Source: a virus (taxonomy: Duplodnaviria > Heunggongvirae > Uroviricota > Caudoviricetes). Taken from it: a stretch of DNA of 64,000 nucleotides. Position numbers and translations under genes: made by a program. The stretch lies in IMG/VR virus record IMGVR_UViG_3300045988_149737; one strand, written 5' to 3'. The notes beneath the pieces were generated by a model. That model was not told the origin of the DNA, ran no database searches, and saw only the letters and a program-made list of their open reading frames with translations. This document shows positions 1-64,000 of this stretch, in pieces. How positions within the stretch are numbered: position 1 is the stretch's first letter; the number at the start of each line of letters is the position of its first letter.

Positions 1-2
1 TG

Positions 3-695
3 CAGTCGATAAAACTGATCAATGGGCATACTTCCAATGGTGCGGCTCCACGTATTCTGTGGGGCAGCAACAATATTGACGGAGTACAATTCGCCGCGTT
101 GCTTGGTCTAATATCCGAGACACCATTGATGCAAAGTTTGAAATCACTACCACCTGGATGTATTGCGCCGATCCTGATTAATCCTTTTGTTGAGGGGGGA
201 TATCTTCCCAACGTCGGGCCTGGGTTTATTGCATCCCATGAAACTGAAGATCTTAACATTAATAGCGAAGGGTTCTTTGGGGGAATGGGTGCGCATCACT
301 GTATGGCTTTCACGAACCTTATTCGACTTGCCAATAAGCGGGTGGATAGTTTGGCATCGCCAGGTGATGCTTTTACTGGTTTCCTTATCCAAAGGAGGGA
401 TAAAAAGTACAGTGCGGACAAACTACAGTTTGTTGGTAAGTATGGGGAAATGGTGGAAATCGAACTTCAGCTCCCTCATGTTTTAGCAAACGATAGTGCA
501 GACAGTCGGAGGCTGTTGGGCATCATGCGTCATTTCATAGCAAGTGGCGTTAAACATGCCGTAGATAAACGTGTCACGCAGGAAAATGAGTATTCAGACT
601 TTGCAAACTATCCCCAACCAACGTTGCAAACGGCAATAGTAACCAATTCGTTGGAGGCGAGATTATTGGAAAACCCTATATGGGGAACATGGTAA
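3..695 (+). CDS. hypothetical protein, 3' portion (frame open to window start)
   Basis: Reading frame is open from position 3 to stop at 695 (ORF track shows first Met at 99); next gene starts 9 nt later with an RBS. No recognisable motif. Confidence 0.4.
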   Translation, partial: QSIKLINGHTSNGAAPRILWGSNNIDGVQFAALLGLISETPLMQSLKSLPPGCIAPILINPFVEGGYLPNVGPGFIASHETEDLNINSEGFFGGMGAHHCMAFTNLIRLANKRVDSLASPGDAFTGFLIQRRDKKYSADKLQFVGKYGEMVEIELQLPHVLANDSADSRRLLGIMRHFIASGVKHAVDKRVTQENEYSDFANYPQPTLQTAIVTNSLEARLLENPIWGTW

Positions 696-704
696 GGAGA
701 CTAT

Positions 705-1274
705 ATGAGTAAAAAAATCAGCGTAGTTGGTGTTGATCCCTCAATGAGCAACTTTGGGCTTGCTGTGGGCACTTTAGACCTTGAAACGGACGAACTTGAG
801 ATTCACGGCCTTACTCTTGTTGAGACTAAAGCGGGGAGTAACAAAAAGACCGTTCGTGTGAACAGTGACGATCTGCGCCGTGCCAGTGAAATATGGCGTG
901 TTGCGAAGCCAATCATTGATAAGGCAAATATGGTTTTTTGTGAGCTACCGGTTGGGAGCCAAAACTCTCGTTCGCAGACGTCTTACGGTATTTGCATCGG
1001 TGTACTTGCGTGCGTAGATAAGCCATTGATCCAGGTTACTCCAAACGAAATTAAACATTTTATCGGCAATAAACTTACAACATCGAAAGAAGAGATTATC
1101 CAGTGGGCTACGAAAAAACACCCTAAAGCACCGTGGCTGCGTCGTAAGCAATCTGGACAGGATGTTCTCGTGAACAAAAACGAACATTTGGCTGATGCGG
1201 TGGCTGCCATCCATACCGGTATGCAAACAGATCAGTTTCGCCAGGTGCGCGATGTTCTCAAGTCTCTCATTTGA
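705..1274 (+). CDS. RuvC-like Holliday junction resolvase
   Basis: N-terminal GVDPSMSNFGLAV resembles RuvC GIDPGSRVTGYGV; acidic Glu in FCELPV; C-terminal HLADAVAAIHTG resembles RuvC DAADALAIAITH. RBS aaggag upstream. Confidence 0.65.
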   Translation: MSKKISVVGVDPSMSNFGLAVGTLDLETDELEIHGLTLVETKAGSNKKTVRVNSDDLRRASEIWRVAKPIIDKANMVFCELPVGSQNSRSQTSYGICIGVLACVDKPLIQVTPNEIKHFIGNKLTTSKEEIIQWATKKHPKAPWLRRKQSGQDVLVNKNEHLADAVAAIHTGMQTDQFRQVRDVLKSLI

Positions 1275-1308
1275 TCTCATTGATAGGTAAGTGCTTATCT
1301 ATTAATAT

Positions 1309-1339
1309 GGGCCACTAAATATAGTGGCCCTCTTTATTT
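1309..1339 (+). terminator. rho-independent terminator-like hairpin
   Basis: gggccact-aaatat-agtggccc stem-loop followed by tctttattt. Confidence 0.5.
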
Positions 1340-1347
1340 GGTGATAC

Positions 1348-3663
1348 ATGATAAGCATCGTAAAACGTAACGGCCAAACAGAGCCGTTATCCGAAGATAA
1401 ATACAACCGCGTCGTAATGTATGGCGTAGAAGACATTCGTGGCGTAAGCGCATCCGCTGTAGCAATGGGAGCTGCGGCCAGCATTTTTGATGGGATTACC
1501 ACCAGCCAGTTGCATGAGGCTTTGGTTAAATCTGCCGCTGATTTGATCTCACCAGAAGCACCAAATTACTCACAGGTGGCTGCCCGCCTGAACATTTTTA
1601 AAATTCGCAAAGATGCCTTCGGTCGTTACGACTATCCGAACTTCTACCAACACATTGTCAAGAACGTTAACAAGGGCGTTTATGACAAGGATTTGCTGAC
1701 ACATTATTCATTTGAAGAGATCGAAGAACTCGGCAATTACATTAAGCCTAAACGTGACGATCTTTTTGGCTATGCAGCTACGGTGCAATTGCAAAGCAAA
1801 TACCTCGTTCAAAACCGCGTTACTGGTGAGATTCATGAGGGGCCGCAACATATCTATATGCTGGTAGGCATGTGTCTGTTCCAGAATTGGGAAGACGACT
1901 GCGCTGGCAAAACACGTATGGAGATGGTCAAAGGTTTCTATGACGTTACAAGTACGTTCAAACTGTCTCTGCCCACACCAATCATGGCCGGCGTCCGTAC
2001 TCCAACCCGTCAGTTCTCCAGTTGTGTGCTGATTGAGTCTGGCGATAGTCTGAAAGGGATTAGTGCAGCTTCAGCCGCAATTATCGACTACGTTTCACGT
2101 CGTGCTGGAATTGGTATTGGTTTTGGCCGTATCCGTGCGCTGGGCAGCGAGATCCGCAATGGTGAAGCCACACATACCGGAGTTACTCCATTCCTGAAGC
2201 ATTTCCAGACGGCTGTTAAATCTTGTTCGCAAGGTGGTGTTCGTGGTGGCGCAGCAACAGCGTTTTACCCGATCTGGCATCTTGAAGTTGAAAGTCTGCT
2301 GGTGGTGAAAAATAACCGTGGTATTGATGAAAACCGCGTTCGCCATCTTGATTACGGCGTCATGAGTAACCGTCTGATGTACCGTCGACTCGTCAGAAGC
2401 GAGAACATCACTCTGTTCAGCCCGCATGATGTGCCTGATATGTACGAAGCCTTCTTCACAGACCAGGATCTGTTTGAAAAGCTGTACCATGAATACGAAG
2501 CCGATGATTCAATTCGCAAGAAGTCAGTACCTGCCATTGAGCTGTTCTCATCTCTGATGCAGGAACGAGCGTCCACGGGCCGAATTTATATTGCGAACGT
2601 CGATCATATTAACGAGCATGGCGCTTTCATTCCTGCTCTTGCACCTGTTCGCCAGTCAAACCTGTGCATGGAGATCACTCTACCCACTCGTCCACTGGCA
2701 TTTACCGACGACCCGAACGGTGAGATCGCGCTTTGCACTTTATCCGCTTTTAACCTCGGAGCCATCCGTTCACTGGAGTCTCTTAAAGAGGTGGCGTTCT
2801 ATGCCGTTGCTGCACTGGATTCGTTACTGGATTATCAAGACTATCCGATGGAGGCAGCCGAAGTGCCAGCCAAAGCTCGCCGTAGCCTGGGAATCGGTGT
2901 AACCAACTTTGCTTATTACCTGGCAAAGAATGGCGTTCGTTATTCTGATACCGCTGGCAATAAACTGGTGCATGAAACGTTCGAAGCTATCCAGTATTAC
3001 CTTCTTGATGCCAGCTGCCGACTTGCTGAAGCAAAAGGTGAGTGTGACTGGTTTGAGCAGACCAAGTACGCAATTGGTCAGTTGCCGATCGACCATTATC
3101 GTTCTTCATTAGACGAAAGTGGCGAAACCAACTTTGAGTTAAAGATGCCGTGGGAAGAACTGCGTGAACGTATTGCAAAATACGGTCTTCGCAACTCCAC
3201 ACTGACGGCACAAATGCCATGCGAGACTTCCAGCCAGATCACTAATTCCACCAACGGCATCGAGCCGCCTCGTGGCCCGGTGTCGGTGAAATCTTCTAAG
3301 GACGGCATCGTTAAGATGGTCGTGCCTGAGTTTGAAAAACTGAAGGAACAGTATGAATACCTGTGGGATATGCCGGACAACCGCGGCTATCTGACAAAGG
3401 TGGCGATCATCCAGAAGTTCTTTGACCAGGCTATTTCAGCCAATACCAACTATGACCCTTCTCGCTTTGAAGGCGATAAAGTCCCAATGATGACGCTACT
3501 GTCAGATTTGCTTCTCGCCTACAAGATGGGAGTTAAAACGCTTTACTACCACAACACCAGAGATGGTGCAGGAAAGCGTGATGACGACGAAGCGCAGAAT
3601 CCACTTACGCAAGCTGTAGCCGTCGAGCCAGAAGATGAGTGCGACGGAGCCTGCAAAATCTGA
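1348..3663 (+). CDS. nrdA: ribonucleoside-diphosphate reductase alpha subunit (class Ia)
   Basis: 771 aa; N-terminal ATP-cone-like VKRNGQTEPLSEDKYNRV; RNR large-subunit-like sequence throughout; immediately followed by nrdB. Confidence 0.95.
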   Translation: MISIVKRNGQTEPLSEDKYNRVVMYGVEDIRGVSASAVAMGAAASIFDGITTSQLHEALVKSAADLISPEAPNYSQVAARLNIFKIRKDAFGRYDYPNFYQHIVKNVNKGVYDKDLLTHYSFEEIEELGNYIKPKRDDLFGYAATVQLQSKYLVQNRVTGEIHEGPQHIYMLVGMCLFQNWEDDCAGKTRMEMVKGFYDVTSTFKLSLPTPIMAGVRTPTRQFSSCVLIESGDSLKGISAASAAIIDYVSRRAGIGIGFGRIRALGSEIRNGEATHTGVTPFLKHFQTAVKSCSQGGVRGGAATAFYPIWHLEVESLLVVKNNRGIDENRVRHLDYGVMSNRLMYRRLVRSENITLFSPHDVPDMYEAFFTDQDLFEKLYHEYEADDSIRKKSVPAIELFSSLMQERASTGRIYIANVDHINEHGAFIPALAPVRQSNLCMEITLPTRPLAFTDDPNGEIALCTLSAFNLGAIRSLESLKEVAFYAVAALDSLLDYQDYPMEAAEVPAKARRSLGIGVTNFAYYLAKNGVRYSDTAGNKLVHETFEAIQYYLLDASCRLAEAKGECDWFEQTKYAIGQLPIDHYRSSLDESGETNFELKMPWEELRERIAKYGLRNSTLTAQMPCETSSQITNSTNGIEPPRGPVSVKSSKDGIVKMVVPEFEKLKEQYEYLWDMPDNRGYLTKVAIIQKFFDQAISANTNYDPSRFEGDKVPMMTLLSDLLLAYKMGVKTLYYHNTRDGAGKRDDDEAQNPLTQAVAVEPEDECDGACKI

Positions 3664-3668
3664 CATAT

Positions 3669-3700
3669 GGTGGGGTATATCCCCACCTTATCTTTGATTT
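3669..3700 (+). terminator. terminator-like hairpin after nrdA
   Basis: ggtgggg-tatat-ccccacc followed by T-rich ttatctttgattt. Confidence 0.5.
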
Positions 3701-3763
3701 GTAAGCCTTGTTTAAACACATAAGATAACAACTTGTTTAAACACATCAAAAAAGGAAAAACAC

Positions 3764-4906
3764 ATGTCATATTCAACGTTCCGTTTGGGTGCTAATGATG
3801 CAACCAAAGAGCCTATGTTCCTCGGACAATCTGTCAACGTGGCACGTTACGATCAGCAAAAATACCGTGATTTTGAAAAGTTGATTGAACGTCAATTGTC
3901 TTTCTTCTGGCGGCCGGAAGAAGTTGATATTTCGAGCGATCGTATCGACTTCAACACGAAGCTGCGAGACCACGAACGTCACATTTTTCTGAGCAATCTC
4001 CGTTATCAAACGTTACTCGATTCAGTTCAGGGACGTAGCCCAAATGCAACGCTGCTGCCGCTTATCTCTATTCCTGAACTGGAAACGTGGGTTGAAACAT
4101 GGTCTTTCTCTGAGACTATCCATAGCCGCAGCTACACCCACATTATTCGTGGCATGGTGGACGATCCGAGCATTGTTTTTGACGGTATTGTTACGGATGA
4201 AGAAATCATCAACCGAGCGATCAGTATCTCTGCTGAATATGACAGGCTTTATGGGATGACCTGCGAGCGCCAGTCGTTAGGTGAGAAAGAGTTTGAACGT
4301 CTGTACGTAAATGAATATGGCTGGGAGCCATACCCTTTGCATCGTCAGCTTTTCCGCACGTTGGTGTCCATTAATGCGCTTGAGGCGATCCGTTTCTATG
4401 TAAGTTTTGCATGTACGTTTGCCTTTGGCGAACGGAAGTTGCTTGAGGGTAACACCAAAATTATGCGCTTTATTGCCCGTGATGAAGCTCTGCATTGCGA
4501 AGGAACTGAACGCATGATCCGCTTCATGCGTACCGGTCGCGAAGGTTTATTGTGGAAAGAGATTGCTGCTGATGAAGAAAACGTCATTTACGACACCATG
4601 AAATCAGTCGCCGAACAAGAAATGAACTGGGCAGACTATCTCTTCAAAGACGGTTCGATGATTGGTTTAAACGCGGATATTCTGAAGACCTATGTAAAAT
4701 ACCGAACCAATCTGGCTATGAATCGTCTTGGCCTGAAGGCTTTATTTCCAGAAGTTACCACAGATCCGCTGGTCTGGATGAACAAGTGGTTGTTAACCGA
4801 CACACTGCAAATTGCACCACAAGAGGCAGAGCAAAGCACATATCTGGTAGGTCAGATCGATTCTACCGTGGATAAGGCTTCTCTAAGCCAGTTTGCAGAC
4901 CTGTAA
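3764..4906 (+). CDS. nrdB: ribonucleoside-diphosphate reductase beta subunit (class Ia)
   Basis: 380 aa; [13 protein letters not shown] matches the iron-ligand region of class Ia small subunits; RBS aaaaggaaaaa upstream. Confidence 0.95.
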
Positions 4907-4983
4907 ACCGATACAAAGCATTATGTGGCCTGGCAACGCTGGGTCACAATGGATCACAAGAATTAAGAAGGAACAAAACTAGC

Positions 4984-5853
4984 ATGAACTTTACCAAACT
5001 GACTGACCACCTGAAACTTGCCACCGATCGACTCATTGGATTTAAGCCAGAACCATATGAGTTGCATGAAGGCCATGGTGTAGCCACTGAAAGTATTTAC
5101 AAGATGGTCGATCAGTTTCATGAACTCTTCCAGCATCCGAGACGCGTTATGCCGACACCAGAGCTGCTTCGTCTCCGTGCAAGCCTGATTCATGAAGAAG
5201 CTGTAGTGGAAGGGATTCCAGCCGCAATGAATGGGGATATTGAGCAACTGCTGGATGCAATGGCCGACTTTTTATACGTTGGTGTTGGTACGATGGTCTC
5301 CATCAAAGGTGGTATTTCTACCGGCATGACCTATTACACGCAGGAACAGAGCATTGATCGCTTTATGCAGACAATTTTTGTGCCCGGTAACACTGTTTTC
5401 GATGATATGGCAATGCCATTTCAGGAAGCTCGTGAGGCGTCATGTATGCTCGAAGAGCTGGCAGATAAACTTGAGAAGAAGGCTGTTAAGGATTCTGAGC
5501 TGATTCAGGAACTGCGCCGTGTAATGAACAAAATCTATGTGGCGTGCATGATGACTTATCGACTGGCTGATTTCCTCGGTATCAATGTCGTCGAGCTGGT
5601 TGGCGAAATTCATCGGTCTAACATGACAAAATTATGGCCTGCTGATGTTGAGGAACGTCGCCAGGCTGTGGCCAACTGCAAATACGACTCTTCAGATCTG
5701 GGATTCCGCCATGCTGATGGCACCGATAAGATGATCGGTTTTCGAATTTCCGATGGAAAGATTCTGAAGTCTCCAACCTATAGTGATGTCGATTTATCCT
5801 CCTTTGTTGAGCAAGCTAAAGCCTCAGCAATGTACGGAATGATCAAAAAATAA
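4984..5853 (+). CDS. hypothetical protein, possible MazG-like NTP pyrophosphohydrolase N-terminal domain
   Basis: 289 aa; segment LIHEEAVVEGIPAAMNGDIEQLLDAMADFLYV resembles the EExxE...D helical motif of MazG/HisE-type enzymes; sits in the nucleotide-metabolism cluster. Function not established. Confidence 0.5.
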   Translation: MNFTKLTDHLKLATDRLIGFKPEPYELHEGHGVATESIYKMVDQFHELFQHPRRVMPTPELLRLRASLIHEEAVVEGIPAAMNGDIEQLLDAMADFLYVGVGTMVSIKGGISTGMTYYTQEQSIDRFMQTIFVPGNTVFDDMAMPFQEAREASCMLEELADKLEKKAVKDSELIQELRRVMNKIYVACMMTYRLADFLGINVVELVGEIHRSNMTKLWPADVEERRQAVANCKYDSSDLGFRHADGTDKMIGFRISDGKILKSPTYSDVDLSSFVEQAKASAMYGMIKK

Positions 5854-5920
5854 TTGTAGGTAGTTATCTATCTATGTATATTTAACATGCGTAATAAAAC
5901 TCTGGAATGACTATTCGTTT

Positions 5921-5947
5921 TGGTGGCCTATGGCCACCATTTTTTTA
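5921..5947 (+). terminator. rho-independent terminator
   Basis: tggtggcc-tat-ggccacca hairpin followed by ttttttt. Confidence 0.55.
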
Positions 5948-6023
5948 TCTGTCTGGTCTTGTTCTCTCAATGAATGTAAACTCACATGATGAATAAGTAA
6001 TTACTTATCTTTGTGAGGTTTTT

Positions 6024-7127
6024 GTGTCACTACTTTTGAATCGAGAGCATACGAACGGTCAGGTAACAAACGCATCGTATGCAAAAGTTATTGAGACGGT
6101 GCTTAAAAGCGGCGTGCAGGCTGATGATCGCACAGGCACTGGTACTTTAAGCACCTGCTACGTTCCCTCTTATTACATGCTTACTGGTGGGACTGTGCCG
6201 CTTATTTCTGGAAAGGCGGTAAATCTTAAGCCACTGCTTGTCGAACTTGAGTGGTATCTGAAAGGCACGGGCAACATCCAATTTCTCAAGGATAACGGCG
6301 TTAAGATTTGGGATGCATGGGCCGATGAGAATGGCGATTTGGGGCCGGTTTACGGTAAGCAGTGGCGTCGATGGGAAGATACCCGCATCGTGAGCCATAG
6401 TGAATATCTGAGCAAGATCGCTACTTTCCGTGAACGCGGGTACAAAGTCGAGGGATACCTGGGTATCAGTGAAGATCGCGTAGTGCTGTCCCGTGAAATC
6501 GATCAGCTACAGCGTATTGTCGATACACTGCGCACGAACCCTACCGATCGTCGCATCATGCTTAACGCATGGAACGTAGGCGAGCTTGAGGATATGAAAC
6601 TGCCACCTTGCCACTTTGTCTTCTCTTTGTGGAGTCGTGAGCTGGATTTTGAAACCCGTTTAACGATGGCAACTGACATTGGTCTTCAACACAGTCGCCT
6701 CGGTTACGAGTCTATCTACACCAAGATGCTATACGATCTGGAGGTGGACGGCAGTGTTACTGAAGCTGAACTGGATGAACTTGGAATCCCCAAACGCATC
6801 CTCAACTCCTGCCTCGTACAGCGTAGCGTAGACACTTTTGTTGGTATGCCATTCAATATTGCTGGCTATGGCATTCTCACTCATTTTCTCGCGAAGATTA
6901 CGGGTCACATGGCCGGTGCATTTGTGCATTTTGGCTTTGACGTGCATTTGTACAACAACCACATGGAAGGTGTGTGTGAGCTAATGAAACGACAGGCTCC
7001 AGAGCATTCAGATCCGGTCGTTATTTTCCCTCATGAATGGTCAGAGTTGGATGATTTCAAATGGGACGAGGTTTTAATTCTTGGCTATGACCCTCTATCG
7101 TGGATCAAGGTTCCAGTGGCGGTGTGA
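6024..7127 (+). CDS. thyA: thymidylate synthase family protein (ThyA-like, 367 aa with two insertions)
   Basis: DRTGTGTLS, IWDAWADENGDLGPVYGKQWR, catalytic LPPCH and MPFNIAGY (uracil-specifying Asn) are present; GTG start with RBS gagg; about 100 residues longer than canonical ThyA. Confidence 0.85.
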   Translation: MSLLLNREHTNGQVTNASYAKVIETVLKSGVQADDRTGTGTLSTCYVPSYYMLTGGTVPLISGKAVNLKPLLVELEWYLKGTGNIQFLKDNGVKIWDAWADENGDLGPVYGKQWRRWEDTRIVSHSEYLSKIATFRERGYKVEGYLGISEDRVVLSREIDQLQRIVDTLRTNPTDRRIMLNAWNVGELEDMKLPPCHFVFSLWSRELDFETRLTMATDIGLQHSRLGYESIYTKMLYDLEVDGSVTEAELDELGIPKRILNSCLVQRSVDTFVGMPFNIAGYGILTHFLAKITGHMAGAFVHFGFDVHLYNNHMEGVCELMKRQAPEHSDPVVIFPHEWSELDDFKWDEVLILGYDPLSWIKVPVAV

Positions 7128-7128
7128 T

Positions 7129-7542
7129 ATGGCAAGAGGTATGTATGTCTTATGCGAAATTGAAGGTGTGCTGGCAAATGCCAGCCATCGTAAATCAGTA
7201 TCTGACGCGGATGCAGGCCAGCTCATTGCCGGTGATGAACTCATTTTCCCCACTAGCCGTATGTTGCGTGGTTTTGCTCGCTCAGGGGCTGAAGTGGTGC
7301 TTATCAGTAGCCGCTCTGAAACTCTTGAAGCGCCCACTAAACGATGGCTGAAAGATTTTGGCGTTGATTACGACTGGCTTTATCTCGTACCGAATGGCAC
7401 CAGTTATGAGAAGCATATTAAGCGCACATTAGCGGAGCATAAAGGCGATCTGCTTATCGCTGCGCTGGTGCACGATCCTCGACTCCGTGCCGCTTTAGCC
7501 GACTCTCACCATCGACCGGTCATCTATGAGGTGAGCAAATGA
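7129..7542 (+). CDS. hypothetical protein
   Basis: ATG overlaps thyA stop (tgatATGg); ORF track shows a longer version from 7081 overlapping thyA. No confident motif. Confidence 0.45.
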   Translation: MARGMYVLCEIEGVLANASHRKSVSDADAGQLIAGDELIFPTSRMLRGFARSGAEVVLISSRSETLEAPTKRWLKDFGVDYDWLYLVPNGTSYEKHIKRTLAEHKGDLLIAALVHDPRLRAALADSHHRPVIYEVSK

Positions 7543-8015
7543 AGATGATCGCTGCTGTTGGCCGTAACTATGAGATCGGCATAGCGAATGAACTCCCCTG
7601 GCGTTGTTCTACCGATCTGAAGCTATTTAAGAGACTCACCAAAAACGCCACTGTCGTTATGGGGCGTAAAACGATGGAAAGTCTCAAACGCCCTCTTCCA
7701 GAGCGTCATAACCTCGTTTTGACGCGCTCTCATGGCTTTGTACCAAATGGATTCTACCCTGCTGGTGTGGATGATGTGTTGCGATTACCAGAGCCTGTGT
7801 GGGTGATTGGCGGGGAACAAATTTACTCGCTATTCATGCCGCATGTTGAAGAGATTTGGCTCTCCCACATCGGCGTTGATGTACCAAACGCCGATGCATT
7901 CTTCCCGGCAAGCATGATGCGTAACTTAGGCTTTGTGCCTGTTGAAACAGCTTATACCCAACGAGCCAGCGAGGAAGAGCCTGGCTTTTCGCAGATCGTA
8001 TACAGAAGGTCGTAA
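7539..8015 (+). CDS. folA: dihydrofolate reductase
   Basis: 158 aa; collinear with bacterial FolA (IAAVGRNYEIG..LPW, MGRKTMESL..PLPER.NLVLTRS, WVIGGEQIY); start overlaps upstream stop. Confidence 0.9.
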   Translation: MKMIAAVGRNYEIGIANELPWRCSTDLKLFKRLTKNATVVMGRKTMESLKRPLPERHNLVLTRSHGFVPNGFYPAGVDDVLRLPEPVWVIGGEQIYSLFMPHVEEIWLSHIGVDVPNADAFFPASMMRNLGFVPVETAYTQRASEEEPGFSQIVYRRS

Positions 8016-8659
8016 TGGATTACCGGATTGGGATCACTGGTGCTCAGGGCAGTGGGAAAACAACCCTGGCTAAATATATCGACAAACATTACGGAATCCC
8101 TTACGTGGATGCTGGTGTCGGAAGTTTGATGAGCCGCCTCGGTGTTCGAGTAGGTGATTCTATGCCTCTATATGAGCGGCTTCAGATTCAAATGGAAATA
8201 GCAAAGCATATAGAGCTACTTACGCGTGGTGTTGAAGGCTTTGTTATCGATCGCACACCTGCTGATGTTATGGCCTACACGTTGGATTTGGTCGGCCATA
8301 CCAATGAAGATCGGTGTATTGAGTTAGCCCTCGATATCGAAAAGTTTTGCCACAAAACTGCTATTTCAAACTTTAACGCCATTGCTGGCTTACGCCCGGG
8401 AGTCGCTCTCTCAGAGCGAGATTACTTGCGATCACAACGAGCATCATTAGACCGTCTGTATGTCGCTCGTATTGATGCGTTGATGTGCGGGGAACTGACA
8501 AAAATTCACCTGCATCCGCAAAGGGGAGATCTGCAAACCTTCGTCGTTTCCAACCGATATCGCACAGTTGAAGCAAGAGCCAGATCAGTAATGAGAATGC
8601 TCGATAACGCGGTAGAAAAGATAGAAAACCTCTTCTGTGGCCGAGTGACCGTTCATTAG
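8015..8659 (+). CDS. P-loop NTPase, putative (deoxy)nucleotide kinase
   Basis: Walker A GITGAQGSGKTT near N-terminus; size and context (after DHFR/TS/RNR) fit a dNMP-kinase-like enzyme. Exact activity unknown. Confidence 0.55.
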   Translation: MDYRIGITGAQGSGKTTLAKYIDKHYGIPYVDAGVGSLMSRLGVRVGDSMPLYERLQIQMEIAKHIELLTRGVEGFVIDRTPADVMAYTLDLVGHTNEDRCIELALDIEKFCHKTAISNFNAIAGLRPGVALSERDYLRSQRASLDRLYVARIDALMCGELTKIHLHPQRGDLQTFVVSNRYRTVEARARSVMRMLDNAVEKIENLFCGRVTVH

Positions 8660-8720
8660 AAATTGTTCGCCTCTTCGACATTGCGACAATAAAACTCTCA
8701 AAATGGGTTAAGGATAAAAA

Positions 8721-9140
8721 ATGTTTAGTGAAATGTTGCTTGAAGATGAACTGGATCGGAAAACAACAGAGGCTTTGATTCGTGTAGCGGACGAACATTC
8801 CCGGTCGCTTATGAGCGATCGAGAGGCTCGTCTGGCTATTCGTGCCATATTCGAAACTGTGCAGGGGCTTGTTGGCGCACAAGTAGGTGAAGCCATTAAC
8901 ATCGCCATGTCTCAGTTCAGTGAAGACAGTAAAAAGCCTCTGTTTCCTATGCATTTGATGCTGGCTGGTGGCACGGTGCTTTATATCTCTGTTTGTCTGG
9001 ATAGCAACCAAATCAACATTCTCAACACGGCGTCAGGTAAGTGGAAAGATCCGGTTGTCTGTGAAACCAGTGAAGAAACTTTGAAAAAAGCGGCTCAATT
9101 TGTACGTAGCGCACTACTTAAGGGCGCTAAGAAGTTGTAA
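8721..9140 (+). CDS. hypothetical protein
   Basis: 139-aa ORF with RBS aaggataaaaa; no motif recognised. Confidence 0.45.
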   Translation: MFSEMLLEDELDRKTTEALIRVADEHSRSLMSDREARLAIRAIFETVQGLVGAQVGEAINIAMSQFSEDSKKPLFPMHLMLAGGTVLYISVCLDSNQINILNTASGKWKDPVVCETSEETLKKAAQFVRSALLKGAKKL

Positions 9141-9149
9141 GGAGTTCTG

Positions 9150-9707
9150 ATGACAACGATTGTTGCAGGCATCGATATCGAGTCTACGGGACTGGATTTC
9201 CTTGCTGGTCATAAAATTATTGAAATCGCAATTACCCGCTATGAACTGGAGACACAGAGACATATTGATAGTCTGGAGATGCGTTTTAACCCTCGCAGAA
9301 ACATAGATCCGAAAGCTCAAGCCGTTCATGGCATTTCATTGGAACAGCTCGCAGCTGAACCTTTGTTGTCAAATCATGCCAGCGAAATTGGCGCTTATAT
9401 GGGGGCATGTAGTGCGTGGATTGCTCATAACGGCGAAGCGTTTGATATACCATTTATTCGACACGAGTTTTCAGGGTATGGAGTAAGACTGCCAGACGTT
9501 CCTGTTATAGATACTATGTTATCGGGATTGTGGGCCACAGAAGACGGTAAACGTCCACGCCTTGAAGAGTTGGCCTTCTCTCTTGGCTTTATATACGATC
9601 ATGCCAAAGCACATAGTGCCTTATATGACACAAAATTAATGATGCAATGCTTCTTTAAGGCACGTAATAAGTACGGATTTTTTAAATTACCCTCTGAAAT
9701 TGTGTAA
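9150..9707 (+). CDS. DEDDh 3'-5' exonuclease (DnaQ/epsilon-like)
   Basis: Exo I GIDIESTGLD, Exo II HNGEAFDIPF, Exo III HSALYDT; RBS aaggag. Confidence 0.8.
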   Translation: MTTIVAGIDIESTGLDFLAGHKIIEIAITRYELETQRHIDSLEMRFNPRRNIDPKAQAVHGISLEQLAAEPLLSNHASEIGAYMGACSAWIAHNGEAFDIPFIRHEFSGYGVRLPDVPVIDTMLSGLWATEDGKRPRLEELAFSLGFIYDHAKAHSALYDTKLMMQCFFKARNKYGFFKLPSEIV

Positions 9708-9712
9708 AACAA

Positions 9713-9749
9713 AAGCCTACTTTAAAAAGTTTAAAGTAGGCTTTCTTTT
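9713..9749 (+). terminator. terminator (14-bp perfect stem)
   Basis: aagcctactttaaa-aag-tttaaagtaggctt followed by tctttt. Confidence 0.55.
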
Positions 9750-9865
9750 AAAGAACAGTCGCCTTTCAATCATTTCCTGCCTGTATTTAATACTTTTCCG
9801 CCTGATAGGTTTAGTCAAAATGTAGCCATCGAAACGCAAATGTAACCAAACAGAAGGAGACTTAC

Positions 9866-10675
9866 ATGAGTTCGGTTGAAAATGTAATGACAAATGATGA
9901 TCTGGACGAGCTGACAGCCATGTTGCAATCACTTGATGAACCAGTAAAAAAAGCTGCACAGGTTGAAAATACTGATGATATTGACGATCTGCTGCTCGGC
10001 CTAGATGCTGGCGTAGCCATGAGTTCTGATGATGTTGCCGAAGAACTGTTCAATGAAGAAAAAGCAGGTGATTTCAGCTCTGCTTTAAATGAGTTGGAGT
10101 TAGCGCATGAGCCTATAAACGTAATTAACGCTGAAAGTGTTGAAGCTGCCGAAAACGAGCCAGAACAATTGGGATTTATTGAGGTTGAAGAGTGTGTTGA
10201 GGTTAATGATGAATTAAAAGTTCAACAGTCAAATGATAGCAATACAAATAAAAAAGCTCGTACTGCAAGAGGTCCTCGTTTTACTTTAAGTGATAAAGAT
10301 GATTCGTTTTTCAATAAAGCGGGCTTAGAAAAAGATATTTTCTTAGACGCTTACGATAACGCGCCTGTCAAAGCAAAGGATAAGATATTAAACCTTCTTA
10401 ATTGGTTTAGCGGAGGTCCAGATATTAGTGTTTACACGGTAATTTCCATGAGACACCTTCTCACAGAAAAGAAGGCTACAAGTAATAGTATTAAGATTGC
10501 TTTAATGAGCAATCCAGAAAAACCGTATCCGCTTAACACTGCGTCAACTCAGGCTGGGCAAATGATGGCTGTATTTCCAGCGACAAGAATTGCTGTTAGA
10601 GACGGTGGAAATCTAACATTGAACGAAGAATCACCGATCGTTAAGAAGTTTGTCGCGGAGTACACTATTGGATGA
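9866..10675 (+). CDS. hypothetical protein with highly acidic N-terminal half
   Basis: 269 aa; first ~120 residues dominated by D/E; RBS aaggag. Confidence 0.5.
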   Translation: MSSVENVMTNDDLDELTAMLQSLDEPVKKAAQVENTDDIDDLLLGLDAGVAMSSDDVAEELFNEEKAGDFSSALNELELAHEPINVINAESVEAAENEPEQLGFIEVEECVEVNDELKVQQSNDSNTNKKARTARGPRFTLSDKDDSFFNKAGLEKDIFLDAYDNAPVKAKDKILNLLNWFSGGPDISVYTVISMRHLLTEKKATSNSIKIALMSNPEKPYPLNTASTQAGQMMAVFPATRIAVRDGGNLTLNEESPIVKKFVAEYTIG

Positions 10676-10751
10676 CGTTCCCCTACTGAAAATAAAGCCC
10701 ATAGAGAGCTTTATATTGCTGGGTAAGCCAATCACATACCCAGCACCACAA

Positions 10752-10797
10752 AAACGCGCCAGAGAGCTTCTCGTTTGCATTTCTGGCGCGTTTTATT
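10752..10797 (+). terminator. terminator-like hairpin
   Basis: aaacgcgccaga ... tctggcgcgttt 12-bp stem with ~18-nt loop, then tatttg. Confidence 0.45.
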
Positions 10798-10827
10798 TGA
10801 TTGCCAGACATAAAATCAAATGCAAAA

Positions 10828-10847
10828 ATAGGTAATCACTTACCTAT
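10828..10847. promoter_or_regulatory. palindrome ATAGGTAA-tcac-TTACCTAT (family 2 site)
   Basis: Perfect 8-bp arms, 11 nt upstream of the methyltransferase start; same family recurs at least 10 times in the window. Confidence 0.45.
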
Positions 10848-10858
10848 CGAGAAAGAAG

Positions 10859-11452
10859 ATGATTGCAGCCGAAAAAATCAAACAGCGAAAGCGCGACAAC
10901 TCTCTTCGTGACCTCTGGAGAACACCTGACTGGCTGTTTTCTGCCATTCAACGTTATCTTGGGGTGACATTTGATGTTGACGTTGCCTGCAACAAGGACA
11001 ATGCAAAGCTGCCTAATTTCATAGGCGTTGAGCGTGATGCTTTGAAATCTGAATGGGGACAGCCAGGTACAATTGCCTTCCTCAATCCCCCCTACTCCAA
11101 AATCTCCCCCTGGATTGATGCGGCTATACGTGAGCAGGCTCGCGGAGTTACAACAGTGATGCTAATTCCTCAATCCCTAGATACAAAGTGGTATGAGCGT
11201 GCAACAGAGTGTGCGAATGAGACGATTATTCTGTCTGGTGGCCGCGTAGCGTTTGTCGAGCCTGACGTCAATCTGGGTCAGGTAGAAGTAAACATCAACC
11301 CAGGTGGCAGTATGCTCGTTGTTTTTCGAGGATTCTGTCAGGACGCTGGGCACTCTATAAGCAAGATCCCTTTGGACGTCATGAAAAGTCTGGGAGGGTA
11401 TGATCCTGCGAATGTGATCAGGAAAAAAAGACCATCAAAGAAGGCTGCTTAG
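10859..11452 (+). CDS. DNA N6-adenine methyltransferase (phage Dam-type)
   Basis: TPDWLF near N-terminus and FLNPPYSK catalytic motif. Confidence 0.85.
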   Translation: MIAAEKIKQRKRDNSLRDLWRTPDWLFSAIQRYLGVTFDVDVACNKDNAKLPNFIGVERDALKSEWGQPGTIAFLNPPYSKISPWIDAAIREQARGVTTVMLIPQSLDTKWYERATECANETIILSGGRVAFVEPDVNLGQVEVNINPGGSMLVVFRGFCQDAGHSISKIPLDVMKSLGGYDPANVIRKKRPSKKAA

Positions 11453-11473
11453 TTTGTTCTGGCGTCTGTAATT

Positions 11474-11532
11474 AGCCTGCTTCTGTATATATAAATAACT
11501 ACATATTAATTATTAATATACGGAAGCAGGCT
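11474..11532. repeat. long inverted-repeat hairpin element, copy A
   Basis: agcctgcttctgtatata ... tatacggaagcaggct arms around an AT-rich loop; a second near-identical copy at 41167-41225. Confidence 0.6.
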
Positions 11533-11637
11533 GTTTTGTATCAGAGACTCCAGACCTGAACATCACTACAGAATCCACTAGAACCCCTTCCCAGACGCTT
11601 TAAAATCGATTTTATGAATCACTTTAAGGAAACTAAC

Positions 11638-11868
11638 ATGTCATACCCGACTAATGTCGTTGCGCTCGTAGAGAGCGATTTTCTGGCCCAGGCCCGTGAA
11701 ATGATGAAAGATCGCGAGCAGGCTTTCAACTTGTACGAATGGGCAATTAAGTGCTTGCATCTTGGGGAGCATCGCGAACTTGTTGAACAGCTTTTAGGTG
11801 AGTTGATTAACGAGGTGTTTGCCTTGAATGTTCAACTACATGGTCGAGAAAATAATCAATCGAAATGA
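11638..11868 (+). CDS. hypothetical small protein
   Basis: 76 aa from ATG at 11638 (RBS taaggaaa); ORF track begins 8 codons earlier without an RBS. Confidence 0.4.
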   Translation: MSYPTNVVALVESDFLAQAREMMKDREQAFNLYEWAIKCLHLGEHRELVEQLLGELINEVFALNVQLHGRENNQSK

Positions 11869-12388
11869 TAGATAAGTACAAACTATTCATAAAGTGAATT
11901 GTAAGTGCTAAGATCTGATAGTTTCCAGTCGTAGACTGGAGACTCGACCTGATGGGTGGGGGATAGCGTCACTGGCGTCAGGTTTAAAAAAGCTCACTAC
12001 CAGCGTAGAACCGGCACCGTTTAGGGGTTGGGGAAGGGGGAACCAAAGTGGGCAGAGAGAAGGGTCACTTTATGATTGTCGAGTCTGGAGTGTTTAGAGA
12101 GGTTGAATCCAGTGCTCCCCTTCATAAAGTGTGGGAAGATCTCGGTTCTGGGGTGCTGTCATCCATAACTTCCCAAGTCTAAGCTGGCAGTAGACTTAGG
12201 CCATAACTTTTCAGGTTATGAAACGACCAGGTTGGTGAGGGATTTTTATACTCACCTCCCTGGGAGAGTATTACCTGAAAAGACAACCTCTCACTTCGTT
12301 CGAGGTGAACTTCACTCACTTCGTTCGTTCAGTTCAGGTTTATAAAAACCTGTTCTGGGAAGTAATTTGTTTATTTTAATAATTATTA

Positions 12389-12413
12389 ACACGCACGCGT
12401 GTGCGCACGCGCG
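12389..12413. repeat. 25-nt perfect alternating purine/pyrimidine tract
   Basis: acacgcacgcgtgtgcgcacgcgcg alternates R/Y without interruption; contains palindromes cacgcgtg and gtgcgcac. Confidence 0.7.
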
Positions 12414-12453
12414 AGGAAAAAAAATCGGCGCGGCGCTTGATTCAGGAGTTTAT

Positions 12454-13047
12454 ATGACGACGAAGACACCAGCCCGATCGCAAGCAAAAACTCGCAAAAA
12501 AGCCAAAAACAAAAATTCTCCCCGCACCAATTACACAACGCCTGTCGTAGAGTTCAATCCCCAGCTTAAAACCGTGAAAATCTTCAGTGATGGATCTTGC
12601 CTTAAAAATCCGGGTGGCCCGGGCGGTTACGGTATCGTTCTTCAGTATCGTGGAGAGGAACGCGAGTTCTCAGATGGTTTTCATAGCACCACCAATAACC
12701 GCATGGAGATGATGGGGGCACTTATCGGGCTGGAGCGTTTGAAATATCCATGCAACGTTATTTTACACTCTGATAGCCAGTATCTGAAAAACGGCATGAC
12801 ACTGTGGATGAAATGGTGGAAACGCAATGGATGGATGACTTCTGACAAAAAACCGGTAAAGAATGTTGATCTGTGGAAGCGTCTGGATGAGGCTGCAAGT
12901 CGACATAATGTTCGCTGGAAGTGGGTTAAAGGTCACGCCGGGCATCGTGAAAATGAAATATGTGATCGACTCGCGAAGATCGCAGCTTTTTCCGCAGCAG
13001 ATATGCCTCACAAGAAAGATATTGGTTTTGTTTACAACAAACGGTAG
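12454..13047 (+). CDS. rnhA: ribonuclease HI with basic N-terminal extension
   Basis: [51 protein letters not shown] collinear with E. coli RnhA; ATG at 12454 with RBS caggag (ORF track start 12367 lacks RBS). Confidence 0.9.
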
Positions 13048-13062
13048 GTAAGTGTTTACCTA
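13045..13062. promoter_or_regulatory. palindrome TAGGTAA-gtgt-TTACCTA (family 2 site)
   Basis: Overlaps the rnhA stop codon. Confidence 0.4.
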
Positions 13063-13192
13063 TCATTTTAAATCATGTATCTTATCGGCGTCAGGATGAC
13101 AATGTGTCGGTAAGACACAGTTCCAGGATGGAACGAGAAAGGCGGCTGGCGATTGCCAGCCGCAACTCTTTCTGACACTGGATGGAGTCCAC

Positions 13193-13687
13193 ATGGCACG
13201 TCAAACCTATTTCACTTCTGCAACTAAACGTCCTCGTTCACTACGTCAAATTTTGGCCGAATTATTTAGTGGTCGTGTTCTGTCACGTCTTGATGAACTG
13301 GAGACTACCGTTCGGTTGCTGAATGAACGTTTAGATAAGCAAGCGTCAGTTGTTGCGAACGTGGGGGCGATTGTTACCTCTGGTTCTTCACACCAAGCGA
13401 AAAATGCACGGCCTTTAGTGAAGGAGAAAAACAACAAGGACAGTTCGAATGGAAAATTTTCAAAGAAAGAGGCTGAAACCAATGGCCTACGTTCTCATTA
13501 TAGTTTCACTGGCGACGGTAGCCGTTCCAGCCGGCCAGAGCCTTTTGATGCCGGGTTCACCCATCACCACACCTCCGTCGACGACAATTACCACCACTCC
13601 AGTAGAGCGACCTGTCACTCTGGATGGGATGACGGTGGATGCGATACCTCAAGTTCATCCAGTTACTCAGGATCATGCTGTGACTAA
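13193..13687 (+). CDS. hypothetical protein (C-terminal half low-complexity; boundary uncertain)
   Basis: 164-aa ORF; S/H/C-rich tail overlaps an alternative frame (13482-13700) that encodes a hydrophobic helix. Confidence 0.3.
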   Translation: MARQTYFTSATKRPRSLRQILAELFSGRVLSRLDELETTVRLLNERLDKQASVVANVGAIVTSGSSHQAKNARPLVKEKNNKDSSNGKFSKKEAETNGLRSHYSFTGDGSRSSRPEPFDAGFTHHHTSVDDNYHHSSRATCHSGWDDGGCDTSSSSSYSGSCCD

Positions 13688-13696
13688 GGCGGTTGT

Positions 13697-13885
13697 ATGA
13701 ACTGGTTTTCAAATAACTTTGGAAAAATTTGGCTGGCAATTCTGGCCCTCATGGCCGCCGGTTGGGTATCGAACATTGTAAAACTCGTTTGCTCTGGTGA
13801 TCTCCAGTTTCAGGCTGGTATGACCTTGGCTCGTGTTGTTGGGATTTTTGTTTTTCCGGTCGGTTCGGTACTTGGTTATTTCTGA
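13697..13885 (+). CDS. small membrane protein (two predicted TM helices)
   Basis: 62 aa, hydrophobic stretches WLAILALMAAGWV and VVGIFVFPVGSVLGYF. Confidence 0.4.
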   Translation: MNWFSNNFGKIWLAILALMAAGWVSNIVKLVCSGDLQFQAGMTLARVVGIFVFPVGSVLGYF

Positions 13886-13940
13886 CGGTTGTTAGTGCAT
13901 ATGCATTGACCGTCTTTTCGTAAGCAATTCATGTAACTAG

Positions 13941-13955
13941 AAAACAACTTGTTTT
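13941..13955. promoter_or_regulatory. operator-like palindrome AAAACAA-c-TTGTTTT (family 1 site)
   Basis: Perfect inverted repeat 24 nt upstream of the TerB-like gene start; same motif precedes about 12 genes. Confidence 0.5.
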
Positions 13956-13978
13956 AACAAATAACAAAAGGAAAGCAC

Positions 13979-14404
13979 ATGTTAGGTTTATTCAAAAAGA
14001 AAACTCGTAAAGCTGTTATCGAGGTCAAAAAAATGGAGAACCGAGATGCGGTTGAAGCCACCGTGTGGGGCGCGTACATGATCTCCTATGCCGATGGCAC
14101 ATGCGACGCAAAGGAAATTTCCATTCTTGAGAAAACAATTGCAGCTCTGCCTGCGTTTTCTCCGTTTGCTGGTGAGATTGCCCAAATGAGCGCCAATATC
14201 CGTGCTCAATACGAAGCCTCACCGCGCCGCGCTAATGCCCAGGCTTTACGTGAGCTGGCTGATGTGGCCGGGACTAATGATGCAGTAGATGTACTGTGTC
14301 TGTGCCTTGATATTGCCGACCAAGACGGTATTGGCGAACAAGAAGAGCTGGCCCTGAAAAAGATCGCACAGGCGCTTCAGTTGTCACTGGATGCTTATCT
14401 CTAA
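13979..14404 (+). CDS. TerB-like domain protein
   Basis: 141 aa; paired Asp-rich helices (ADGTCDAKEISILEK and DIADQDGIGEQEELALKKIA) resemble the TerB fold. Confidence 0.55.
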   Translation: MLGLFKKKTRKAVIEVKKMENRDAVEATVWGAYMISYADGTCDAKEISILEKTIAALPAFSPFAGEIAQMSANIRAQYEASPRRANAQALRELADVAGTNDAVDVLCLCLDIADQDGIGEQEELALKKIAQALQLSLDAYL

Positions 14405-14562
14405 TGCTTGAGAGATTCCGGCTTGTGACCGTCATTGCTCTTCTGGTGATGGCGGTGTTGGTGGATTTTACGGGAAAGATGATGTCTGTCATTTCTGATG
14501 GCGTCCTCATTGGTCTGGCGATCTACTTCGCTTATCCGCTAGTCCGTAAAGCAACGTGTTAA
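14404..14562 (+). CDS. small hydrophobic protein (52 aa, two predicted TM segments)
   Basis: ATG overlaps TerB-like stop (taATG); translated by hand as MLERFRLVTVIALLVMAVLVDF...LIGLAIYFAYPLVRKATC; below the ORF-track length cut-off. Confidence 0.4.
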   Translation: MLERFRLVTVIALLVMAVLVDFTGKMMSVISDGVLIGLAIYFAYPLVRKATC

Positions 14563-14565
14563 TGA

Positions 14566-14592
14566 CAAGGGCCAAATGGCCCTTGTGTTTCG
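14566..14592 (+). terminator. rho-independent terminator
   Basis: caagggcc-aaat-ggcccttg followed by tgtttcgtt. Confidence 0.5.
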
Positions 14593-14701
14593 TTGACCGA
14601 AATAGAGAGTTTGCACCTTTACGTTTAGCTTGCTCCCCTTTTATGCCACATCACAATAAAGCCAATAAGAAAACAACTTGTTTAAGCATTAGGAAAAACA
14701 C

Positions 14702-15271
14702 ATGTGCAAGAAATGCAAAGCGATAGCTGATGAACAAAACGCCTTATTCGAAGAAATGGATGCTAATGAACTGGTCAAAATGTTAGCCATTCTTCGAGGA
14801 ATAGAAGACGTTTCCATATTTGAGAGAGTGGTTACAGCACTTAATTTTGAGTCCACCTTTGAAGAGCCAACTCAGGTTGTAGCTTTAGCACATCATTTCG
14901 GTGTTCATTATCTTGCTGAAAAAGAGCGCGCTGATAAGTTGCAGGCGACTTTGGATATGGTGAGCGAGACTCAACGAACTGATGACACTAACAAGAGTGA
15001 GGCGATTATTGCCAGCAAAGATCGTGAAATTGCTGGGCTTAAATCCTCTCTAACGATGTTGATGTCTGCGTTCAATCTTATGTCTTCTCAGGCGGGTTAT
15101 AAAATGCCATCACTAAACAGCGATGATCCGATGGCCGTTCGTCAGCTTTTGGGAGCAATGGCCGACCAACTCGACGACACAAAGAGTCGGCTTGAAGACA
15201 TGATGCGTGAGTTAAGCCATCGACATAACCTCGCAACACAGCCACACAAAGCCTTTCAAAGCTCTAATTGA
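14702..15271 (+). CDS. hypothetical protein
   Basis: 189 aa; preceded by family-1 operator and RBS aggaaaaa. Confidence 0.5.
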   Translation: MCKKCKAIADEQNALFEEMDANELVKMLAILRGIEDVSIFERVVTALNFESTFEEPTQVVALAHHFGVHYLAEKERADKLQATLDMVSETQRTDDTNKSEAIIASKDREIAGLKSSLTMLMSAFNLMSSQAGYKMPSLNSDDPMAVRQLLGAMADQLDDTKSRLEDMMRELSHRHNLATQPHKAFQSSN

Positions 15272-15326
15272 TCTGATATGGCCGCATGATCGGCCATATT
15301 GTGTTGATAAAAAACAAGGATGAAAA

Positions 15327-15608
15327 ATGGCATACGGTACAGGGATTTACAACAATAAAGGAATTAACGTTACTGGCTTCCTTACTCCTATTTTTTTTCT
15401 TGATCGATTTACTGCGTCATCAGGCTCTAAGACGTACTCCAATCCGCCACCGGGTAAATCGCTACATGCCGTGTGGTCATTGATGCCTCTTAACAACGAC
15501 AACTACATTAATTTACCTGTTCCAACAGTTACTATTAATGGAAATACGGTTAGTTGGTCAAATTTATATACGGGGCTTGGTTCTTACATATACACATACT
15601 GGGGATAA
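15327..15608 (+). CDS. hypothetical protein
   Basis: 93 aa; RBS aaggatgaaaa. Confidence 0.4.
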   Translation: MAYGTGIYNNKGINVTGFLTPIFFLDRFTASSGSKTYSNPPPGKSLHAVWSLMPLNNDNYINLPVPTVTINGNTVSWSNLYTGLGSYIYTYWG

Positions 15609-15610
15609 TT

Positions 15611-16225
15611 ATGTTCGGGATGTCAATTACTCAATCAGATGGAAGTTTGTGGATGAGTCCAGAATTTACTCCGCAAAATCTGATTAATAAAGGGACAATG
15701 TCTACATCTAAAGGTTCTGTTTTTCAAACATCAATCCCATCAAACAAATCATGCTTTTTCTTCATAAAAAGCAGTAATAAGGCGAACATGATGTTTATTC
15801 ATGAGCATAGTAACGGATACAATGCTCTCAGATTGCATCAGGTAAATGGTAGCCCCGGAACAATAACAGTTTATGCTTTTTCTGATATGGTGTTACCACA
15901 TTCTGGCTATGGCATTGCCATGTATAACAGCGCAGGCGCAATGGTGTATCACGGTGAGATGATGCCCCTTGATGCGAAACTTATCACTATTTCTGACCCT
16001 CAATTTACAATAGATATGGGGTATCCATGTGCGGTAATGCCTGCTATGGTTGGGGTATATAACTATAGACGAACCGATTACGACAGACCTGTCTATGTAA
16101 CAATGACAGGTGCAACTGGAAACCAAGTATATAACGGTCAATGGTATTCCGGTAATGTCACATGGGATATTAAGAAGATTTATACAAACAAAATTCTGGT
16201 GATAAATACCTCCAAGTATGATTAG
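15611..16225 (+). CDS. hypothetical protein
   Basis: 204 aa from ATG at 15611, 2 nt after the upstream stop; ORF track start at 15554 overlaps the upstream gene. Confidence 0.45.
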   Translation: MFGMSITQSDGSLWMSPEFTPQNLINKGTMSTSKGSVFQTSIPSNKSCFFFIKSSNKANMMFIHEHSNGYNALRLHQVNGSPGTITVYAFSDMVLPHSGYGIAMYNSAGAMVYHGEMMPLDAKLITISDPQFTIDMGYPCAVMPAMVGVYNYRRTDYDRPVYVTMTGATGNQVYNGQWYSGNVTWDIKKIYTNKILVINTSKYD

Positions 16226-16286
16226 CCAATGCCTTTATTTGAAGGATTGCCTGTTTATTTCTATTTAGTACCTTTTCATTTTTGAA

Positions 16287-16330
16287 ATAATTGCACCATT
16301 AAACAAATCACTTCTTAATGGTGCAATTAT
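16287..16330. promoter_or_regulatory. 16-bp-arm inverted repeat embedding the start codon of the downstream methyltransferase
   Basis: ataattgcaccattaa-(12 nt)-ttaatggtgcaattAT; right arm ends in the ATG at 16329. Confidence 0.5.
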
Positions 16331-18014
16331 GAATACAGCCCTTTCCATCATCGACGATGCCAACTCAAACACTGCTATCGACTATCGGCAGGAAATGAAC
16401 GTCATCCACGAAATTGTGGCCGAGTGCGAGAAAGAGATCGCCTTCATGTATCAGGTACACGACTTCGTTTATGGCGACGAACGCCACAACATGATTAATC
16501 GCCTGCTGAGACTAAACCATCGACCAGATGAAGATCGCTCGCGTTTAAATCGAGGTTGGTTGGATAAAGTCGATCTGGAATGGGTGAAACAGAATATTTG
16601 GGCCGAGTACTGGAGGAAGGTCACGGACATGACTAACGTTTTGCTGATCATGCCAGCTTCCCGTCGAGATGAGTGGCGCGAGCAGTTTATAGAGGGCAAA
16701 CAGGAAGTCATCAAAACTGACAGAACCGGCTACCAGATGAAGGTTAAAGAGTTCGTTGGTGTACCGGAGTTCAAAGCAGAAACGGTCATACCCACGATGC
16801 TTAATTTGCTGAATGACAGGCACAAATATCTCTCTGAGCGCGTGTATGGCTTGTTTAAGGCGCTGAGTCCTGCGCACAAGACAAATAAGACAAACGGTTT
16901 CAGCGAACGTCTGATAATCGCTGACTGCATTTCTGATTTCTGGCGGGACAGCGTTAGTGTGAACTATCGCAAAGAGGACTATATCGACGATCTGCGTGTC
17001 TTGCTTCATTTCTTCGCGCACAAAGAATTTATTACCATCAACCGCACTGCTGAGGTGCTATCAGCTGCGTATCGGGCAAACGACTGCCAGACCGGTGACT
17101 GGATGAACGTCGATGGAAATCTGATGCGCGTGAAGATGTTCAAGAACGGCAACGTTCACTTTGAAATACATCCTGACGTGGCCTGGAAGTTGAATGAGGT
17201 GCTGGCTTACAGTATGCCTGCTGCAATCCCCGCGCCATGTCGCACCGCGCCAAAAACACGGGCACCAAAGCAGTTCGGGTTAATCCAGAAGACGATCTCC
17301 GTGCCGGTTCGCACTGCGCTTCGTGACGGGCGATTGAGCAAAGACAAAGGCGTATGGTACTTCTCTGATTCAGCTCTCCAGAAGTCGCAGGTGGAAGAGC
17401 TTGAGCGCACACTGAGCTTCATTGGCGGCGTGCAGGAGAAAAAGCACTGGCAGTTCCCGTATGACATCGTCCATACGCTAAATACGATTGTGGCTACCGG
17501 TTTAATACCGGATACAAAATCACACCAGTTCTACCCTACCCCACGCTTGATTGCTGAGTACGTTGCCAGAGCCACTGAATTGAAGCCTGGTGAGAAGCTG
17601 CTGGAGCCTCAAGCCGGACGTGGGGATCTTCTGGCCTATATTAACGCCGATCTGGAAGATGTTACCTGCATAGAAATCGCACCTCTCTTCGCTGATATCC
17701 TGCGTGGAAAAGGGTATACGAACACGATTTGCTGCGACTTCATAAAGTGGTCTGAGGACAACGTAGGTTATCAGTTCGACAAAATCGTTATGAACCCGCC
17801 GTATTCGCTTGGTCGTCATAGAGAGCACACGCTGGCTGCGCTGGGGCATCTGAAAGTCGGCGGGCGTCTTGTAGCAGTATTGCCGGGCACTGCGCCAATA
17901 CTGGACTGGATGACGATGGATAATTACGTTTATGCCAGAGGGAAGTCGTTTACCAACGAGTTTGAAGACACAGGGATCACAGTCAGCGTATACGTTTTCA
18001 AACGCGTTAAATGA
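16329..18014 (+). CDS. two-domain protein: unknown N-terminal domain + C-terminal amino-methyltransferase (N6A/N4C type)
   Basis: 561 aa; C-terminal YPTPRLIAEYV, LEPQAGRGDLL (SAM-binding motif I) and VMNPPYS (motif IV); N-terminal ~380 aa without recognised motif. Confidence 0.8.
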   Translation: MNTALSIIDDANSNTAIDYRQEMNVIHEIVAECEKEIAFMYQVHDFVYGDERHNMINRLLRLNHRPDEDRSRLNRGWLDKVDLEWVKQNIWAEYWRKVTDMTNVLLIMPASRRDEWREQFIEGKQEVIKTDRTGYQMKVKEFVGVPEFKAETVIPTMLNLLNDRHKYLSERVYGLFKALSPAHKTNKTNGFSERLIIADCISDFWRDSVSVNYRKEDYIDDLRVLLHFFAHKEFITINRTAEVLSAAYRANDCQTGDWMNVDGNLMRVKMFKNGNVHFEIHPDVAWKLNEVLAYSMPAAIPAPCRTAPKTRAPKQFGLIQKTISVPVRTALRDGRLSKDKGVWYFSDSALQKSQVEELERTLSFIGGVQEKKHWQFPYDIVHTLNTIVATGLIPDTKSHQFYPTPRLIAEYVARATELKPGEKLLEPQAGRGDLLAYINADLEDVTCIEIAPLFADILRGKGYTNTICCDFIKWSEDNVGYQFDKIVMNPPYSLGRHREHTLAALGHLKVGGRLVAVLPGTAPILDWMTMDNYVYARGKSFTNEFEDTGITVSVYVFKRVK

Positions 18015-18015
18015 T

Positions 18016-18032
18016 AGGTAAATACTTACCTA
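18016..18032. promoter_or_regulatory. palindrome TAGGTAA-tac-TTACCTA (family 2 site)
   Basis: 2 nt after the methyltransferase stop. Confidence 0.4.
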
Positions 18033-18075
18033 ATTTGTGTAAGAATGTAGTTACTAAACGATAAGAGAAAAACAC

Positions 18076-18780
18076 ATGAACAACCTCCAGTTAGAGCATT
18101 TTAACGTCACAGGCCATTCTGATTTTCCTTTCAAGTTTACATTGAAAGGTTATGCAGAGGATGCGGTAGGCCAGATCATTATTGATAAAGGCATCGTTAA
18201 GTTTGAGGGGGATTTTGATGAATCCGCGAAAACATTCATAGACTTCGTTGCCAAACGTTGGAGCGAGCAATGGAAAAACCTGGAAAAGCGCGCCAATGAG
18301 TTTGATCGGTTCATGGATGCAATGGATACAGCAAAAGAGGCTCTTGATGCCGGGACTCCGTTAGATCTGGAGTCACTTTTCAACGGCGAAGTGGCCTCTG
18401 CGATGTTTGCCACCATGTTCGCGGGTGAGTTCGTCCGCAGCGGTGCCAAAAACTACCTTGAGCTGGATTACAACGTCCCTGCAATTGGCGATTTCGTCGT
18501 TACCATCCAACGCAAAGAAGGTAAGACGCCAGGTGAACGCGTCGCAGAGCTTGAGGCCGTTGTGGATCAGCGTAACGGAGAGTGTGACCGTTTGATCAAC
18601 GAGCTTCATGCACTTCGGGAAGAAAGAATATGCGCGGGTAGTAATACACGTAATGCAGCGGATATCTACTTCCAGTTAGTTGAGGAATGCCAGATTCCAC
18701 CAGGTGGCTCTCTTGTCGATTACGTAAGACATTTAATGGCGGAAGTTAGCTCCAGCCATAAAGATGGTGAGGTGCGCTGA
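18076..18780 (+). CDS. hypothetical protein
   Basis: 234 aa; RBS agagaaaaa. Confidence 0.5.
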   Translation: MNNLQLEHFNVTGHSDFPFKFTLKGYAEDAVGQIIIDKGIVKFEGDFDESAKTFIDFVAKRWSEQWKNLEKRANEFDRFMDAMDTAKEALDAGTPLDLESLFNGEVASAMFATMFAGEFVRSGAKNYLELDYNVPAIGDFVVTIQRKEGKTPGERVAELEAVVDQRNGECDRLINELHALREERICAGSNTRNAADIYFQLVEECQIPPGGSLVDYVRHLMAEVSSSHKDGEVR

Positions 18781-19160
18781 TGTTTGGCATTGACGCACAG
18801 CGTATAGCCGCTTTTGCAAAAAGCCCTCTTGATAATCCCTTGTCTCGTAGTGAGCAAATGGAGTTGGCAAGGCTTTTTCTTCACATTCAAAAACAGGCAG
18901 ACATTTTCAATAACATGCCTAATCAACCTATTCTGGATGGTCACATCCAGATGGTCATTAACAGTCATGAGAAAGGCTGGGCTGCAATCGTCCCCAGCAC
19001 AATTACATACAAGTTGGCGAAAGAGGTTCAAGAGTTTCGAAAAGCCAGTGTCGAATCTGAGTCTACCAAAGCCGCAATAAACACTCTTATTCGCATGGGA
19101 TTCACATGGAACGGTGGAGCCTACTGGCAAGCACCTCACCCCATTTTATCCGGCAATTAG
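18780..19160 (+). CDS. hypothetical protein
   Basis: 126 aa; start overlaps upstream stop. Confidence 0.45.
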   Translation: MFGIDAQRIAAFAKSPLDNPLSRSEQMELARLFLHIQKQADIFNNMPNQPILDGHIQMVINSHEKGWAAIVPSTITYKLAKEVQEFRKASVESESTKAAINTLIRMGFTWNGGAYWQAPHPILSGN

Positions 19161-19279
19161 ACGCTACAAATCCTTCTGCGTGAATAAATAAAGGCCATAA
19201 GTTGTGGCCTTAAATAAATTGTTTTCTGCCTTTTCTTATTTGTGAAAATAACCACAACTAGAAAACAACGGAGTTAAGA

Positions 19280-19921
19280 ATGTCTAGTATTTCCGAAGCA
19301 CATATGTTCGCCGCTGGCGCTCATGGTGGCGTTGGTCAGAAAAGAAAATATACCGGCGAAAACTACATCAACCACCCGGTTGCTGTCCGAGAGATTGTTG
19401 CATTGCATGACGGAACCGTGGAGATGCAAATCGCGGCGCTTCTGCATGATGTGGTCGAAGACACCCATGTAACCATAGAGATGGTTCGTGATCACTTCGG
19501 TGAGCGCGTAGCTGAAATGGTTCAGGCTCTGACCAACATTGCAAGGCCAGAAGACGGCAATCGAATACAGCGTTTCATCATCAATGTCCGGGAGCTGGAG
19601 CAAAATCTCGACATGCAGACGCGCATGATCAAGCTGGCTGACCTGCTCGACAATACCTCTTCTATCGTGAGTCGCGATCCTGAGTTTTCAGCTATCTACC
19701 TTGCAGAGAAAGAGCTGATGCTGGACGTACTTTTTAACGGGAAGGAGATTGGTGCCAACGCTGATGTTGTCGAGTACATGGAGAGGATAGGTATAGAACA
19801 CCCGTTGTTATTAAGCGCAAAGGCGAAAGTCACTGAAGGTATTGCGCTTCTGAAACCGGTACACATCAAACGTTATGAAAAACACAAATCGCTGATCTGG
19901 AGCGCGTGGGAGGCTGCATGA
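19280..19921 (+). CDS. Rel/SpoT-like HD-domain hydrolase (putative (p)ppGpp hydrolase)
   Basis: YINHPVAVREIVALHDG ... AALLHDVVEDT ... EMVRDHFGERVAEMVQALT is collinear with the hydrolase domain of Rel/SpoT enzymes; no synthetase domain. Confidence 0.8.
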   Translation: MSSISEAHMFAAGAHGGVGQKRKYTGENYINHPVAVREIVALHDGTVEMQIAALLHDVVEDTHVTIEMVRDHFGERVAEMVQALTNIARPEDGNRIQRFIINVRELEQNLDMQTRMIKLADLLDNTSSIVSRDPEFSAIYLAEKELMLDVLFNGKEIGANADVVEYMERIGIEHPLLLSAKAKVTEGIALLKPVHIKRYEKHKSLIWSAWEAA

Positions 19922-20460
19922 AGGTCGAAAAAATAGATGTTCTTTCCTTTGTGCTGACGGATCTGGAACGCCTCGATCCGGTTCGAGTGATGATTGAAAA
20001 CTACGAACCTGGTAAGGGAAGAATCACCATCACCTGCTACGGAAAAGCGTGGACTGCGGCTTGGTTTGCTATGGGCGGTGATGATGTGCAGACGTTCATT
20101 AAGCGAGTTAGCAACGATTATCTAATCGACAATTTCGACCCTCAACTGCTAAGCACGGTCGACGATGACAACGATGCAAATCTGCTTTTCGTAAAGTCAG
20201 AAATCATAAAGTTACGAAGAGAGAGAGAAATAGACGCCGTACTGGCTCGCGAAATGTGGGACGAGGCGGAAAACGCCGATGACGTAAAAGAAAGCTGCTG
20301 TTGTTTCGGCGTCGGTAACAAACTGCTGAATCTCTTTGGTGATGATCCGTGGTATGCCGACTGGCCAACGGTACCAAACCCGAAATACCAGTATCTGGAA
20401 CGCATTGTGAACGCGGTACGTGAAGGGCTGAAAGAGTTAGATAAGTTAGAGGCATCGTAA
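19918..20460 (+). CDS. hypothetical protein
   Basis: ATGA overlap with upstream stop. Confidence 0.45.
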   Translation: MKVEKIDVLSFVLTDLERLDPVRVMIENYEPGKGRITITCYGKAWTAAWFAMGGDDVQTFIKRVSNDYLIDNFDPQLLSTVDDDNDANLLFVKSEIIKLRREREIDAVLAREMWDEAENADDVKESCCCFGVGNKLLNLFGDDPWYADWPTVPNPKYQYLERIVNAVREGLKELDKLEAS

Positions 20461-20903
20461 TGAGAGAGAAAATCAAGAACCCGGTCGTCGTATTGTATAA
20501 ACGGGAAACCAGCGATTCTTATGCGGTATCCATCACTGATGGAAGCCAGAACATGCACGATGGTCTGCTAATGGCCTCCGTATCTCCTGATGATTCTGAC
20601 TACCCTTTCGCCACTTTCGCTATGGTTGGTTACTACATGGCTGCCGAAATTGAGAAGTTGCGTGTTGAGCTGGAGACCGTTAAACAGCGGGAAAAGGATC
20701 TGTTTATGGAAAATGTTCGACTTAAGTCAGGTATAGCAGGTCTGATACACCTCGGTATTCGATATGCGGATGTCGAAGTCATGAAAATAGCTGGAGATGC
20801 CCAGCTTTCTACTCCCTGTACTGACAGCATCATAAACAGTATTGCATCAGGCGTTTTCACCAAAGAGGGTCAGCATGATGAGAACAGTAGAAGTTCGCGC
20901 TGA
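20460..20903 (+). CDS. hypothetical protein
   Basis: 147 aa; start overlaps upstream stop. Confidence 0.45.
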   Translation: MREKIKNPVVVLYKRETSDSYAVSITDGSQNMHDGLLMASVSPDDSDYPFATFAMVGYYMAAEIEKLRVELETVKQREKDLFMENVRLKSGIAGLIHLGIRYADVEVMKIAGDAQLSTPCTDSIINSIASGVFTKEGQHDENSRSSR

Positions 20904-21063
20904 AGATGTAATCCCAGGTGATGTGGTCATAACATCTAAAGGCAAACGATGTGCGGTTAAATCTTTCTGGATGGAAGGTGACAAAGTGACTCTGTTCGGT
21001 ACAGATGGTTCCGAAACGGATTATGACTACGACGAATTGCTTGTTGTTGAGAGAGCTGCCTAA
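20875..21063 (+). CDS. hypothetical small protein
   Basis: 62 aa from ATG at 20875 with RBS agaggg; overlaps end of upstream gene. Confidence 0.35.
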   Translation: MMRTVEVRAEDVIPGDVVITSKGKRCAVKSFWMEGDKVTLFGTDGSETDYDYDELLVVERAA

Positions 21064-21716
21064 TGACCACCGTTAACAATAAGAAATGCTACCCAAGCGA
21101 GAAATATCTTAATGAGCTGATCACCAACATTGAGTTTGCTGCAAGGGCACCAGTTGAAGTCGTGAGAGCGATTGCAGCAGAGCTACAGAAGCACCGTAAG
21201 GCCTATGCCAATACAGCCGCATCTAAGGATGGTTGGATAAGCTGTAGTGAGCGAATGCCTGTAATTGGCGAGCTAAATTGGAGAACTAGTTTTCCTTTAC
21301 TGGTTACGTGTGAGATCGGCGTTATACCTGCTTATTACGGCTTTGTGAGCGTTAATGGTGATAGGCATTATGGCTTTATGGAGAGTCTTAAATACGGAGA
21401 CGATAACGGCAACCATCCTCAAACTAATGAATATGGTCTGATTAGCAATGTCACACACTGGATGCCACTACCAGAACGCCGCAGGAGTCGAACAGTGAAT
21501 AATGCAGAGTTATTTCAGAAAATATCGGCTCTCGCGACTGAATGCCACGCTATAGCATCTGAGCTTGATGTTGGCGATGAACGAACCGAGATGTTCGAAA
21601 TATACAGTGTGCTGCGCAATCTCTGTCGGCGTGGCTACGCCACTCAAGTAGGGCGAATGACTAACCCACTACTCTCATCCTGTGATGAGGATGATTCGGA
21701 TGAGGATGACGAATGA
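21063..21716 (+). CDS. hypothetical protein with acidic C-terminal tail
   Basis: 217 aa ending CDEDDSDEDDE. Confidence 0.5.
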   Translation: MTTVNNKKCYPSEKYLNELITNIEFAARAPVEVVRAIAAELQKHRKAYANTAASKDGWISCSERMPVIGELNWRTSFPLLVTCEIGVIPAYYGFVSVNGDRHYGFMESLKYGDDNGNHPQTNEYGLISNVTHWMPLPERRRSRTVNNAELFQKISALATECHAIASELDVGDERTEMFEIYSVLRNLCRRGYATQVGRMTNPLLSSCDEDDSDEDDE

Positions 21717-22378
21717 TGCATAAATCAGTAGCCGGTGAGTTTCAGAAGGAAGTCGATAATACTACCGTTCTATTGGACGATATTTTAAGCATTCTCGCGC
21801 TTCTTGAGGCTGGCGATTGGTCAGAACATTGCACTAAAACAGAGCTAGGCGGTCGGCTTGAAAGAGAGATTACACGACTTATTGGTGATGCGCAGGAAGC
21901 TACAGTCACTAGTTATGAGTTAATCGCTGAAGCCTGGCGTTTGATGGATGGACAAGATCCTAAAACCAGCGATTGGCATAGCAAGGCTTCGAAGTATTTA
22001 AATTCCGATAGGGTAGAAAAAGTTGATGATGTGAAACCGAAGCCAGTAGACCACGGTTTCCGCGATAACTGCGAATGCTCTAGTTGCCAGACCACGGCCC
22101 GTATTTGTTCTGAATTGACAGATAAGTCCAGCCTAATCTACGAAGTTAATGTAGGCGGTAATACATGGGTCGAATGCACAAGAGCTGCATACGTAAGAGC
22201 AAAAGACAAGGGTGAATTAACCAGAGTTGTTACCAATCACCCAAATAATGAGCTTAAAGATCACCAGATTCGAGAACTGGTGAACGAGTTGAGAGATATT
22301 GCGGTTCAGTACCACGGAACGCAGCAATTGCGGGAGAAGATTGCCAGAGCAGTGAACAACTCAGTCCGTAAAAAATAA
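21713..22378 (+). CDS. hypothetical protein
   Basis: 221 aa; contains CECSSCQ cysteine cluster. Confidence 0.5.
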   Translation: MMHKSVAGEFQKEVDNTTVLLDDILSILALLEAGDWSEHCTKTELGGRLEREITRLIGDAQEATVTSYELIAEAWRLMDGQDPKTSDWHSKASKYLNSDRVEKVDDVKPKPVDHGFRDNCECSSCQTTARICSELTDKSSLIYEVNVGGNTWVECTRAAYVRAKDKGELTRVVTNHPNNELKDHQIRELVNELRDIAVQYHGTQQLREKIARAVNNSVRKK

Positions 22379-22820
22379 GCAATAGTACGATAAAGAGGCC
22401 CCATGCTCTTGATGGGGCCTGTAGCAACTAGCGTTATGGACGCTGGTTTACGTACTCAATGATCGCTTTGATAATCGCGAACATCGGCGGCACGATTTTG
22501 AACAGTAAGTTAACCATAACAGGCCTCACTTAGTTTTATCGCGCCTAGCTGCAAATACCTTTGGGCTTGCCTTTGCAGTTGCAATATCTGTAGTCGCCAG
22601 ATACTTACGGCACGATTTCGAGTTAAGGTAAGGTTTTAGAGTCACCAAAAACCTGGACTTAAATCTTCTTTGAGAACAACGATGTTTAGTAAATGGTCAT
22701 TATTACCTGGTATGACCACTCAACGCTTCTTGATGAATCCAGTACATTCGGTTAATCTTAATTCAGTCGCCAGATACTTATGGCTCAGGAACAGAGACGC
22801 AAACTCTGTTTCCTTTTAAA

Positions 22821-22848
22821 AAGCCCAGCCTAGTCAACTGGGCTTTTT
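22821..22848 (+). terminator. rho-independent terminator
   Basis: aagcccag-cctagtcaa-ctgggctt followed by ttttt. Confidence 0.5.
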
Positions 22849-23145
22849 AACGTCTGTTTTTTAACCCAACACACCCTCAATACTGCAACATCAGTGTCTT
22901 GCAACCTAAGATAGTGTCTGTAGGTTCTTCATGCAAGTGCATAACTCAGTGGATAACTCATGAAGGAAAAAGTAGCTTCCGCGCAATTTAGACCAGACAA
23001 GGTCTTCGCAAAAGTCAACGGAAAGAGAAAAATTTGTTAAAAATAACGTTTGTTGGAATTGTATATATTTATGCCTTTCAATAGTTAGCATCTTATTAAC
23101 ATCTTTTTTAAGAGATAGAGTTCAAAAATATATAGCTTCAACATA

Positions 23146-23165
23146 TACTGTATGTATATACAGTG
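23146..23165. promoter_or_regulatory. LexA (SOS) box
   Basis: TACTGTATGTATATACAGTG fits CTGT-N8-ACAG, 17 nt upstream of the UmuD'-like gene. Confidence 0.7.
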
Positions 23166-23181
23166 TTAAGAGGCGAGTATT

Positions 23182-23571
23182 ATGGGCTTCCCTTCTCCTG
23201 CGGCGGATTATGCTGAGAGCCGTATTTCTCTTGATCAGCAGATAATTAGACATCCTTCAGCGACCTACTTCATGAGGGCAGCTGATAGTCATCATCGTGA
23301 GGGAATATTACAGGGTGCATTGCTGGTGGTCGATTCCTCACTTACCCCGGTTGATGGTTCTCTGCTTGTATGCGCTCTGGATGGGGAATATCGCGTAAAA
23401 AGATACCGGAAGTATCCACGTCAGCATCTGGAGGATTTAAGAACCGGTAAGAAGGAAGCATTGCCAAAGGATGACGATGGATGCACGGGCAGCAATGCCG
23501 TGTTTGGTGTGATCACTCACATTATCAACGACGCAAGAAGTGGCGAGTTTGATGATTGTCCCGTGATGTAG
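23182..23571 (+). CDS. UmuD'-like peptidase S24 protein (HumD-like, lacks N-terminal arm)
   Basis: 129 aa; begins MGFPSPAADY, i.e. at the position of the UmuD Cys-Gly self-cleavage site; Ser (AADSH) and Lys (VKR) at the catalytic dyad positions; SOS box upstream; no umuC-like gene follows. Confidence 0.75.
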   Translation: MGFPSPAADYAESRISLDQQIIRHPSATYFMRAADSHHREGILQGALLVVDSSLTPVDGSLLVCALDGEYRVKRYRKYPRQHLEDLRTGKKEALPKDDDGCTGSNAVFGVITHIINDARSGEFDDCPVM

Positions 23572-23583
23572 GAGAACTGATTA

Positions 23584-23608
23584 GGCGGTGCATTGCACCG
23601 CCTTTTTA
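23584..23608. terminator. bidirectional terminator between UmuD'-like gene and apbC
   Basis: ggcggtgca-t-tgcaccgcc hairpin, T-run on plus strand, A-run before it. Confidence 0.55.
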
Positions 23609-24709
23609 TCACACTGCGCGGAATGCGATTTCGCCAGGTATTACTTCACCTTGCCAATACATTTGGGCAGCAACGCGATCTGCGAGGTCACGATAAATAG
23701 CCGTAAATTCGCTATCTGGACGACTAATAACGGTTGGTGTTCCGTTATCCAGATCTTCACGAAGTGAGATATGAAGTGGCATTTGGCCTAACAACAGCGT
23801 GTTGTATTTCTCGGCCAGTTTCTGTGCGCCACCAGTGCCAAAAATTGGCTCGTGATGACCGCAGTTACTGCAAATATGCACACTCATGTTTTCGACGATA
23901 CCCAGTACCGGCACTTCGACTTTTTCGAACATCACAATGCCTTTCTTCGCATCGATCAGCGCGATGTCTTGCGGCGTAGTTACCACAACCGCACCAGTTA
24001 CAGGAATGTTCTGCGCCAGCGTCAACTGAATATCACCAGTGCCCGGCGGCATATCGAGAACGAGATAGTCCAGATCAGGCCACAGTGTTTCTTGCAACAT
24101 TTGCATCAACGCCTTGCTCGCCATAGGGCCACGCCACACCATCGCGTTGTCGTCAGTGACCAGATAACCAATTGAATTGGTTGCCAGGCCATGAGACATA
24201 ATAGGTGCCATGTGAGTACCGTCTGGTGAGGTTGGACGTTGGTTTTCCGCGCCCAGCATGGTTGGAATTGATGGCCCGTAGATATCGGCATCAAGAATGC
24301 CAACTTTCGCACCTTCAGCGGCTAACGCCAGCGCAAGGTTTACCGCCGTGGAAGATTTACCTACCCCACCCTTGCCTGAGCTGACGGCGATAATGTTCTT
24401 AACGCCATTAATGCCTGGTTGGTTTTTAACGCGCTTCAGCGTGGCAATGTTGTGAGACAGCTTCCAGTCGATAGCCTTTGCACCAGTGATACGGAGCAGA
24501 TCACCACTACATTGCTCTTTCAGGTCTTCAAAAGGCTTATTCCACACGAAAGGCATGATTAGTTCGACATGCAGTGTGTCATCCATCAACGCAACATGGT
24601 GTAACGCTTTAAGCGTAGTCAGGTTGTGTTTCAGGGTTGGGTGCTGAAAATTAGCCAGCGTACCGGCTACCATTGCTCTCAGGGCATCCGGCGATTTGGA
24701 CTCGCTCAT
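23609..24709 (-). CDS. apbC: iron-sulfur cluster carrier ATPase ApbC/Mrp
   Basis: 366 aa; P-loop SSGKGGVGKSS, CxxC (CSNCGH); collinear with my recollection of enterobacterial Mrp; divergent from metG as in E. coli; RBS aggag. Confidence 0.9.
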   Translation of the reverse strand: MSESKSPDALRAMVAGTLANFQHPTLKHNLTTLKALHHVALMDDTLHVELIMPFVWNKPFEDLKEQCSGDLLRITGAKAIDWKLSHNIATLKRVKNQPGINGVKNIIAVSSGKGGVGKSSTAVNLALALAAEGAKVGILDADIYGPSIPTMLGAENQRPTSPDGTHMAPIMSHGLATNSIGYLVTDDNAMVWRGPMASKALMQMLQETLWPDLDYLVLDMPPGTGDIQLTLAQNIPVTGAVVVTTPQDIALIDAKKGIVMFEKVEVPVLGIVENMSVHICSNCGHHEPIFGTGGAQKLAEKYNTLLLGQMPLHISLREDLDNGTPTVISRPDSEFTAIYRDLADRVAAQMYWQGEVIPGEIAFRAV

Positions 24710-24866
24710 CCCGTCTCCTTTATTTTAATTTGCGCAATTGTCGCCTTGTAGTGTACTCCAGCTACGACATTTAATCATTTATGAGAAATGCTGTTATCAC
24801 ATGGCAGACATAAGGCCATTTTGTTACTATCAAGCCCCTTTTCACTACAAAGAAGTAATGCCTACT

Positions 24867-26900
24867 ATGACCCAAGTCGCGAAGAAAATTCTGGTGACGT
24901 GCGCGCTGCCGTACGCTAACGGCTCAATCCACCTCGGCCATATGCTGGAGCACATCCAGGCTGATGTCTGGGTTCGTTACCAGCGAATGCGCGGCCACGA
25001 GGTTAATTTCATCTGTGCCGACGATGCCCACGGTACGCCGATCATGCTGAAAGCACAGCAGCTTGGTATCACACCGGAGCAGATGATTGGCGAAATGAGT
25101 CAGGAACACCAGACTGATTTCGCAGGCTTTAACATCAGCTATGACAACTATCACTCGACGCACAGCGAAGAGAACCGTCAGTTGTCTGAGCTTATCTATA
25201 CTCGCCTGAAAGAGAACGGTTTTATTAAAAACCGCACTATCTCTCAGTTGTACGACCCGGAAAAAGGCATGTTCCTGCCGGATCGTTTTGTAAAAGGCAC
25301 CTGCCCGAAATGTAAAGCGCCAGATCAATACGGCGATAACTGTGAAGTCTGCGGCGCAACATATAGCCCGACTGAATTGATCGAGCCGAAATCGGTGGTT
25401 TCTGGCGCTACCCCGGTAATGCGTGATTCCGAACACTTCTTCTTTGATCTGCCTTCTTTCAGCGAAATGCTGCAGGCATGGACCCGCAGCGGCGCGTTGC
25501 AGGAGCAGGTGGCGAACAAAATGCAGGAATGGTTTGAATCCGGCCTGCAACAGTGGGATATCTCCCGCGATGCGCCTTACTTCGGTTTTGAAATTCCGAA
25601 CGCGCCGGGCAAATATTTCTACGTCTGGCTGGACGCGCCGATTGGCTACATGGGTTCCTTCAAGAATCTGTGCGACAAGCGCGGCGATACCACCAGCTTC
25701 GATGAATACTGGAAGAAAGACTCCACCGCCGAGCTGTACCACTTCATCGGTAAAGATATTGTTTACTTCCACAGCCTGTTCTGGCCTGCCATGCTGGAAG
25801 GCAGCAACTTCCGCAAGCCGACCAACCTGTTTGTTCATGGCTATGTGACGGTGAACGGCGCGAAGATGTCCAAGTCTCGCGGCACGTTCATTAAAGCCAG
25901 CACCTGGCTGAATCATTTTGACGCTGATAGCTTGCGCTACTACTACACCGCGAAACTCTCTTCGCGCATCGATGATATCGACCTGAACCTGGAAGATTTC
26001 GTTCAGCGCGTGAATGCCGATATCGTCAACAAAGTGGTTAACCTGGCCTCCCGTAATGCAGGCTTTATCAACAAGCGTTTTGACGGCGTGCTGGCAAGCG
26101 AACTGGCTGACCCTGAACTGTACAAAACCTTTACCGATGCCGCTGAAGTGATTGGCGAAGCATGGGAAAGCCGCGAATTTGGTAAAGCTATCCGTGAAAT
26201 CATGGCATTGGCTGACCTGGCTAACCGCTATGTCGATGAACAGGCTCCGTGGGTGGTGGCGAAGCAGGAAGGTCGCGATGCCGATCTGCAAGCGATTTGC
26301 TCTATGGGCATTAACCTGTTCCGCGTGCTGATGACGTACCTGAAACCGGTACTGCCGAAACTGACTGAACGTGCGGAAGCGTTCCTGAATACGGAACTGA
26401 CCTGGGATGGTATCCAGCAACCGCTGCTGGCACATAAAGTGAATCCGTTCAAAGCACTGTATAACCGCATCGACATGAAGCAGGTTGAAGCACTGGTGGA
26501 AGCATCCAAAGAAGAAGTGAAAGCCACCGCCGCGCCAGTTACTGGCCCGCTGGCTGATGATCCGATTCAGGAAACCATCACCTTTGACGACTTCGCCAAA
26601 GTTGACCTGCGTGTGGCACTGATTGAAAACGCGGAGTTTGTTGAAGGCTCTGACAAACTGCTGCGTCTGACACTGGATCTCGGTGGTGAAAAGCGTAATG
26701 TCTTCTCCGGCATCCGTTCTGCTTATCCAGACCCACAGGCACTGATTGGTCGTCACACCATTATGGTGGCTAACCTGGCTCCGCGTAAAATGCGCTTCGG
26801 TATCTCCGAAGGCATGGTGATGGCTGCTGGCCCTGGCGGAAAAGACATCTTCCTGTTAAGCCCGGATGCCGGTGCTAAACCAGGCCACCAAGTTAAGTAA
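24867..26900 (+). CDS. metG: methionyl-tRNA synthetase
   Basis: 677 aa from ATG at 24867 ([30 protein letters not shown]); matches E. coli MetG as I recall it; ORF track start at 24738 is an upstream in-frame extension. Confidence 0.95.
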
Positions 26901-26919
26901 CTAAACAATCATTCTTCAC

Positions 26920-26948
26920 AATGCCCGGCAACACGCTGGGCATTTTCA
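26920..26948 (+). terminator. terminator after metG
   Basis: aatgccc-ggcaacacgct-gggcatt followed by ttcat. Confidence 0.45.
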
Positions 26949-27034
26949 TATAGACACAATCCCTCCTGATTTACACAATCCCTAAAACAATTTGTTTTCT
27001 ACCTTTTGTTGATTGAGATAATAAGCCACATAAG

Positions 27035-27048
27035 AAAACAAATTGTTT
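27035..27048. promoter_or_regulatory. operator-like palindrome AAACAA-at-TGTTT (family 1) in a promoter region
   Basis: Lies after TTTTCT(-35)-17 bp-ATAATA(-10); a second copy aaaacaatttgtttt at 26985-26999 overlaps the -35. Confidence 0.45.
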
Positions 27049-27053
27049 AGGAG

Positions 27054-27302
27054 ATGAAGATGTTTGGAACAGCAAAAGAAATCATCGAGAAACTGAAAAA
27101 CTATCCAGAAGACGAACCCTTACTCATGGTTATGTGGCACAAAGAAGATATTGCTGAAGTAAGGACAGATCTCACTGATGAACAATGCGTACAGGTGATG
27201 CAAAAAATCAGACAATGCCATAACGCTGATGTCGGCGTTAATTGGGAGGTTATATCCACTACGGCGAATGAGTTGTTTCCAAACGGGGAGAGGGGATGTT
27301 AA
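27054..27302 (+). CDS. hypothetical small protein
   Basis: 82 aa; RBS aggag; alternative start 27060. Confidence 0.45.
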   Translation: MKMFGTAKEIIEKLKNYPEDEPLLMVMWHKEDIAEVRTDLTDEQCVQVMQKIRQCHNADVGVNWEVISTTANELFPNGERGC

Positions 27303-27595
27303 ATATTACTCAATCCTACCAGGTGGCATTGATCAGTTCATCTCATACATCAGAGGAAGATGCTCGCCGATTCATGATCGCAAGCAATGAGCTGGATTGG
27401 GTTTCACAAATTGAGTACGGTTGCATAGTTCACGCCGGGTTACAGGACGATGACTGGAAAGATAACTTGCGTCGATATGGTATATCCGAGGGCGCGATTT
27501 CGAACATTCAGAAGGTACTTGATGTAGGCTTTGACTCTGTACATTTTGATTGTGGCGCACCGGTCGTTGAAGGGCTTGAGTGCTGGAACTGGTAA
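27296..27595 (+). CDS. hypothetical small protein
   Basis: 99 aa; overlaps upstream stop; RBS ggggagagggg. Confidence 0.45.
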   Translation: MLNITQSYQVALISSSHTSEEDARRFMIASNELDWVSQIEYGCIVHAGLQDDDWKDNLRRYGISEGAISNIQKVLDVGFDSVHFDCGAPVVEGLECWNW

Positions 27596-27699
27596 ATCTG
27601 AAAACATATTCAAACCGTTGATAATGGCGGTCACAATTTGATTCTTTTCTATAAGAATCCGTTGATCGCCACTACCCCCATTCCATACCCGCAATCACA

Positions 27700-28500
27700 T
27701 CCTTAAATTTCAATAAGTTATAGTTGTTTATACAATCAAGAAAACAACTGAATAACAGATCAACGAAACATCAACGCTTTCACCCGATTTGGTCTAAAAA
27801 ATTGACGTTTTCACACATCACTGCTTATACCCGTAATCCCACGCAGCAGATAGCGCCACAGCGTCCAAATTTCACCACAGACGACCCAACACACTACCAA
27901 CAAAAACACACGCTCAAAATCGCTCTCGTTGCGTTACACAACCATATAAACAACTTATTTTCAGGCATAACAAAACAACTAAATAACACATGTGCCATTA
28001 CCAAAAACAACCAACCTCTTTATGGCAGGCTACCGAAAAGACCCACCTCTTCTTCCCAGGCTACCGGACAACCAACCTAACTTTCACAGGCAATCCGAAA
28101 ACATTCATACGCGCGATACCCACGACACGCCATTCCCCAAACAGCGAAGAAACACCAGAATCACTGAAACCCCAACGAAGCCTGTAACCGCAAGGATTCT
28201 CTCAATCCCAAAAGACACGAAACAGAACAATCACGGGAAACGCCATTACCCAATACACGAATAACTACAAAAGCCTTTCACACACTCCAGACAAACAACT
28301 CAAACACAATAACGAAAGGAATCGCCCACCTGCCATTACTCCATACACGGAGAAGAACAATCACCAAAACGACGAGAACACCCCATAGAAGAACCACTGC
28401 AAAACGAACGAAACCACATACACCGACAGAGAGAACAACACACCCAATTCACCAACAGAAATAGTCGCCGTATAGAACATTCTGGAAGGAGTGAGCATTA
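27700..28500. other. ~800-bp non-coding tract with extreme strand compositional skew (A+C-rich, G- and T-poor on plus strand)
   Basis: By eye G is only around 10% on the plus strand; the only ORF (27724-28080) is low-complexity. Confidence 0.6.
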
Positions 28501-28584
28501 ACGCCTATAGAGAGGTTGAAACAGATAAAACACGAAGAAAACACAACATGTATAGCGAAGAAGCCAGGTATGTATAAGTGGGGA

Positions 28585-28615
28585 GGGAAGGAGGGGTGTC
28601 GCCTCCTTTTTCGTA
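28585..28615 (+). terminator. terminator-like hairpin inside the non-coding region
   Basis: aggagg-ggtgtcg-cctcct followed by ttttcg. Confidence 0.4.
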
Positions 28616-28674
28616 TTTATTCAACTCCTGATTTTATCCCCCGTAACACCCCTACGGTCAGCCTTCGGTCCATA

Positions 28675-28815
28675 CAGGGAAAAGGCTGCATCCCGCTACA
28701 GAAACGGCTGGGTTGCCTTCGGGGAACGGCTGGAGGTTTTCAGGGAAACGGTCGAGTTGCCTGTGTGGATTTCGGGAAAAGGCTCGATGCCGGTTCAGGA
28801 ACGGCGGCGTACCGG
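28675..28815. repeat. six tandem ~22-bp iteron-like repeats (core GGGAAA[A/C]GGC)
   Basis: cagggaaaaggctg / cagaaacggctgg / ggggaacggctgg / agggaaacggtcg / gggaaaaggctcg / aggaacggcggcg in head-to-tail order. Confidence 0.65.
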
Positions 28816-29188
28816 TATAGCGTGAGGGAGAGTTGCGGCTACCCACCTGTAATGTGCGGGAAGAAGAGAGGCGCTAACGTGCAGGCGAACTTACTTACCG
28901 CTGGATTCCCTCTGAATGCCCAACTACAGCGTAATTGTGCCAGACAGCCAACGGGTCACAATCGATTTCAGTAGGTTTTCGGGGAGAGGATTATTCTGCC
29001 CACCAGCCACTTTCGGCCACCAAATCAGAATAATGTAAAAAGTGTACTCGGTACTGAACCTGAAAACTCACTGCCAAAACAACATTCACCGGAATAAAAT
29101 CCTTTTTCGCCTTTGCGTTATTGCGATAATAACGCCAACAAGAAAACAACATATTTAGACGTTGTAGAAACGAAGTGAGGATGAAGAG

Positions 29189-29407
29189 ATGATTAAGATG
29201 CCTGTGACGGTTGAGGTGTGGGGCGTGGATTCCCTGGCTGAGTGTCTGGATGCAGTGGGGCCGGAGTTGTACCGCAAGTTGTGGTCGTTCGTCCCGGCAG
29301 AAGGGGAATCGCCCAAAGGGAAGGATATCTGGCACCTGCTGAGTGAAGATGAAAAGCGGGAGCTGGTGGGCGCGGTACACAGCGAGTTCCCGGACGACGA
29401 AGATTAA
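29189..29407 (+). CDS. hypothetical small acidic protein
   Basis: 72 aa; family-1 operator and RBS upstream; hairpin terminator downstream. Confidence 0.45.
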   Translation: MIKMPVTVEVWGVDSLAECLDAVGPELYRKLWSFVPAEGESPKGKDIWHLLSEDEKRELVGAVHSEFPDDED

Positions 29408-29546
29408 GAGTGAGGCCACCAGCACGGTGGCTTTTGTCGCTATTAACCTCCGGGGCAGCGCAGCACCGTAACGATATACTTTGTGGCCGTTTTCTTACTG
29501 GTATTGTTTACGCAATTCAGAAAACATGTTGTTTAAGGATTGCTTT

Positions 29547-29876
29547 ATGTTTGCAAATATCGACATCAACCAAATCAAGAAATTAACTCAAAAAGAGTTT
29601 GATCAGTTTTATGAGTTAGAAGGTTGGTCTTCCACTCTGATCAATTCGCGGTGGGTGCTTGAGCTGATGACTCGTGATGACGCACCTGCTTTGATGATTT
29701 GCGACATGGGTGAAGATGCTGACTTTATGGATATGAGCGAATTTTGTGTGGACACATACAACCGCAGCCAGAAGTACTACTTCACATGCGATAGCGAAAA
29801 TGACGTGATTTCTAAGGTCTATCTTCACCTCGTCCAGCATTGGGACGTTCAGGAGTTTCTTGAGGTATTCGCGTAA
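29547..29876 (+). CDS. hypothetical small protein
   Basis: 109 aa from ATG at 29547 (RBS aagga); promoter and operator upstream; hairpin aagccagc-att-gctggctt downstream. Confidence 0.45.
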   Translation: MFANIDINQIKKLTQKEFDQFYELEGWSSTLINSRWVLELMTRDDAPALMICDMGEDADFMDMSEFCVDTYNRSQKYYFTCDSENDVISKVYLHLVQHWDVQEFLEVFA

Positions 29877-30030
29877 TCCCAACCAAAGCCAGCATTGCTG
29901 GCTTAACTTAATCTGTAGCCGCAGGGAAGAACCTGCATATCGCTCATGCGCCTGATCAATATGCTTTGTAGCCGTTTTCTTACTGGTATTATTTACGCCA
30001 TTGAGAAAACAAGTTGTTTACGGAGTTGTG

Positions 30031-30342
30031 ATGAAAAGTTCATTGGTTCTTGGTCTGGACAAAGACCAGAAGAGAAAAGAGAAGCCTGCACTGGTTGCTC
30101 AACTAACTTTGCTGGACATCGTTGCCAATGGAACATCTATTCGTCTGTTCCGTGAAACAGCGGTGTCTTTCGATAAAAACACCTTTACTCGTTATGTAAT
30201 GAATGTTCGCCGCCAGCGTGGAAAAGGCTGGATGGCGTTTCAAAGAATGTGGCCGGAACATCAGCTCGAACTGGCCTTGATGGAAGTTAACCGCGTGGCC
30301 CAGCAAGAGATTCAGAGAGCATCAGTGATGGCAATAGCCTGA
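30031..30342 (+). CDS. hypothetical small protein
   Basis: 103 aa from ATG at 30031; ORF track start 30001 is a TTG inside the operator. Confidence 0.45.
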   Translation: MKSSLVLGLDKDQKRKEKPALVAQLTLLDIVANGTSIRLFRETAVSFDKNTFTRYVMNVRRQRGKGWMAFQRMWPEHQLELALMEVNRVAQQEIQRASVMAIA

Positions 30343-30377
30343 TAATGTGCAAGTGGTAATTAGTCGACAGTACGACA

Positions 30378-30408
30378 GCCCCGCCATCCTTACGGGGCTT
30401 TTTTGTTT
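30378..30408 (+). terminator. rho-independent terminator
   Basis: agccccg-ccatcctta-cggggct followed by tttttgtttt. Confidence 0.6.
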
Positions 30409-30468
30409 TGTAAGTACATACTTACGATCATAGAATATAAAAATAACCAATACACTACGGAGAGTGAA

Positions 30469-30864
30469 ATGACCGTTAAACGCGAAAAACTGACAGTTGA
30501 TGTTTACTATGCCTCTGAAACCGCCGAAGGTAAGAATGTGGCAAAAATCACCGTTGTTACGTACAACACCGAAACTGGTGCCGAAGTACAGGCCAGTACG
30601 ATCGTGCGTAAAGGTGATGCCTCCGGCGGCGAGTACGCGACTCAATACCAGTCCATTCTCGATGCAACTGACCCGCTGCTGCTGAAAATCGAGAACTACT
30701 TCCGCCAGGTTGATGAAGAGGTGTTTGAAACCATGATGAATATGGTTAATTCCGTATTCGCCTCCAGCCTGAACACCAGCACCACCTGGATTGGCCAGTA
30801 CGGTCTGCGTATTACCTCCGGCATTCCTGCTGATACCTTAATCCCTGAAAGCGTATTCGCTTAA
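30469..30864 (+). CDS. hypothetical protein
   Basis: 131 aa from ATG at 30469 (RBS acggagag); family-2 palindrome gtaagta-ca-tacttac at 30410-30425 upstream. Confidence 0.45.
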   Translation: MTVKREKLTVDVYYASETAEGKNVAKITVVTYNTETGAEVQASTIVRKGDASGGEYATQYQSILDATDPLLLKIENYFRQVDEEVFETMMNMVNSVFASSLNTSTTWIGQYGLRITSGIPADTLIPESVFA

Positions 30865-30981
30865 TCCTCTTTAAATGGCGCGTAAACCGCGCCATTTTCT
30901 TATGCCCGATAATAATTTGTTTTCTGCCTTATCTGATTTGTGAAAATGATTTCACTGAAGCAACTTAATAAGGAAACCATC

Positions 30982-31356
30982 ATGGGACTTGATATCTACA
31001 TCGAGACGCAGCCAAAAAACGATCTGAATAATGAGGCATCCAGAAAGCGGGTTGCTCACTTCCGTAAGTTCAATGCGCTCGTTGGGTGGATGGAGCGCAA
31101 CGTAGGTGAAGTCGAAAATTGTGAGCTTTTAGAATTAACGATGAATGACATTTGTTTTCTGAAGGCTCATTTGATGCACATAAACGAAAGCAATTGCGAA
31201 GAGTACTTGCCTACTCGGGAAGGTTTTTTCTTCGGCAGTCAGGAGTACGATGAAGGTTACTGGCATGATGTGGGGGAGTTGAAAGAGCTTGTGGAAGATC
31301 TGATTAAGAACCACGACTTTCACAATAACAGACTGACCTTCTGCGCCTGGTGGTAA
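30982..31356 (+). CDS. hypothetical protein
   Basis: 124 aa from ATG at 30982 (RBS aaggaaa). Confidence 0.45.
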   Translation: MGLDIYIETQPKNDLNNEASRKRVAHFRKFNALVGWMERNVGEVENCELLELTMNDICFLKAHLMHINESNCEEYLPTREGFFFGSQEYDEGYWHDVGELKELVEDLIKNHDFHNNRLTFCAWW

Positions 31357-31357
31357 A

Positions 31358-31501
31358 TATGGGCGATTTCAAGAAACGCCTGAAGGAAAGAGCCGAGATG
31401 GCCAGAAAGCAAAACGCCTCTTCTGTCATCAGATACGCAAGGCAGTTTAGTCGCAACAACAAATCAGTTGAGGAAAAGATCCTTAGCGTAATCGAGCGAT
31501 A
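31358..31501 (+). CDS. hypothetical small basic protein (47 aa)
   Basis: ATG 1 nt after upstream stop; below ORF-track cut-off; followed by a terminator. Confidence 0.3.
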
Positions 31502-31507
31502 ATTATT

Positions 31508-31531
31508 AAGACCACCAGCATTGGTGGTCTT
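31508..31531 (+). terminator. hairpin terminator (shared sequence family)
   Basis: aagaccacca-gca-ttggtggtctt; near-identical hairpins at 29414-29437 and 31979-32002. Confidence 0.5.
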
Positions 31532-31691
31532 AAATGACTTTTAATAACCGAAGGTTAATTTTAAACCTGGCTATCAACTTCCAGAACCTTTCTTGTGTAT
31601 TCAGCCTGAATTAACTTCTTTTCTGCCTTATCTACACTGCGATAATTACACCAACAAGAAAACAACATGTTTACGCAGTGAGGATATGCAC

Positions 31692-31973
31692 ATGACTGAT
31701 TTCACCATTACCCCAAAAGCACAAAATGTATTCCTTGAATCATGGCTGGACTTGCCGGAAACAGAACAGCAAGAAATGGATCATGTGGAATATGACGAGC
31801 AGGTAAGCACGCGATTCTTCCACTTTGAGGGCTGCGTTTACGATATTGCCGACTTCATGAGAGATGACCGCTTCCCTGGATGGCACGCAAGCTATCCACT
31901 TAACGCCTTCGCCATGCTGATGATCCGTGTGGGTGATTCAGGGGATACCATCGACATCGGTCTGCTCCACTAA
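31692..31973 (+). CDS. hypothetical small acidic protein
   Basis: 93 aa from ATG at 31692 (RBS tgaggat 7 nt upstream). Confidence 0.45.
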   Translation: MTDFTITPKAQNVFLESWLDLPETEQQEMDHVEYDEQVSTRFFHFEGCVYDIADFMRDDRFPGWHASYPLNAFAMLMIRVGDSGDTIDIGLLH

Positions 31974-31978
31974 AGACT

Positions 31979-32002
31979 AAGGCCACCAGCATTGGTGGCC
32001 TT
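31979..32002 (+). terminator. hairpin terminator (shared sequence family)
   Basis: aaggccacca-gca-ttggtggcctt. Confidence 0.5.
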
Positions 32003-32177
32003 AAATGACCATCTTGTTTCCCGCAGGCTAAAAACACCAACCTCTTACCTCCAGGCAACCGACAAACCCACCTGTTCCCGTCCGGCTACCGCAACTTTCC
32101 ACTTTGACGCCTTATTCGTACAACGATAATTAACACCAACAAGAAAACAATTTGTTATTTACGATAAGGAATTAATC

Positions 32178-32660
32178 ATGAATTTTATCGCTACTGTAAA
32201 CGCACCCGCACATGGCAATATCGCTGTAACGTTCTCTGACATTGAAAAACGAGTACTTGGTGCATGGCGCGACAATGAGACGGTAGAACTGTCAGAACAA
32301 GAAAAATGCATTATTGCACGCGACATCATTGGCAATCGTCGTTACTCGCGGGTATTTGAGAAAGCATATGTGGTAAATTCTGGATTCGGAACGTTCGTCT
32401 TCCCGGTACGCTCCGGGCGATTCTGCCAGTCCAAGCTGATTGAGTTCGCTACGCAGATTTCTGTCTGGATTAAAACTCAATCGTCGTTCAAATTTTCCGA
32501 CGATGAAGCAGTATCGCAGGGGATGCGGATCGCCAACAATGCGATTAAATGCAAAAATATTACGTATACCGCTGGCGTTGACACATGGAAACTGTTTTGC
32601 GCTAACTTTATGCTGAATGTATACGCAAGCAACCGCATCCACATCCTTGATGGCGTGTAA
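32178..32660 (+). CDS. hypothetical protein
   Basis: 160 aa; TTTGAC-17 bp-ATAATT promoter and operator aaaacaatttgtt upstream; RBS aagga. Confidence 0.5.
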   Translation: MNFIATVNAPAHGNIAVTFSDIEKRVLGAWRDNETVELSEQEKCIIARDIIGNRRYSRVFEKAYVVNSGFGTFVFPVRSGRFCQSKLIEFATQISVWIKTQSSFKFSDDEAVSQGMRIANNAIKCKNITYTAGVDTWKLFCANFMLNVYASNRIHILDGV

Positions 32661-32709
32661 CTGAGAAGAGGGCCAGAAACGGCCCTTTCTCTATAGCCAC
32701 CAGCTGCCG

Positions 32710-32800
32710 CAGGGAAATTTTCAGAAACGGCGAGGAACGCATTCATGAGCCGACGGGGAACGGCCAGGATTTTTTCGGGAAACGGCTGCATTCGCCTTTA
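32710..32800. repeat. second array of GGGAAACGGC-type repeats
   Basis: cagggaaatttt / cagaaacggcg / ggggaacggcc / gggaaacggctg; same core as 28675-28815. Confidence 0.55.
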
Positions 32801-33274
32801 TATAGAAAAAACATCGGGAAGCTGGTGGAATCCAACCAGCGGTTGTCGGACAGGTGAGCGGGGAAAATTATGATGACTTTCGTCGCCTGAGACATCCAGA
32901 TTTCTTTCGTAGCGTAATCACATATGTGATTAAGTGGTGTGATTATGTGAAAAATCACGCGCACATAATACGCGAGCGGATACGGAACAAAACAAAATGC
33001 CGATCCGCGCCGACAATTAAACGCGGATCATAAAGCAAGAATAAAAGCCAATGATTAACCATACACCATAGCGCAATATAACGCGTTTTAAGCGCGTTAA
33101 TGTGTTGAGTAATGGGTATGTACTGGTAAGGATATAAAAGCGCGTCTGTGGCGTTATTTTGGCGCTTATTTTATGTTGTTGGAGTGAGTCAAAGACAATA
33201 AAAAAGCGCCATCATTGGCGCGTTATGGTGGAAGTATTAGAAACGAAAAAAGCGCCCATAGTGGGCGCTAGATT

Positions 33275-33505
33275 TTATTTATGTAAACTGATTTCAAATC
33301 CCATTTCTACAAACGCTTTTAACATTAAAAATATATCAGCGTCATTCACGTCTGCTTTTTTTCGCTCCTGGTCGCTCAATAAGTCAATTTTGCGCGTCGT
33401 TTCATCGATAAACTCGACTGCGCGCCCAGCGTAACCAGCGATCCCAGCGATGCGATTAACAAAATATTCATTGCGCACGTTAACGCCAGAGATAAGAATA
33501 AACAT
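33275..33505 (-). CDS. hypothetical small protein
   Basis: 76 aa; flanked on both sides by minus-strand hairpin terminators (gcgccca-tag-tgggcgc at ~33250 and ~33525). Confidence 0.45.
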   Translation of the reverse strand: MFILISGVNVRNEYFVNRIAGIAGYAGRAVEFIDETTRKIDLLSDQERKKADVNDADIFLMLKAFVEMGFEISLHK

Positions 33506-33552
33506 GATTAAGCTCCTTAAAAGCGCCCATAGTGGGCGCCAGATTCCATTAA

Positions 33553-34203
33553 TTACGCTTTGAAAGCATCAGCCAGATAGTTATAGAAATCATTTTTAAT
33601 AAAGCGATATTGCTGCGTACCAGCTTTTGCGCTTCCCATTCCTTTGACTTTCTCAACAAGTCCAAGACGTTCGCAAAGATTGATAAGCTGGTTGGCTTGA
33701 GTGTATCCTGCGTCTAATTTTATTTCGTTGGCTTTTTTCGCTTCATTCATTAAATCGAAAACAGCGCCATTTGTGAACGTCTCGATCTCGTCGTTAATCA
33801 TATCGATTAATGCGAATACACGAGATCCGGACATATCAGCGACGGAATAAACACACTTTCCAGCTTTAATGGATTTAACCAGATAAACCAGTTTTTCCAG
33901 AGAGTAACTATTAGCCATTGCATCACGGAAAAATACTTCTGGCGCTTGTTTGCTTGCTTTGATCGCATAGTAGAAAACAGAGCACAATTTTTCGTCTTCT
34001 ACAGCGTTTACAACGTTGTTGATGAAGTAAGCAAGTTTAGTGGTCGCAGCTTGCATATTTGCTTTATCTGCTTTGGTGTGCGTACCATTTTTATAATGTT
34101 CGTTATATGTTTGAGTTGCCAGATCTGCTTTTTCGCGCAGTTCATCGGATACAATGGAAGCAGCTTCAACGATGGATTTTTTAGAAATGATAATGTTAGC
34201 CAT
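33553..34203 (-). CDS. hypothetical protein
   Basis: 216 aa; RBS aaggaaa 7 nt upstream on minus strand; lower GC than surrounding phage genes. Confidence 0.55.
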   Translation of the reverse strand: MANIIISKKSIVEAASIVSDELREKADLATQTYNEHYKNGTHTKADKANMQAATTKLAYFINNVVNAVEDEKLCSVFYYAIKASKQAPEVFFRDAMANSYSLEKLVYLVKSIKAGKCVYSVADMSGSRVFALIDMINDEIETFTNGAVFDLMNEAKKANEIKLDAGYTQANQLINLCERLGLVEKVKGMGSAKAGTQQYRFIKNDFYNYLADAFKA

Positions 34204-34486
34204 GATAATTTTTCCTTATGTAAATTTAAAATTTATTGTCGTTAGCGTCTTCGCTTTCGACGAGTTCAATTATCGATATGCGAAAAAAGATTGCAAGTGT
34301 TTTTTTAAAATTTTTTGCAGGGATGAAAGTCCTAGAAATAAAAGCGAGATCGTCGAAGGTGTTCCCTAAATAAATAATCGATTCCGGCTTTAGACCTTAT
34401 ATATATTTAGGTTATTTGATTTATAGATATAAAGAAGTGATGTGAAAAATAATAACCGGACTTAGCCGGTTATTAACCTTATAGAT

Positions 34487-34795
34487 TTATTGAACAGACT
34501 CTACAGCCTTACGATTGGTGTCAAATAGCGCATCAACGAACTGTGCCGATGACTCGCTAGATTCGCAATCCAACATTGCCCGTTCTTCATTTGCCACTTT
34601 CTTACACAGTTCCACACTCTCACCTATCGCTTTTCCTGCTTTTACGGCTGCCGAAAATTGATACATGCAAACTGATACATTCTGAGACGTTGAGCACACG
34701 TCATTCATCAGCGACTGAATGACAGGCTTATAGTCCATTGCATTTGCCGCAACTGAGCAAAGTAAAAATAATGGTGGTAACAATATCGATTTCAT
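34487..34795 (-). CDS. small secreted protein (predicted signal peptide)
   Basis: N-terminal MKSILLPPLFLLCSVAANA; start overlaps upstream stop; terminator hairpin taaccgg-acttag-ccggtta downstream. Confidence 0.5.
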   Translation of the reverse strand: MKSILLPPLFLLCSVAANAMDYKPVIQSLMNDVCSTSQNVSVCMYQFSAAVKAGKAIGESVELCKKVANEERAMLDCESSESSAQFVDALFDTNRKAVESVQ

Positions 34796-34798
34796 AAC

Positions 34799-35323
34799 TC
34801 AAAAAGGCAAAATTCGTTCAACCCAATCGAACAAAACAACTATTTTTCTACCGTTCTCGACACGTAGTGTAACCTGACAAGCATCTGCGCCTGCTGACAC
34901 CCCCTCAATTTCACGGCCATCCGCCATGTACACCCTTATAGATTTGTTTGCTTTGTAGGCTTGGTTGCAAATTGCAAAAAAATCGCGGCGTGATGGCCGA
35001 TTATCGACATAATCAGGGTGAACTGTTAGTCGACCTTTGAAATCGTGAGCGATACTGTCAACCACACCTGATTCAATTGTACTAATGCGTTCAAGTGGGA
35101 GCCTTATACGATTTTCTTTGTCAAAAGGGGCTGGGCAAAGGTCAACTTTGTTACGAGATGGCATGAGGCCATAAACGTACATGCAAAACGCCTGGCCATC
35201 TTCGAGAGTGACCCTTACAGGAATTTGTTCTCTGCGCCAGAACATCAGTAGTTTTTCAACGTTAGTGTAATCTCGCGGCCAGAGTTCAGCTTGGATACCG
35301 TAGGTAATATCTTTGGTTGTCAT
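34799..35323 (-). CDS. hypothetical protein
   Basis: 175 aa from ATG at 35323, 4 nt after the lipoprotein stop; ORF-track version to 35401 overlaps the lipoprotein gene. Confidence 0.5.
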   Translation of the reverse strand: MTTKDITYGIQAELWPRDYTNVEKLLMFWRREQIPVRVTLEDGQAFCMYVYGLMPSRNKVDLCPAPFDKENRIRLPLERISTIESGVVDSIAHDFKGRLTVHPDYVDNRPSRRDFFAICNQAYKANKSIRVYMADGREIEGVSAGADACQVTLRVENGRKIVVLFDWVERILPF

Positions 35324-35327
35324 GTCA

Positions 35328-35792
35328 TCACAGAGTTGTTGGCAGAATGTCGATGTCACCAGAATTGCTGGTGAACACCCTGAACGCTTTTGTGTCTCCA
35401 TTCTTCAGAGTCGTTTCTCGCTCTTGACGAGCGGGGTTTAGAGCACATAAACCTGCACCTTCAAGAGATGCACCCACAATTAATTCTCCGGCATTTAAAT
35501 GAAAAGTCGCTTTTTCGCCTGTAGCCAGTTTTGCGACAGTTTCGCCATTGATGAAAATGGAAGCATCACATCCAGCTCCTACAAAACCTGTGTCTCTCAT
35601 TACCACCAACGTAGCTGGCGCTGCGCTTTGATACTTGAACACTTTGGCCTGCGGTGCTGGTTTGGCGTCATGGATTGATATTGGACGTGATTGGCACGCG
35701 GTAAGCATCAACACTGGTAACGTTAGTAGAGGGAGAAGCGAGTGTTTCATGTTAGTTTTAGAACAGAAAGTGAACAGTATGGGAGACTTCAT
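35328..35792 (-). CDS. putative lipoprotein
   Basis: Lipoprotein signal MKHSLLPLLTLPVLMLTAC (lipobox LTAC) if started at internal Met (35750); RBS agggaga supports the upstream Met at 35792. Confidence 0.55.
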   Translation of the reverse strand: MKSPILFTFCSKTNMKHSLLPLLTLPVLMLTACQSRPISIHDAKPAPQAKVFKYQSAAPATLVVMRDTGFVGAGCDASIFINGETVAKLATGEKATFHLNAGELIVGASLEGAGLCALNPARQERETTLKNGDTKAFRVFTSNSGDIDILPTTL

Positions 35793-35818
35793 CTTTGTCT
35801 CCCTAATTGATAGCGTGA

Positions 35819-36097
35819 TTATTTTAATCTGCTTAATAGCGTTTCGAGATCTTCCTTTGTCATATTAGAGTTCTCATAGATACGCATGATTTTCTCACGA
35901 GTCTTAGCGGAAGCCCCGACAGAAGATATAACCTTGTCAAAGTCGGCCATTGTCAATTGTTCCAGAATGGTATTTATGACTTCAGCCTTAGACATTTTGA
36001 TATTTTTTTCTTTTAGTTTCACTTGAAACTTTCCAAGTTTGTCATTGGCCTTATCAGACAATGCTACCTGACAGTAAGTTGTTTTCTTTTCACTCAT
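35819..36097 (-). CDS. hypothetical small protein
   Basis: 92 aa, directly downstream of the helicase gene. Confidence 0.5.
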   Translation of the reverse strand: MSEKKTTYCQVALSDKANDKLGKFQVKLKEKNIKMSKAEVINTILEQLTMADFDKVISSVGASAKTREKIMRIYENSNMTKEDLETLLSRLK

Positions 36098-36099
36098 AA

Positions 36100-37659
36100 C
36101 TAATCTCGTTTCAGAACTCCAAAATCGAATGCTCCATCAATAGGCAATACACCTTCTGCAAAGCCAGGTGTGGTGTCGATGATGTGTTTTCGCTCATAAG
36201 AGTGAGACAACAGGTATTTGTTGCTAATGTCAATGAAATCAGTGATAAAACACACGTTTGCCTGATTTTTTTTTGCTCGTAAGCCACGACCGACACGCTG
36301 TCTCATTTCAACTTCTGCTTTCCCACCACCAGCAAGAATGACCGCACCAACGCTTGGCACATCAACACCGACATCCAGAATAGTCGAGCCTATTAAAACA
36401 TCTATTTCACCAGACGCTAAACTATTCAGCTTTGCTTGCCTTGTCGTCTGGTTAGATTCCCCATAGATGAAATCAACTTTAAGACCTGACTCCTTCATCA
36501 TCTCCATCAGGATTTGCCCGTGGCGTTTAAGACGAACCAGAGTCATGCAGTTGAGTGAATGTTGCTTATAAAGCAATGCCTCGCGCACTATGGCCTCGTT
36601 ACGTCCCAAATTATACACGATCCCCAACTGATAAGCCTTTTGGTAGGCGGTGCTCATACCAACTCTAAAATTGAGGTGTTTGTTGGCAAGTTCGGCCTTG
36701 ATTCTGGCCTCGTCTGGCTTGTAGGCAACTTTATGATAAAGGAAGTACGGCTTTGCCAGAATGCCTCGATCAATCAGGTACTTTTCTGTGACTTTAATTT
36801 CAATTCGCCCGGCCACCGCCATCAGGCGCATGTTGGCTTCCGTCGAATCCTTCATGAACGGCGTGGCTGTAAGCGCCAGACGATAGTCTGCGTTCACACA
36901 TAATCTGGCGATGTCATAGAAATTTGAGCCTGAAGACTCATGCGCCTCTTCCAGAATAAGAAGAGAGACACTTGAAAGGAAGCGTTTCACCAACTCCCGA
37001 CGTTTGAGGTGGTAGCTTTTCTTATCTGGTGTTGCATCGCGTGGTGGTTCTTCGAGGAAACTTGCAAGAGTTTGAACTGTAGCGACGTTGATATGTCGTG
37101 ATACCTGGAACTCACCCGAGCCAATGACTCCAACCTTTTGGTCTTTTAACCACGGTTCGCCATTTTCGGCGCGGTAGTCGATGGATCTCTGGAAGTTTTC
37201 GGCCATTTGAAACATCAGAACAGAGCGGGTTGTTAAAAATAATGTCATTCGACCGATACGTGCAGCTGCTTTGCAGGCAACGTTAGATTTCCCGCCACCA
37301 GTAGCGATCTGCGCAATCATCATTCCCTCTCGAACCAGTGTTTCCACAGTCTGATCCTGATACGCATAATCAGGATTGTATGGGAATGGGTTAACCGCTG
37401 GATTTGGTTTACCAAGCGCCGGGGCTTTGTCTTTGCGGATATGAACACATTTGATGCCCGCCTTGTTCAAGTTCGCCGCTACAGGCTTGGCAAAGCCAGC
37501 AGGGAACGAGTTTTTACTCCAGTTGAACATCGTGCTTGTGCCCTTCCAGTCGCCAGTCTCGACTTCGTAGCTCAACATTTGCTGCACCAGTTGCTTTACC
37601 TTGTCATCTGCGCCAGAAATAAGCGCATTTACTGCGTTAGATACAATCCGAACAGTCAT
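36100..37659 (-). CDS. superfamily 2 helicase (DEAD/DEAH-box-like)
   Basis: Walker A IATGGGKS, motif II LILEEAHE, motif III TATP, motif VI RVGRGLR; RBS aaggaaagagg. Confidence 0.8.
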   Translation of the reverse strand: MTVRIVSNAVNALISGADDKVKQLVQQMLSYEVETGDWKGTSTMFNWSKNSFPAGFAKPVAANLNKAGIKCVHIRKDKAPALGKPNPAVNPFPYNPDYAYQDQTVETLVREGMMIAQIATGGGKSNVACKAAARIGRMTLFLTTRSVLMFQMAENFQRSIDYRAENGEPWLKDQKVGVIGSGEFQVSRHINVATVQTLASFLEEPPRDATPDKKSYHLKRRELVKRFLSSVSLLILEEAHESSGSNFYDIARLCVNADYRLALTATPFMKDSTEANMRLMAVAGRIEIKVTEKYLIDRGILAKPYFLYHKVAYKPDEARIKAELANKHLNFRVGMSTAYQKAYQLGIVYNLGRNEAIVREALLYKQHSLNCMTLVRLKRHGQILMEMMKESGLKVDFIYGESNQTTRQAKLNSLASGEIDVLIGSTILDVGVDVPSVGAVILAGGGKAEVEMRQRVGRGLRAKKNQANVCFITDFIDISNKYLLSHSYERKHIIDTTPGFAEGVLPIDGAFDFGVLKRD

Positions 37660-37706
37660 AAACCTCTTTCCTTAGTGCCTTTTGTATGTTATTTGGCTAT
37701 TATAAT

Positions 37707-37722
37707 AAGTAAGTGATTACTT
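37707..37722. promoter_or_regulatory. palindrome AAGTAA-gtga-TTACTT (family 2) in divergent intergenic region
   Basis: Between minus-strand helicase and plus-strand ParB-like gene. Confidence 0.4.
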
Positions 37723-37741
37723 AGTGGATTGTAGCAATAAA

Positions 37742-38422
37742 ATGGATGTAAAAATCACGATTTTGCAGGTTGATGTTGCCAACCTTCGCCCGAATACCTG
37801 GAACACCAATTCGGTTGGTGCGCAGAATTTTGAAAAACTGAAAGGTTCTATCGAAAAATTGGGCTTTTTTAAGCCAATTTTGGCTCGTGAACTTGAAGAT
37901 GGATTTTTTGAAATCCTCGGCGGCGAACATCGCTGGCGTGCCGCTATTGAGCAAGGAATTTCAACGGTTCCGGTGCTTTCTGTGGGCAAAATTAGCGATG
38001 TCGTAGCTAAACAGATGTCACTGGTGGACAACGAGCGATACGGTGAAGACGACCAAATCGCATTGCAACGCTTCATTGAAGAAATTCAGTCAGAACTTGA
38101 CTATCAACTGTCTGAAATCGCCCCGTATGACGACGAAATCTCGATGGTTTTAGCAAAAGAGGCTGCAATCGACCTTGAAGCACTGGAGGCGTTGTCTCGT
38201 GGTAGTGATGAGCCTGTCGATACCGACAAACGAGAGAAAACCGAACGTGTGGGTGCGGAACATCAGACCATGCGCTTCAAAGTAACTTTCGATGCGTCAG
38301 ATCGTGTTGCAGAAACCATAAAAAACATCATCAAAGAGCAGGCTATTAACACCGGTAATGAAATGGAGAACGCTGGTGAGGCTCTGGTGTGGCTGGTCGA
38401 CTACTACAAGGAGCGTATGTAA
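37742..38422 (+). CDS. ParB/Srx-like N-terminal domain protein 1
   Basis: FEILGGEHRWRAAIEQGISTVPV matches the ParB N-domain arginine-rich motif; ATG at 37742 (ORF track GTG at 37724). Confidence 0.7.
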   Translation: MDVKITILQVDVANLRPNTWNTNSVGAQNFEKLKGSIEKLGFFKPILARELEDGFFEILGGEHRWRAAIEQGISTVPVLSVGKISDVVAKQMSLVDNERYGEDDQIALQRFIEEIQSELDYQLSEIAPYDDEISMVLAKEAAIDLEALEALSRGSDEPVDTDKREKTERVGAEHQTMRFKVTFDASDRVAETIKNIIKEQAINTGNEMENAGEALVWLVDYYKERM

Positions 38423-39090
38423 TGACCAAAAAGTTTGAAATCGTATATCGCGACCCGGCAGATCTTATTCCCTATGAGATGAATGCCAAAAAGCATGATG
38501 AACAGCAGATCAGAGATCTGGCCGCAGCCATTAAAAAGCGCGGATTTGACCAGCCAATTACGGTCGATAAGAACGACGTAATTATTACTGGCCACGGCCG
38601 CCGTGAGGCTGCAATTTTTGCTGGACTTGAGCGTGTACCGGTTATTGTTCGTGATGATCTGAGTGATGACGAGGTACGTGCAAAGCGCCTTGAAGATAAC
38701 CGACTTGCCAGCATTGATTACGATGCAATTAAGCTACAGAAAGAGCTTGAGTCGCTTGTTCTGGACGATATCGAGGTTTTCGGCTTTGAAGAGCGTGAGT
38801 TGAATGTTCTTGTTGGCAGTATGACAGAAGAAATGGACACCGACTCGCTAGTTATCGATCTTGGCGAAGAAACTAAACGACAGAAGGATGAACACACCGA
38901 GATCAGTCGCGAAGTTGCAGCGGAAGAAGTACGTGTTGTCGACGTATTGGGCTTTAAAACGCTTCCTGCTGGCTCTGCCATTGTTGTTGGTGATTTGCTT
39001 GCCCACATGGAAGAAATGACGGGAGAAAGCGGGGTAGACGCATTTGTGGCATATGCGGAGAAGATCTCTTCCGGGGAGATGGCTGCATGA
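38422..39090 (+). CDS. ParB/Srx-like N-terminal domain protein 2
   Basis: IITGHGRREAAIFAGLERVPVIV; taATG overlap with upstream gene, RBS aaggag. Confidence 0.7.
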   Translation: MTKKFEIVYRDPADLIPYEMNAKKHDEQQIRDLAAAIKKRGFDQPITVDKNDVIITGHGRREAAIFAGLERVPVIVRDDLSDDEVRAKRLEDNRLASIDYDAIKLQKELESLVLDDIEVFGFEERELNVLVGSMTEEMDTDSLVIDLGEETKRQKDEHTEISREVAAEEVRVVDVLGFKTLPAGSAIVVGDLLAHMEEMTGESGVDAFVAYAEKISSGEMAA

Positions 39091-39725
39091 GCAAATACAT
39101 CATCAACGTATCGTTTCAGACTCGCGTAAATAAAACCACGCGCACGCTGGAAATCGCCGAGTCGTTCGGGCTTGGTCTGGACGAAAAAGAGTGGGCGCTT
39201 TACGACAATCTGGAGCTGGAAGTAAAGCAGGGCGATGTGGTGTACATCACCGGCCAATCCGGTTCAGGTAAATCCGTTGTGTTGCGCGAGCTGCAACGCC
39301 AGATGAAGGATGAAGGGCTTTCTGTAGCTTCTATTGATGACTTTACCTTCGATAATGAGGTTAACGTCATTGATCAACTGGGCAAAACTACCAGTGATGC
39401 GCTTGGGTTGTTATCTATGGCCGGATTGAATGACGCCTATCTCTTTGTGCGTAAGCCATCCGAGATGTCTGACGGCCAGAAATACCGTCTCAAGATCGCC
39501 AAGCTGATCGAGTCCGGCGCGAAAGTCTGGGCTGCCGACGAATTTGGCGCTGTTCTCGACCGTGTAACCGCCCAGGTTGTGGCGTCGAACCTCCAGCGTG
39601 CCGCCCGTAAGGTTGGTGCGACGGTAATGGTGGCGACGACCCACGAAGACCTGAAGAACGCGCTGCGCCCGGATATGCAGATCACCAAGCACTACAAAGA
39701 ACGCGTGAAGGTGGAATATGCCTGA
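39087..39725 (+). CDS. soluble ABC-type ATPase
   Basis: Walker A GQSGSGKS, signature-like SDGQKYR, Walker B/D-loop VWAADEFGAVLD, H-loop TTHED; no permease gene adjacent. Confidence 0.7.
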   Translation: MSKYIINVSFQTRVNKTTRTLEIAESFGLGLDEKEWALYDNLELEVKQGDVVYITGQSGSGKSVVLRELQRQMKDEGLSVASIDDFTFDNEVNVIDQLGKTTSDALGLLSMAGLNDAYLFVRKPSEMSDGQKYRLKIAKLIESGAKVWAADEFGAVLDRVTAQVVASNLQRAARKVGATVMVATTHEDLKNALRPDMQITKHYKERVKVEYA

Positions 39726-39972
39726 TTTGAAGATCGTAGAGCTGAAGCCATCGAAAGAGGCTGACAACAACAACGTTGAAGTCATCCGCCTGCTGGAAGA
39801 AGCACTCCAGTACGCCAGAGAAGGCAAAAGCCAGAGCCTGGCACTGCTGATGATCAACAACGACGGCAGTGTGCTGGATTGCTGGCATAACGGTGGGCGT
39901 CCATACGTCATGGTTGGGGCGATGGAATCGCTTCGCCTGGACTTCATCAATGCCAATATCGAGCGTAGGTGA
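39718..39972 (+). CDS. hypothetical small protein
   Basis: 84 aa; start overlaps upstream stop. Confidence 0.4.
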   Translation: MPDLKIVELKPSKEADNNNVEVIRLLEEALQYAREGKSQSLALLMINNDGSVLDCWHNGGRPYVMVGAMESLRLDFINANIERR

Positions 39973-40868
39973 TCGACATGACAGGCATCATCATCAAACG
40001 CTACCGCCCGGAAGAGTTCCCGCGTCATCTGGACTTTCTGGAGCGTATGACCGTTACCAAAGGCACGGTTGAAGACTGGCACGCGCTGAAGTCGCTGCAC
40101 TACAAGACGGATGGTAAGCCGTTCGCGCCAACGTATTATCGCTGCGAACTGGACGACCGGCTGGTGGGCGTAGTGGTTATGGCTTACCCGAAACTGCTGC
40201 TGGCGCCTCGCCATCGCATGTTTCCTAAGCTGAAGCCAACCACCAATACCACCGTGGCCAACCAGTATTGGGGCCGGTACGTGAACAACAACTTTGCCGT
40301 GATCAGCCGTTCCGTTGTTGACACTCAGTACCGCGGTGTCGGCGTCTCCTATCGAATGATTAACCTGGTTAGCAGGATGCACGACCGGCCAATCATCGAG
40401 ATCCAGTCGTCGATGAGCAAATACAACCCGTTCGCCATGAAAGCAGGGTTCCAGTTCATCCGTCCGGAGCGTCCGAAGAGCTATGAGAGTGCGTTGCGCG
40501 TCTTCCAGCGTCATTTCCGTTCTGACCCTGGCGACAACGAAGCGATCGTCAAAGAGCTGTTCGCCATGAGTGAGTCTCGCCGTCGTCGTGCGCTGCGTGA
40601 TCTGGTCGCTGACTACCACAAGAACAGTTCCCTGGCCAAAGCCGGGCGTAATCGTGGCACGACGATTCAGGACATTGCCGACAGCCTGGTGGACGAGGCC
40701 AGCATTGTGAAGCTGCTCAAGGACATTCACAACCTGAGCTTTACGTCTCCGTTGTATGGTGTGTACCGAAACCCTGACTTTGGTCGTCGACTGCCTGACA
40801 CGCTGCCACTGCTGGCATTCGACAAACAACCTTTGGATAAACCGTTAGAAATTGCTTTACCGGCATAA
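39969..40868 (+). CDS. hypothetical protein, possible GNAT-like fold
   Basis: VVDTQYRGVGVSYRMINLV resembles the GNAT acetyl-CoA-binding motif; weak. GTG start, alternative ATG at 39978. Confidence 0.4.
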   Translation: MIDMTGIIIKRYRPEEFPRHLDFLERMTVTKGTVEDWHALKSLHYKTDGKPFAPTYYRCELDDRLVGVVVMAYPKLLLAPRHRMFPKLKPTTNTTVANQYWGRYVNNNFAVISRSVVDTQYRGVGVSYRMINLVSRMHDRPIIEIQSSMSKYNPFAMKAGFQFIRPERPKSYESALRVFQRHFRSDPGDNEAIVKELFAMSESRRRRALRDLVADYHKNSSLAKAGRNRGTTIQDIADSLVDEASIVKLLKDIHNLSFTSPLYGVYRNPDFGRRLPDTLPLLAFDKQPLDKPLEIALPA

Positions 40869-40877
40869 GGATTTGCC

Positions 40878-41144
40878 ATGACGTTAACCGATAAACAAAA
40901 GGACATCATCAAAACGCTCAATCTAGGTTATGAGCGAGGTCATCTACTTGATCTGGACGAATTGCTTGAAGTTTTGCCGTACAAGACAACAAAGCAAAGT
41001 ATCCAGTTCTCAATTCGCGCTCTGATAAAAAAGGGGCTGGTGGAGAAAGGGCATACGCGCCAACGCATTGACAATCGCTATCACCGCCGAACTCTTGGGT
41101 TAACCACTTTAGGTCGAGCCAAAGCGAAGTTACTGGTGATGTAA
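40878..41144 (+). CDS. hypothetical small protein, possible winged-helix DNA-binding
   Basis: 88 aa; RBS aagga. Confidence 0.4.
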   Translation: MTLTDKQKDIIKTLNLGYERGHLLDLDELLEVLPYKTTKQSIQFSIRALIKKGLVEKGHTRQRIDNRYHRRTLGLTTLGRAKAKLLVM

Positions 41145-41166
41145 TCGGTCTGGGAGCTTATTTAAA

Positions 41167-41225
41167 GACCTGCTTCTGTATATATAAATAATAAGTAACT
41201 TATTAAATATATACGGAAGCAGGCT
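41167..41225. repeat. long inverted-repeat hairpin element, copy B
   Basis: cctgcttctgtatata ... tatatacggaagcagg; near-identical arms to copy A at 11474-11532. Confidence 0.6.
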
Positions 41226-41340
41226 TAATAAGACATGCCCAGACCTAATTAAACACCCCAGAAAACAAGTTGGTTAGCAGATGCAGTAAACAAGTTGTTT
41301 TAGAGCGCATGGACGCGCTCTGTGTGTTTTAGAGGGATCT

Positions 41341-41973
41341 ATGACGGTCGAAAAAGACGAGGTAAAAACTCGCCTGACACCAGCGGAGTGGGCCGAAGCT
41401 GAAGCCAAATGGACGTCAGGCGAATATACACTCTCAAAGCTGGAGGAAGAGTACGGCATTCGTCGTGAAACACTCTCCAGACATTTCAAAAAGCGAGGAT
41501 TAGAGAAAGGCGCGGACTCTGTTGGGAAGATGGTTCGTGAGTCTCTTAAATCTGACGCAGAGCTTCGCGCTAAAGCCCGTGCGGAAAAGATAGAAGAACG
41601 TCGTACACGTTATGACGGCTGGGCGTATGCGTTGGGGCAGATGGTGATGGTCGAAGTCACTACGGCCAAACGTGAGGGTAAGCCTTTAGGGGCGATTGAG
41701 GATTCTCTCAAGAGCTTACAGAGAGCAAGTAATACCCTTGCAAAATGCTTTGAAGTTTCGTCCAAAGCATTGGGCATGGATCATGCGGAAAATGACGAGG
41801 AAGAAATTCCGAACCTGGTATTTGGTGAGCTTACGCCTTCCCAGGTGGCGAAATTACGTCAGGAAGACGACGAGCCTGAAATCATCGATGACGAATTGCT
41901 TGAGACGTTGGAAGAAGAAGCTCTAAGCGAATTTGATGCGACAGATGATGGAAGTGAAGGGGAGGACGAATAA
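41341..41973 (+). CDS. putative terminase small subunit
   Basis: 210 aa immediately upstream of terL; N-terminal helix-turn-helix-like segment; acidic C-terminus; two family-1 operators and a hairpin upstream. Confidence 0.55.
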   Translation: MTVEKDEVKTRLTPAEWAEAEAKWTSGEYTLSKLEEEYGIRRETLSRHFKKRGLEKGADSVGKMVRESLKSDAELRAKARAEKIEERRTRYDGWAYALGQMVMVEVTTAKREGKPLGAIEDSLKSLQRASNTLAKCFEVSSKALGMDHAENDEEEIPNLVFGELTPSQVAKLRQEDDEPEIIDDELLETLEEEALSEFDATDDGSEGEDE

Positions 41974-43229
41974 TGGCAATCCCGTCCTCGCTCAGTCTTG
42001 TGCAACTGCATTCTGGACAGATGAAAGTCTTCCAGTCTCCGCATCGATTTAAAGTTGTTTGTGCTGGTCGACGCTGGGGAAAATCCCGGTTGTCGATCTC
42101 CACTATTATTCGTGCGGCGGCAAAGAAAAAAAAGCAAAGGGTCTGGTATGTCGCTCCTACTTACCAGATGGCTCGCCAGATTTTGTGGGACGATCTACAG
42201 GAAGTTCTGCCTCGTAAGTGGGTTAGGAAAAAGAACGACACCACGATGACAATCGTGTTGAAGAACGGTTCGGAGATCGCTCTCAAAGGTGCTGATAAGC
42301 CTGACACTCTGCGCGGCGTAGCGTTGCATTTTGTAGTGCTTGATGAATTTCAGGATATGAAGGCTGACACCTGGTACAAGGTGTTACGACCTACTCTTTC
42401 ATCGACACGCGGCGGTGCACTGATCATTGGTACGCCAAAAGGCTTCTCGGAATTTCACAAACTGTGGACTATAGGCCAGAACGTAGAGCTGCAAAGAAAG
42501 GGACAGTGGAAGAGCTGGCAGTTTGTAACTGCCGATTCTCCGTTTGTGCCTACGGCGGAAATTGAAGCTGCTAAGAACGATATGGATCCTAAATCGTTCG
42601 CTCAGGAGTACCTGGCGAGCTTTGAGAACATGTCCGGGCGCGTTTACTACCCGTTCGATCGTAACGTGCATGTAAAACCGCTTCAGTTCAACCCTCGGTT
42701 GCCTATATGGGTAGGGCAGGACTTCAACATTGACCCGATGTCTTCCGTAATTTTGCAACCTCAGCCAAATGGTGAGCTATGGGCAATTGATGAATTGGTG
42801 CTCTTTTCCTCTAACACGGCAGAAGTTTGTGATGAGCTTGAGAGACGCTTCTGGCGCTGGAAATCACAGATAACGGTATTTCCAGATCCGGCAGGTGCTT
42901 ATCGCCAACATGCTCGCGGGGAGTCTGACGTCGACATATTCAAAGAGAAGGGATTCTTACGTGTCGATTATTCGAAAAAGCACCCGCCAATTGCGGATCG
43001 TGTTAATGCTGTTAACCGAATGCTGATGACTGCATCTGGAGATATCCGGCTGTATATCGATCCGAAGTGCAAGCATTTGATTGATTCACTGGAAAAAGTC
43101 ATCTACAAGCCTGGAACACGAGATATGGATAAGACAGGTGGCATTGAGCATAGTGCAGACGCATTGGGCTATCCAGTACATCGTAGGTATCCAGTCAAAA
43201 ACCGTGTTATTCTTGGTGGTTCTCGATAG
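41973..43229 (+). CDS. terminase large subunit
   Basis: 418 aa; Walker A-like VVCAGRRWGKS, Walker B VVLDEF; followed by the portal gene. Confidence 0.85.
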   Translation: MAIPSSLSLVQLHSGQMKVFQSPHRFKVVCAGRRWGKSRLSISTIIRAAAKKKKQRVWYVAPTYQMARQILWDDLQEVLPRKWVRKKNDTTMTIVLKNGSEIALKGADKPDTLRGVALHFVVLDEFQDMKADTWYKVLRPTLSSTRGGALIIGTPKGFSEFHKLWTIGQNVELQRKGQWKSWQFVTADSPFVPTAEIEAAKNDMDPKSFAQEYLASFENMSGRVYYPFDRNVHVKPLQFNPRLPIWVGQDFNIDPMSSVILQPQPNGELWAIDELVLFSSNTAEVCDELERRFWRWKSQITVFPDPAGAYRQHARGESDVDIFKEKGFLRVDYSKKHPPIADRVNAVNRMLMTASGDIRLYIDPKCKHLIDSLEKVIYKPGTRDMDKTGGIEHSADALGYPVHRRYPVKNRVILGGSR

Positions 43230-43255
43230 GTAAGTAATTATCTAAGGTTATTCAA

Positions 43256-44830
43256 ATGGAATTGAACGACAAACAAATTAAGGATCTGGTGGCGCGACGC
43301 CACCCGGAATACGAAAAGAAAAAAGAACATTGGGACTTCCTCGCCAGCACTTACGCTGGCGGGCGTGGTTGGTTTACAGACAATATCTTTCGTTACTTTA
43401 AAGAGGGAGATCAGGAGTTTAAGGAGCGAGTTGAGCGTGCTTATCGCTTCAACCACACTCGTGAGGTGGTAAACCTCATCAACAAATATCTCTTTAAAGA
43501 AGACATTCATAGAAATATCGAAGAGGCACCAGAGCAGATCCGCAATTTCTGGAAACGTGCGACTCGCCAGAATGCCTCTATTGACTCATTTATGGCCGCT
43601 ATTGATTTGCAGTCGTCTATTTACGGTCGCATATGGGTTGTTGTCGATAGCACGATGAGTGGTGATGTTGAGTCAGTAGCTGACGAGAAAAAGAAAGATG
43701 CTCGCGCCTACGCCTACTGGATTTCACCTCAGCAAATGCTGGATGTGGCATGGGACGACGACGGGAATATGTTGTGGGCGTTAATTGTGGAAGTCGCTCG
43801 TGATGACGAAGATCCTTTTACTTCTACAGGTCAGGAATACCAACGTTATCGTCTGTGGACACAAAACGAGTGGTATCTGTTCCGTGAGGAAGTGAAGAAG
43901 GGCGCTGGTGGAGCAGGTCGCCGTCAGGCAAAAGTTATTTTAGAGGACAGCGGCGCGCATAATCTCGGCGTAGTTCCTGTGTTTCCTGTTGATTGTATTG
44001 GAGAAAGTGAATCACCGTATTTCAGCCCATCGTTGATCGATGATATCGCTTATCTTGATCGTGCGGTTGCAAACTATCTGTCAAACCTTGATGCCATTAT
44101 TCAGGATCAGACATTTAGCCAGTTGGCTATACCGGTACAGTCGCTTTTACCTGGTGATGAAAACCACACTAAAGTGCTTGAAATGGGCACAAAGCGAGTC
44201 TTCACCTACGATTCTGAAGGTGGAAACCAGCCGTTTTATCTGTCACCAGACCCGAAACAAGCTCAGATGATCATCACTACGATTAAGACGGTGATTAACG
44301 AAATCTACCATTCAGTTGGTGTAGCTGGTGAGCGAACGAAGCAGGACAACGCACAGGGAATCGATAATTCATCTGGTGCCGCAAAAATGTATGACTTCCA
44401 GCGTGTAAATAGCTTGCTTGTCACAAAAGCAGAGCGTCTGGAAAGGGCTGAACGCCAAATCATGCTACTGGTTGCGAAATGGATGGGGGTAGATCTGAAC
44501 GAAGACCACTCTTTAATTGCGTATCCAGAAAGTTTCGATATTCGTGGCCTTACTGATGAATTTTCTGTTGCCGAGAAACTGTCATTACTTCAGGCACCGG
44601 ACTCTGTACGTCGTCACCAGATGGAAATGCTTATTGAGAAGATTTTCCCGAACATTACTGAGGCGATGAAAAAGGAATTTGATAAAGATCTCTTGAATTT
44701 TCCGCCAAAAAATGATCTAAATACCCTTGAAAATAAGTCAGTACTTACTTATGATCGTGGTGCAGCCCAAGAAAGCGGGCAAGATCAACCCCGAGGGAAT
44801 GGGGACTCATCTACTCAAGAGAACGAGTGA
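43256..44830 (+). CDS. portal protein
   Basis: 524 aa between terL and scaffold/capsid genes; assignment by position and size. Confidence 0.7.
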   Translation: MELNDKQIKDLVARRHPEYEKKKEHWDFLASTYAGGRGWFTDNIFRYFKEGDQEFKERVERAYRFNHTREVVNLINKYLFKEDIHRNIEEAPEQIRNFWKRATRQNASIDSFMAAIDLQSSIYGRIWVVVDSTMSGDVESVADEKKKDARAYAYWISPQQMLDVAWDDDGNMLWALIVEVARDDEDPFTSTGQEYQRYRLWTQNEWYLFREEVKKGAGGAGRRQAKVILEDSGAHNLGVVPVFPVDCIGESESPYFSPSLIDDIAYLDRAVANYLSNLDAIIQDQTFSQLAIPVQSLLPGDENHTKVLEMGTKRVFTYDSEGGNQPFYLSPDPKQAQMIITTIKTVINEIYHSVGVAGERTKQDNAQGIDNSSGAAKMYDFQRVNSLLVTKAERLERAERQIMLLVAKWMGVDLNEDHSLIAYPESFDIRGLTDEFSVAEKLSLLQAPDSVRRHQMEMLIEKIFPNITEAMKKEFDKDLLNFPPKNDLNTLENKSVLTYDRGAAQESGQDQPRGNGDSSTQENE

Positions 44831-44851
44831 TAAGTAACAAAGGGAATTTTT

Positions 44852-45739
44852 ATGAAACTGTGGCAAATGCTTTTGGCCCGTCGTGGTCTGATGGATGTTG
44901 CTGAAGCGCATGAGCGTGGGGGCGCTGGCGGTGTAGCTGCTGATAATGAGCAGAGTACACAAGATCCTGACAAGCAGGGTGAACAAAAAGAGCAGCCGAA
45001 GGGTGATGACGAATACGCTGGCATGACTCATGAAGAGTTACTGGTCGAACTTCGCAAAACCAAGAAAGCTGGTGCTGAACTGCTGAAAGAGAACATGAAG
45101 CGCAAAGAGAAAGAGCGCACATTGGCCGATCAGCTTGCTCAGTACGGTGATATCGACCCGGCGCGTGCTCGCCAGCTTTTAGAAGCTGAACAGGCCGCAG
45201 AAAACGCACGTCGTGAGGCGGAGCAAGCTGAACTGGAGCGTCGTGGTGAGTTCGATGCTGTTAAAAAACAGATGATCGAAGCACACCAGGCAGAGCTGGC
45301 ACAGCGTGACGAACGTTATGCAGCACTGGAAAGTGAAAACGCATCACTGAAATCTCAATTAGTCGAGATGACCGTGGGCGCTTCCTTCAGTAACTCTCTC
45401 TTCCTACGTGACAAAGTTCTAATGACTCCGGCAAAAGCCCGCGTGATCTACGGTTCTCATTTTGAAGTGGGTGAAGACGGTAGCGTAGTGGGTTATGACA
45501 AACCGGCAGGTCATAAAGAACGAGCTGTTCTGGTTGACGGTGAAGGTAAGCCGTTGCCGTTTGAATCCGCGATTGAACGCATTGTGCGGGCAGATCCGGA
45601 AGCTGACGCATTGATGCGTAGCGAAGCCAAGCAGGGTGTAGGCTCACATTCCAAATCGACCTACACAATATCCCAACCGAAGAACAAGTCGACTATGGAT
45701 AAGTTGGCCTCCGGTCTGGGGAAAATTGGACTTAAGTAA
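44852..45739 (+). CDS. putative scaffolding protein
   Basis: 295 aa, charged helical stretch (QLLEAEQAAENARREAEQAELERR); between portal and capsid genes. Confidence 0.5.
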   Translation: MKLWQMLLARRGLMDVAEAHERGGAGGVAADNEQSTQDPDKQGEQKEQPKGDDEYAGMTHEELLVELRKTKKAGAELLKENMKRKEKERTLADQLAQYGDIDPARARQLLEAEQAAENARREAEQAELERRGEFDAVKKQMIEAHQAELAQRDERYAALESENASLKSQLVEMTVGASFSNSLFLRDKVLMTPAKARVIYGSHFEVGEDGSVVGYDKPAGHKERAVLVDGEGKPLPFESAIERIVRADPEADALMRSEAKQGVGSHSKSTYTISQPKNKSTMDKLASGLGKIGLK

Positions 45740-45764
45740 CATCTAAATCAAAGGGAATTGATAG

Positions 45765-46640
45765 ATGCCATTACTGCGTGAAGAAGCTGAAAAGCTGTCT
45801 AACAACGAACTTGAACAGGGTGTGATCGAAACTATCATCGATCGCGATGACCTGTTTGCCATCCTGCCTTTTATGAAAATTAATTCAAAGGCATATCTGT
45901 ACAACCGTGAAAAAACGCTGAGTGAAGCTACCTTCATCGACGTTAACGACACCATCACTGAAGGTGCAGCAACCTTCGAAGAATGCGTTGCGAAACTGCG
46001 TATTCTGGCTGGTGACGTAGACGTTGATAAATTCCTGGCAACCACTATGGCCGACACCAATAACCAGTTGGCTATTCAGGTTCGTCAGAAAGTTAAAGGT
46101 CTGGCTCGTGCGTTCCGTCGCAACCTGATTTTGGGTGACTCCAGCTCCAACACCAAAGCGTTCGACGGCATTCCACGCCTGATGCACACAGATCAGAAGA
46201 TCGACATCGCAGGTGCATCTATGACTTTCTCTATGTTCGACGAACTGGTCGATGCGGTGAAAGATCTTGGTGCTGACTGCATCATGATGCGTTCAGAGCA
46301 CCTGCGTGCTTACCGTGCGCTGCTGCGTACAGTAAACGTAGGCCCGTCTGAAATCATGATGGAGAACTTCGGTCGTCCGATGCTGTGTCATAACGGCGTT
46401 CCGTTCATCATCAACGACTTCATCCCGACCGATTCTGGCAAAGCAAGCATCTACTGCCTGCATCTGTCAGAAGAGAACGGCGTTACTGGTCTGTATGGCG
46501 GCGACAACGCAGGTATCGTTGTTGAAAACATTGGTACTGTACAGAACAAAGACGCAGTACGTACCCGTGTGAAGTGGTACTGCTCTCTGGCGAATAAGCA
46601 CGATAAGGCTATCGCTGCACTGACCAATGTAAAAATTTAA
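45765..46640 (+). CDS. major capsid protein (HK97-fold type, by position)
   Basis: 291 aa after scaffold; RBS aaagggaa; strong terminator follows. Confidence 0.7.
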   Translation: MPLLREEAEKLSNNELEQGVIETIIDRDDLFAILPFMKINSKAYLYNREKTLSEATFIDVNDTITEGAATFEECVAKLRILAGDVDVDKFLATTMADTNNQLAIQVRQKVKGLARAFRRNLILGDSSSNTKAFDGIPRLMHTDQKIDIAGASMTFSMFDELVDAVKDLGADCIMMRSEHLRAYRALLRTVNVGPSEIMMENFGRPMLCHNGVPFIINDFIPTDSGKASIYCLHLSEENGVTGLYGGDNAGIVVENIGTVQNKDAVRTRVKWYCSLANKHDKAIAALTNVKI

Positions 46641-46674
46641 TCAGTGAAGTAGATAAGTAATTATCTATGTTAAA

Positions 46675-46700
46675 GGGTGGGCTATACGCCCACCCTTTTT
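46675..46700 (+). terminator. rho-independent terminator after capsid gene
   Basis: gggtgggc-tatac-gcccaccc followed by ttttt. Confidence 0.65.
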
Positions 46701-46713
46701 GTAGGAGCGAGAA

Positions 46714-47634
46714 ATGCCAGAACAAAAGATGAAGATTACGGAAGAGGCATTTTCGGATTTTACGGGGCATATGTGCCGTGCCGGATTTACCAATTCTATC
46801 TCCGATGAACCTTTAACCGAGCGACAACAAAGTCAGCTATCTGCTTGTTTGCAGGCGGTTCCCTTCTCCCAATCCGTAGACATAACCCCGGCTTCACCGT
46901 CAGTTTTGGTTGGGAAAACTGTTCAACTTAGTGCAGGTATTACTATGGGTAAGAGTGCCAGTTCATTCACCTGGAAGTCAGCCAATGATCAAATTGCAAC
47001 CGTCAACGGCACTGGATTAGTAACTGGCGTAGCACCAGGCAAAGTGAAAATTACCGCAACTGATCAGGAAACCCAGCTTTCCGCGTCAGTGGAAGTCACC
47101 GTAAATCCGGTAGCCGTTCAATCCGTAACGGTAACGCCAGACTCAACCTCTGTTGAGAAAGGGAAATCAGTCAGTCTGAAAGCGAATGTTCAGCCGTCAA
47201 ATGCGACGAATAAGGCAGTTACTTGGTCTTCCAAAAATGAAGACAAGGCAACGGTAGACCAGAGCGGGAACGTTACTGGTGTAGAAGTTGGCACTGCGAC
47301 GATTGAGATCGTTTCCCAAGATGGCAGCAAAAAGGCAACTGCAACGGTGGAAGTAACTGCGCCTGTTGTGGCTGTTACTGGTGTCGAAATCGACCCAAAT
47401 AGCACAACCGTTGAGGCAAACAAAACTGTTCAGCTGACCGCAAATGTCGAGCCGGCAGGAGCCACAAATAAAACCGTTACTTGGGAATCCAAAAATACCG
47501 AGTTTGCAACGGTTGACAGCGAAACCGGTGTTGTAACTGGTGTTGCGGCTGGTACTGCCACAATCGAGGTTACTACCCAAGATGGTAGCCACAAAGCGAC
47601 AGCAACTGTAGAAGTTACTGCCGCACAGGAATAA
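46714..47634 (+). CDS. Ig-like (Big_2-type) repeat protein, putative capsid decoration
   Basis: Three repeats of the pattern TV...V.A.V.P..ATNK.VTW.S.N...ATVD..G.VTGV..GTATI. Confidence 0.7.
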   Translation: MPEQKMKITEEAFSDFTGHMCRAGFTNSISDEPLTERQQSQLSACLQAVPFSQSVDITPASPSVLVGKTVQLSAGITMGKSASSFTWKSANDQIATVNGTGLVTGVAPGKVKITATDQETQLSASVEVTVNPVAVQSVTVTPDSTSVEKGKSVSLKANVQPSNATNKAVTWSSKNEDKATVDQSGNVTGVEVGTATIEIVSQDGSKKATATVEVTAPVVAVTGVEIDPNSTTVEANKTVQLTANVEPAGATNKTVTWESKNTEFATVDSETGVVTGVAAGTATIEVTTQDGSHKATATVEVTAAQE

Positions 47635-47678
47635 CCGATATTGGGCGGCTTTCGCCGCCTAAGTGGAGAGAAAGCGTT

Positions 47679-48113
47679 ATGAAACCAGCAAAAATTGTTT
47701 TATTAGAACCGCAATTTTCCGGTTATTCGGGAATGCTGTGTGGCGTTCATTTCGAGAACGGGGTATCCGTAGCGGAGTTGCCTTTTATCGATCAGCAGAG
47801 GATTTGTGCTTCAATGCGAGCGTCAACAGTAGAGGGCAAAAATGTTTCTCCGTCTGCTGCATACAGTGATCGTGGTGAATTGACCGCAGACATGATTACC
47901 GAGCCAACAGCGCCTGACATTGTGCCAATGAAACGTGGGACACCAGATGAACCGGCCAAACAGATTCAGACTTTCACACGAGAAGAGTTGGAGTCAATTG
48001 CAGACAATGAAGGCATTGCCGGTCTACGTGTGATTGGTAATCAGGTTGGTGTCAAAGCGAAAGGAATTGTCGAGATGATTGAAGGCATCCTGAAAGCACA
48101 AGGCGGTGAGTAA
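47679..48113 (+). CDS. hypothetical head/connector protein
   Basis: 144 aa in the head-tail joining region. Confidence 0.45.
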   Translation: MKPAKIVLLEPQFSGYSGMLCGVHFENGVSVAELPFIDQQRICASMRASTVEGKNVSPSAAYSDRGELTADMITEPTAPDIVPMKRGTPDEPAKQIQTFTREELESIADNEGIAGLRVIGNQVGVKAKGIVEMIEGILKAQGGE

Positions 48114-48946
48114 TGGCGCAGATCGACTCGTATCGTAGCGGTGAAGCTGTTTCCCTTTCATTTGCCTTCAACGTGCTGGATATCGAATCTGCTACCTACA
48201 CAGTAAAGGACAGCACCGGGGCTATTCTCGTTGATGGCGAGCCGCTAGAAATTACCAGCGGTCAAATGTCGATTCCGGTTGTCGTGTCGGCTGAATATAA
48301 CCAGCTCTCTGAGAAAGAACGCGATCTGCGGTACGTCATTGTGAAGGCTGTTGCATCGGGTCTGACGCATGAAGAGCGGCAAATGTATGTTCTGCTGAAT
48401 AGTTTTGAACTGTCGATACCAGAACAGTCGTTTGCAACTGTCGCTGATGCTCAAATGCAGGCGATCGATATGCTGAATGGGGACACTTTGCTGTCGGATG
48501 GTGAAGGCTTAATGCGCAAGCGTCTCATTGAGGCTACCAGACGTATTAAAACTTTACCGTTCTCAATCCGCAAAATTCTACGTATCGACTTTGACCGATA
48601 CGATCGCCCTCAAAATATGCTGAATGTGTATGACATTCCGTGGGGAGCAGACGGAGCGTACCGGCATGATTTAGTCGATTGGGAAAAGATGACGCAGGAG
48701 AAGTTTGAAGAGTTACCTGACTACTTCAAAGAAGCGTTGATGCTTGCCGTTGTCAACGAAGCGTGTGAGATCGCAAATGGCAATGATGTAGCCTCAGCAC
48801 GAGAGGATGGCATTTTGTCAGAGTCCATCGGTGAAACAACCAACATGTACCGTACCGGTAAAGCTGCAAACGTGCATGTGGCTCGTAGTACCTGGCGCTT
48901 GCTGGTCAGTTACATTAACAACCGTATGATTGTTCGCCGTGCGTAA
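48113..48946 (+). CDS. hypothetical head/connector protein
   Basis: 277 aa; taATG overlap. Confidence 0.45.
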   Translation: MAQIDSYRSGEAVSLSFAFNVLDIESATYTVKDSTGAILVDGEPLEITSGQMSIPVVVSAEYNQLSEKERDLRYVIVKAVASGLTHEERQMYVLLNSFELSIPEQSFATVADAQMQAIDMLNGDTLLSDGEGLMRKRLIEATRRIKTLPFSIRKILRIDFDRYDRPQNMLNVYDIPWGADGAYRHDLVDWEKMTQEKFEELPDYFKEALMLAVVNEACEIANGNDVASAREDGILSESIGETTNMYRTGKAANVHVARSTWRLLVSYINNRMIVRRA

Positions 48947-49025
48947 CGCCAGTCGCATTATTTACTTTTGGTCTAAAGGGTTTTTGGCCAGTAATGAGAG
49001 CGACCGACAACAACAGGGAGAGAGC

Positions 49026-49370
49026 ATGAATATTTCATGGCAAACAGAAATTGCGATCTACCGCTTTGGCGCAAAGAACGTTTACGGTGAGGCGCAATTA
49101 CAATTCGTCAGGAAGACGAATGTCGGCGTGGTTAAGTTCGAACAGAGTAATGAGAAATCGTCAGTTCGTGCTGATAGCTCTGGTAGTCGTGGTAAGGCGA
49201 GTCTGGAGCTGTTTGATGCTGTGTTAGTTGTCCCTTTAGAAGCGGCTGTACAACTTGATGATGTGCTGATCCTTGAAGGTCAAAAATTAAAGGTGTCCAG
49301 TGTTCATCGCCGCTGGGGGCTACGAGGAAGACCTGGGCATCTTGAAGTGGGGGCGAATATATGGGTCTGA
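49026..49370 (+). CDS. hypothetical head-tail connector protein
   Basis: ATG at 49026 with RBS gggagaga; ORF track start 48930 overlaps the upstream gene. Confidence 0.45.
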   Translation: MNISWQTEIAIYRFGAKNVYGEAQLQFVRKTNVGVVKFEQSNEKSSVRADSSGSRGKASLELFDAVLVVPLEAAVQLDDVLILEGQKLKVSSVHRRWGLRGRPGHLEVGANIWV

Positions 49371-49834
49371 AATACGATGCGCATCAGTTCAAACGTGCGG
49401 GGAATAGACTCAACAACAGCCAGAAAGCATTTAAGCGATATCTTATTCGGGACATGGAAAAGCTGGCGCGTTTGGTTGAGCGTCTCAGCCGTGCAATGGC
49501 TCCGCTGGAAACCGGATCTCTGGAGACAGCTATCTTTGCCAGGGTGATTAAAGAAGGTTATTCAGGGCTGCGCATTGAGCTTTCTGTGTCTGGAGCAAAA
49601 CCACGTCAGGGGCATCCGGGCGTAGAAGTAGGTGACTATGCTAAGTACATGGAGCTGGGTAAATACCGACTCGGTTATCTTTCTCGAATGAAGAACGTGA
49701 CAAACCCACCAATTGCCGGTGTTAAACCCCGTGTTGGGCCACACTTTCTGGAAAGAGCGGTGGAAATTAGCGAGAAGCAGTTCTCAGAAGCGATTCTTGA
49801 GGCTGCCAGAAAAGCCGGTTTTACGAGAGGTTAA
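49361..49834 (+). CDS. hypothetical head-tail joining protein
   Basis: 157 aa; overlapping start. Confidence 0.45.
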   Translation: MGLKYDAHQFKRAGNRLNNSQKAFKRYLIRDMEKLARLVERLSRAMAPLETGSLETAIFARVIKEGYSGLRIELSVSGAKPRQGHPGVEVGDYAKYMELGKYRLGYLSRMKNVTNPPIAGVKPRVGPHFLERAVEISEKQFSEAILEAARKAGFTRG

Positions 49835-49835
49835 T

Positions 49836-50219
49836 GTGTTTATTGAAGCGTTTGCAAGTTTGATGCAGAAGGCAAAGATTGGCACGGTCGGGACTGATAT
49901 TTTCTGTCACTACTTGCCTGCCAATGTGAAATCTGGCGTCCTGCTTATTAACCCAAATACCGGTATCAGCATCGATCATGAGCTACAGGGCTTTTACCAC
50001 GAATCATTCACAATAATTGTGCGTGGTTCGTCAATTACTACGACGGTTGAGAAAGCCAATAAAATCATTGAGATGTTTCCAGTAGAGGAAACGGAATCTG
50101 GTGGTGTTTATTTTCGACTGGTACGACCGATGGCGATGCCAATCATTTATCCCAAAAATGATGGAGCATTAATAGAAGCAGGCATTCCAGTTGAATTTGC
50201 TGGCTATTTATTGAATTAA
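49836..50219 (+). CDS. hypothetical tail completion protein
   Basis: GTG at 49836 with RBS gagagg; ORF track start 49713 overlaps the upstream gene. Confidence 0.4.
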   Translation: MFIEAFASLMQKAKIGTVGTDIFCHYLPANVKSGVLLINPNTGISIDHELQGFYHESFTIIVRGSSITTTVEKANKIIEMFPVEETESGGVYFRLVRPMAMPIIYPKNDGALIEAGIPVEFAGYLLN

Positions 50220-50293
50220 GTTAATCGGTAAGTATATACTTACTGTTAGCGCAATGAATGCGTAGAATTAACGGAAAAAGGAGTTTTCCATCA

Positions 50294-51040
50294 ATGTCTA
50301 ATACCCATGTAAAAAACATCAAACTTGGTGCCTGTAAGGTGTCGTTTGGTGGTGTGGATTTGGGTTACACCAAAGGTGGTGTTCAGGTTGAAGTAGCCAC
50401 TGAAACGCTGAAAGTCACCGTCGATCAGTTGGGGCAGACCGTAATTTCCGAATTAGTTCAGGGGCGCAACATTACCATCACCGCGCCTCTGGCTGAGTCT
50501 GTACTCCAAAACATGGTTGACCTGATGCCTGGTTCTACTCTGAGCGAAGATGACAACTCTGTCACGATCACATCTGCACAGGGCGTTAACCTGATTGATG
50601 TGGCGAAGGAGCTGGTTCTGACTCCGCAGGACACCACCGACTATGTGTTGACCATCCCGAAAGCGGCAACCGCGGGCAACTTCACTATGACCTACCAGTC
50701 TGATGATGTTCGTGTGTTCTCTGTTCAGTTCAGCGCATACCCGGATGATGAAGGCGTTCTGGGCAAAATGAGCGGCCCTAAACCGGTAAAAACCGTGTCG
50801 ATCAAACCGGAATCTCCAAATGTAAAAGCAGGGGAGACTGTGCAACTGACAGCCGAAATCACTCCAGCTGATGCCGCAGACAAAACCGGTGTTTGGGAAT
50901 CCGAAGACCAGGAAAAGGCCACGGTAGATCAAACGGGTCTGGTACGTGGTGTGGCGCAGGGTTCTACAAATATCTCCTTCACCAGCAATAGCGGTGGTAA
51001 GAAGGCAACGAAGTCAGTAACGATTAACCCCGCAGATTAA
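50294..51040 (+). CDS. major tail protein with C-terminal Ig-like domain
   Basis: ATG at 50294 with RBS aaggag; C-terminal ~90 aa repeat the Big_2 pattern; position before chaperone and tape measure. Confidence 0.75.
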   Translation: MSNTHVKNIKLGACKVSFGGVDLGYTKGGVQVEVATETLKVTVDQLGQTVISELVQGRNITITAPLAESVLQNMVDLMPGSTLSEDDNSVTITSAQGVNLIDVAKELVLTPQDTTDYVLTIPKAATAGNFTMTYQSDDVRVFSVQFSAYPDDEGVLGKMSGPKPVKTVSIKPESPNVKAGETVQLTAEITPADAADKTGVWESEDQEKATVDQTGLVRGVAQGSTNISFTSNSGGKKATKSVTINPAD

Positions 51041-51095
51041 TCAGTAATTAAGCAGAGGCTCAGGATGGGCCTCTCTTTTAAAAGGATTTTAACCA

Positions 51096-51413
51096 ATGAC
51101 CAAATTACTCGATCTAGATTCCATTCTGCCTCCGAAGAAAAGCATCAAATTTGGCGGTCAGGAATATCCCATCGTTGAAATGACGGTAGGTCTGTTCGTT
51201 TCCATCAAGCAGATGGAAGGCAAAGATCTCATGAACATGTCTCCTGTTGAGCAAGTGACAGCTTATGCAGATCTGGTTCGTAAGGTTATCCCTTCAGTGC
51301 CTGATGAAGTTCTTGAAAAACTGACTGTTCCGCAACTCCAGCAGATCTTCACCTTCGCTATGGAAGTGATTGATGAAGAAAACGAAAAAGCGGCTGGCGA
51401 AGGGGCAAAGTAA
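51096..51413 (+). CDS. tail assembly chaperone (lambda gpG-like)
   Basis: 105 aa, acidic C-terminus, directly upstream of the tape measure gene. Confidence 0.6.
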   Translation: MTKLLDLDSILPPKKSIKFGGQEYPIVEMTVGLFVSIKQMEGKDLMNMSPVEQVTAYADLVRKVIPSVPDEVLEKLTVPQLQQIFTFAMEVIDEENEKAAGEGAK

Positions 51414-51763
51414 TTTCCCGCGATGAATCCGGGACAAGGACCGTCTCAATAGATCTCGGATTCTATTTCAGTCGTGTAGTTGCTCACTACGCCGTGTCGC
51501 CATTAGAGCTACTGAACGTTCCTCTCACGATGTTCTGGATGCTCAGTCGCAATATAGACCGTCTGCGTGCGGAAGAGGATGTCCGCAACTTACAAGTCGC
51601 TCGTGCGTCCCAGGCGGATGGCGAGGCTGTGAAGGCGTTCATGGAGGGTTTGCAACTCAGGATTGGAAGACCAGTCGTAACAGATAAAGTCTACGATCCA
51701 AGCCAGGATAAGGCAGACCCTGACGCCAAAGAGCAACTGATGCAAATATTTGGCAGAGGATGA
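51377..51763 (+). CDS. -1 frame extension of the chaperone (gpT-like; predicted frameshift product)
   Basis: The -1 frame is open from 51377 across the chaperone stop to 51763; candidate slip sites gaaaaag (51384-51390) and caaag-taa at the stop. Confidence 0.4.
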   Translation, partial: RKRKSGWRRGKVISRDESGTRTVSIDLGFYFSRVVAHYAVSPLELLNVPLTMFWMLSRNIDRLRAEEDVRNLQVARASQADGEAVKAFMEGLQLRIGRPVVTDKVYDPSQDKADPDAKEQLMQIFGRG

Positions 51764-54700
51764 CAAGGGAATGTCACAAAACGTAGAGTTTATCCTGTCG
51801 CTGGAAGACAAACAGTTTACAGCGTCAATCGATCGTGCGGGGAAACTGCTTACTCGATTTGGTGAGCAGGTAACAAAGCCTGCTCAAAAAATCCAAACCT
51901 TTGAACGCTCTTTGGGTTCGGTCGCCCGTATCATTGGCGTTCTGGAAAGCAAGCTCGATTCTACGGCAGATAAACTACAGGATGTAGCTGCCGGTTTTGA
52001 GCTTGCTTCAGATGCTACGCGTAAAATGCGTGGCAACATCACCAGCCTCAATTCTGGTCTTAAATCCCTGATTGAGCGCGTCGATACGACAACTTCTTCA
52101 GTAGATAAACTCACCGCGTCATTACGTAAAGTGCAATCAGAGCTAAATGATTTCTCTGATTGGGCGACCTATGCAAGCAAAAGCGCAAGCCGCTTTGGTA
52201 CGGAGGTCAAAGAAGCCTCTGCGTCCGTGAGTGGCATGAATACGCGCCTTAATACCACGACGAAGCGACTCAGTAATTGGGGTGTCACAACGAGTCAGGC
52301 TGCCGAGGGACTGAAAAAGGTTCGTGAGCAGATGGACGAAGTTATCGGACGTCAGCAACTGATTAGCAAGCCGGTACGCGTTCGTACATCTGGAAGTGGC
52401 GATGGTGGTAGCGGGCGGCGTAGCGGCGCTTCTGGCCATAGCGGTAAAAGTAACGAAGGAGGTATGTTCTCTGGCCTTCGTGGCAACATTTTCCTGCTTG
52501 GCGAGATCGGAGATGCAGCCAGAACGGTTACTGACATCATGTTTGGGTGGCAGAAGCCTATTGTTGAAGCTGCGGCCGAAATGGAACGTATGCGGGTGAT
52601 GCTTCGAGGGTTGAATAAGGAGAAGTCCAACCCGGGCCAGGCTGCCGCTGATGATATGAAGTACATCGTAGACATGGCGCAAAATGCGCCGTTCGCGATG
52701 CAGGCGTTAACAGATTCCTTCGTGAAGTTTCGTTCTGCTGGCTTAGATCCAACCGATGGTTCTCTGAAGGCGCTGGTGGACTCCGTTGCTCGTTTTGGTG
52801 GTGATAGTGAGCTGTTGAAACGTGCGGCTGTGGCCGTTCAGCAGATGTCCGGTAAGGGCGTTGTGTCAATGGAAGAGCTACGTCAGCAATTAGGTGAAGC
52901 CGTTCCTAACGCGATGCAGGCAATGGCAGACGCCGCAGGCATCACTATGGGGGAACTGACTAAAGCCGTTGCCAGCGGTACGGTTGAGGCAAAACAGGCG
53001 TTGTCTCTGATGTTTGTTGGTCTGCGTGCGGAGAATGAGAACGCAGCGAAAGACATGATGCAAACCTACACAGGTGCGCTGGCGCAACTTCAGACGTCAT
53101 TCACGTTATTTGCTGATCGGGTTGGTCAGGCCGGATATCTGGATTCTCTATCGAAGGGGATGAAAGAACTGGCTTCAATCATGAATAGCGCCGAAGGGAT
53201 TTCGTTTGCCAATTCTTTAGGCTCGGGGTTAACGACGGCAATCGATGGGTTGCGTCAGCTTGCTCAATGGTTAGCAAAGAACCAAGAGCTGGTAATTAAT
53301 CTCGGTAAGGTCGTGGCCGCGATGGTTGCGTTCAAACTGATGCGAGCAGGGATCATGGGGGTAGTTGGCGCAGGCAGCCAGATGGTTAGCACCTTTGCCA
53401 CGATGGCGACCGCCATACAGACTCCATTTAACCTCGGCGCTACAGCAGTAACCCGATTCAATCGTGCGGCACGTATGGGGCTGGCTCCGATCCCCTCTCT
53501 TATTTTCGCCATCCGTGGGGCGATTACGGGGCTTAAAGGCGCTTTTGCTGGATTAACGGCGTTCATTGCAGCAAACCCTATAGGGGCAGCATTTACAGTT
53601 GCCACTGTAGCTGTTGCTGGCCTAATCACGTACATGACCATGCTCCGCAGCGAAACTTCAAAGGTCGTTGACGAGATTAGGAAAATACCAGAGGCGATGA
53701 CGGCGGCCAAACGTGCACAAATGGCCGACCGCGCAGAAAAGCTCGAAAAGCAGATTCTTGCTGATCAACGAGCATTAAAAACTGGTGAGGGTGTTAATTA
53801 CGTATCTAACTCTGCCGGTGTTATTACTCACAAAGAGTCGAAGGCTGACATCGAAGCACGCCTGAAAAAAAATCAGGAGGAGTATCAAAAGATAACCGGC
53901 ACGATAGCTCTTGGTGACGGCGCTGTAGCAAAGCGTTTGGCTAAAGAGGCTGCCGAATCTCAGATTGAGAAAATTCGAGCGGAAAACCAGGTTTTCGCGG
54001 CAACATTCGTGAAAGCCCGGCAGGAGGCTCTGGATAAGATCCAGAAAATCAATGATGACGGTTCACTTTCAGATGACGAAAAGAACAAGCTATTGGCACC
54101 GTTACGTGAAACGGTAAACAAAAGCTATCTGGAGCCTGCGCAAAAACTGGTTGATTCACTTTCTTCTCGTAAGAATGCGACAGAGAAGCAAATTGCGACT
54201 CTTAATGATCAGCTTGAAAAAGCCAAAAAGGATGGAAATACCGAGCAGATCCAGAAACTGCAAGGCAGTATTCGTGGTTATCAGGAGCATTTGGAAGCCG
54301 TTGCTCAGGAGCTGACTCAGGCAGAGTTCGAGAGAGATAACGCGGCCAAAACTGGTAAGGGCGTAATGTCAAACCAGGGGACTGTTCTTGGGTTAGGTAC
54401 AACTGATAAAGCTGCTCAGAAGGCGTTGGCGCAATATATGCGAAACCAGATGGATTCTGCGACTTATCAGCGTACTTTGCCTGACGGCACTCCGATGATG
54501 GACTTCGAAGGTAAGCCGATTATTGGGCCTAAACAACTCAAGACGCAGCTTAATTTGCAGAAAGCATCCAGTGCCAGCTCTCTGGAGAAAATGAGCGATG
54601 AAGAGCGTGCCGCAGCCATTGCCGCACTTACTAAAGCTCGTGAACAGGATGCAGCAGCTGCCGAGAAAGCAGCCCAACGATCAGCTAACGCCTCGCAGCG

Positions 54701-56342
54701 TGCGGCCAAGAAGGAACAGGCAGCGCAACAGAAACTGGCAGCCGGATACCAGAAGGCTCTGGACAAAGCTGATCAGCTTATGGGGCAAATGGGTGAAAGC
54801 TCTAAGGCTACGGTATCGTTTGATCAGTCTCTTCGCGATACAACGAAATCGCTGACAGATTTGGCTAATGCGGTACCTAACGAGTTCATCACTCAAGAGA
54901 TGATCGACAAGGCGAAAAAACGTCTTGAAGACCTCAAAAATGCGACACCTGAATATCGCGAGATGTTTAATCGCCGCAATGTTGAGCAGATGATCTCCAC
55001 TTGGGCACCGGAGGCGGATTCCATTGTTAGTGCTGGCTATACGCCGTCTCGCGAAGAGAAAGTTGCTGATTTCGAAGACACCTACAACCGCAATCTCAAA
55101 GCGTTGATAGAACTTCGTGATAAGGCGTCTGATCCTAAAGTTGTGGCGCTTTATACAAAGAAAATCAATCAACTGATTGCTGCTGGCAATACCGCGCTTA
55201 TTAAAGAGACGGGGACTGCGACGCAGAAGTTGGCACTGGAATACGAAAATCTGGCAGAGCAGATCGAAAGCACCTGGACTGATTTGTTTAGTGGCTTAAC
55301 TGATGTCCTGACTGATTTCGTTATTAACGGGAAGATGAGCTTCTCCAGCCTATCTCAGTCCATTTTGAAAGATATCACCAATATGGTCGTGAAGTCGCAG
55401 ATCACGCTGCCTCTAATGAACATGTTGGGGATGGGAACCACCGCAGCTGGTAGTTCACAGAGTGGTAATTTGCTCACCGGGGTTGCTTCCGCAGTTGCCA
55501 ATCAAGGTGTGCGCATAAGCAACACTGTTAATGGCGACAAGTCGGTAGGAGAAGCCACGAAGGAGACGTCCAGTTCGGTAACTGGATTGGGGCAAACGAC
55601 ACAGCAGACCACCAGCGCAATTGGCACAGCAACAAATGCGATTGGTAGCTGGGTATCAGGGCTATTTAATAGCACCGAAGCCAAAGATGCTGAGACAAAA
55701 GCAGTGAAGGACTCCATCTTCTCGATGCAGAACCTCAGCTCTGTTACCGGCGCTCTGTCTGCCGCGTTTGCAATGCTTGGAGCTAATGCTTCCGGCTCTG
55801 GTAATAAGTGGTTGAATTTCGGCGCGACAGTTGCATCTGGTTTGGTTTCAGTATGGGCTGGTGGTGGATTCGATGGATTGATGTCCGGTTCTTCTGGCTC
55901 AACTTCCGGGTTCAACAATCTGACCAGTTCTGCTGCCGATGGCACGAATGGTATTCCTGCAATTCCGAAGTTTGCAAATGGTGGCATATTCGGAAAAGAC
56001 GGCGTGATCCCGCTCCGGGCATACCAGAAAGGCGGTATCGCCAACTCACCTCAATTGGCGTTGTTTGGGGAAGGCGATATGAATGAGGCGTATGTTCCAT
56101 TGCCTGATGGTCGAACAATCCCTGTAACGCTCAGTACCGATGGTATGAGTGGAGGAGGAAATGTTCTTTCTCCTGTATCAATTGAGATCAACGTCCATAG
56201 TGACGGTAGCACAACTGAATCCGGCGATACAGAAAGCATATGGAACAATGCCGCTCAACGGATGAAAGCAATCGCGCTTGAGACTATCGCTCAAGAGAAA
56301 CGCCCTGGCGGATCACTCAACCCAAACACTCAACGTAACTAA
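51750..56342 (+). CDS. tail tape measure protein
   Basis: 1530 aa, helix-rich and Ala/Gly-rich; between chaperone and gpM/L/K/I/J-like genes. Confidence 0.9.
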   Translation: MAEDDKGMSQNVEFILSLEDKQFTASIDRAGKLLTRFGEQVTKPAQKIQTFERSLGSVARIIGVLESKLDSTADKLQDVAAGFELASDATRKMRGNITSLNSGLKSLIERVDTTTSSVDKLTASLRKVQSELNDFSDWATYASKSASRFGTEVKEASASVSGMNTRLNTTTKRLSNWGVTTSQAAEGLKKVREQMDEVIGRQQLISKPVRVRTSGSGDGGSGRRSGASGHSGKSNEGGMFSGLRGNIFLLGEIGDAARTVTDIMFGWQKPIVEAAAEMERMRVMLRGLNKEKSNPGQAAADDMKYIVDMAQNAPFAMQALTDSFVKFRSAGLDPTDGSLKALVDSVARFGGDSELLKRAAVAVQQMSGKGVVSMEELRQQLGEAVPNAMQAMADAAGITMGELTKAVASGTVEAKQALSLMFVGLRAENENAAKDMMQTYTGALAQLQTSFTLFADRVGQAGYLDSLSKGMKELASIMNSAEGISFANSLGSGLTTAIDGLRQLAQWLAKNQELVINLGKVVAAMVAFKLMRAGIMGVVGAGSQMVSTFATMATAIQTPFNLGATAVTRFNRAARMGLAPIPSLIFAIRGAITGLKGAFAGLTAFIAANPIGAAFTVATVAVAGLITYMTMLRSETSKVVDEIRKIPEAMTAAKRAQMADRAEKLEKQILADQRALKTGEGVNYVSNSAGVITHKESKADIEARLKKNQEEYQKITGTIALGDGAVAKRLAKEAAESQIEKIRAENQVFAATFVKARQEALDKIQKINDDGSLSDDEKNKLLAPLRETVNKSYLEPAQKLVDSLSSRKNATEKQIATLNDQLEKAKKDGNTEQIQKLQGSIRGYQEHLEAVAQELTQAEFERDNAAKTGKGVMSNQGTVLGLGTTDKAAQKALAQYMRNQMDSATYQRTLPDGTPMMDFEGKPIIGPKQLKTQLNLQKASSASSLEKMSDEERAAAIAALTKAREQDAAAAEKAAQRSANASQRAAKKEQAAQQKLAAGYQKALDKADQLMGQMGESSKATVSFDQSLRDTTKSLTDLANAVPNEFITQEMIDKAKKRLEDLKNATPEYREMFNRRNVEQMISTWAPEADSIVSAGYTPSREEKVADFEDTYNRNLKALIELRDKASDPKVVALYTKKINQLIAAGNTALIKETGTATQKLALEYENLAEQIESTWTDLFSGLTDVLTDFVINGKMSFSSLSQSILKDITNMVVKSQITLPLMNMLGMGTTAAGSSQSGNLLTGVASAVANQGVRISNTVNGDKSVGEATKETSSSVTGLGQTTQQTTSAIGTATNAIGSWVSGLFNSTEAKDAETKAVKDSIFSMQNLSSVTGALSAAFAMLGANASGSGNKWLNFGATVASGLVSVWAGGGFDGLMSGSSGSTSGFNNLTSSAADGTNGIPAIPKFANGGIFGKDGVIPLRAYQKGGIANSPQLALFGEGDMNEAYVPLPDGRTIPVTLSTDGMSGGGNVLSPVSIEINVHSDGSTTESGDTESIWNNAAQRMKAIALETIAQEKRPGGSLNPNTQRN

Positions 56343-56384
56343 CTATCGACTGCCCCGACCGGGGCAGTCTCACAAGGATGTGAG

Positions 56385-56720
56385 ATGGAAAGACAAACGT
56401 TTAATTGGTATCCAGATTACGAATCTGAAAAAAGCGTAAAACCGAATGTAACGGTACTTAATTTTGGTGATGACTACGAGCAGCGACAGGCTCAAGGTCT
56501 TAATCGTATTAAAGAAGAATGGTCGTTAACCTTTACCAGATCATACAACGAAATTAATGCAATCGATGACTTCCTGACTGAGCGATCAGGCGTTGAATCG
56601 TTCTATTGGGTTAATCCAAGAGGCAAGCAGATTGTAGTTGTATGTGACAGTCATACGGTCAAGAGATATCAGGGGTACTGTGTCTTAACTGCTACATTCA
56701 GACAAGTATTTGAGGCTTAA
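56385..56720 (+). CDS. minor tail protein (lambda gpM-like)
   Basis: 111 aa; FGDDYEQRQAQGLN and SFYW resemble lambda M FGDGYSQRAPAGLN and SFLW. Confidence 0.6.
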   Translation: MERQTFNWYPDYESEKSVKPNVTVLNFGDDYEQRQAQGLNRIKEEWSLTFTRSYNEINAIDDFLTERSGVESFYWVNPRGKQIVVVCDSHTVKRYQGYCVLTATFRQVFEA

Positions 56721-56811
56721 GCATCTGGATAAGTAAGTACTAATTTACTATCATTGTGGCGCTGACAGGATGTTAGCGCCTACTTATTTCAAGGATGAAA
56801 CAATGGGAATT

Positions 56812-57501
56812 AAAGCTGATATTCAGAGCTTATCTCCCTCTGCACTCATTGAGTTGTTCGTACTGGATATGTCGAACACAACTTCAGGGGGGAAGCTATT
56901 CTTCCACGCCGGAACAAACGAACTGATGCAACCGGTCGTCTGGCAAGGAGTGACATATGAGCCGTGGCCAATAAAAGCATCAGGCTTTGACAAAACGGGC
57001 CAGGGAACGTTGCCACGTCCAAAAATTCAGGTATCGAACTTTGCCGGAACCGTCTCTGCGGAAGTTCAGGCGAACGACGATCTTGTTGGCTGCCGCATTA
57101 TTCGCAAGATGACGCTGGCTCGCTTCCTCGATGCCGTTAATTTTAAAGACGGCAACCCAACAGCAGATCCAAACCAACATTTCCCGGATGAAATGTGGTT
57201 TATCGAACAGAAAACTCTCGAAACTCATCAGGTTGTCGAGTTTGAATTGTCCAGTGTGTTCGATTTGATGGGGGTGCAACTGCCGTATCGTCAGATCATT
57301 AAAAACACCTGCCCGTGGAAATACCGAGGGCCAGAATGCGGCTATACCGGCCCATATTTCGACAAAAATAACCAGCAGACGTCTATGTCTGGTGCTGATT
57401 ACTGCACAAAACGTTATGACGCCTGTAATGCGCGTCGGAATTATTTTGCCAACGGTGTGATCCATTTTGGCGGATTTATTGGAGCTACGCGGTATGGGTA
57501 A
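56812..57501 (+). CDS. minor tail protein (lambda gpL-like)
   Basis: ATG at 56812 with RBS aagga; conserved C-terminal CPWKYRGPECGY cysteine motif. Confidence 0.8.
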   Translation, partial: KADIQSLSPSALIELFVLDMSNTTSGGKLFFHAGTNELMQPVVWQGVTYEPWPIKASGFDKTGQGTLPRPKIQVSNFAGTVSAEVQANDDLVGCRIIRKMTLARFLDAVNFKDGNPTADPNQHFPDEMWFIEQKTLETHQVVEFELSSVFDLMGVQLPYRQIIKNTCPWKYRGPECGYTGPYFDKNNQQTSMSGADYCTKRYDACNARRNYFANGVIHFGGFIGATRYG

Positions 57502-58291
57502 TAAAGCAATTCCTGAGCTTGGCTCTGACGTTATGCAGCAAATCTATCTCTGCGCCATAAATCGCTACCCTAATGAAGCGTGTGGCTTTCTGGTTAGAAC
57601 TAATGGCGACAAATATCGCTTTATGGAAGCGCGGAATGTATCGGAGAACCCGCAGAACACTTTTGTAATGCACGTTGACGACATTATAGCGGCAGAGGAT
57701 GCAGGTGACGTAATTGCAATCTGGCATTCACATACTGATGAATCAGCAGAAGCATCTGATGCCGATCGTGCTGGCTGTGAAGCGACGGAAGTTCCGTGGA
57801 TGATTCTGGCTATTCGCAAGAATGTTGAGGGAGATGCCCCTTTCCATTTTAGCGAGATGAATGTGATCACACCTGATGGTTTCGAAATGCCATACCTGGG
57901 CAGACCGTATGTATTTGGCGTATTCGATTGCTGGATGTTGTGTCGGGACTATCTGAAGCGTGAGTTTAACGTCGAGCTTAACCCGAACGCACACCTGCAT
58001 ATCCCATCATGGTACACCGGCGATAACGACATTCTCGACAAGAACTACCGAAACGAAGGATTGGTACGGCTTGCGCCCGGAACAGAGCCTCAACGTGGGG
58101 ACGTCTTCTTTATCCAATACGGAAAAATGCCTGACCACTGTGCGGTTTATATCGGCGATGGAATGATTCTTCATCACCAGATCGACCGCCTTAGTTGTCG
58201 TGCTTATTACGGCGGGATGTATCAGAAACATACGACGCATCACTTGCGTCACAGAGACTTGCTCAAGGGAGATGAGACGTGTCTGAGTTAG
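57467..58291 (+). CDS. tail assembly protein (lambda gpK-like; MPN/JAMM + NlpC/P60-like)
   Basis: JAMM-like IWHSHTDESAEASDAD; Cys (FDCWMLCRDY) and His (HCAVYIGDGMILHH) of an NlpC/P60-like domain; alternative start 57494. Confidence 0.8.
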   Translation: MADLLELRGMGNKAIPELGSDVMQQIYLCAINRYPNEACGFLVRTNGDKYRFMEARNVSENPQNTFVMHVDDIIAAEDAGDVIAIWHSHTDESAEASDADRAGCEATEVPWMILAIRKNVEGDAPFHFSEMNVITPDGFEMPYLGRPYVFGVFDCWMLCRDYLKREFNVELNPNAHLHIPSWYTGDNDILDKNYRNEGLVRLAPGTEPQRGDVFFIQYGKMPDHCAVYIGDGMILHHQIDRLSCRAYYGGMYQKHTTHHLRHRDLLKGDETCLS

Positions 58292-58872
58292 TTCATGTGC
58301 AGCTTGGCGGCCCTATGGCCAAACATTTTGGCCGCCACTGGCATCTAAAGGTGCGCAATACAAAACAGGCTCTGGATTTAATTGAGGCCAACAAGCCAGG
58401 GTTTAAAGCATGGATGAAGCGCAACATCAAAACCTATGACAGATACCACATCCAGATCACCAATAAACAGGGCCACAAGTGGTCTGTGGACGAGAGTGAA
58501 TATCAGATGATGGGGCAGTCTGACAACATTGCCAAAATCCGCATTACCCCTGTTCCGCGAGGAAGCGGTGGATCTGCTTTTGGGTGGTTTCAGACGGTAG
58601 TAGGGGCCGCTTTGTTGGTTGTATCGGCGGTAATGATGCCTGCTTTAGCACCTCTAGGTTTGTCACTAATGATGGGCGGCATATCACAAATAATATCGCC
58701 GCAAGCCACTAACGAAAGTGTGAGACAGGCAGATAACTCGAACTCTTATTATTTCGACGGCCCTCAAAATACAGAAAACCAGGGCAACCCAGTACAACTT
58801 ATCTATGGCGAGGAAATTCTGGTTGGCTCACAGGTTGTGAGTTCTTCAATCACGATTGACCAGCTAATGTAA
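58279..58872 (+). CDS. tail assembly protein (lambda gpI-like)
   Basis: 197 aa; hydrophobic C-terminal half; position between K-like and J-like genes; GTG start. Confidence 0.65.
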   Translation: MSELVHVQLGGPMAKHFGRHWHLKVRNTKQALDLIEANKPGFKAWMKRNIKTYDRYHIQITNKQGHKWSVDESEYQMMGQSDNIAKIRITPVPRGSGGSAFGWFQTVVGAALLVVSAVMMPALAPLGLSLMMGGISQIISPQATNESVRQADNSNSYYFDGPQNTENQGNPVQLIYGEEILVGSQVVSSSITIDQLM

Positions 58873-58883
58873 ACAAGGATTTT

Positions 58884-61800
58884 TTGAACATGGAACAGTT
58901 CAAGAAGAAAAAGCTACCGCTGTTTATTGCCGGTGCGGGTGGTAAAAAAAGCAGCAAAAGCTCCAGCCGTACACCGGTTGAAGCCGACGATACCGTAAAT
59001 TCTCGTGCAATGGCCGCTATCCTCGATCTTCTTGGGGAAGGGGTAATTGGCGGTTTAGTAAATGGCGCAAGATCTATTTTTATCGACGATCTGCCGATTG
59101 TAAATGAAGACGGTTCCTCCAACTTCAGCGGAATCACATGGGATTTTCGCGACGGTTCACAAGACCAGACTCCAATGTCTGGCTTTGATTTCGTTGAAAC
59201 GCCTAAATCCGTCAATATCCAGTTAAAAAAAACACATTATGTAACGGTTTCAATCGATAACGATGAAGCTGATCGGGTTCGTGTCATCATGAAGTTTCCT
59301 TCTTTGCGAAGCATAGATAAAAAAACTGGTGACACGAACGGTACAACCGTTGAGTACAAGTTCCAGATAGCAAATGGCGACTCAACATTTGTAGATGTGG
59401 TCGCAGAAGGTGAAAAAAGCGTTGGCATTAAGCTAACAGCAAAGAAGACAGGTGTTTATTACCGTAGCTATGAGCTGAAGCTGCCTAAGCCTGGACGCGC
59501 ATACAAGGTTCGTGTAGTCCGTATTACCGATGATAACAGCAGCCAGTATCTCTATAACGATACATGGGTGGATTCAATAGGTGAGATTGTCGATACACCG
59601 ATGAACTACCCAAACTCTGTGCTGGTGGGGTTGAAGGTTAATTCTGAGCAGTTCGGCAGCACTATGCCTTCTCGCTCTTATCTGGTGCGTGGCCTAAAAA
59701 TTCGTGTGCCATCAAACTATAACGAATCCAGTAACACTTACGTTGGAGTATGGGACGGTACGTTTAAGCTGCTGTCTTCATCCAATCCAGCCTGGATTCT
59801 TTTCGACCTGTTAACGAATGAACGATATGGGCTTGGCCAATTTGTATCAGAGTCCATGATTGATCTCGGCCAGCTGTACCAGATCGGTCGATATTGTGAC
59901 GAAGAGGTTGATGATGGCTTTGGTGGCAAAGAGAAACGTTTTGCAATCAATACGCAGATTACCAGTCGACAGGACGCATACCGACTAATTCAGGATATTG
60001 CTGGAGCATTCCGCGGCATGGTGTTTTGGGCTGGTGGCATGGTTAACATCATGCAGGATAGCCCGTCAGATCCGGTAATGATGTTTACCAACTCTAACGT
60101 CAAAGATGGATTGTTTACCTATAAAGGTTCTGCGCGTAAAGATCGCCCATCCGTTGCGCTCGTAACCTACAACAACAAGGAGGACGGTTATAAGCAAAAC
60201 ATCGAGTACGTTGAAGATCAGGACGCAATGCGCCGTTATGGTGAGCGTAAGACAGAAGTCGTAGCATTTGGCTGTACAAGCCGAGGCCAGGCCCACCGAG
60301 TTGGTTTATGGCTTTTGTATACAGCCAGAATGGAGTCGGATGTAATTACATTTACTGCCGGCTTAGATGCGTCATTCCTGATGCCTGGTGAAACCGTTCT
60401 GATTCAGAACAAATATCGCGCAGGCAAACGTAACTCAGGTCGAATTGTGGCGTTTACCAAAAACAGCGTCACACTCGATGCGCCTGTGTCGTTAGCCAAA
60501 GGCGGCTGCTTTATTCGAATACTGAATCAGGAAGGCAAAATCGTTGAACGCGATGTTCTTGAAACTGGCGAAAATATAACAAAAGTTACGTTTTCAAAAG
60601 CCCTGTCTTCGGCTGAAACGCCTGTTTTGAACGGCGTCTGGACTATTACAGAACCAGACCTCGAACCTATGCGCGTTCGCATTGTTAACATAGCACAGGG
60701 GGAAACGCCGGGTAGCTTTGACATCACCGCTGTTGAGAACAATCCGTCTAAATATGAGGCGATCGATAATGGTGCAACGCTTATCCCGCAGAATACGACG
60801 GTATTGGACCCGACTTATTCCAAGCCGTCTAATTTGCAAATCACTGAAGGGACTTATCTCTCAAGCCCTGGCAACCTGTCAGTAAAACTGACTGCAACAT
60901 GGGAAGGGAAATCTCCAGAGTATTGGATCAGTTGGCGACGTTCTGATGAAAACAATGTATCGAACTGGCAATCGGCGCGTGTAACCGAAGAGCAATACGA
61001 AATCGTTAATGTTGCGGAGAATGGACGCTACGACTTCCAGCTGTATGCGGTTTCATTCAACGGTAAAAAAACAGAGATTATCAGTACCGTTTATCAGGTG
61101 CTGGGCACAATGACACCGCCAGATGCCCCAACGTCATTAACGGCCGTTGGAGACTATCGTAATGTGATACTGAATTGGGTTAATCCAGATTCGGTAGACC
61201 TTGATCACATTAATGTTTACGCATCCCAGGCCAACAATCTGGATACAGCGAAACTGATCGCAGAGTCTGCAAGCACCACCTTTACACATGCTGGTCTTGG
61301 GGATAGCGAAACGTGGTATTACTGGGTTCGTGCGTCAAACAAGCGCGGTATGTTGAGTCCTCCGAACTCAAACTTGGGTACAGAGGCGACGACTCGCGAT
61401 GTGCTGTCGTTCCTGACAGGCAAAATTACGTCTTCTGAACTTGGCCAGACTTTACTTGAGGAAATCGACTCAAAAGTATCTCAGGAGGCGGTGGATTCCA
61501 TCTATCAACAGATGGAAGAAAGTCTGAAAATCCTCGATGACAAATTTACAGATGCCGATCAGCGGCTTGAAGAAGCTCAAAACAATCTTAAAACGGAAGT
61601 TTCCGGTACTGTCAGCAAGGTGGAACACGCACTTAAGGAGGTTGCAAACTCTAACGCTGCCTTAATTCAGTTGCAGGAAACTGTATCAGAGCAGGGTAAA
61701 GCTGTAGCTGGAGCTGTTGAGGCGGCAAATGCAGCACTTGACAATTCATCGGCTTTAATTGCGGAGGAGCGTGAAGCACGAGTTGAGGGTGACTTGGCAA

Positions 61801-63050
61801 ACGCGAAAGAAATCGAGGCGATGAAGTCAACTGTAGATAGCAGTTTAGCCACCATTGAAGAAATGAAAAAAACCGTGGCTGAAGTTGAACGTTCTAGTGC
61901 CGAAGTTACGACAAATATTGAGGCATTGGCTAAAACAAACATCGATCTTGCTTTGCGTCAGGATGAAGATCAGCACAAGCAGATGGTGAGTAATGCGAAG
62001 ATCACCACAACTCAGAAGGCTTTTGCAGACGATATATCTGCAATGGCTACGAAAATGGAGGAAATTCGCGCTGAAATAAATGAGGATATCAGAGCTTCAA
62101 TCACTGAAGAAACAACGGCTCGTGTAGATGCTGATAATGCTATTGCAAGCAGAATCACCAAACTTGAATCAAAGATTAACGATGATATTTCTGCCGCAAT
62201 TGTGAGTGAACAAGAGGCACGAGCTAGTGCCGATGAAGCACTTTCAAAAGAAATACTATCGTTACAAGCCAAAATTGAAGGCGATATTAGTGCAGCTATA
62301 TCTGAAGAAAAAATTGCCCGAGCAACTGCTGATGAATCTTTAGCACAACAGATAACCACATTGAAGAGCCAGACGGGTAAAGATATTAAGGCGGCTGTAG
62401 CAGAAGAGACGAAAGCCAGAACTGACGCTGATTCGGCTTTGGCTTCTAGCATCACTAATCTACAGGCGCAAACGAGCAAAGATATTAATGCCGCGATTAC
62501 GTCTGAGGCGACTGTGCGCACAAACGCCGACAATGCTCTAAGTGGACGAATTGACACCTTAAAAGCATCAGTTGATGGAAATACAGCGACAATTCAAGAG
62601 CAGGCAACTGCTATTGCTGATACTAACAAAAAGGTTTCAACCGCGTGGACGTTGAAGATGGAAACGTCAACAAGTGGTGGGCAAAAATATGTCGCAGGTA
62701 TTGCGCTTGGAATTGACACCACGGGGCTTTCCCAGTTTTTGGTGCAAGCAGATCGATTTGGTCTAGTCAACTCAGTTAACGGAAAGATCACCACACCATT
62801 TGTTATCGAAAACAGCGTTGCATACATGAATGGTGCGTATATTAAGGATGGTACTATCACAAATGCAAAGGTAGGTGACTTGCAATCAACAAACTTCGTA
62901 AGCGGACGAGCCGGATGGCGATTTGGTAAAAATGGAACGCTTGAGATCAACGGCAATAGTGGCGGCAATGGGAGATTGGTTATAAATGGTCAGAGGATTG
63001 ACGTTTATGATGACAATAATGTCCTTCGAGTGAGGATTGGTCGGCTTTGA
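58884..63050 (+). CDS. central tail fibre / host specificity protein (lambda gpJ-like)
   Basis: 1388 aa; order M-L-K-I-J conserved; C-terminal third carries periodic ~26-aa helical repeats. Confidence 0.85.
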   Translation: MNMEQFKKKKLPLFIAGAGGKKSSKSSSRTPVEADDTVNSRAMAAILDLLGEGVIGGLVNGARSIFIDDLPIVNEDGSSNFSGITWDFRDGSQDQTPMSGFDFVETPKSVNIQLKKTHYVTVSIDNDEADRVRVIMKFPSLRSIDKKTGDTNGTTVEYKFQIANGDSTFVDVVAEGEKSVGIKLTAKKTGVYYRSYELKLPKPGRAYKVRVVRITDDNSSQYLYNDTWVDSIGEIVDTPMNYPNSVLVGLKVNSEQFGSTMPSRSYLVRGLKIRVPSNYNESSNTYVGVWDGTFKLLSSSNPAWILFDLLTNERYGLGQFVSESMIDLGQLYQIGRYCDEEVDDGFGGKEKRFAINTQITSRQDAYRLIQDIAGAFRGMVFWAGGMVNIMQDSPSDPVMMFTNSNVKDGLFTYKGSARKDRPSVALVTYNNKEDGYKQNIEYVEDQDAMRRYGERKTEVVAFGCTSRGQAHRVGLWLLYTARMESDVITFTAGLDASFLMPGETVLIQNKYRAGKRNSGRIVAFTKNSVTLDAPVSLAKGGCFIRILNQEGKIVERDVLETGENITKVTFSKALSSAETPVLNGVWTITEPDLEPMRVRIVNIAQGETPGSFDITAVENNPSKYEAIDNGATLIPQNTTVLDPTYSKPSNLQITEGTYLSSPGNLSVKLTATWEGKSPEYWISWRRSDENNVSNWQSARVTEEQYEIVNVAENGRYDFQLYAVSFNGKKTEIISTVYQVLGTMTPPDAPTSLTAVGDYRNVILNWVNPDSVDLDHINVYASQANNLDTAKLIAESASTTFTHAGLGDSETWYYWVRASNKRGMLSPPNSNLGTEATTRDVLSFLTGKITSSELGQTLLEEIDSKVSQEAVDSIYQQMEESLKILDDKFTDADQRLEEAQNNLKTEVSGTVSKVEHALKEVANSNAALIQLQETVSEQGKAVAGAVEAANAALDNSSALIAEEREARVEGDLANAKEIEAMKSTVDSSLATIEEMKKTVAEVERSSAEVTTNIEALAKTNIDLALRQDEDQHKQMVSNAKITTTQKAFADDISAMATKMEEIRAEINEDIRASITEETTARVDADNAIASRITKLESKINDDISAAIVSEQEARASADEALSKEILSLQAKIEGDISAAISEEKIARATADESLAQQITTLKSQTGKDIKAAVAEETKARTDADSALASSITNLQAQTSKDINAAITSEATVRTNADNALSGRIDTLKASVDGNTATIQEQATAIADTNKKVSTAWTLKMETSTSGGQKYVAGIALGIDTTGLSQFLVQADRFGLVNSVNGKITTPFVIENSVAYMNGAYIKDGTITNAKVGDLQSTNFVSGRAGWRFGKNGTLEINGNSGGNGRLVINGQRIDVYDDNNVLRVRIGRL

Positions 63051-63143
63051 TTGTGGAAAAAAATAATCATTTCTGTAAAAATAGGTAGGTACTAACTTAA
63101 TGGTGGGCATGGAACGCCCACCATATCTAGGAGCAAAGGATAA

Positions 63144-64000
63144 ATGTGGTACAGGGAAGGTACAATAAATCTCACTAAAGGAAATAAAGCTGTAGTGGGA
63201 ACAGGCACAGCCTGGGGAGTGACGGCGAACGGCGTCCTTCCAGGTATGATATTGATTGGCCCCGATAATAAGTTATATGAAATAAAATCAATCGAGAGTG
63301 ACACTTCGTTAACTCTTGTTGAAGCCTACGGTGGCAGCACCCAAACAAATGTTCCGTGCAGAATAATTACGACCTATGAAGGTGATTTGACCCAATTTAG
63401 TGCTCGTTTTACTGCGCTTATGTCTCGCATGTCAGCCGATTCAAAAATGATGCGTAGTTGGCTGACTGCTGTGGATGAAATAACAATTGAGCGTGAAGAT
63501 GGCACGGAATTAACCGTAAAATCCCTTACGCAGATCGTTAATGAGCACAATGAGAACCTAGAATGGTATAAAGAAAATACTCCCATAATTAACACCGCTG
63601 CACAAAAAGCTAAAGAGGCGGCAGCGAGCGCAACAGCGGCCAAAAAATCAGAAACTAACTCAAAAGCGAGTGAGACAGCTTCAAAGACCAGCGAAACTAA
63701 TGCGAAAAATAGCGAGGTAGCTGCAAAATCGAGTCAGAGTGCTGCCGCCAACTCCGCTACCGCAGCAAAAAACAGTCAGGATGCAGCAGCCGAAAGCGAG
63801 AGTGCTGCAGCTGGTTCTGCGACTTCAGCAGCTGGATCAGCAACTGCTGCGGCTAACAGCCAGAAAGCCGCGAAGACGAGCGAAACTAACGCAAAGTCCA
63901 GCCAGACGGCAGCGAAGACCAGCGAAACGAATGCTAAAGCCAGCGAAACTGCGGCGAAAAGCAGTCAGGATGCAGCGGCTCAAAGCGAGAGTGCCGCAGC
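63144..64000 (+). CDS. side tail fibre protein, 5' portion (runs off window end)
   Basis: ATG at 63144 with RBS aaagga; translated by hand: MWYREGTINLTKGNKAVVGTGTAWG..., then tandem Ser/Ala/Thr-rich SETNAK/SQDAAA repeats; no stop before position 64000. Confidence 0.7.
   Translation, partial: MWYREGTINLTKGNKAVVGTGTAWGVTANGVLPGMILIGPDNKLYEIKSIESDTSLTLVEAYGGSTQTNVPCRIITTYEGDLTQFSARFTALMSRMSADSKMMRSWLTAVDEITIEREDGTELTVKSLTQIVNEHNENLEWYKENTPIINTAAQKAKEAAASATAAKKSETNSKASETASKTSETNAKNSEVAAKSSQSAAANSATAAKNSQDAAAESESAAAGSATSAAGSATAAANSQKAAKTSETNAKSSQTAAKTSETNAKASETAAKSSQDAAAQSESAA

What the first reader, a model, noticed from the sequence alone, without database searches (positions are those of the whole stretch)
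13941..13955. Operator-like palindrome AAAACAA-N-TTGTTTT recurring at about a dozen gene starts (family 1)
Perfect or near-perfect copies lie between the -10 element and the RBS at 3724-3742, 13941-13955, 14669-14684, 26985-26999, 27035-27048, 29141-29156, 29519-29535, 30006-30020, 31659-31672, 32145-32157, 41271-41285 and 41298-41311, with a split version at 27738-27766. The placement at the transcript 5' end fits a common repressor/activator operator or a shared 5'-UTR RNA hairpin controlling a regulon that includes nrdB, the TerB-like gene, the HD hydrolase, the ORFan cassettes and terS.
Basis: seen in the sequence. Interest (0 to 1): 0.65.

Follow-up and report, generated by a model that had tools for sequence, protein, structure and literature searches.

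The report
Shared operator palindrome of SSU5-like phage-plasmids
A 15-17 bp near-palindrome (AG-AAAACAA-N-TTGTTTA) sits at a fixed place in about 15 promoters of this SSU5-like phage-plasmid and is conserved in its relatives, so it is almost certainly the binding site of one phage-encoded regulator that switches a whole set of genes together; which protein reads it is still open.

Summary
AAAACAANTTGTTTT (≤2 mismatches) occurs 15 times against 0.66 expected. The window is an SSU5-like phage-plasmid, about 97% identical to Escherichia phage Cyrano. About 21 copies per genome occur in Cyrano, SSU5 and two Klebsiella relatives, often as the only conserved block in diverged intergenic DNA. The motif is absent from a Providencia relative.

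There are two placements. "Class A" (AG-AAAACAA-N-TTGTTTA) starts 12-13 bp after an extended −10 (TGnGATAAT), roughly +7 to +21. "Class B" is the reverse complement, ends 18 bp before the −10, and lies 51 bp upstream of class A.

Deviations in the two arms are never compensatory, and the RNA hairpin is negligible (−0.6 to −1.7 kcal/mol).

Best reading (about 0.5): a DNA operator for a dimeric phage repressor that brackets σ70 promoters, working like the dispersed operators of P1 or RK2.

Main rival (about 0.3): the class A sites are read as mRNA leaders by the phage's FljA homologue. That protein models as a tandem Hfq fold and tracks the motif across genomes.

I found no published description. 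I rate it a new member of a known kind, of moderate interest.

The parts
3725..3739 (+). Class A site ATAACAACTTGTTTA, preceded by AG, 24 nt before the nrdB ATG (3764)
   Evidence: Conserved in SSU5 and pJN2-26 but lost in the group-D Klebsiella plasmid.
13941..13955 (+). Class A site AAAACAACTTGTTTT (perfect palindrome), 23 nt before the TerB/TciA-like ATG (13979)
   Evidence: It is the only invariant block of the intergenic region across window, pJN2-26 and the group-D Klebsiella plasmid.
14670..14684 (+). Class A site AAAACAACTTGTTTA, 12 nt after CACAAT (14652-14657) and 17 nt before the ATG at 14702
19211..19225 (-). Class B site (reverse orientation; + strand reads TAAATAAATTGTTTT-CT), 1 nt after a hairpin. 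It ends 18 nt before TGtGAAAAT (-10 at 19244-19249), upstream of the HD-hydrolase gene (ATG 19280).
19260..19268 (+). Half-site AGAAAACAA in the class A position of the same promoter, 51 bp from the class B site
26984..26998 (-). Class B site AAAACAATTTGTTTT-CT. It overlaps the -35 position of the promoter whose -10 is GATAAT at 27017-27022.
27035..27049 (+). Class A site AAAACAAATTGTTTA, 12 nt after GATAAT and directly abutting the SD GGAG; ATG at 27054. It lies 51 bp from the 26984 site.
27739..27747 (+).
27947..27961 (-). Site TAAACAACTTATTTT in reverse orientation but in a leader-like position, 28 nt before the ATG at 27990. Orthologous sites exist in SSU5 (90739) and pJN2-26 (25868).
29143..29157 (+). 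Class A site AAAACAACATATTTA (weaker right arm), 12 nt after TGcGATAAT (29125-29130); ATG at 29189
29521..29535 (+). Class A site AAAACATGTTGTTTA, 13 nt after TGgTATTGT (29502-29507); ATG at 29547
30006..30020 (+). Class A site AAAACAAGTTGTTTA, 13 nt after TGgTATTAT (29987-29992); ATG at 30031
30909..30923 (-). Class B site ATAATAATTTGTTTT-CT after a canonical terminator. It ends 18 nt before TGtGAAAAT (30942-30947); the likely true start is the ATG at 30982, with SD AAGGAA.
31659..31673 (+). Class A site AAAACAACATGTTTA, 12 nt after TGcGATAAT (31641-31646); ATG at 31692
32144..32158 (+). Class A site AAAACAATTTGTTAT, 13 nt after GATAAT (32125-32130); ATG at 32178
34833..34847 (.). Weak match AAAACAACTATTTTT-CT inside the 3' end of the FljA-like gene; doubtful member
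   Evidence: score 13
41262..41276 (+). First terS-leader site AAAACAAGTTGGTTA, preceded by AG
   Evidence: conserved upstream of terS in all FljA-bearing IMG/VR relatives
41287..41301 (-). Second terS-leader site TAAACAAGTTGTTTT, 25 bp from the first and inverted relative to it. It is followed by a hairpin plus T-run (41302-41330) and the terS ATG at 41341.
34799..35320 (-). FljA-family gene (tandem Hfq/Sm fold). This is the candidate trans-factor under the RNA-level reading.
35819..36097 (-).
   Evidence: predicted DNA-facing strand residues differ (Y/Q/A, H/Q/Q, S/Q/K, S/H/K) among genomes with the same motif
40878..41144 (+).
   Evidence: weak LexA_DNA_bind hit; the helix TTKQSMQFSIRALIKKG is unchanged in Providencia-type relatives that have no motif.

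Best explanation
The motif is the operator of one phage-encoded regulator, read as double-stranded DNA by a symmetric (dimeric) protein. It is built into a family of sigma-70 promoters that rely on an extended -10 (TGnGATAAT or TGnTATTAT) and have no good -35.

In every such promoter one copy starts 12-13 bp after the -10, about +7 to +21. In the fullest modules a second, inverted copy covers about -45 to -31, 51 bp (about five helical turns) upstream. A protein bound there would exclude RNA polymerase or block promoter escape. About 15 promoters in this window and about 21 in the whole genome would then be held off together and released together. They include nrdB, TerB-like, HD hydrolase, the ORFan cassettes, the terS late operon and, outside the window, parA, the replicative helicase and cobT.

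Shown: the enrichment, the fixed geometry, the conservation across relatives, and the lack of RNA-type covariation.

Inferred: the transcription start sites, binding by a dimer, repression rather than another effect, and the identity of the protein. The best DNA-binding candidate is a 71-aa MarR-type winged-helix protein (CYRAN_37 family). It is encoded outside this window, inside the motif-controlled helicase operon.
For: 1. Enrichment of about 20- to 50-fold over shuffles.

2. Fixed spacing to the -10, with a variable distance (4-64 nt) to the start codon.

3. Class B copies are the exact reverse complement of class A. They always end 18 bp before the -10 and lie 51 bp from the class A copy, in four different genomes. 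These positions are upstream of the inferred start site.

4. Across 83 distinct sites, all departures from dyad symmetry are one-sided (C·A 10, A·A 13, T·T 11, A·G 9) and none is compensatory. The RNA hairpin is only -0.6 to -1.7 kcal/mol with z near 0. Rfam finds nothing.

5. The motif is a phylogenetic footprint. It is the only invariant block upstream of the TerB-like gene across three lineages. It is unchanged in a Klebsiella plasmid whose proteins are only 36-70% identical.

6. In published LF82 lysogen RNA-seq (PMC9928086, table S1), genes directly behind the motif sit at background (5-25 against a median of 9.8).

Against: 1. No binding protein is demonstrated. The winged-helix candidate is essentially unexpressed in LB lysogens (about 0-3 FPKM) although the regulon is silent there.

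2. The parA operon carries a good site yet is expressed in lysogens (50-89).

3. The site is consistently asymmetric (AG-AAAACAA ... TTGTTTA-AGG), with the AG side always facing the promoter core. A simple homodimer does not explain this.

4. The promoters were assigned by eye from TGnGATAAT. The tool's canonical -35/-10 scan does not pick them up.

5. No 5'-end data were available.

6. The FljA-family protein tracks the motif at least as well as any DNA-binding candidate.
Confidence: 0.5

Rival explanations
1. RNA-level operator. The class A copies lie about 6 nt from the predicted 5' end of the mRNAs and often abut the Shine-Dalgarno sequence. On this reading they are bound as single-stranded RNA by the phage's FljA homologue, a tandem Hfq/Sm-fold protein. 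That protein would block translation and perhaps destabilise the message, as Salmonella FljA does on the fliC leader.

For: 2. Salmonella FljA binds fliC mRNA upstream of the start codon. This rests on my own knowledge of Bonifield & Hughes 2003, Yamamoto & Kutsukake 2006 and Aldridge 2006, which are not held in the library. PMC2652032 restates it.

3. The gene is present in every motif-bearing genome or locus with enough flank. That includes plasmids of Klebsiella, which I take from my own knowledge to be non-flagellate, so host fliC cannot be the target there. It is absent from the motif-less Providencia plasmid and from loci L085-L090.

4. It is transcribed in lysogens: 18 in LB, and about 110-270 FPKM in the other conditions.

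5. The Salmonella fliC leader AAUAACAUCAAGUUGUAAUUGAUAAGGA shares CAAGUUGU with the motif. That stretch falls in a 10-nt segment missing from the fljB leader (primer sequences).

6. The parA mRNA is present in lysogens despite carrying a site. That fits post-transcriptional control.
Against: 1. Class B copies sit upstream of the -35 position or just after terminators, at a fixed distance from the -10. An RNA target has no reason to be there.

2. Spacing is fixed to the -10, not to the SD or ATG (4-64 nt).

3. Regulon mRNAs are at the floor in lysogens. That is more than the roughly 5-fold mRNA effect I recall for FljA on fliC.

4. The similarity to the fliC leader is 10 of 17 positions. The true FljA footprint could not be checked.

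5. About 30 other genes share the same presence/absence pattern.
Confidence: 0.3
2. The motif is an intrinsic part of a duplicated promoter and leader cassette, such as an initial-transcribed sequence, a translation-enhancing A/U-rich leader, or a weak -35 substitute. Its recurrence would reflect cassette duplication rather than a dedicated trans-acting factor.
For: The full modules share a long conserved core (TTGTTTTCTgCCTTtTCT..TGnGAtAAT..CCAACAAG) and look paralogous. The TTG of class B could serve as a poor -35 with a 19-nt spacer. A/U-rich leaders can enhance translation (my own knowledge).
Against: The motif also occurs at promoters with unrelated flanks (nrdB, TerB-like, terS, parA, helicase, cobT). 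It stays invariant while the flanks diverge. Dyad symmetry and tandem inverted copies in the terS leader are not expected of a plain leader.
Confidence: 0.08
3. Binding site of a host protein shared by Enterobacteriaceae, for example an IHF-like architectural protein; AAACAAnTTGTTT matches 7 of the 9 specified positions of WATCAANNNNTTR.
For: There is a partial match to the IHF consensus (by inspection; consensus from my own knowledge). The motif occurs in elements of Escherichia, Salmonella, Klebsiella and Yersinia but not in the Providencia element.
Against: Information content is high across all 15-17 positions, unlike degenerate IHF sites. An exact-17-mer scan of IMG/VR returns mostly SSU5-like contigs, and the other hits are mostly single matches in mostly AT-rich contigs. 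Providencia also has IHF (my own knowledge). The host genome was not scanned.
Confidence: 0.07
4. A self-acting 5'-UTR RNA hairpin (stability or translation element) that needs no protein.
For: The motif is a palindrome lying in the predicted leaders.
Against: Predicted energies are -0.6 to -1.7 kcal/mol with z near 0. There are no compensatory changes in 83 sites. A 1-nt loop is impossible, and there is no Rfam match.
Confidence: 0.03

Closest known systems
Dispersed C1 operators (Op sites) of phage-plasmid P1
   Same: Both are phage-plasmids in which one short operator is scattered over many promoters across the genome. The promoters include replication and late-function genes, so one protein controls a dispersed regulon.
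   Different: The P1 operator is an asymmetric 17-mer (ATTGCTCTAATAAATTT, my own knowledge) bound by C1. Here the site is a 7-1-7 palindrome with a different sequence, and no C1 homologue was seen. The placement (+7 to +21, and -45 to -31) is unusually uniform.
KorA/KorB operator network of IncP-1 plasmid RK2
   Same: Both have short palindromes repeated at about a dozen promoters of one replicon, with some copies near -40 and others overlapping the core promoter. The partition operon is included in the regulon.
   Different: The sequences are unrelated (OB is TTTAGCSGCTAAA, my own knowledge). The ParB_N proteins here (37724-39090) are conserved in the motif-less Providencia relative. The ParG-like protein has the same beta-strand there. 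So the partition proteins are unlikely to be the readers.
FljA-fliC leader control in Salmonella flagellar phase variation
   Same: A full-length FljA-family protein is encoded here. In both cases the target lies between the promoter and the Shine-Dalgarno sequence. The two share the CAAGUUGU core and an A-rich/U-rich layout.
   Different: FljA has one known target and the phage element has about 21. The phage proteins are only about 38% identical to chromosomal FljA. Some phage sites lie in DNA that should not be transcribed. Binding has not been tested.
MarR-family winged-helix repressors and their promoter-overlapping palindromes
   Same: The operator is a 15-19 bp palindrome overlapping the -35 position or the +1 region. 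A MarR-fold protein is encoded by all motif-bearing genomes.
   Different: The candidate is only 71 aa and lacks the MarR dimerisation helices. It is restricted to SSU5-like elements and is barely expressed in lysogens.

Membership tests
Dispersed repressor-operator network (works like P1 C1/Op or RK2 KorA/KorB) | Many copies of one short site, enriched over chance, located at promoters across the replicon | tested here: met
   15 matches against 0.66 expected. About 21 per genome in four genomes, all intergenic and promoter-linked.
Dispersed repressor-operator network (works like P1 C1/Op or RK2 KorA/KorB) | Site sequence matches the known operator (P1 Op or RK2 OA/OB) | tested here: not met
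   By inspection against consensus sequences recalled from my own knowledge. So it is not a member of those specific systems.
Dispersed repressor-operator network (works like P1 C1/Op or RK2 KorA/KorB) | A cognate DNA-binding protein that binds the site and represses | not testable with these tools
   Candidates were ranked only by comparative genomics.
FljA / fliC-leader translational control | FljA-family (PF03614) protein encoded | tested here: met
   E = 2.5e-84 over the full length. Tandem Hfq fold.
FljA / fliC-leader translational control | Target lies in the mRNA leader between promoter and SD | tested here: inconclusive
   Class A sites are predicted at +7 to +21, but no 5'-end data exist. 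Class B sites lie outside any predicted leader.
FljA / fliC-leader translational control | Target resembles the fliC leader element | tested here: inconclusive
   An 8-nt identical core (CAAGUUGU), 10 of 17 positions overall. The E. coli fliC leader has CAA-CGAC-UUG.
Structured cis-regulatory RNA (Rfam family or stable hairpin) | Stable fold, covariation, or a match to a curated model | tested here: not met
   energies; no compensatory pairs; no Rfam hit.
MarR-type operator | Palindrome of 15-20 bp overlapping the core promoter, plus a MarR-fold protein in the same genome | tested here: met
MarR-type operator | That protein binds this site | not testable with these tools
   No test was possible.
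IHF site | Match to WATCAANNNNTTR with a degenerate, AT-rich context | tested here: not met
   Only 7 of 9 positions match, and conservation extends far beyond the IHF core.

The most novel reading that the evidence does not exclude
The motif is the recognition element of a phage-encoded tandem-Hfq-fold protein (FljA family). That protein would run a genome-wide post-transcriptional regulon of about 20 phage mRNAs. The nucleotide-metabolism, replication, partition and terminase operons would then be gated at the leader RNA rather than by a classical DNA repressor. The single-target flagellar regulator FljA would be a domesticated offshoot of this phage system (or the reverse). The inverted copies next to terminators or upstream of promoters would then need a second role, such as binding read-through RNA or single-stranded DNA.
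Probability: 0.3. Interest if true: 0.8.

Novelty: new member of a known kind. Interest (0 to 1): 0.5.

Why it matters
SSU5-like phage-plasmids, including pHCM2 of S. Typhi, much of pMT1 of Y. pestis and many Klebsiella and E. coli plasmids, are common in clinical Enterobacteriaceae. I found almost nothing published on their gene regulation.

This motif defines a regulon of about 20 promoters and gives exact sites for footprinting, reporter assays and ChIP or CLIP. It also gives a shortlist of three proteins.

It would also show a temperate phage controlling its lytic genes at the RNA level.

Tried and rejected
1. RNA hairpin: folding and pair counts reject it.

2. Known RNA family: Rfam finds none.

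5. ParG-like CYRAN_29 (annotated RelE/ParE): its beta-strand KSRTMSL is kept in Providencia, and there is no repeat array at parA.

6. The Xre-like lysogeny repressor CYRAN_45: it is absent from SSU5, and its own promoter carries a different palindrome, GGTAAGTGCTTACC.

7. The S24 protein at 23182-23571: it has no DNA-binding domain and is absent from SSU5 and pJN2-26.

8. CYRAN_81: no hit in the group-D Klebsiella plasmid in the tblastn listing of selected candidates (E ≤ 1e-4).

9. Independent contexts for testing co-occurrence: FljA-like genes outside SSU5-like elements are ordinary fljBA loci, and the CYRAN_37 family is confined to SSU5-like elements. Neither gave a test.

10. pMT1 keeps the motif without CYRAN_37 or parA, but I judge it too recent and too degraded an element to be informative.

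11. A minus-strand promoter that would make class B sites the 5' end of a small decoy RNA: no acceptable -10 was found by inspection.

12. Literature: no paper holds the motif strings or links SSU5 to an operator. The primary FljA papers are not held.

Full report
**What the window is.** Megablast of 26000-34000 finds Escherichia phage Cyrano (OV696614, the SSU5-like phage-plasmid of E. coli LF82) at 97% identity. It also finds other SSU5-like elements of Escherichia, Klebsiella and Salmonella. The window corresponds to roughly Cyrano 66 kb to the end, plus 1 to 22 kb. It is 42-52% G+C, not AT-rich.

- AAAACAANTTGTTTT with up to 2 mismatches gives 15 matches against 0.66 expected. No shuffle out of 100 reaches 15.
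- A weight matrix gives 14 hits at score 16 or above against 0.25 expected. The 9-mer AGAAAACAA or its complement occurs 16 times against 1.2 expected.
The two terS sites are really 41262-41276 and 41287-41301.
- The 'split' site is a lone half-site.
- The sites at 19211, 27947 and 30909 were missed.

**Anatomy.** I aligned 42 'class A' and 15 'class B' sites from the window, Cyrano, SSU5 and pJN2-26.
- The element is a 17-mer, AG-AAAACAA-N-TTGTTTA, often followed by AGG.
- Class A copies start 12-13 nt after a -10 hexamer that usually carries an upstream TG. Examples are TGaGATAAT at 27017, TGcGATAAT at 29125 and 31641, and TGgTATTGT at 29502.
- There is no good -35, so these are extended -10 sigma-70 promoters. 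The tool's canonical -35/-10 scan does not list them, so the promoter assignment is by inspection.
- A start about 7 nt after the -10 puts class A at about +7 to +21.
- The distance from class A to the ATG varies from 4 to 64 nt.
- Class B copies are the exact reverse complement (TAAACAA-N-TTGTTTT-CT). They always end 18 nt before the -10, at about -45 to -31. Where both copies are present, they lie 51 bp apart. Examples are 26984/27035 and 19211/19262, with the same spacing in SSU5, pJN2-26 and a Klebsiella plasmid.
- The terS leader has two copies 25 bp apart in opposite orientation, followed by a hairpin plus T-run.

**Conservation.**
- Whole-genome scans find about 21 sites in each of Cyrano, SSU5 and pJN2-26.
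- They also find about 21 sites in a Klebsiella plasmid (NZ_CP145150) whose proteins are only 36-70% identical.
- Outside the window, the motif precedes parA, the replicative helicase, cobT and CYRAN_58.
- Upstream of the TerB-like gene, the motif is the only invariant block in otherwise diverged DNA. At nrdB it is kept in three lineages and lost in one.
- A 103-kb Providencia relative has no enrichment, and IMG/VR loci L085-L090 have no site scoring 16 or above.
- An exact-17-mer scan of IMG/VR returns mostly SSU5-like contigs (75-80 of 120). Most of the rest are single matches, mostly in AT-rich contigs.
- pMT1 of Y. pestis keeps the sites at the backbone promoters it retains.

**DNA or RNA?** The hairpin idea fails.
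- Energies are -0.6 to -1.7 kcal/mol with z near 0.
- In 83 distinct sites, every departure from symmetry is one-sided (C·A, A·A, T·T, A·G). None is compensated.
- Rfam has no match.

So the sequence itself is what is read. The following points favour reading as duplex DNA by a symmetric protein:
- the dyad symmetry;
- the fixed spacing to the -10 rather than to the SD;
- the inverted copies at -45 to -31, which should not be in the transcript.

Two operators bracketing the core promoter is a repressor arrangement. Published LF82 RNA-seq (PMC9928086, table S1) shows the genes behind the motif at background in lysogens. The parA operon is the exception.

**Who reads it?** I compared candidates across four motif-bearing genomes and the motif-less Providencia plasmid.

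Disfavoured:
- p88 (40878-41144): same recognition helix in Providencia.
- p92 (35819-36097): RHH-like, with variable DNA-facing residues.
- The ParG-like CYRAN_29: same beta-strand in Providencia.
- The Xre-like CYRAN_45: absent from SSU5, and its own promoter has a different palindrome.
- The S24 protein: no DNA-binding domain.

Two candidates survive.

- It is encoded outside the window, in the motif-controlled helicase operon.
- It is present in all four motif-bearing genomes and absent from Providencia.
- It is almost unexpressed in LB lysogens.

(b) The FljA homologue at 34799-35320(-).
- Pfam E = 2.5e-84.
- It is present in every motif-bearing element, including those of Klebsiella, which I take from my own knowledge to be non-flagellate.
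- It is absent from Providencia.
- It is transcribed in lysogens.
- The Salmonella fliC leader shares CAAGUUGU with the motif, in a segment missing from the fljB leader.

**Verdict.** The cis-element is solid, and I found no published description of it.
- Most likely (about 0.5) it is a DNA operator for a dimeric repressor that brackets extended -10 promoters. It works like the dispersed operator networks of P1 or RK2 but is not a sequence member of either.
- The main rival (about 0.3) is that class A copies act as leader-RNA targets of the tandem-Hfq-fold FljA homologue. That reading explains the co-occurrence and the expressed parA mRNA, but not the class B copies.

**Unexplained.** The AG side of the element always faces the promoter core, in both classes.

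I rate this a new member of a known kind. Interest is moderate, and it would be high if the RNA-level reading proves right.

Noticed in passing
window 1286, 5994, 13047, 18015, 30411, 37708, 43229, 44734, 50229, 56730: A second palindrome family (TAAGTA-NN-TACTTA / GGTAAGTGCTTACC) recurs in intergenic DNA, including inside the late operon. About 16 copies occur in Cyrano. The best copy lies in the promoter of the Xre-like lysogeny repressor CYRAN_45, which is outside this window. This is probably that repressor's own dispersed operator set.
   Followed up: partly
window 41169-41223 and 11474-11533: A large GC-armed palindrome, CCTGCTTC(T/C)GTATAT...ATATACGGAAGCAGG, occurs twice. Each copy is followed by CCAGACCT. 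It is conserved upstream of terS in relatives, with a recognisable counterpart (GGGAGCAAGG) in the Providencia group. It could be a late-promoter or activator site, or a strong terminator.
   Followed up: partly
window 41302-41330: The terS leader contains a hairpin plus T-run (AGAGCGCATGGACGCGCTCTGTGTGTTTT) between the two motif copies and the SD. It resembles an attenuator or terminator that might require antitermination for late expression.
   Followed up: no
window 34799-35320 (-): The FljA family (PF03614) models as a tandem Hfq/Sm fold. The gene is 78% identical between this window and Cyrano although the backbone is 97-100% identical. It ranges from 33% to 100% identity among close relatives, so it sits in a fast-swapping region.
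   Followed up: yes
window 19211-19277, 26984-27051, 30909-30975, 31608-31675: The full promoter modules are units of about 68 bp whose two ends are 17-bp inverted repeats of the motif. In both copies the AG side faces the core. No explanation tried so far accounts for this consistent asymmetry.
   Followed up: partly
window 30946 versus 30982: The start annotated for the Cyrano orthologue (CYRAN_108) falls inside the predicted -10 (GAAAATG) and has no SD. The ATG at 30982, with AAGGAA upstream, is the more likely start.
   Followed up: partly
Cyrano 29975-30334 (outside the window): CYRAN_29, annotated 'RelE/ParE putative toxin', has an RHH motif (KSRTMSLEDEYFELL...RSDVIRAAI) and follows a small ParA. 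It looks like a ParG-type centromere-binding protein, not a toxin.
   Followed up: partly
window 23182-23571 and 24738-26900: An S24 peptidase without a DNA-binding domain (UmuD-like) is highly expressed in lysogens. A full-length methionyl-tRNA synthetase gene lies nearby. Both are absent from SSU5 and pJN2-26.
   Followed up: no
L168 6699, 7054, 9159 and L102 (IMG/VR, about 34% G+C, not SSU5-like): An unrelated AT-rich phage contig carries three motif-like sites. Two of them sit just after terminator-like hairpins in the form ...tttcAG-AAAACAAnTT(G/A)TTTA. This may be chance or a second lineage using the same site. No FljA-like or CYRAN_37-like ORF occurs in the fragments held.
   Followed up: partly

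Follow-up and report, generated by a model that had tools for sequence, protein, structure and literature searches.

The closest described relatives of the locus analysed here are found in the phage-plasmids P1, P7 and D6. In P1 a 141-aa protein of the TerB family (TciA) is followed by a peptide of 54 aa that belongs to the DUF3927 family (TciB); the corresponding genes are terB/upf69.4 in P7 and orf8/orf7 in D6. The P1 pair lies in the ban operon, downstream of the C1-controlled Pban. An earlier, sequence-only reading of the DNA discussed below did not recognise this long-annotated pair. P1 tciA, tciB and tciC were all scored as non-essential in a CRISPRi screen and about half of the P1 subgroup-1 elements have lost the operon, so that any benefit derived from tciAB would be conditional at most. 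TerB itself has been described as amphitropic, and the integral membrane protein TerC was found to interact with it. More recently, TerB-like proteins have been reported in the anti-phage systems Dionysus, Bunzi and Shango, with a proposed role in membrane surveillance, and Dionysus targets jumbo phages.

We have focussed on a stretch of 64,000 nucleotides from the IMG/VR record IMGVR_UViG_3300045988_149737 (Caudoviricetes), to which we refer as the window. The unit at positions 13979-14592 is, to judge from its genes and their arrangement, the counterpart of P1 tciA/tciB, a two-gene phage accessory cassette that is already annotated and widespread. The region is ca. 96-97% identical to the Escherichia phages PhiR41_1, Cyrano and CMS-2020a (ca. 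108 kb), and both genes are present as a 100% identical copy in an E. coli plasmid of 111 kb. In Cyrano (ca. 97% identical) the orthologues are labelled “P1 TciA-like” and “P1 TciB-like”, and the RefSeq labels for the pair are “tellurite resistance TerB family protein” and “DUF3927 family protein”. The tciAB of the window is an ordinary member of the P1 tciAB family and adds nothing beyond the existing annotation. Its neighbours within the window are unrelated hypothetical genes. A scan of the whole window against Rfam gave no match, the search against NCBIfam gave no significant family (there was a single sub-threshold match) and the sequence search of the PDB gave no significant match.

The element is a phage-plasmid, and probably one that belongs to the SSU5/pSLy3 group. 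This attribution is based on the ca. 108-111-kb non-mobilizable replicons, on the close TciA matches in ca. 110-kb Klebsiella phage-plasmid records, and on a survey of phage-plasmids in which “DUF3927 family” and “tellurite/colicin resistance” appear as neighbouring genes in the pSLy3-like group. Our preferred reading of the locus is that of a tciA-tciB cassette in an SSU5/pSLy3-type E. coli phage-plasmid, in which TciB would partner an amphitropic TerB protein at the membrane, the two being expressed in the lytic phase and with a role related to the membrane or to divalent cations. Taken as a whole, we would give this reading about even chances of being right.

The first gene, tciA (13979-14404, + strand), codes for a 141-aa TerB-family protein made up of a basic N-terminal stretch of 20 residues (net charge +5) and an acidic helical bundle (net charge -10 over the remainder). 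A TerB-like gene had been called here from the sequence alone and the profile searches bear this out: the protein scores 29.3 bits against the Pfam TerB family (PF05099, cut-off 24.4), with residues 33-136 aligned to profile positions 9-109 of 118, and matches phrog_632 (“tellurite resistance”) over its full length with an E value of 2.8e-62. By tblastn, P1 TciA is 85% identical to it over residues 1-123. The AF2 prediction (71 sequences; pLDDT 89, pTM 0.82) has six helices, with low confidence for the first 20 residues only, and TciA is thereby modelled as a TerB-fold, all-alpha helical bundle like the solved TerB-like structures. The paired acidic DG...E motifs of TerB are the proposed metal-binding site of these proteins. 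Both motifs are intact in TciA, where D39, G40, E46, G117 and E122 are invariant among eight homologues (35-83% identity). Cysteines C42 and C109 are also invariant and C107 nearly so, in this case within the close subfamily only. The pairwise dN/dS of tciA is ca. 0.06-0.10.

The second gene, tciB (14404-14562, + strand), encodes a hydrophobic DUF3927 peptide of 52 aa. The A of its ATG is shared with the TAA stop of tciA, a one-base overlap in the form TAATG (tctcTAATGctt). The sequence-only reading had proposed a small hydrophobic protein with precisely this overlapping taATG start, and the peptide does match Pfam DUF3927 (47.4 bits, cut-off 25) and phrog_1470, “TciB-like” (E 7.8e-21). It was noted as missing from the list of open reading frames on which that reading was based, but it is not an unannotated gene in general, as its relatives in RefSeq and GenBank carry a DUF3927 or TciB-like label. 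P1 TciB (54 aa) is 37% identical to the peptide of the window by tblastn, and the pairwise dN/dS of tciB is ca. 0.26-0.30. There is no Shine-Dalgarno sequence of note in front of tciB itself, which indicates translational coupling to tciA.

As to its structure, AF2 (31-sequence alignment) gave a single continuous helix spanning residues 2-51 with a pLDDT of 90 and no hairpin. The peptide had been described as a two-helix membrane protein, and the model does not back this. The two hydrophobic runs (residues 7-20 and 34-47) are of only 14 residues apiece. An N-in/C-in hairpin with its turn near T23-K25 would nevertheless suit the basic residues found at both ends of the peptide. Among 31 diverse homologues the invariant residues are R6, L14, D21, S28, D32, G33, L35 and P45. 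On a helical wheel D21, position 25, S28 and D32 fall on one face inside an arc of 60 degrees; position 25 is K in the window and mostly K or R in the homologues. We also considered TciB as a reduced TerC or as a homologue of the membrane anchor of DjlA, and rejected both (hhalign probability of 0.1-0.2%).

To examine the pairing of the two genes we used 90 loci with a TciA relative, namely the window, eight annotated phages and 81 loci from IMG/VR or Cyrano. A TciB-like ORF was found directly downstream, on the same strand, in 89 of them. The start of tciB overlaps the stop of tciA in 86 of these 89 (by 1 nt in 48 and by 4 nt in 38). This linkage, the conserved overlap, the family matches and the dN/dS values mean that tciB is a real and selected gene and not a chance ORF. 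The cassette is common. It is present in 90 phage records, in at least 559 IMG/VR stretches and in 788 plasmids of PLSDB (770 non-mobilizable and of phage-plasmid size, only 11 conjugative), and 555 of the 5,426 complete E. coli genomes (ca. 10%) have relatives at the DNA level. The DUF3927 family amounts to 547 clusters at 90% identity, and to 177 clusters at 50% identity in a representative library of 1.84 billion proteins.

Within this framework the two partners have recombined independently. There are pairs of TciA with at least 95% identity that carry TciB down to 31% identical, and the reverse case is also found, with TciA pairs of 30-50% identity carrying TciB that are 83% identical. 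Such reshuffling implies that any interface between the two proteins must rest on a few invariant residues. It also lends something to the idea that tciA and tciB are mere neighbours with no functional link, as does a single divergent DUF3927 protein that has a coiled-coil tail and whose gene has no TerB neighbour. We consider this extremely improbable, given the 89/90 adjacency across unrelated phage types, the conserved overlap and the purifying selection on both genes; besides, in another distant pair (P0318) the TerB neighbour is still adjacent. The tciAB pair is evidently a portable, mobile cassette, co-inherited across unrelated phages, with both genes under purifying selection. Several apparent fusions of the two domains were discarded along the way. 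The 196-aa TerB + DUF3927 protein P0094, a candidate for a Rosetta-stone fusion, arises from a single-base insertion at a TGATG junction in one Logan contig, and P0254, P0306, P0328 and P0381 are frameshifts or chimeric gene calls.

The genomic surroundings of the cassette vary from one phage type to another. In lambdoid prophages of E. coli and Klebsiella the pair always lies between the Q antiterminator and the holin/endolysin genes, while one pair located in a prophage early region adjoins CI/Cro-like genes. Strictly lytic N4-like Salmonella phages carry it too, and in Erwinia and Salmonella jumbo phages it is located close to where the deposited genome record begins. In Pseudomonas phage Nican01 tciB is present, though unannotated. 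The only locus that has no TciB is that of Vibrio phage MS02, where a TerC gene adjoins the TerB gene. tciAB is a non-essential accessory module (of the “moron” kind) common to many phages of Enterobacterales and Pseudomonas.

The lambdoid arrangement, with the pair always immediately upstream of the holin-endolysin cassette, brings to mind a lytic or toxic function. TciB would in that case be a membrane-damaging peptide resembling a holin, a pinholin or a type-I toxin, and TciA its TerB-type sensor or regulator, the two forming a module for lysis timing or for abortive infection/exclusion, with depolarisation of the membrane upon a trigger. The polar face of TciB, with invariant D21, S28 and D32 and the K/R-dominated position 25, is what could be expected of pore-lining helices, and the validated Dionysus system joins a TerB-like protein to a pore-forming membrane protein. 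However, no lysis genes adjoin the pair in the window, nor in P1, the N4-like phages or the jumbo phages, and the knock-down of the P1 genes by CRISPRi had no phenotype. TciB also falls short of class II holins in both length and hydrophobicity, and it has no match to a holin family in Pfam or PHROG. Neither TciA nor TciB matched any model of PADLOC (PADLOC-DB 2.0, in which Bunzi and Shango are included and Dionysus (2025) is absent) at E <= 0.1. All in all, a membrane-damaging module seems to us rather unlikely.

The signals around the genes in the window tell more about when the cassette may be used. A 15-bp palindrome, AAAACAACTTGTTTT, with the core AAACA-N3-TGTTT, is found at 13941-13955 (+ strand) and is the putative operator of the unit. 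The operator postulated by the sequence-only reading is therefore present, but it is located just upstream of position 13979, where the unit had been said to begin. The core recurs: the window has eight exact copies where 0.17 would be expected, and 28 strand-matches with up to two mismatches where 3.0 would be expected. All the copies are intergenic, 5-40 nt upstream of start codons on the + strand, and they precede the gene for a ribonucleotide reductase small subunit (nrdB-like), tciA, the next gene (14702), a run of small early genes of unassigned function and the operon of the small and large terminase. The palindrome upstream of tciA is kept in three diverged SSU5-like upstream contexts. 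The lambdoid and P1 contexts of tciAB do not have it and rely on signals of their own.

Several copies are situated ca. 10 nt downstream of a GATAAT hexamer resembling a -10 box, and the palindrome would then fall just after the start of transcription. As an RNA hairpin it would be too weak (a 5-bp stem, almost all A-U, with a 3-nt loop) and we discarded this possibility; it is more likely that a dimeric protein binds the palindrome as DNA. We infer that, through this shared palindrome, tciAB is plugged into the lytic regulon of the element itself. P1 also scatters C1 operators over its genome, and the likeness is one of analogy only. A scan of the + strand found no consensus sigma-70 promoter upstream of tciA, and the -10 candidates picked there by hand differ between relatives. 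A sequence of the Shine-Dalgarno type, AAGGAAA (13968-13974, + strand), is 4 nt ahead of the tciA ATG, and the arrangement GGAAA..CACATG recurs after other copies of the palindrome.

At the other end of the unit, an intrinsic terminator was detected by the terminator scan at 14565-14594 (+ strand), with the arms and loop ACAAGGGCC-AAAT-GGCCCTTGT followed by GTTTCGTT. The hairpin proper (14565-14586) has a 9-bp stem with six G-C pairs and a 4-nt loop, the T-rich tail GTTTCGTT comes next, and folding of 14556-14605 gives -22 kcal/mol. An equivalent hairpin 3' of tciB is found in most of the other phage contexts. The terminator of the earlier description is thus confirmed, and with it the general architecture of a self-contained unit composed of operator, TerB-like gene, coupled small protein and terminator.

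How could such a unit work? In the reading that we prefer, translational coupling would deliver TciB along with TciA. TciB would then insert in the inner membrane, providing TciA with an anchor or with a small oligomeric helix having a polar face, a part comparable to that of TerC for TerB in the ter operons or of the N-terminal transmembrane helix for the TerB domain of DjlA. The idea of a membrane partner comes from several sources, i.e., the TerC that takes the place of TciB in MS02, the amphitropy of TerB and its interaction with TerC, the TerB domain of DjlA, and the uneven distribution of charge along TciA. The complex would be produced in the lytic phase, within the palindrome regulon in the window, the ban operon in P1 and the Q-dependent late transcript in lambdoid phages. 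Lytic-phase use is suggested by the presence of the pair in strictly lytic N4-like and jumbo phages, by its position between Q and the holin, by Pban in P1 and by the palindrome shared with the nrdB-like and terminase operons. Once in place, the complex may adjust or guard the state of the inner membrane or of the divalent cations in the infected cell, and it could also exclude other phages or colicins. It would have no part in tellurite resistance.

This last point requires some discussion, since the historical name “Tci” implies the opposite. According to it tciAB would be a genuine determinant of lysogenic conversion, providing resistance to tellurite and/or pore-forming colicins together with phage inhibition. 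The name and the annotation come from homology to TerB, and the ter operon is tied to tellurite resistance, phage inhibition and colicin resistance. However, terC, terD and terE appear to be absent, and the view in the literature is that a phage terB on its own would hardly be enough to make a cell resistant to tellurite. The distance of TciA from the TerB of ter operons points the same way, as does the scarcity of conjugative plasmids (11 out of 788) among those with the cassette; moreover, the cassette is found in strictly lytic phages and behind regulatory signals of the lytic cycle. As a conversion determinant in this wide sense tciAB appears very improbable. Tellurite resistance in particular is unlikely, with no terC in the window, a TciA so different from ter-operon TerB and a cassette that strictly lytic phages also carry.

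The sequence-only reading had suggested a membrane-targeted stress or abortive-infection-type (Abi) module, or an inhibitor of one. This is plausible and fits what is known of TerB, an amphitropic protein with TerC as partner that is also found in Dionysus, Bunzi and Shango. Counting against it are the lack of a PADLOC match and the non-essential character of P1 tciABC in the CRISPRi screen. The inhibitor version can be put in more precise terms: a phage look-alike of TerB, kept at the membrane through TciB, would block the TerB-based membrane-surveillance immunity of the host (Dionysus, Bunzi, Shango or the Phi phenotype of the ter cluster). Phages often copy components of defence systems, TerB domains belong to several such systems, Dionysus acts on jumbo phages, Erwinia and Salmonella jumbo phages have the cassette near the start of the record, and expression would take place with the lytic genes. 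Nevertheless, neither protein is similar to the PADLOC models of Bunzi or Shango, there is no experimental hint, and the cassette is frequent in temperate elements, in whose hosts these systems are often missing. We regard such an anti-defence role as quite improbable.

Membrane or ion homeostasis, exclusion, Abi-like action and anti-defence are all candidate roles for tciAB. A more speculative combination of them, which we think unlikely, is that TciA-TciB is a minimal membrane-surveillance device made by the phage. In such a device TciB would form an oligomer in the membrane with the polar face of D21, S28 and D32, and the metal-binding TerB protein would act as its gate or its reader. A phage growing lytically would use it to keep out competitors (by superinfection or colicin exclusion) or to render host TerB immunity such as Dionysus blind. 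If true, a lone TerB domain, and likewise DUF3927, would for the first time have a defined function. What remains of interest is the function of this widespread minimal TerB module, shown so far to be dispensable in P1. As TerB domains have recently appeared in validated anti-phage systems, a phage version with two genes in 0.6 kb would be a convenient minimal model for TerB at the membrane.

Coming back to the known systems, the likeness to P1 is the closest. The gene order is the same, with a TerB-family protein followed by the DUF3927 peptide, so is the one-base overlap of stop and start, and in both cases these are accessory genes of a phage-plasmid. The differences are found around the pair. 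P1 has a third peptide, TciC (35 aa), whereas in the window the terminator comes directly after tciB; TciC is limited to the P1/P7/D6 group, so that tciC does not define the family. The regulatory signals are also different, the AAACA-N3-TGTTT palindrome in the window versus the C1 operator at Pban in P1, and the window contains no tRNA genes, in contrast to P1, P7 and D6, where such genes flank the cassette. With the TerB of terZABCDE(F), TciA has in common the Pfam domain, the fold, the acidic DG...E motifs and, putatively, the pairing with a membrane protein. The partner is TerC in the ter cluster and would be a 52-aa peptide here, with no relationship between them in the hhalign comparison. 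Besides, terC, terD, terE and terZ appear to be absent from this locus (a tblastn search of the window found no TerC-like sequence; TerD and TerE were judged from the neighbouring genes), and TciA is too distant from ter-operon TerB for tblastn to recover the typical conjugative ter plasmids.

A similar design is seen in DjlA of E. coli, a co-chaperone of the DnaJ type located in the inner membrane. It has a Pfam TerB domain at residues 62-170 (E 2.1e-8), and hhalign gives a weak alignment between the second TerB motif and the TciA family. An N-terminal transmembrane helix anchors DjlA in the membrane. There the anchor, the TerB domain and a J domain are all in one polypeptide, whereas here the candidate anchor is a separate gene and no J domain is present. 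Lastly, in Dionysus a TerB-like protein (DinB) is encoded together with membrane proteins (the transmembrane protein DinA and the pore-forming, four-helix transmembrane protein DinC), as happens in tciAB. Dionysus is host-encoded, with three genes and other partners, and the PADLOC models of Bunzi and Shango, two systems related to it, do not match the proteins of tciAB.

The two genes of the tciAB unit have been exchanged by recombination independently of each other. Among the 89 tciAB loci compared (L001-L089, together with the window), the identity of TciB, the 52-aa DUF3927 peptide, drops to as low as 31% between loci in which TciA, the TerB-family protein, is nearly identical. Between phages P1 and P7, TciB is ca. 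80% identical whereas TciA is only ca. 35% identical.

Beyond these partner swaps, the genome of Pseudomonas phage Nican01 carries, directly 3' of its annotated terB gene, a TciB/DUF3927 homologue that had not been annotated (about positions 1930-2117 of its locus; …RLRAILILILLFGVVLIDSVSRIISMCADGFLAVLIFVLIWPLIKKSSAAK). Only one of the TerB loci compared, that of Vibrio phage vB_VpaP-MS02 (positions 378-1926), was without TciB, and here a gene for a TerC-family membrane protein is found in its place, immediately 5' of TerB. In loci that do not belong to the SSU5-like group, phage tRNA genes often lie beside tciAB (L002, L003, L004, L005, L006, L009 and 16 of 50 further loci); they are of the types Asn, Thr(tgt), Arg(tct), Met/Ile(cat) and Gly(tcc); no tRNA genes were found in the window. 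We also observed genes for HslV-family peptidases at ca. 1-1.5 kb or less from the TerB gene in the loci of an Erwinia jumbo phage (1-396) and of Nican01 (2820-3338).

At the protein level, TciA (13979-14404) contains a triad of cysteines, C42/C107/C109, of which one part belongs to the first DG motif (DGTC) and the other to the helix that precedes the second motif (LCLC). The triad is kept only in the P1/SSU5/N4-like TciA subfamily and is missing from the TerB proteins of P7, D6 and the jumbo phages; it could form an extra metal or redox site. The central motif of TciB (14404-14562; residues 26-35), MSV(L/I)(A/S)DG(V/A)L, is similar to the TerB signature (A/F)ADGxL, and both MAFFT and hhalign pair the two, the match being short and not significant. 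There are also distant DUF3927 proteins of 83-97 aa, such as the one encoded at 523-774 of a metagenome contig (L097), that have a coiled-coil-like C-terminal extension, and at least one of these extended proteins has no TerB neighbour.

The unit in the window is preceded by a small hydrophobic ORF of 62 aa (phrog_6006; 13697-13885, plus strand), after the end of which there is a weak hairpin (13891-13910); ORFs of this type are found 5' of tciA in other SSU5-like contigs as well (e.g., P0034). The palindrome AAACA-N3-TGTTT that precedes tciA is one of many such 13-nt sites in the window, at positions 3726, 13942, 14671, 26985, 27036, 27948, 29144, 29522, 30007, 31660, 32145, 41263 and 41288, with eight exact copies observed against 0.17 expected. 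Downstream of them lie the gene for the ribonucleotide reductase small subunit, tciA, the terminase operon and many small genes of unknown function. A GATAAT hexamer resembling a -10 element is often located ca. 10 nt before the palindrome, and the units headed by it are often closed by a terminator. These sites, as putative operators, mark a regulon scattered along the window.

In the window, the phage-plasmid also carries a full-length methionyl-tRNA synthetase gene, metG (24861-26900, plus strand), with its tRNA_bind domain, transcribed divergently from a gene for a Mrp/ApbC-type P-loop ATPase (23609-24709, minus strand), and near both a gene for a UmuD-like S24 peptidase (23182-23571, plus strand). 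The metG/mrp pair is also kept in the ca. 108-kb Escherichia phages Cyrano, PhiR41_1 and CMS-2020a, and metG and mrp are presumably arranged in the same divergent manner in the chromosome of E. coli.

Follow-up and report, generated by a model that had tools for sequence, protein, structure and literature searches.

What does a perfect inverted repeat do when it runs into the start codon of a methyltransferase gene, and what does that gene encode? The question was raised by a 64,000-nt stretch of viral DNA (hereafter the window), in which an earlier reading of the letters alone (the sequence-only reading) had placed a perfect 16-bp inverted repeat at 16287-16330, ending in the start codon. The repeat was recovered exactly as claimed: its arms, 16287-16302 (ATAATTGCACCATTAA) and 16315-16330 (TTAATGGTGCAATTAT), are 16 nt each and 100% complementary with 12 nt between them, and the right arm closes with the A and T of the start codon (16329-16330). 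All features of the methyltransferase locus given below with coordinates lie on the + strand. When the 64-kb window was simulated under a first-order Markov model and searched for perfect inverted repeats with a loop of at most 40 nt, 16-bp arms were obtained in 0/300 simulations (longest arm, 14), and the real window contains two such repeats. Folded as RNA, the repeat region reached -23 kcal/mol (z = -6.1), and none of 200 shuffles was equally stable. The inverted repeat is real and non-random. Its stem is AT-rich, and GAATACAG comes next, with no U tract behind the stem. Within the window, TTGCACCATTAA matched exactly at the two arms only, and looser matches, at 13 against 7.4 expected, were little more frequent than by chance. 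Rfam 15 covariance models searched over 15900-16700 gave no match at E ≤ 1.

The window was identified as an SSU5-type phage-plasmid of E. coli with approximately 99% identity to E. coli plasmids and to phage Cyrano (for Cyrano also given as 98.3%), and the methyltransferase gene is located in its accessory early region. The region under study was matched by 564 plasmid records, and a 60-nt stretch with the repeat is carried by roughly 330. Phage-plasmids of the SSU5 type abound in Enterobacteriaceae of clinical and animal origin; to our knowledge, their gene regulation is essentially undescribed. The gene is the second methyltransferase gene of the window, as had been proposed, the first being a Dam-family (PF05869) gene confirmed at 10832-11449. 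Moron genes lie 5' of the methyltransferase gene, without a strong terminator in the window lineage. The stop codon of the nearest of these is directly followed by a weak hairpin of terminator type (CAAT(G)CCTT / AAGGATTG) and then a T-rich tract (16227..16266); the RNA fold of 16215-16290 had an energy of -12.1 kcal/mol (z = -1.9), and the hairpin was not called by the terminator scan. At the equivalent position, SSU5-type relatives carry a strong GC-rich terminator.

The region 5' of the methyltransferase gene proved to be one copy of a promoter/operator cassette, of which at least 12 copies were detected in the window by nhmmer with a cassette profile. The other copies (3692, 13908, 14637, 19229, 27002, 29110, 29488, 29973, 30927, 31626, and 32110) show near column-for-column homology to it. 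Because terminator hairpins directly precede several copies (e.g., 3692, 19229, and 30927), and the cassette of the methyltransferase orthologue likewise lies directly behind a terminator in SSU5 and pJN2-26, the cassette is expected to carry a promoter. Its most conserved block is TGnGA(T/A)AAT, whose columns are invariant or nearly so among orthologues. In the methyltransferase copy the block reads TGaAATAAT (16283..16291), and conservation together with agreement with the cassette consensus points to a promoter with an extended -10 here and a start near A16298. The predicted start corresponds to approximately 82904 in Cyrano, and the first base of the left arm, 16287, to 82893. A weak -35-like hexamer, TTTAGT (16264..16269), is suggested by the alignments 16 nt 5' of the -10, as the homologue of TTTACG, TTGACG, or TTTCTG in other cassettes. 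A generic promoter/terminator scan of 15900-16500 called no terminator and, since the -35 is weak, no sigma-70 promoter at the repeat.

Read against the cassette alignment, the left arm (16287..16302), which would be the 5' arm of an RNA hairpin, covers -11 to +5 of the predicted promoter and corresponds to the putative extended -10 and discriminator, and the right arm (16315..16330), which would be the 3' arm, corresponds to the Shine-Dalgarno (SD) segment and start codon, with an SD-like GGTG at 16320-16323 and the AT of the ATG. By comparison with relatives, the loop (16303..16314) retains a decayed version (ACAAATCACTTC) of the cassette operator AGAAAACAAnTTGTTT; SSU5, the Salmonella and Klebsiella relatives, and an E. 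coli lineage designated L011 type have an intact operator at the loop position. A strong helix between -10 and ribosome-binding site (RBS) was obtained for one of the 12 cassettes, the methyltransferase copy (-19.1 kcal/mol, z = -6.9, 14/15 RBS/AUG bases paired); the corresponding fold in the remaining 11 reached only -1 to -9 kcal/mol. The inverted repeat is a lineage-specific elaboration of one cassette copy and no free-standing palindrome. The earlier reading had overlooked both the identity of the left arm with the cassette -10 and the confinement of the 16-bp form to one E. coli lineage.

With the left arm serving as the -10 of a conserved cassette, the hairpin is probably present in read-through transcripts only. 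We tentatively favor the reading, which may well be correct though we hold it short of probable, that a promoter-embedded hairpin gates the methyltransferase, such that translation would proceed only from its own promoter and read-through RNA would be silent. In the window lineage, the -10/discriminator segment would have evolved perfect complementarity to the SD/start-codon segment. RNA with both arms would be supplied by transcripts entering from the upstream moron genes expressed in the lysogen; it would fold (approximately -19 kcal/mol) with SD and AUG hidden, would not be translated, and would probably also be prone to Rho termination and decay. Transcripts from the gene's own promoter would begin within the left arm (approximately 16298), lack the 5' arm, and stay open (approximately -2 kcal/mol; RNA from the predicted start of the methyltransferase cassette folded at -2.2 kcal/mol), and would thus be translatable. 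Methyltransferase synthesis would thereby depend on activity of the gene's own promoter and be shielded from neighboring transcription. The earlier proposal that an RNA hairpin would sequester the start site agrees with the burial of SD and AUG in the fold, and the + strand covariation and G·U pairs described below lend it support.

Public RNA-seq data for phage Cyrano in LF82 (PMC9928086, S1 Table; GSE154648) gave log2(FPKM+5) values of 5.2-6.5 for the upstream gene, CYRAN_89; those for the methyltransferase gene, CYRAN_90, were 2.95-3.4 in culture, near the floor, and 5.6-6.0 in MB6 samples. Methyltransferase mRNA in culture was 5-13-fold below that of the upstream gene. Upstream transcription therefore exists and mostly yields no methyltransferase mRNA.

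The same expression pattern, low in lysogens and raised under one condition, could also be produced if the true start lay 5' of 16287, so that every methyltransferase mRNA carried the hairpin. The hairpin would then be a constitutive throttle, or a lock that some trans-acting factor must open or cleave (RNase III acting on the 16-bp stem, or else a helicase or phage protein). This arrangement would use the very stable hairpin with its buried SD and AUG directly, and a TTGAAG...TATTTA pair can be read upstream in the window lineage only. It would, however, leave a conserved, intact 561-aa gene almost untranslatable, with SD and AUG paired at -19 kcal/mol, unless an additional and purely hypothetical factor intervened, and no part of the cassette, which is expected to bear a promoter, is better conserved than the -10 block in the left arm. 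RNase III substrates typically extend over about two helical turns, and the stem falls below this length. We regard an upstream start as unlikely, yet as deserving attention.

The distribution of the helix was compared among relatives. The perfect 16-bp form was limited to one E. coli lineage (window type), and long helices of 12-16 bp were present in three diverged lineages with intact 561-aa genes, with differing sequences and loops. The window type has a 16-bp helix in which pair 24-57 is G-C; in the L011 type this pair is A-U, the helix measures 12 bp, and the spacer is 21 nt long; and a third lineage (L044) has a 14-bp helix with A-U at pair 25-56 (C-G otherwise) and U·G at pair 23-58. 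The long helix was absent from the SSU5, Salmonella, and Klebsiella relatives (-2 to -7 kcal/mol), and the hairpin is non-essential to the gene, since these relatives express the same gene without it. Partial complementarity of the arms is already there in SSU5-type relatives, and the natural series, in which helix-free forms are followed by helices of 12 bp and then 16 bp, would illustrate how a promoter and a ribosome-binding site can give rise to a gate. In the L011 type, a strong GC-rich terminator lies just 5' of the helix, so insulation from read-through would meet no obvious need there.

In a 25-sequence alignment, 82.8% of the cells were paired, versus 28-50% in slid controls, and double changes were present at three pairs. 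The observed number of cells changed on both sides (9) or the covariation score was reached by 1-2 of 500 shuffles. The covarying sites belong to the discriminator and the SD-AUG spacer, which are otherwise free of constraint. The one-sided changes observed were wobbles, and all three wobble pairs form G·U in the + strand, where the - strand would have A·C. These comparative data favor pairing of the + strand as RNA.

Part of the within-clade variation carries less weight as evidence of selection. In the window-type clade, a C11-to-U wobble was confined to truncated or frameshifted gene copies, and a T-A to A-T double change to truncated copies; in one plasmid this double transversion is the sole difference across 124 nt. 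Because the G·U and compensatory variants within the clade occur mostly in truncated genes, more weight is given to the explanation that the perfect palindrome is a mutational by-product, in which template-switch (quasi-palindrome) mutation perfected the arms and keeps them identical with no selected function. Structure-preserving variants in dead genes fit such self-correction as well as they fit selection. The raw material was also at hand, since the -10 (ATAAT), the AT-rich start region (ATTAT-G), and CACCA/TGGTG together already made up a quasi-palindrome and the arms of SSU5-type relatives are partly complementary. Against this, long helices of differing sequence and loop occur in three diverged lineages whose genes are intact, none of the 11 other cassettes sharing the -10 has gained such a helix, G·U variants persist that template switching would tend to erase, and no pair-disrupting variant was seen in approximately 30 window-type copies read (IMG/VR loci and six plasmids). 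An origin by template switching is judged unlikely, though a live alternative.

The sequence-only reading had further likened the repeat, as DNA, to a protein-binding palindrome, and this was not borne out. The palindrome that does recur in this genome is AAACAANTTGTTT, with 16 matches versus 3.5 expected, located 18-38 nt 5' of start codons, and it has been lost from the methyltransferase copy of the cassette. A role as DNA could take the form of a symmetric operator for a dimeric regulator over the -10 and start site or of a supercoiling-sensing cruciform at the promoter; the repeat does overlap the predicted -10/+1 region, and AAACAANTTGTTT demonstrates that palindromic DNA sites are used elsewhere in the genome. 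The arm sequence is nevertheless unique in the window, leaving no apparent regulon, and for that lack of recurrence the regulon-operator reading was downgraded. The methyltransferase copy is without the recurrent palindrome, symmetric covariation with strand-specific (+) G·U pairs is expected of RNA pairing and not of protein recognition, and a variable spacer (12 nt, or 21 nt in the L011 type) is atypical of an operator. Action as a DNA site is improbable. A role of the hairpin as intrinsic terminator for the upstream gene is hardly credible and was rejected despite its intergenic position 3' of the moron genes and the 5-13-fold drop in mRNA in culture, because the AT-rich stem has few GC pairs, is followed by GAAUACAGCC instead of a U tract, was not called by the terminator scan, and extends into the start codon of the gene that follows.

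The gate proposed here, translation from the gene's own promoter and silence of read-through RNA, has a precedent in T4 gene e and I-TevI. There, SD and AUG are sequestered by base pairing to a more 5' segment, and the 5' arm contains or adjoins a promoter, so that the gene's own transcripts lack this arm and are translatable, and read-through RNA is silent (PMC3014915, section 29). One feature of the gene e type, a stable hairpin in which SD and start codon are paired to upstream sequence, was found at the present locus, with the putative -10 in the left arm and SD and AUG in the right. The two differ in that the T4 promoter is a late promoter, whereas an extended -10 of the sigma-70 type is predicted here, in a temperate phage-plasmid and in front of a methyltransferase gene. 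The proposed regulation would be an established form of control in a new setting and no new kind of system, and no textbook picture is altered by the findings at the methyltransferase locus. The locus does offer a concrete regulatory model, in which a shared promoter/operator cassette would be combined with a gene-specific translational gate.

The gene itself (16329..18014) encodes a 561-aa two-domain protein, DUF4942-methyltransferase, of an orphan phage N6-adenine methyltransferase family (phrog_6263). The division into a C-terminal amino-methyltransferase core and a large N-terminal region, proposed earlier, was upheld by motifs, fold, and a DUF4942 match. The N-terminal region (aa 1-392; 16329..17504) consists of a helical bundle and alpha/beta subdomains with many invariant residues. 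The domain search suggested for it returned PF13708 (DUF4942) as the sole Pfam match (aa 140-295, 16746-17213; 74.5 bits versus a cutoff of 25), and no solved structural relative of the region was found. The class I SAM-dependent methyltransferase core (aa 395-561; 17511..18011) contains the motifs FYPTP (17526-17543), EPxAGxG (motif I; 17601-17630), and NPPY (motif IV; 17793-17804), in the order X-I-IV with SAM-binding motif I and catalytic motif IV. In a 28-sequence family alignment, conserved from end to end, Q400-F-Y-P-x-P405, P427/A429/G430, and N489-P-P were invariant, and G432 was present in at least 90%.

The protein aligned over residues 1-561 with positions 1-548 of the phrog_6263 profile (993 bits), and it is 99% identical to the RefSeq 'DUF4942 domain-containing protein' of E. 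coli plasmids. It matches the DUF4942 / PHROG 6263 'DNA methyltransferase' of SSU5, pHCM2-like plasmids, and lambdoid prophages from end to end, without difference at the protein level. By sequence and by fold (class I Rossmann), the C-terminal core resembles M.TaqI and HsdM; the leading fold matches also included RNA m6A methyltransferases (METTL5, KsgA/Erm), for which reason the fold does not settle the substrate class. From its motifs and family, the protein looks like an ordinary orphan NPPY N6-adenine methyltransferase of a widespread, already annotated family, presumably acting on DNA. A search of the literature on DUF4942 and the SSU5 and pHCM2 methyltransferases found no functional study, recognition sequence, or demonstrated activity. 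The N-terminal profile collected 1581 clusters. Among the 150 best ones listed, nearly all were 510-580 aa long, and hundreds of clusters share this two-domain length; with approximately 1600 clusters at 50% identity in the family, the methylome of one element would annotate many genes together.

Unlike gamma-class N6-adenine enzymes (M.TaqI, M.BseCI, CamA, and type I HsdM), the protein has no recognizable C-terminal target-recognition domain, stopping approximately 70 aa past NPPY, and has instead the conserved 390-aa N-terminal region. Conservation of this region equals or exceeds that of the catalytic core, unlike a fast-evolving target-recognition domain, and its invariant polar residues include H183/T185/N186, D221/R223, D262, and H277/H281. 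It is conceivable, and in our estimation rather unlikely, that the enzyme is no conventional sequence-specific DNA methyltransferase, the N-terminal region either recruiting the NPPY core to an atypical target (DNA chosen without sequence specificity or by its structure, or host RNA in view of the METTL5, KsgA, and Erm fold matches) or adding a second activity, and that the hairpin owes its existence to the harm done by stray expression in the lysogen.

An anti-restriction role is plausible by analogy with phage orphan methyltransferases that counter host restriction (phage Dam-like enzymes and P1 Dmt), with which the gene shares its phage-borne location, the lack of an adjoining cognate nuclease, and the Dam-family gene in the window. 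It differs from them in that the protective role is putative and the gene is truncated or interrupted in many relatives. PADLOC matched the catalytic domain alone (mad2, MTase_II, aa 394-523) and none of the neighboring genes, which gives no indication of defense-system membership. These natural relatives carry either a truncated methyltransferase gene, part of which has given way to a type I R-M system, or one interrupted by IS21, and the gene is therefore dispensable. Distant homologues are located in prophage early regions, next to other orphan methyltransferases.

A perfect inverted repeat with 16-nt arms (ATAATTGCACCATTAA / TTAATGGTGCAATTAT) and a loop of 12 nt occupies 16287-16330, and its right arm holds an SD-like GGTG (16320-16323) as well as the first two bases of an ATG (position 16329), from which the ORF runs to 18014 (561 aa). 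RNA folding of 16270-16360 gave -23 kcal/mol (z = -6.1). When the window was simulated 300 times with a Markov model, perfect inverted repeats (loop ≤40 nt) had arms of at most 14 nt; the real sequence contains two such repeats with 16-nt arms. An Rfam search of the repeat region returned no match.

The upstream region was compared with those of SSU5 and Klebsiella pJN2-26, and a short palindrome, AAACAA-N-TTGTTT, distinct from the 16-nt repeat, was found directly 5′ of the SD. It occurs 16 times in the window versus 3.5 expected by chance, with copies placed 18-38 nt 5′ of start codons. Scanning the window with a profile of the orthologous upstream regions revealed at least 12 copies of a cassette of about 48 nt, all on the + strand, starting at 3692, 13908, 14637, 16271 (methyltransferase gene), 19229, 27002, 29110, 29488, 29973, 30927, 31626, and 32110, with the consensus TTTCTG/TTGACG - CCTT(T/A)TC - ~8 nt - TGnGA(T/A)AAT - 8-10 nt - AGAAAACAAnTTGTTT - 18-38 nt - ATG. 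Because terminator hairpins lie immediately 5′ of several cassettes (e.g., 3692, 19229, and 30927), the promoter must reside in the cassette; in SSU5 and pJN2-26 a terminator hairpin likewise lies directly 5′ of the orthologous methyltransferase cassette. The extended -10 block is the best-conserved part, and the cassette alignment places that of the methyltransferase cassette (TGaAATAAT) at 16283-16291 (+). The left arm spans from the second base of the -10 hexamer to about +5, the predicted start site being A16298, about 7 nt past the hexamer, and in the loop the operator palindrome survives only in degenerate form. The cassette, no description of which was found in the literature searched, looks like a shared control unit of accessory or early genes in SSU5-type phage-plasmids. 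In some cassettes two palindrome copies flank the promoter about 51 bp apart (26985-27000 / 27033-27048; 19212-19224 with about 19262), an arrangement that accounts for the window's other 16-bp inverted repeat and suggests cooperative or looping repression. The TerB-domain (P1 TciA-like) and TciB-like genes (13979-14562) lie downstream of their own cassette copy, as does the HD-domain phosphohydrolase gene (19280-19921).

The sequence-only reading, that the ATG lies in the right arm of an inverted repeat and that the RNA hairpin sequesters the start site, was borne out in its first part by sequence, fold and simulations; the second is supported as a reading and can be refined, since the left arm is predicted to be the promoter -10 element. 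The repeat matches in anatomy those of T4 gene e and I-TevI, with a promoter element, here a predicted one, in the 5′ arm and the RBS in the 3′ arm. Read-through early transcripts of these T4 genes are described (PMC3014915, section 29) as carrying an RBS-sequestering hairpin and being untranslated, whereas the promoter in the 5′ arm yields transcripts that lack this arm and are translated. By analogy, read-through RNA from the upstream genes would carry the hairpin and stay untranslated, and transcripts from the cassette promoter, starting in the left arm, would be devoid of the 5′ arm and translated. This gating is tentatively preferred, and the regulatory arrangement would be a fresh instance of an already known type of control. 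RNA from the predicted start folds to -2.2 kcal/mol only; that every methyltransferase mRNA carries the hairpin, so that an opener or RNase III would be required, is considered rather unlikely.

The upstream region was further compared in 71 IMG/VR loci, SSU5, Cyrano, pJN2-26, and ten plasmids. Window-type sequences form the 16-bp helix (-16.5 to -19.5 kcal/mol), sequences of a second E. coli lineage (L011-type; protein 99% identical) keep the operator and form a 12-bp helix (ATAATTACACCA/TGGTGTAATTAT, -12 to -14 kcal/mol), and a diverged lineage (L044; 80% protein identity) forms one of 14 bp (-14.9 kcal/mol). One further locus (L050) has an intermediate helix (-9.7 kcal/mol), and the SSU5, Salmonella, Enterobacter, Cronobacter, and Klebsiella types have CACCA/UGGUG only (-2 to -7 kcal/mol). 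Among the 12 window cassettes, a strong helix between the -10 and the ribosome-binding site is found in the methyltransferase copy only. A neutral origin of the hairpin by template switching is argued against by the three long-helix lineages, which all have intact 561-aa genes and in which paired positions covary (24-57, G-C or A-U; 25-56, C-G or A-U; 23-58, U-A or U·G). In a 25-sequence alignment, 82.8% of cells were pairing versus 28-50% with partners slid, and double-change cells numbered 9 versus 4.7 ± 1.6 after shuffling, where a single shuffle out of 500 reached 9. Within the window-type clade, three arm variants all preserve pairing: C10-to-U (G·U), found in intact genes; C11-to-U (G·U), restricted to genes with a truncation or frameshift; and a double transversion from T-A to A-T, restricted to truncated genes and the sole difference in 124 nt of one plasmid. 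Structure-preserving change in dead genes is the expected product of quasi-palindrome template switching without selection; the between-lineage covariation was therefore given more weight than these variants, and the neutral origin, though unlikely, was retained.

The repeat might instead act as DNA, as an operator or cruciform, and a protein-binding palindrome had been proposed from the sequence; this was not supported, because the arm sequence is found nowhere else in the window and the G·U pairs are specific to the + strand, and a DNA-level role is held to be improbable. A terminator function of the hairpin is scarcely credible.

Two JenP1-like membrane-protein genes (15327-16225), missing from SSU5 and with about 80% DNA identity to genes for membrane/outer-membrane proteins in JenP1, JenP2, and BRET, which are unrelated phages, form a moron-like insertion directly 5′ of the methyltransferase gene in the window lineage. 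The insertion takes the place of a strong GC-rich terminator present there in SSU5-type and L011-type elements, leaving only a weak terminator-like hairpin. In public RNA-seq data of Cyrano in E. coli LF82 (log2(FPKM+5); PMC9928086 S1 Table), the upstream gene CYRAN_89, the second of the inserted pair, showed 5.2-6.5 in samples B1 to MB6, and the methyltransferase gene CYRAN_90 showed 2.95-3.4 in culture samples B1 and B6, close to the floor of 2.32, and 5.6-6.0 in MB6 samples. Upstream transcription therefore exists and methyltransferase mRNA is scarce in lysogens, which is compatible with, but not proof of, untranslated, polarity-prone read-through RNA.

A Pfam search of the 561-aa protein, its N-terminal region included, found DUF4942 only (aa 140-295, 74.5 bits), phrog_6263 ('DNA methyltransferase') of PHROGs was matched from end to end, and the PADLOC match was limited to the catalytic core. 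Across 28 aligned sequences, with identities as low as 33%, conservation spans the full length, with invariant QFYPxP (400-405) and NPP (489-491), and EPxAGxG (427-432) with P427, A429, and G430 invariant and G432 in ≥90% of sequences. The expected methyltransferase core with a large N-terminal region was confirmed, as was the presence of a Dam-family methyltransferase elsewhere in the window (PF05869; 10832-11449). The family profile matched M.TaqI and EcoR124 HsdM weakly (E about 4e-4 to 6e-4), and a C-terminal target-recognition domain is absent, as the protein ends about 70 residues past NPPY. An N-terminal-region profile matched 1581 clusters (50% identity) among 1.8 billion proteins, and nearly all of the best 150 are 510-580 aa long; the two-domain architecture is therefore fixed and common. 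Distant members lie in early regions of lambdoid prophages, adjoining other orphan methyltransferases, and all records of the region that carry annotation name this ORF 'DUF4942 domain-containing protein', 'DNA modification methylase', or 'class I SAM-dependent methyltransferase'. The protein is an ordinary member of a large, annotated, functionally uncharacterised phage methyltransferase family, and we infer an orphan N6-adenine DNA methyltransferase with a putative role in protecting phage DNA. In the N-terminal region (aa 1-392; 16329-17504), numerous polar residues are invariant (S180, H183, T185, N186, D221, R223, D262, H277, and H281), and conservation equals that of the core. Target-recognition domains are not usually so conserved, which hints that the region has a fixed role in binding or catalysis.

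Identity of the region is 98-99.7% to SSU5-group E. coli phage-plasmids, which include phage Cyrano (OV696614), CMS-2020a, and many non-mobilizable plasmids of about 110 kb, and 81-88% to Klebsiella phage-plasmids and the Salmonella phage SSU5. In many natural relatives (L064-L072; L168, NZ_CP133922.1 82604-89288), the methyltransferase gene breaks off after codon ~157 (breakpoint window 16802-16808), and a type I R-M system (hsdM, hsdS, and hsdR), accompanied by apbC and a gene for an S24 peptidase, stands in place of the remainder and of about 8 kb of small genes downstream, as far as the metG-like gene. The 158-aa remnant occurs often enough for a PHROG of its own (16000). Other broken copies are interrupted by IS21 (L059-L061) or frameshifted (L057 and L043). 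The 720-aa ORF at 24738-26900 corresponds to a gene that related plasmids carry and that is annotated there as methionine-tRNA ligase (metG), an unusual phage-plasmid cargo.

Follow-up and report, generated by a model that had tools for sequence, protein, structure and literature searches.

Salmonella phage SSU5 encodes a small alarmone hydrolase (SAH), SSU5_099, which was tested under the name 'PaSpo' by Jimmy et al. (PNAS 2020; PMC7229694). When expressed alone, PaSpo neutralised five of five validated toxic small alarmone synthetases (toxSASs), CapRel, PhRel2, FaRel2, PhRel and FaRel (PMC7229694, Table 1), and the authors proposed that phages could evade alarmone-based defence by means of such hydrolases. 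FaRel is a (pp)pApp producer (PMC7229694). Kurata et al. reported that FaRel2, PhRel, PhRel2 and CapRel are not alarmone makers and instead pyrophosphorylate tRNA at its 3'-CCA end, and that MESH1 and ATfaRel remove the tRNA pyrophosphate in vitro (bioRxiv 10.1101/2021.04.30.441581). SSU5 PaSpo has served as a laboratory tool to detoxify over-expressed PhRel2 (bioRxiv 10.1101/2021.04.30.441581), and has also been employed to over-express FaRel2 and CapRelSJ46. The literature on PaSpo and toxSASs yielded no assay of PaSpo itself in vitro; it was with MESH1 and ATfaRel that dephosphorylation of tRNA was measured.

Several other RelA/SpoT-homologue (RSH) hydrolases provide points of comparison. 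ATfaRel-type SAHs are hydrolase-only RSHs that neutralised every toxSAS tested and that do so by attacking what the toxin makes, not by binding the toxin itself (PMC7229694), and in vitro ATfaRel restored aminoacylation of pyrophosphorylated tRNA (bioRxiv 10.1101/2021.04.30.441581). toxSASs are neutralised by MESH1 as well (PMC7229694; bioRxiv 10.1101/2021.04.30.441581). Aph1, from a Bacteroides caccae prophage, is a single-domain HD hydrolase directed against a pyrophosphokinase toxin; it does not hydrolyse (p)ppGpp (PMC10083569). In the long RSHs SpoT and Rel, the hydrolase is regulated by synthetase, TGS and ACT domains. We found no paper testing the part played by the SAH gene in infection, induction or persistence of an SSU5-like element, no direct test of a phage SAH as counter-defence, and no study of SSU5-like phage-plasmids and ppGpp.

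We analysed a stretch of viral DNA of 64,000 nucleotides (the window) in which a sequence-only reading had described a phage-encoded Rel/SpoT-like HD hydrolase without a synthetase domain. The gene in question and its ribosome-binding site are located as follows.

19280..19921, plus strand: SAH gene, orthologue of SSU5_099 (PaSpo), assigned from the open reading frame, profile matches, orthology, an AlphaFold2 model and fold matches

19270-19273, plus strand: GGAG ribosome-binding site (Shine-Dalgarno) of the SAH gene, read in the sequence, 6 nt before the ATG

The open reading frame starts with ATG and encodes 213 amino acids, the coordinates including the stop codon. Searches against RSH hydrolase profiles, the check proposed with the original description, gave matches far above chance. 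Pfam HD_4 (PF13328) matched residues 8-135 at E=1.2e-18 (67.8 bits, cut-off 27.2), NCBIfam TIGR00691 (spoT_relA) matched at E=1.2e-24, and PHROG 990 'metal-dependent phosphohydrolase' matched at E=1.4e-54. HD_4 and the overlapping general HD model (PF01966) were the only Pfam models above cut-off, and no synthetase (RelA_SpoT), TGS or ACT domain was detected in the 213 residues by profile searches, in agreement with the earlier description of a hydrolase-only protein. The models of long RSHs matched SAH over their N-terminal ~125-150 positions only (positions 1-123 of 687 for TIGR00691 and 23-152 of 702 for the SpoT equivalog model), indicating that SAH corresponds to the hydrolase domain alone. 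These matches identify the predicted product of 19280..19921 as a single-domain RSH hydrolase, i.e. a small alarmone hydrolase. SAH had no model match in PADLOC, a library of defence rather than counter-defence systems.

Active-site residues were located by aligning SAH with 38 relatives, down to 42% identity. The codons concerned are the following.

19373..19375, plus strand: codon of H32, the first metal-binding His, in the 'NHP' motif; invariant in the 38 family members and aligned with the conserved HP His of SpoT, Rel and MESH1

19445..19462, plus strand: codons from H56-D57 (catalytic HD) to E60-D61 (ED) in LLHDVVEDT; by alignment, the same motif as in SpoT, Rel and MESH1

19631..19654, plus strand: codons of K118-L-A-D121-L-L-D-N125, the KLAD..N motif; aligned with KLADRxHN / KLADKLYN of long RSHs and MESH1

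Residues R22, Y24, T25, Y29, H32, P33, H56, E60, D61, K118, D121 and N125 were invariant in the family, and D57 was conserved in at least 90% of the 38 relatives. The conserved residues align with those that bind metal or take part in catalysis in SpoT, Rel and MESH1. The catalytic His-Asp pair is H56-D57 (nt 19445-19450), followed by E60-D61 (nt 19457-19462), and within the KLAD..N motif D121 corresponds by alignment to the last metal-binding Asp and N125 to the substrate-contacting Asn. The key HD residues, on which the hydrolase reading depended, were intact in SAH and conserved across this alignment. Both parts of the motif block quoted in the sequence-only reading were present, HPVAVREIVALHDG as residues 32-45 and AALLHDVVEDT as residues 52-62; however, the 'HD' of ALHDG (residues 43-44) is not the catalytic pair.

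An AlphaFold2 model of SAH built from the family alignment was all-helical, with 12 helices (pLDDT 96.6, pTM 0.92). In a fold search of this model against the PDB, all 39 matches at E<=0.001 were RSH hydrolases, including MESH1, bacterial SAHs and Rel/SpoT hydrolase domains. The top match was MESH1 3nr1, with a TM score of 0.82 (normalised to MESH1), an rmsd of 2.4 A and 26% identity. The fold is common to many phage proteins in BFVD. When solved structures were compared by sequence, the best relatives were the hydrolase domains of A. baumannii SpoT and mycobacterial Rel, together with human MESH1, Listeria Lmo0812, RelSeq and T. thermophilus Rel; lower ranks were taken by bacterial SAHs and by Aph1, a ppApp hydrolase.

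These comparisons also indicate where SAH departs from the described enzymes. The long RSHs SpoT and Rel (PDB 7qpr, 5xnx, 1vj7, 6s2t) are the best solved sequence matches (E 3e-13 to 5e-11) and have the same catalytic motifs, whereas their regulatory synthetase, TGS and ACT domains are all absent from SAH. MESH1 of human and Drosophila (PDB 3nr1, 3nqw, 5vxa) shares the H / HD / ED / D / N active-site pattern but is a eukaryotic protein of 179 aa, and the SSU5-clade SAH differs by an insertion of ~17 residues and by a longer helical extension at its C-terminus. ATfaRel belongs to another SAH subfamily (Atkinson/Jimmy) and adjoins its toxSAS, whereas the SAH described here has no synthetase neighbour. 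Aph1 (PDB 7smg, E=2e-06) is likewise a single-domain hydrolase, but it is far more distant, has 149 aa and adjoins its toxin (PMC10083569).

By comparison, the similarity to SSU5_099 (YP_006906731.1) was extensive. Both proteins have 213 aa and are identical at 186 of 213 positions (87%) with zero gaps; all catalytic residues are common to both, and the 27 substitutions lie mostly in the C-terminal third. The gene order is also that of SSU5, namely a DUF4942 methylase gene, two small ORFs, the SAH gene and a coupled downstream small ORF, with the neighbours (methylase, two upstream ORFs and downstream ORF) showing 62-92% identity to their SSU5 counterparts. Comparison of the two SAH alleles gave dS 0.33, dN 0.06 and dN/dS 0.18, the ratio indicating purifying selection on the gene. 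The elements are of the same type, and their hosts differ (Salmonella for SSU5, E. coli here). We conclude from identity and gene order that SAH is the E. coli phage-plasmid orthologue of PaSpo. Its assignment to the PaSpo subfamily (Atkinson 2011 / Jimmy 2020) is by proxy, through 87% identity and synteny to the SSU5 protein so classified. Rescue from a toxic small alarmone synthetase, the assay suggested with the original description, has been published as positive for this 87%-identical orthologue (PMC7229694).

The window was 98-99.8% identical to ~109-kb non-mobilizable E. coli plasmids. Its first 25 kb were 98.4-98.5% identical to these plasmids, and the 3.8 kb around SAH were 99.8% identical to E. 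coli pRHB14-C22_3 (CP057798.1, 108,954 bp, non-mobilizable) and to dozens of ~109-kb plasmids. Annotation of the plasmids lists terminase, portal, major capsid, tape-measure and tail genes, as well as ParB-domain genes, nrdAB, thymidylate synthase, DHFR, RNase HI, a Dam-type methylase, metG and apbC. The closest phage records were Salmonella phage SSU5 and Escherichia phages Cyrano, CMS-2020a and PhiR41_1. The virion genes of the near-identical plasmids and the relation to SSU5 and Cyrano bear out the statement that the hydrolase is phage-encoded, and on these similarities the window is best described as an SSU5-like phage-plasmid of E. coli.

Profile searches revealed no synthetase domain in the eight ORFs neighbouring SAH, and no RelA/SpoT synthetase is named in the PGAP annotation of the 98-99.8% identical plasmid over the stretch matching the window. 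On the strand that carries the SAH gene there is an extended series of genes for nucleotide metabolism and replication (nrdAB, thymidylate synthase, DHFR, a PRA-PH/MazG-like pyrophosphohydrolase and RNase HI). ARAGORN detected neither tRNA nor tmRNA genes in the 64-kb window, and no Rfam family reached the gathering threshold anywhere in the 64 kb.

Other genes of the element deserve mention in their own right. The 289-aa product of 4984-5853 (plus strand) contains a PRA-PH / MazG-type nucleotide pyrophosphohydrolase domain (Pfam PF01503, 1.3e-08) and is the element's second nucleotide-pyrophosphate hydrolase. Phage MazG proteins have been discussed in relation to (p)ppGpp. Upstream of SAH, 16329-18014 (plus strand) encodes a 561-aa protein with DUF4942 at residues 140-295 and a C-terminal methyltransferase region that matches PADLOC mad2 and type II MTase models (~394-523); this product is probably a DNA methylase of an orphan, anti-restriction type. 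A few kb downstream of SAH are genes for a UmuD-like S24 peptidase (23182-23571, plus strand), an ApbC/Mrp-type Fe-S carrier ATPase (23609-24709, minus strand) and a full-length methionyl-tRNA synthetase with catalytic, anticodon-binding and tRNA_bind domains (24738-26900, plus strand). It is curious that the element encodes a MetRS close to a hydrolase with a possible role in repairing tRNA 3' ends.

A sigma-70 scan yielded fewer promoter-like matches than were obtained in shuffles, and nothing convincing was found upstream of the SAH gene. One structured segment lies in the 119 bp that separate the SAH gene from the upstream ORF.

19191..19211, no strand assigned: G+C-rich 7-bp hairpin, AAGGCCA-loop-TGGCCTT

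The hairpin had a terminator-like score on the minus strand and was retained in both the MFE and the centroid folds of the plus-strand RNA (z=-2.9 for the 131-nt intergenic RNA). It possibly marks a transcription-unit boundary. The hairpin lies within 44 nt (19188-19231) that are found again, with 82% identity, elsewhere in PhiR41_1 (L012 8772-8815) and that may be a repeated intergenic element.

Comparison of the window with related phages by blastn revealed that the SAH gene and the gene that follows it form a discrete unit.

19255..20459, plus strand: 1.2-kb presence/absence cassette (ribosome-binding site, SAH gene and ORF19918), defined by blastn against phages Cyrano and PhiR41_1

19918..20460, plus strand: ORF19918, downstream gene of 180 aa, PF26211 / 'phiTE_072 family'; its ATG overlaps the SAH stop codon (ATGA)

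The flanks (16000-19254 and 20654-24000) were 98% identical to Cyrano, whereas nothing corresponded to 19255-20459 in that phage, where the two flanking matches are separated by 44 bp (L011 4255 to 4299). PhiR41_1 showed the same break (L012 3752-3800), and the flanks of both phages were 96-98% identical to the window. One break point precedes the SAH start codon by 25 bp and the other falls exactly on the following ORF's start codon, and these positions at gene boundaries suggest gene-boundary cassette exchange. As the cassette is present or absent as one unit relative to Cyrano and PhiR41_1, SAH and ORF19918 have been gained or lost together in the E. coli/Salmonella lineage.

ORF19918 matches PHROG 3451; its homologues carry PF26211 in precomputed annotation and the PGAP name 'phiTE_072 family'. 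They are widespread in enterobacterial prophages, many of them on Mb-size chromosomal contigs. Searches of the local Pfam, NCBIfam and PADLOC libraries gave no synthetase or other match for ORF19918. Its AlphaFold2 model (pLDDT 86) consists of an N-terminal beta-sheet plus helices and had no fold match in the PDB below E=0.1, indicating that ORF19918 does not have an RSH synthetase fold.

The surroundings of SAH differ outside this lineage. In Klebsiella SSU5-like elements, a SAH of 51% identity lies directly upstream of the DUF4942 methylase gene, which is the only neighbour that stays close to it, in reversed order, the other E. coli neighbours being absent. Marine phage contigs carry a 171-aa SAH relative beside gyrase and topoisomerase genes. 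As gene contexts differ in the Klebsiella phage-plasmids and the marine phage contigs, a conserved partner gene across the SAH family was rejected. We conclude that SAH is a stand-alone gene.

Among 5,426 complete E. coli genomes, 41 contained the SAH gene, and its 43 locations were all on plasmids and none on a chromosome; these counts are megablast estimates that may miss diverged alleles. The neighbouring DUF4942 methylase gene was present in 251 of the same genomes, so that about one in six related E. coli elements carries SAH. Most related E. coli phage-plasmids lack the gene, as do the isolated phages Cyrano and PhiR41_1, so that it is dispensable. Relatives of SAH were detected by tblastn in 247 phage records and 350 plasmid records, and among the phage records sampled many carriers were jumbo-size (>200 kb) phages of Pseudomonas, Erwinia, Serratia and Klebsiella.

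Altered forms of the protein were also encountered among the relatives. P0011 is a 139-aa SAH truncation ending in ...PEFSAI, found on 139 contigs in Enterobacteriaceae, and P0009, an E. coli relative of 231 aa with 62-63% identity, reads LLHGVIEDT, its catalytic Asp being replaced by Gly (HG for HD). Both look like decaying or repurposed alleles. In P0012 an N-terminus resembling that of the upstream ORF18076 is fused to the SAH C-terminus, and in P0010 a P-loop (GAQGSGKT) N-terminus is fused to SAH from 'EDT' on, with loss of H32 and H56-D57. PHROG 3451 (287 positions) matches the N-terminus of ORF18076 (18076-18780) at positions 13-101 and all of ORF19918 at positions 105-282, which implies that single proteins uniting the two exist elsewhere. 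The two fusions and the split of PHROG 3451 are evidence of frequent deletion and recombination in this region. The distribution and the decayed alleles fit a gene of accessory character, situated in an early region that is prone to recombination and contains many lambdoid 'ea'-type genes.

The explanation that we favour, with a probability of roughly 80%, is that SAH is a stand-alone PaSpo orthologue that would act as a 3'-pyrophosphohydrolase and serve as an accessory counter-defence or host-takeover gene of the phage-plasmid. Judging from its family, SAH would be a metal-dependent HD-domain enzyme that removes the 3'-pyrophosphate of (p)ppGpp and (p)ppApp, and it probably also strips the 3'-pyrophosphate from the pyrophosphorylated 3'-CCA end of tRNA. 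As four of the five toxins neutralised by the orthologue modify this tRNA end, the substrates of SAH are probably not limited to (p)ppGpp and (p)ppApp. This allele would be expected to neutralise toxSASs in the same way as the SSU5 protein, both the (pp)pApp-making FaRel and the tRNA-modifying CapRel, PhRel, PhRel2 and FaRel2, acting alone on the toxin's product with no need of a partner protein. It would thereby undo the product of toxSAS abortive-infection systems, e.g. CapRel of competing Salmonella or E. coli prophages, and would at the same time hold (p)ppGpp low. CapRelSJ46 genes occur in a Salmonella phage and in prophages of E. coli, and the toxin would thus be a natural target of SAH within the same host range. 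A bolder proposal is that the cassette (19255-20459) constitutes a mobile two-gene counter-defence module, in which either ORF19918 or the C-terminal insertion/extension of the SSU5-clade SAH directs the hydrolase to pyrophosphorylated tRNA, such that SSU5-like phage-plasmids overcome the CapRel-type immunity of competing prophages; we consider this speculative and give it little chance of being correct.

The main job of the same enzyme could instead be degradation of host (p)ppGpp, which would prevent stringent shut-down of transcription, translation and nucleotide supply in lytic growth, or alter the growth or persistence of lysogens. This possibility is consistent with the finding that the closest solved sequence relatives, the SpoT and Rel domains, are genuine (p)ppGpp hydrolases, with the position of the gene in a same-strand run of nucleotide-metabolism and replication genes, and with the discussion by Jimmy et al. 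of alarmone build-up as a phage barrier (PMC7229694). However, presence in only about one-sixth of related E. coli elements is unexpected of a core function in host takeover, E. coli has its own SpoT, and we found no (p)ppGpp measurement in lysogens or infected cells in the literature. Stringent control as the primary role is therefore possible but rather doubtful, and it and counter-defence are not mutually exclusive.

Lysogenic-conversion immunity against (p)ppApp toxins would place SAH alongside Aph1, the toxins being either of the Tas1 type delivered by the T6SS of competitors or of the MuF-fused Apk2 type of phages. The neutralisation of the (pp)pApp producer FaRel by SSU5 PaSpo (PMC7229694) and the protection against Apk2 and Tas1 conferred by the prophage hydrolase Aph1 (PMC10083569) provide precedents, and plasmid maintenance of the element implies that SAH could be expressed in lysogens. 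Against this, the similarity of SAH to Aph1 (7smg, E=2e-06) is much weaker than that to (p)ppGpp hydrolases (E~1e-12 to 1e-13), and no (p)ppApp synthetase or MuF-toxin gene is adjacent, leaving such immunity an improbable function. A (p)ppApp-specific hydrolase of the Aph1 type was rejected on the same comparison, the stronger matches being to SpoT, Rel and MESH1, and on the lack of a toxin neighbour.

The substrate of SAH might also be another 2'/3'-phosphorylated nucleotide rather than an alarmone, as proposed for MESH1 (NADPH, with a PAPS complex solved). MESH1 is the best structural match of SAH, PDB entries 5vxa (NADPH) and 9chy (PAPS) show that the fold takes such ligands, and promiscuity of SAHs is reported (PMC9765508). 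We nevertheless regard this substrate as very improbable; the in vivo phenotype of the orthologue is toxSAS neutralisation (PMC7229694), and the genomic context contains no pointer to NADPH or sulfur metabolism. The possibilities of stringent control, (p)ppApp immunity and non-alarmone substrates are variations on the same enzyme.

The idea that SAH and ORF19918 make up a two-gene toxin-antitoxin or addiction module, with SAH as the antitoxin, is largely refuted and receives almost no weight from us: the ATGA overlap, the gain or loss of both genes as one 1.2-kb cassette in the E. coli/Salmonella lineage and the precedent of ATfaRel as an SAH antitoxin (PMC7229694) are in its favour, but ORF19918 lacks a synthetase or other match in the local Pfam, NCBIfam and PADLOC libraries, its model (pLDDT 86) resembles no solved fold at E<0.1 and hence no RSH synthetase, PF26211 is common in chromosomal prophage contexts whereas SAH was never chromosomal in the 5,426 E. 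coli genomes, SAH occurs without ORF19918 in Klebsiella phage-plasmids and marine phages, and SSU5 PaSpo was expressed alone with no partner requirement reported (PMC7229694). The pairing of the two genes as toxin and antitoxin was discarded because no synthetase or toxin signature was found with Pfam, NCBIfam, PADLOC, PHROGs, structure prediction or fold search and the ORF19918 family is widespread without SAH, and an ATfaRel-like type IV toxSAS antitoxin was discarded because no synthetase domain was found in the eight neighbouring ORFs and no synthetase is named in the PGAP annotation of the near-identical plasmid.

Both the observation of a phage-encoded SAH and its interpretation hold, but this kind of gene has already been published and characterised; as the hydrolase idea is already in print, the present result is not a discovery. 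PaSpo-type hydrolases are already in laboratory use for taming such toxins, and the gene described here is one more allele. What is added is the accessory, plasmid-only distribution in E. coli and the 1.2-kb presence/absence cassette relative to Cyrano. Phage alarmone hydrolases are a plausible answer to both toxSAS abortive-infection systems and stringent-response shut-down, and the near-isogenic natural pair formed by this element, which has the SAH cassette, and Cyrano, which does not, is suited to a clean test of counter-defence in the hydrolase's own phage.
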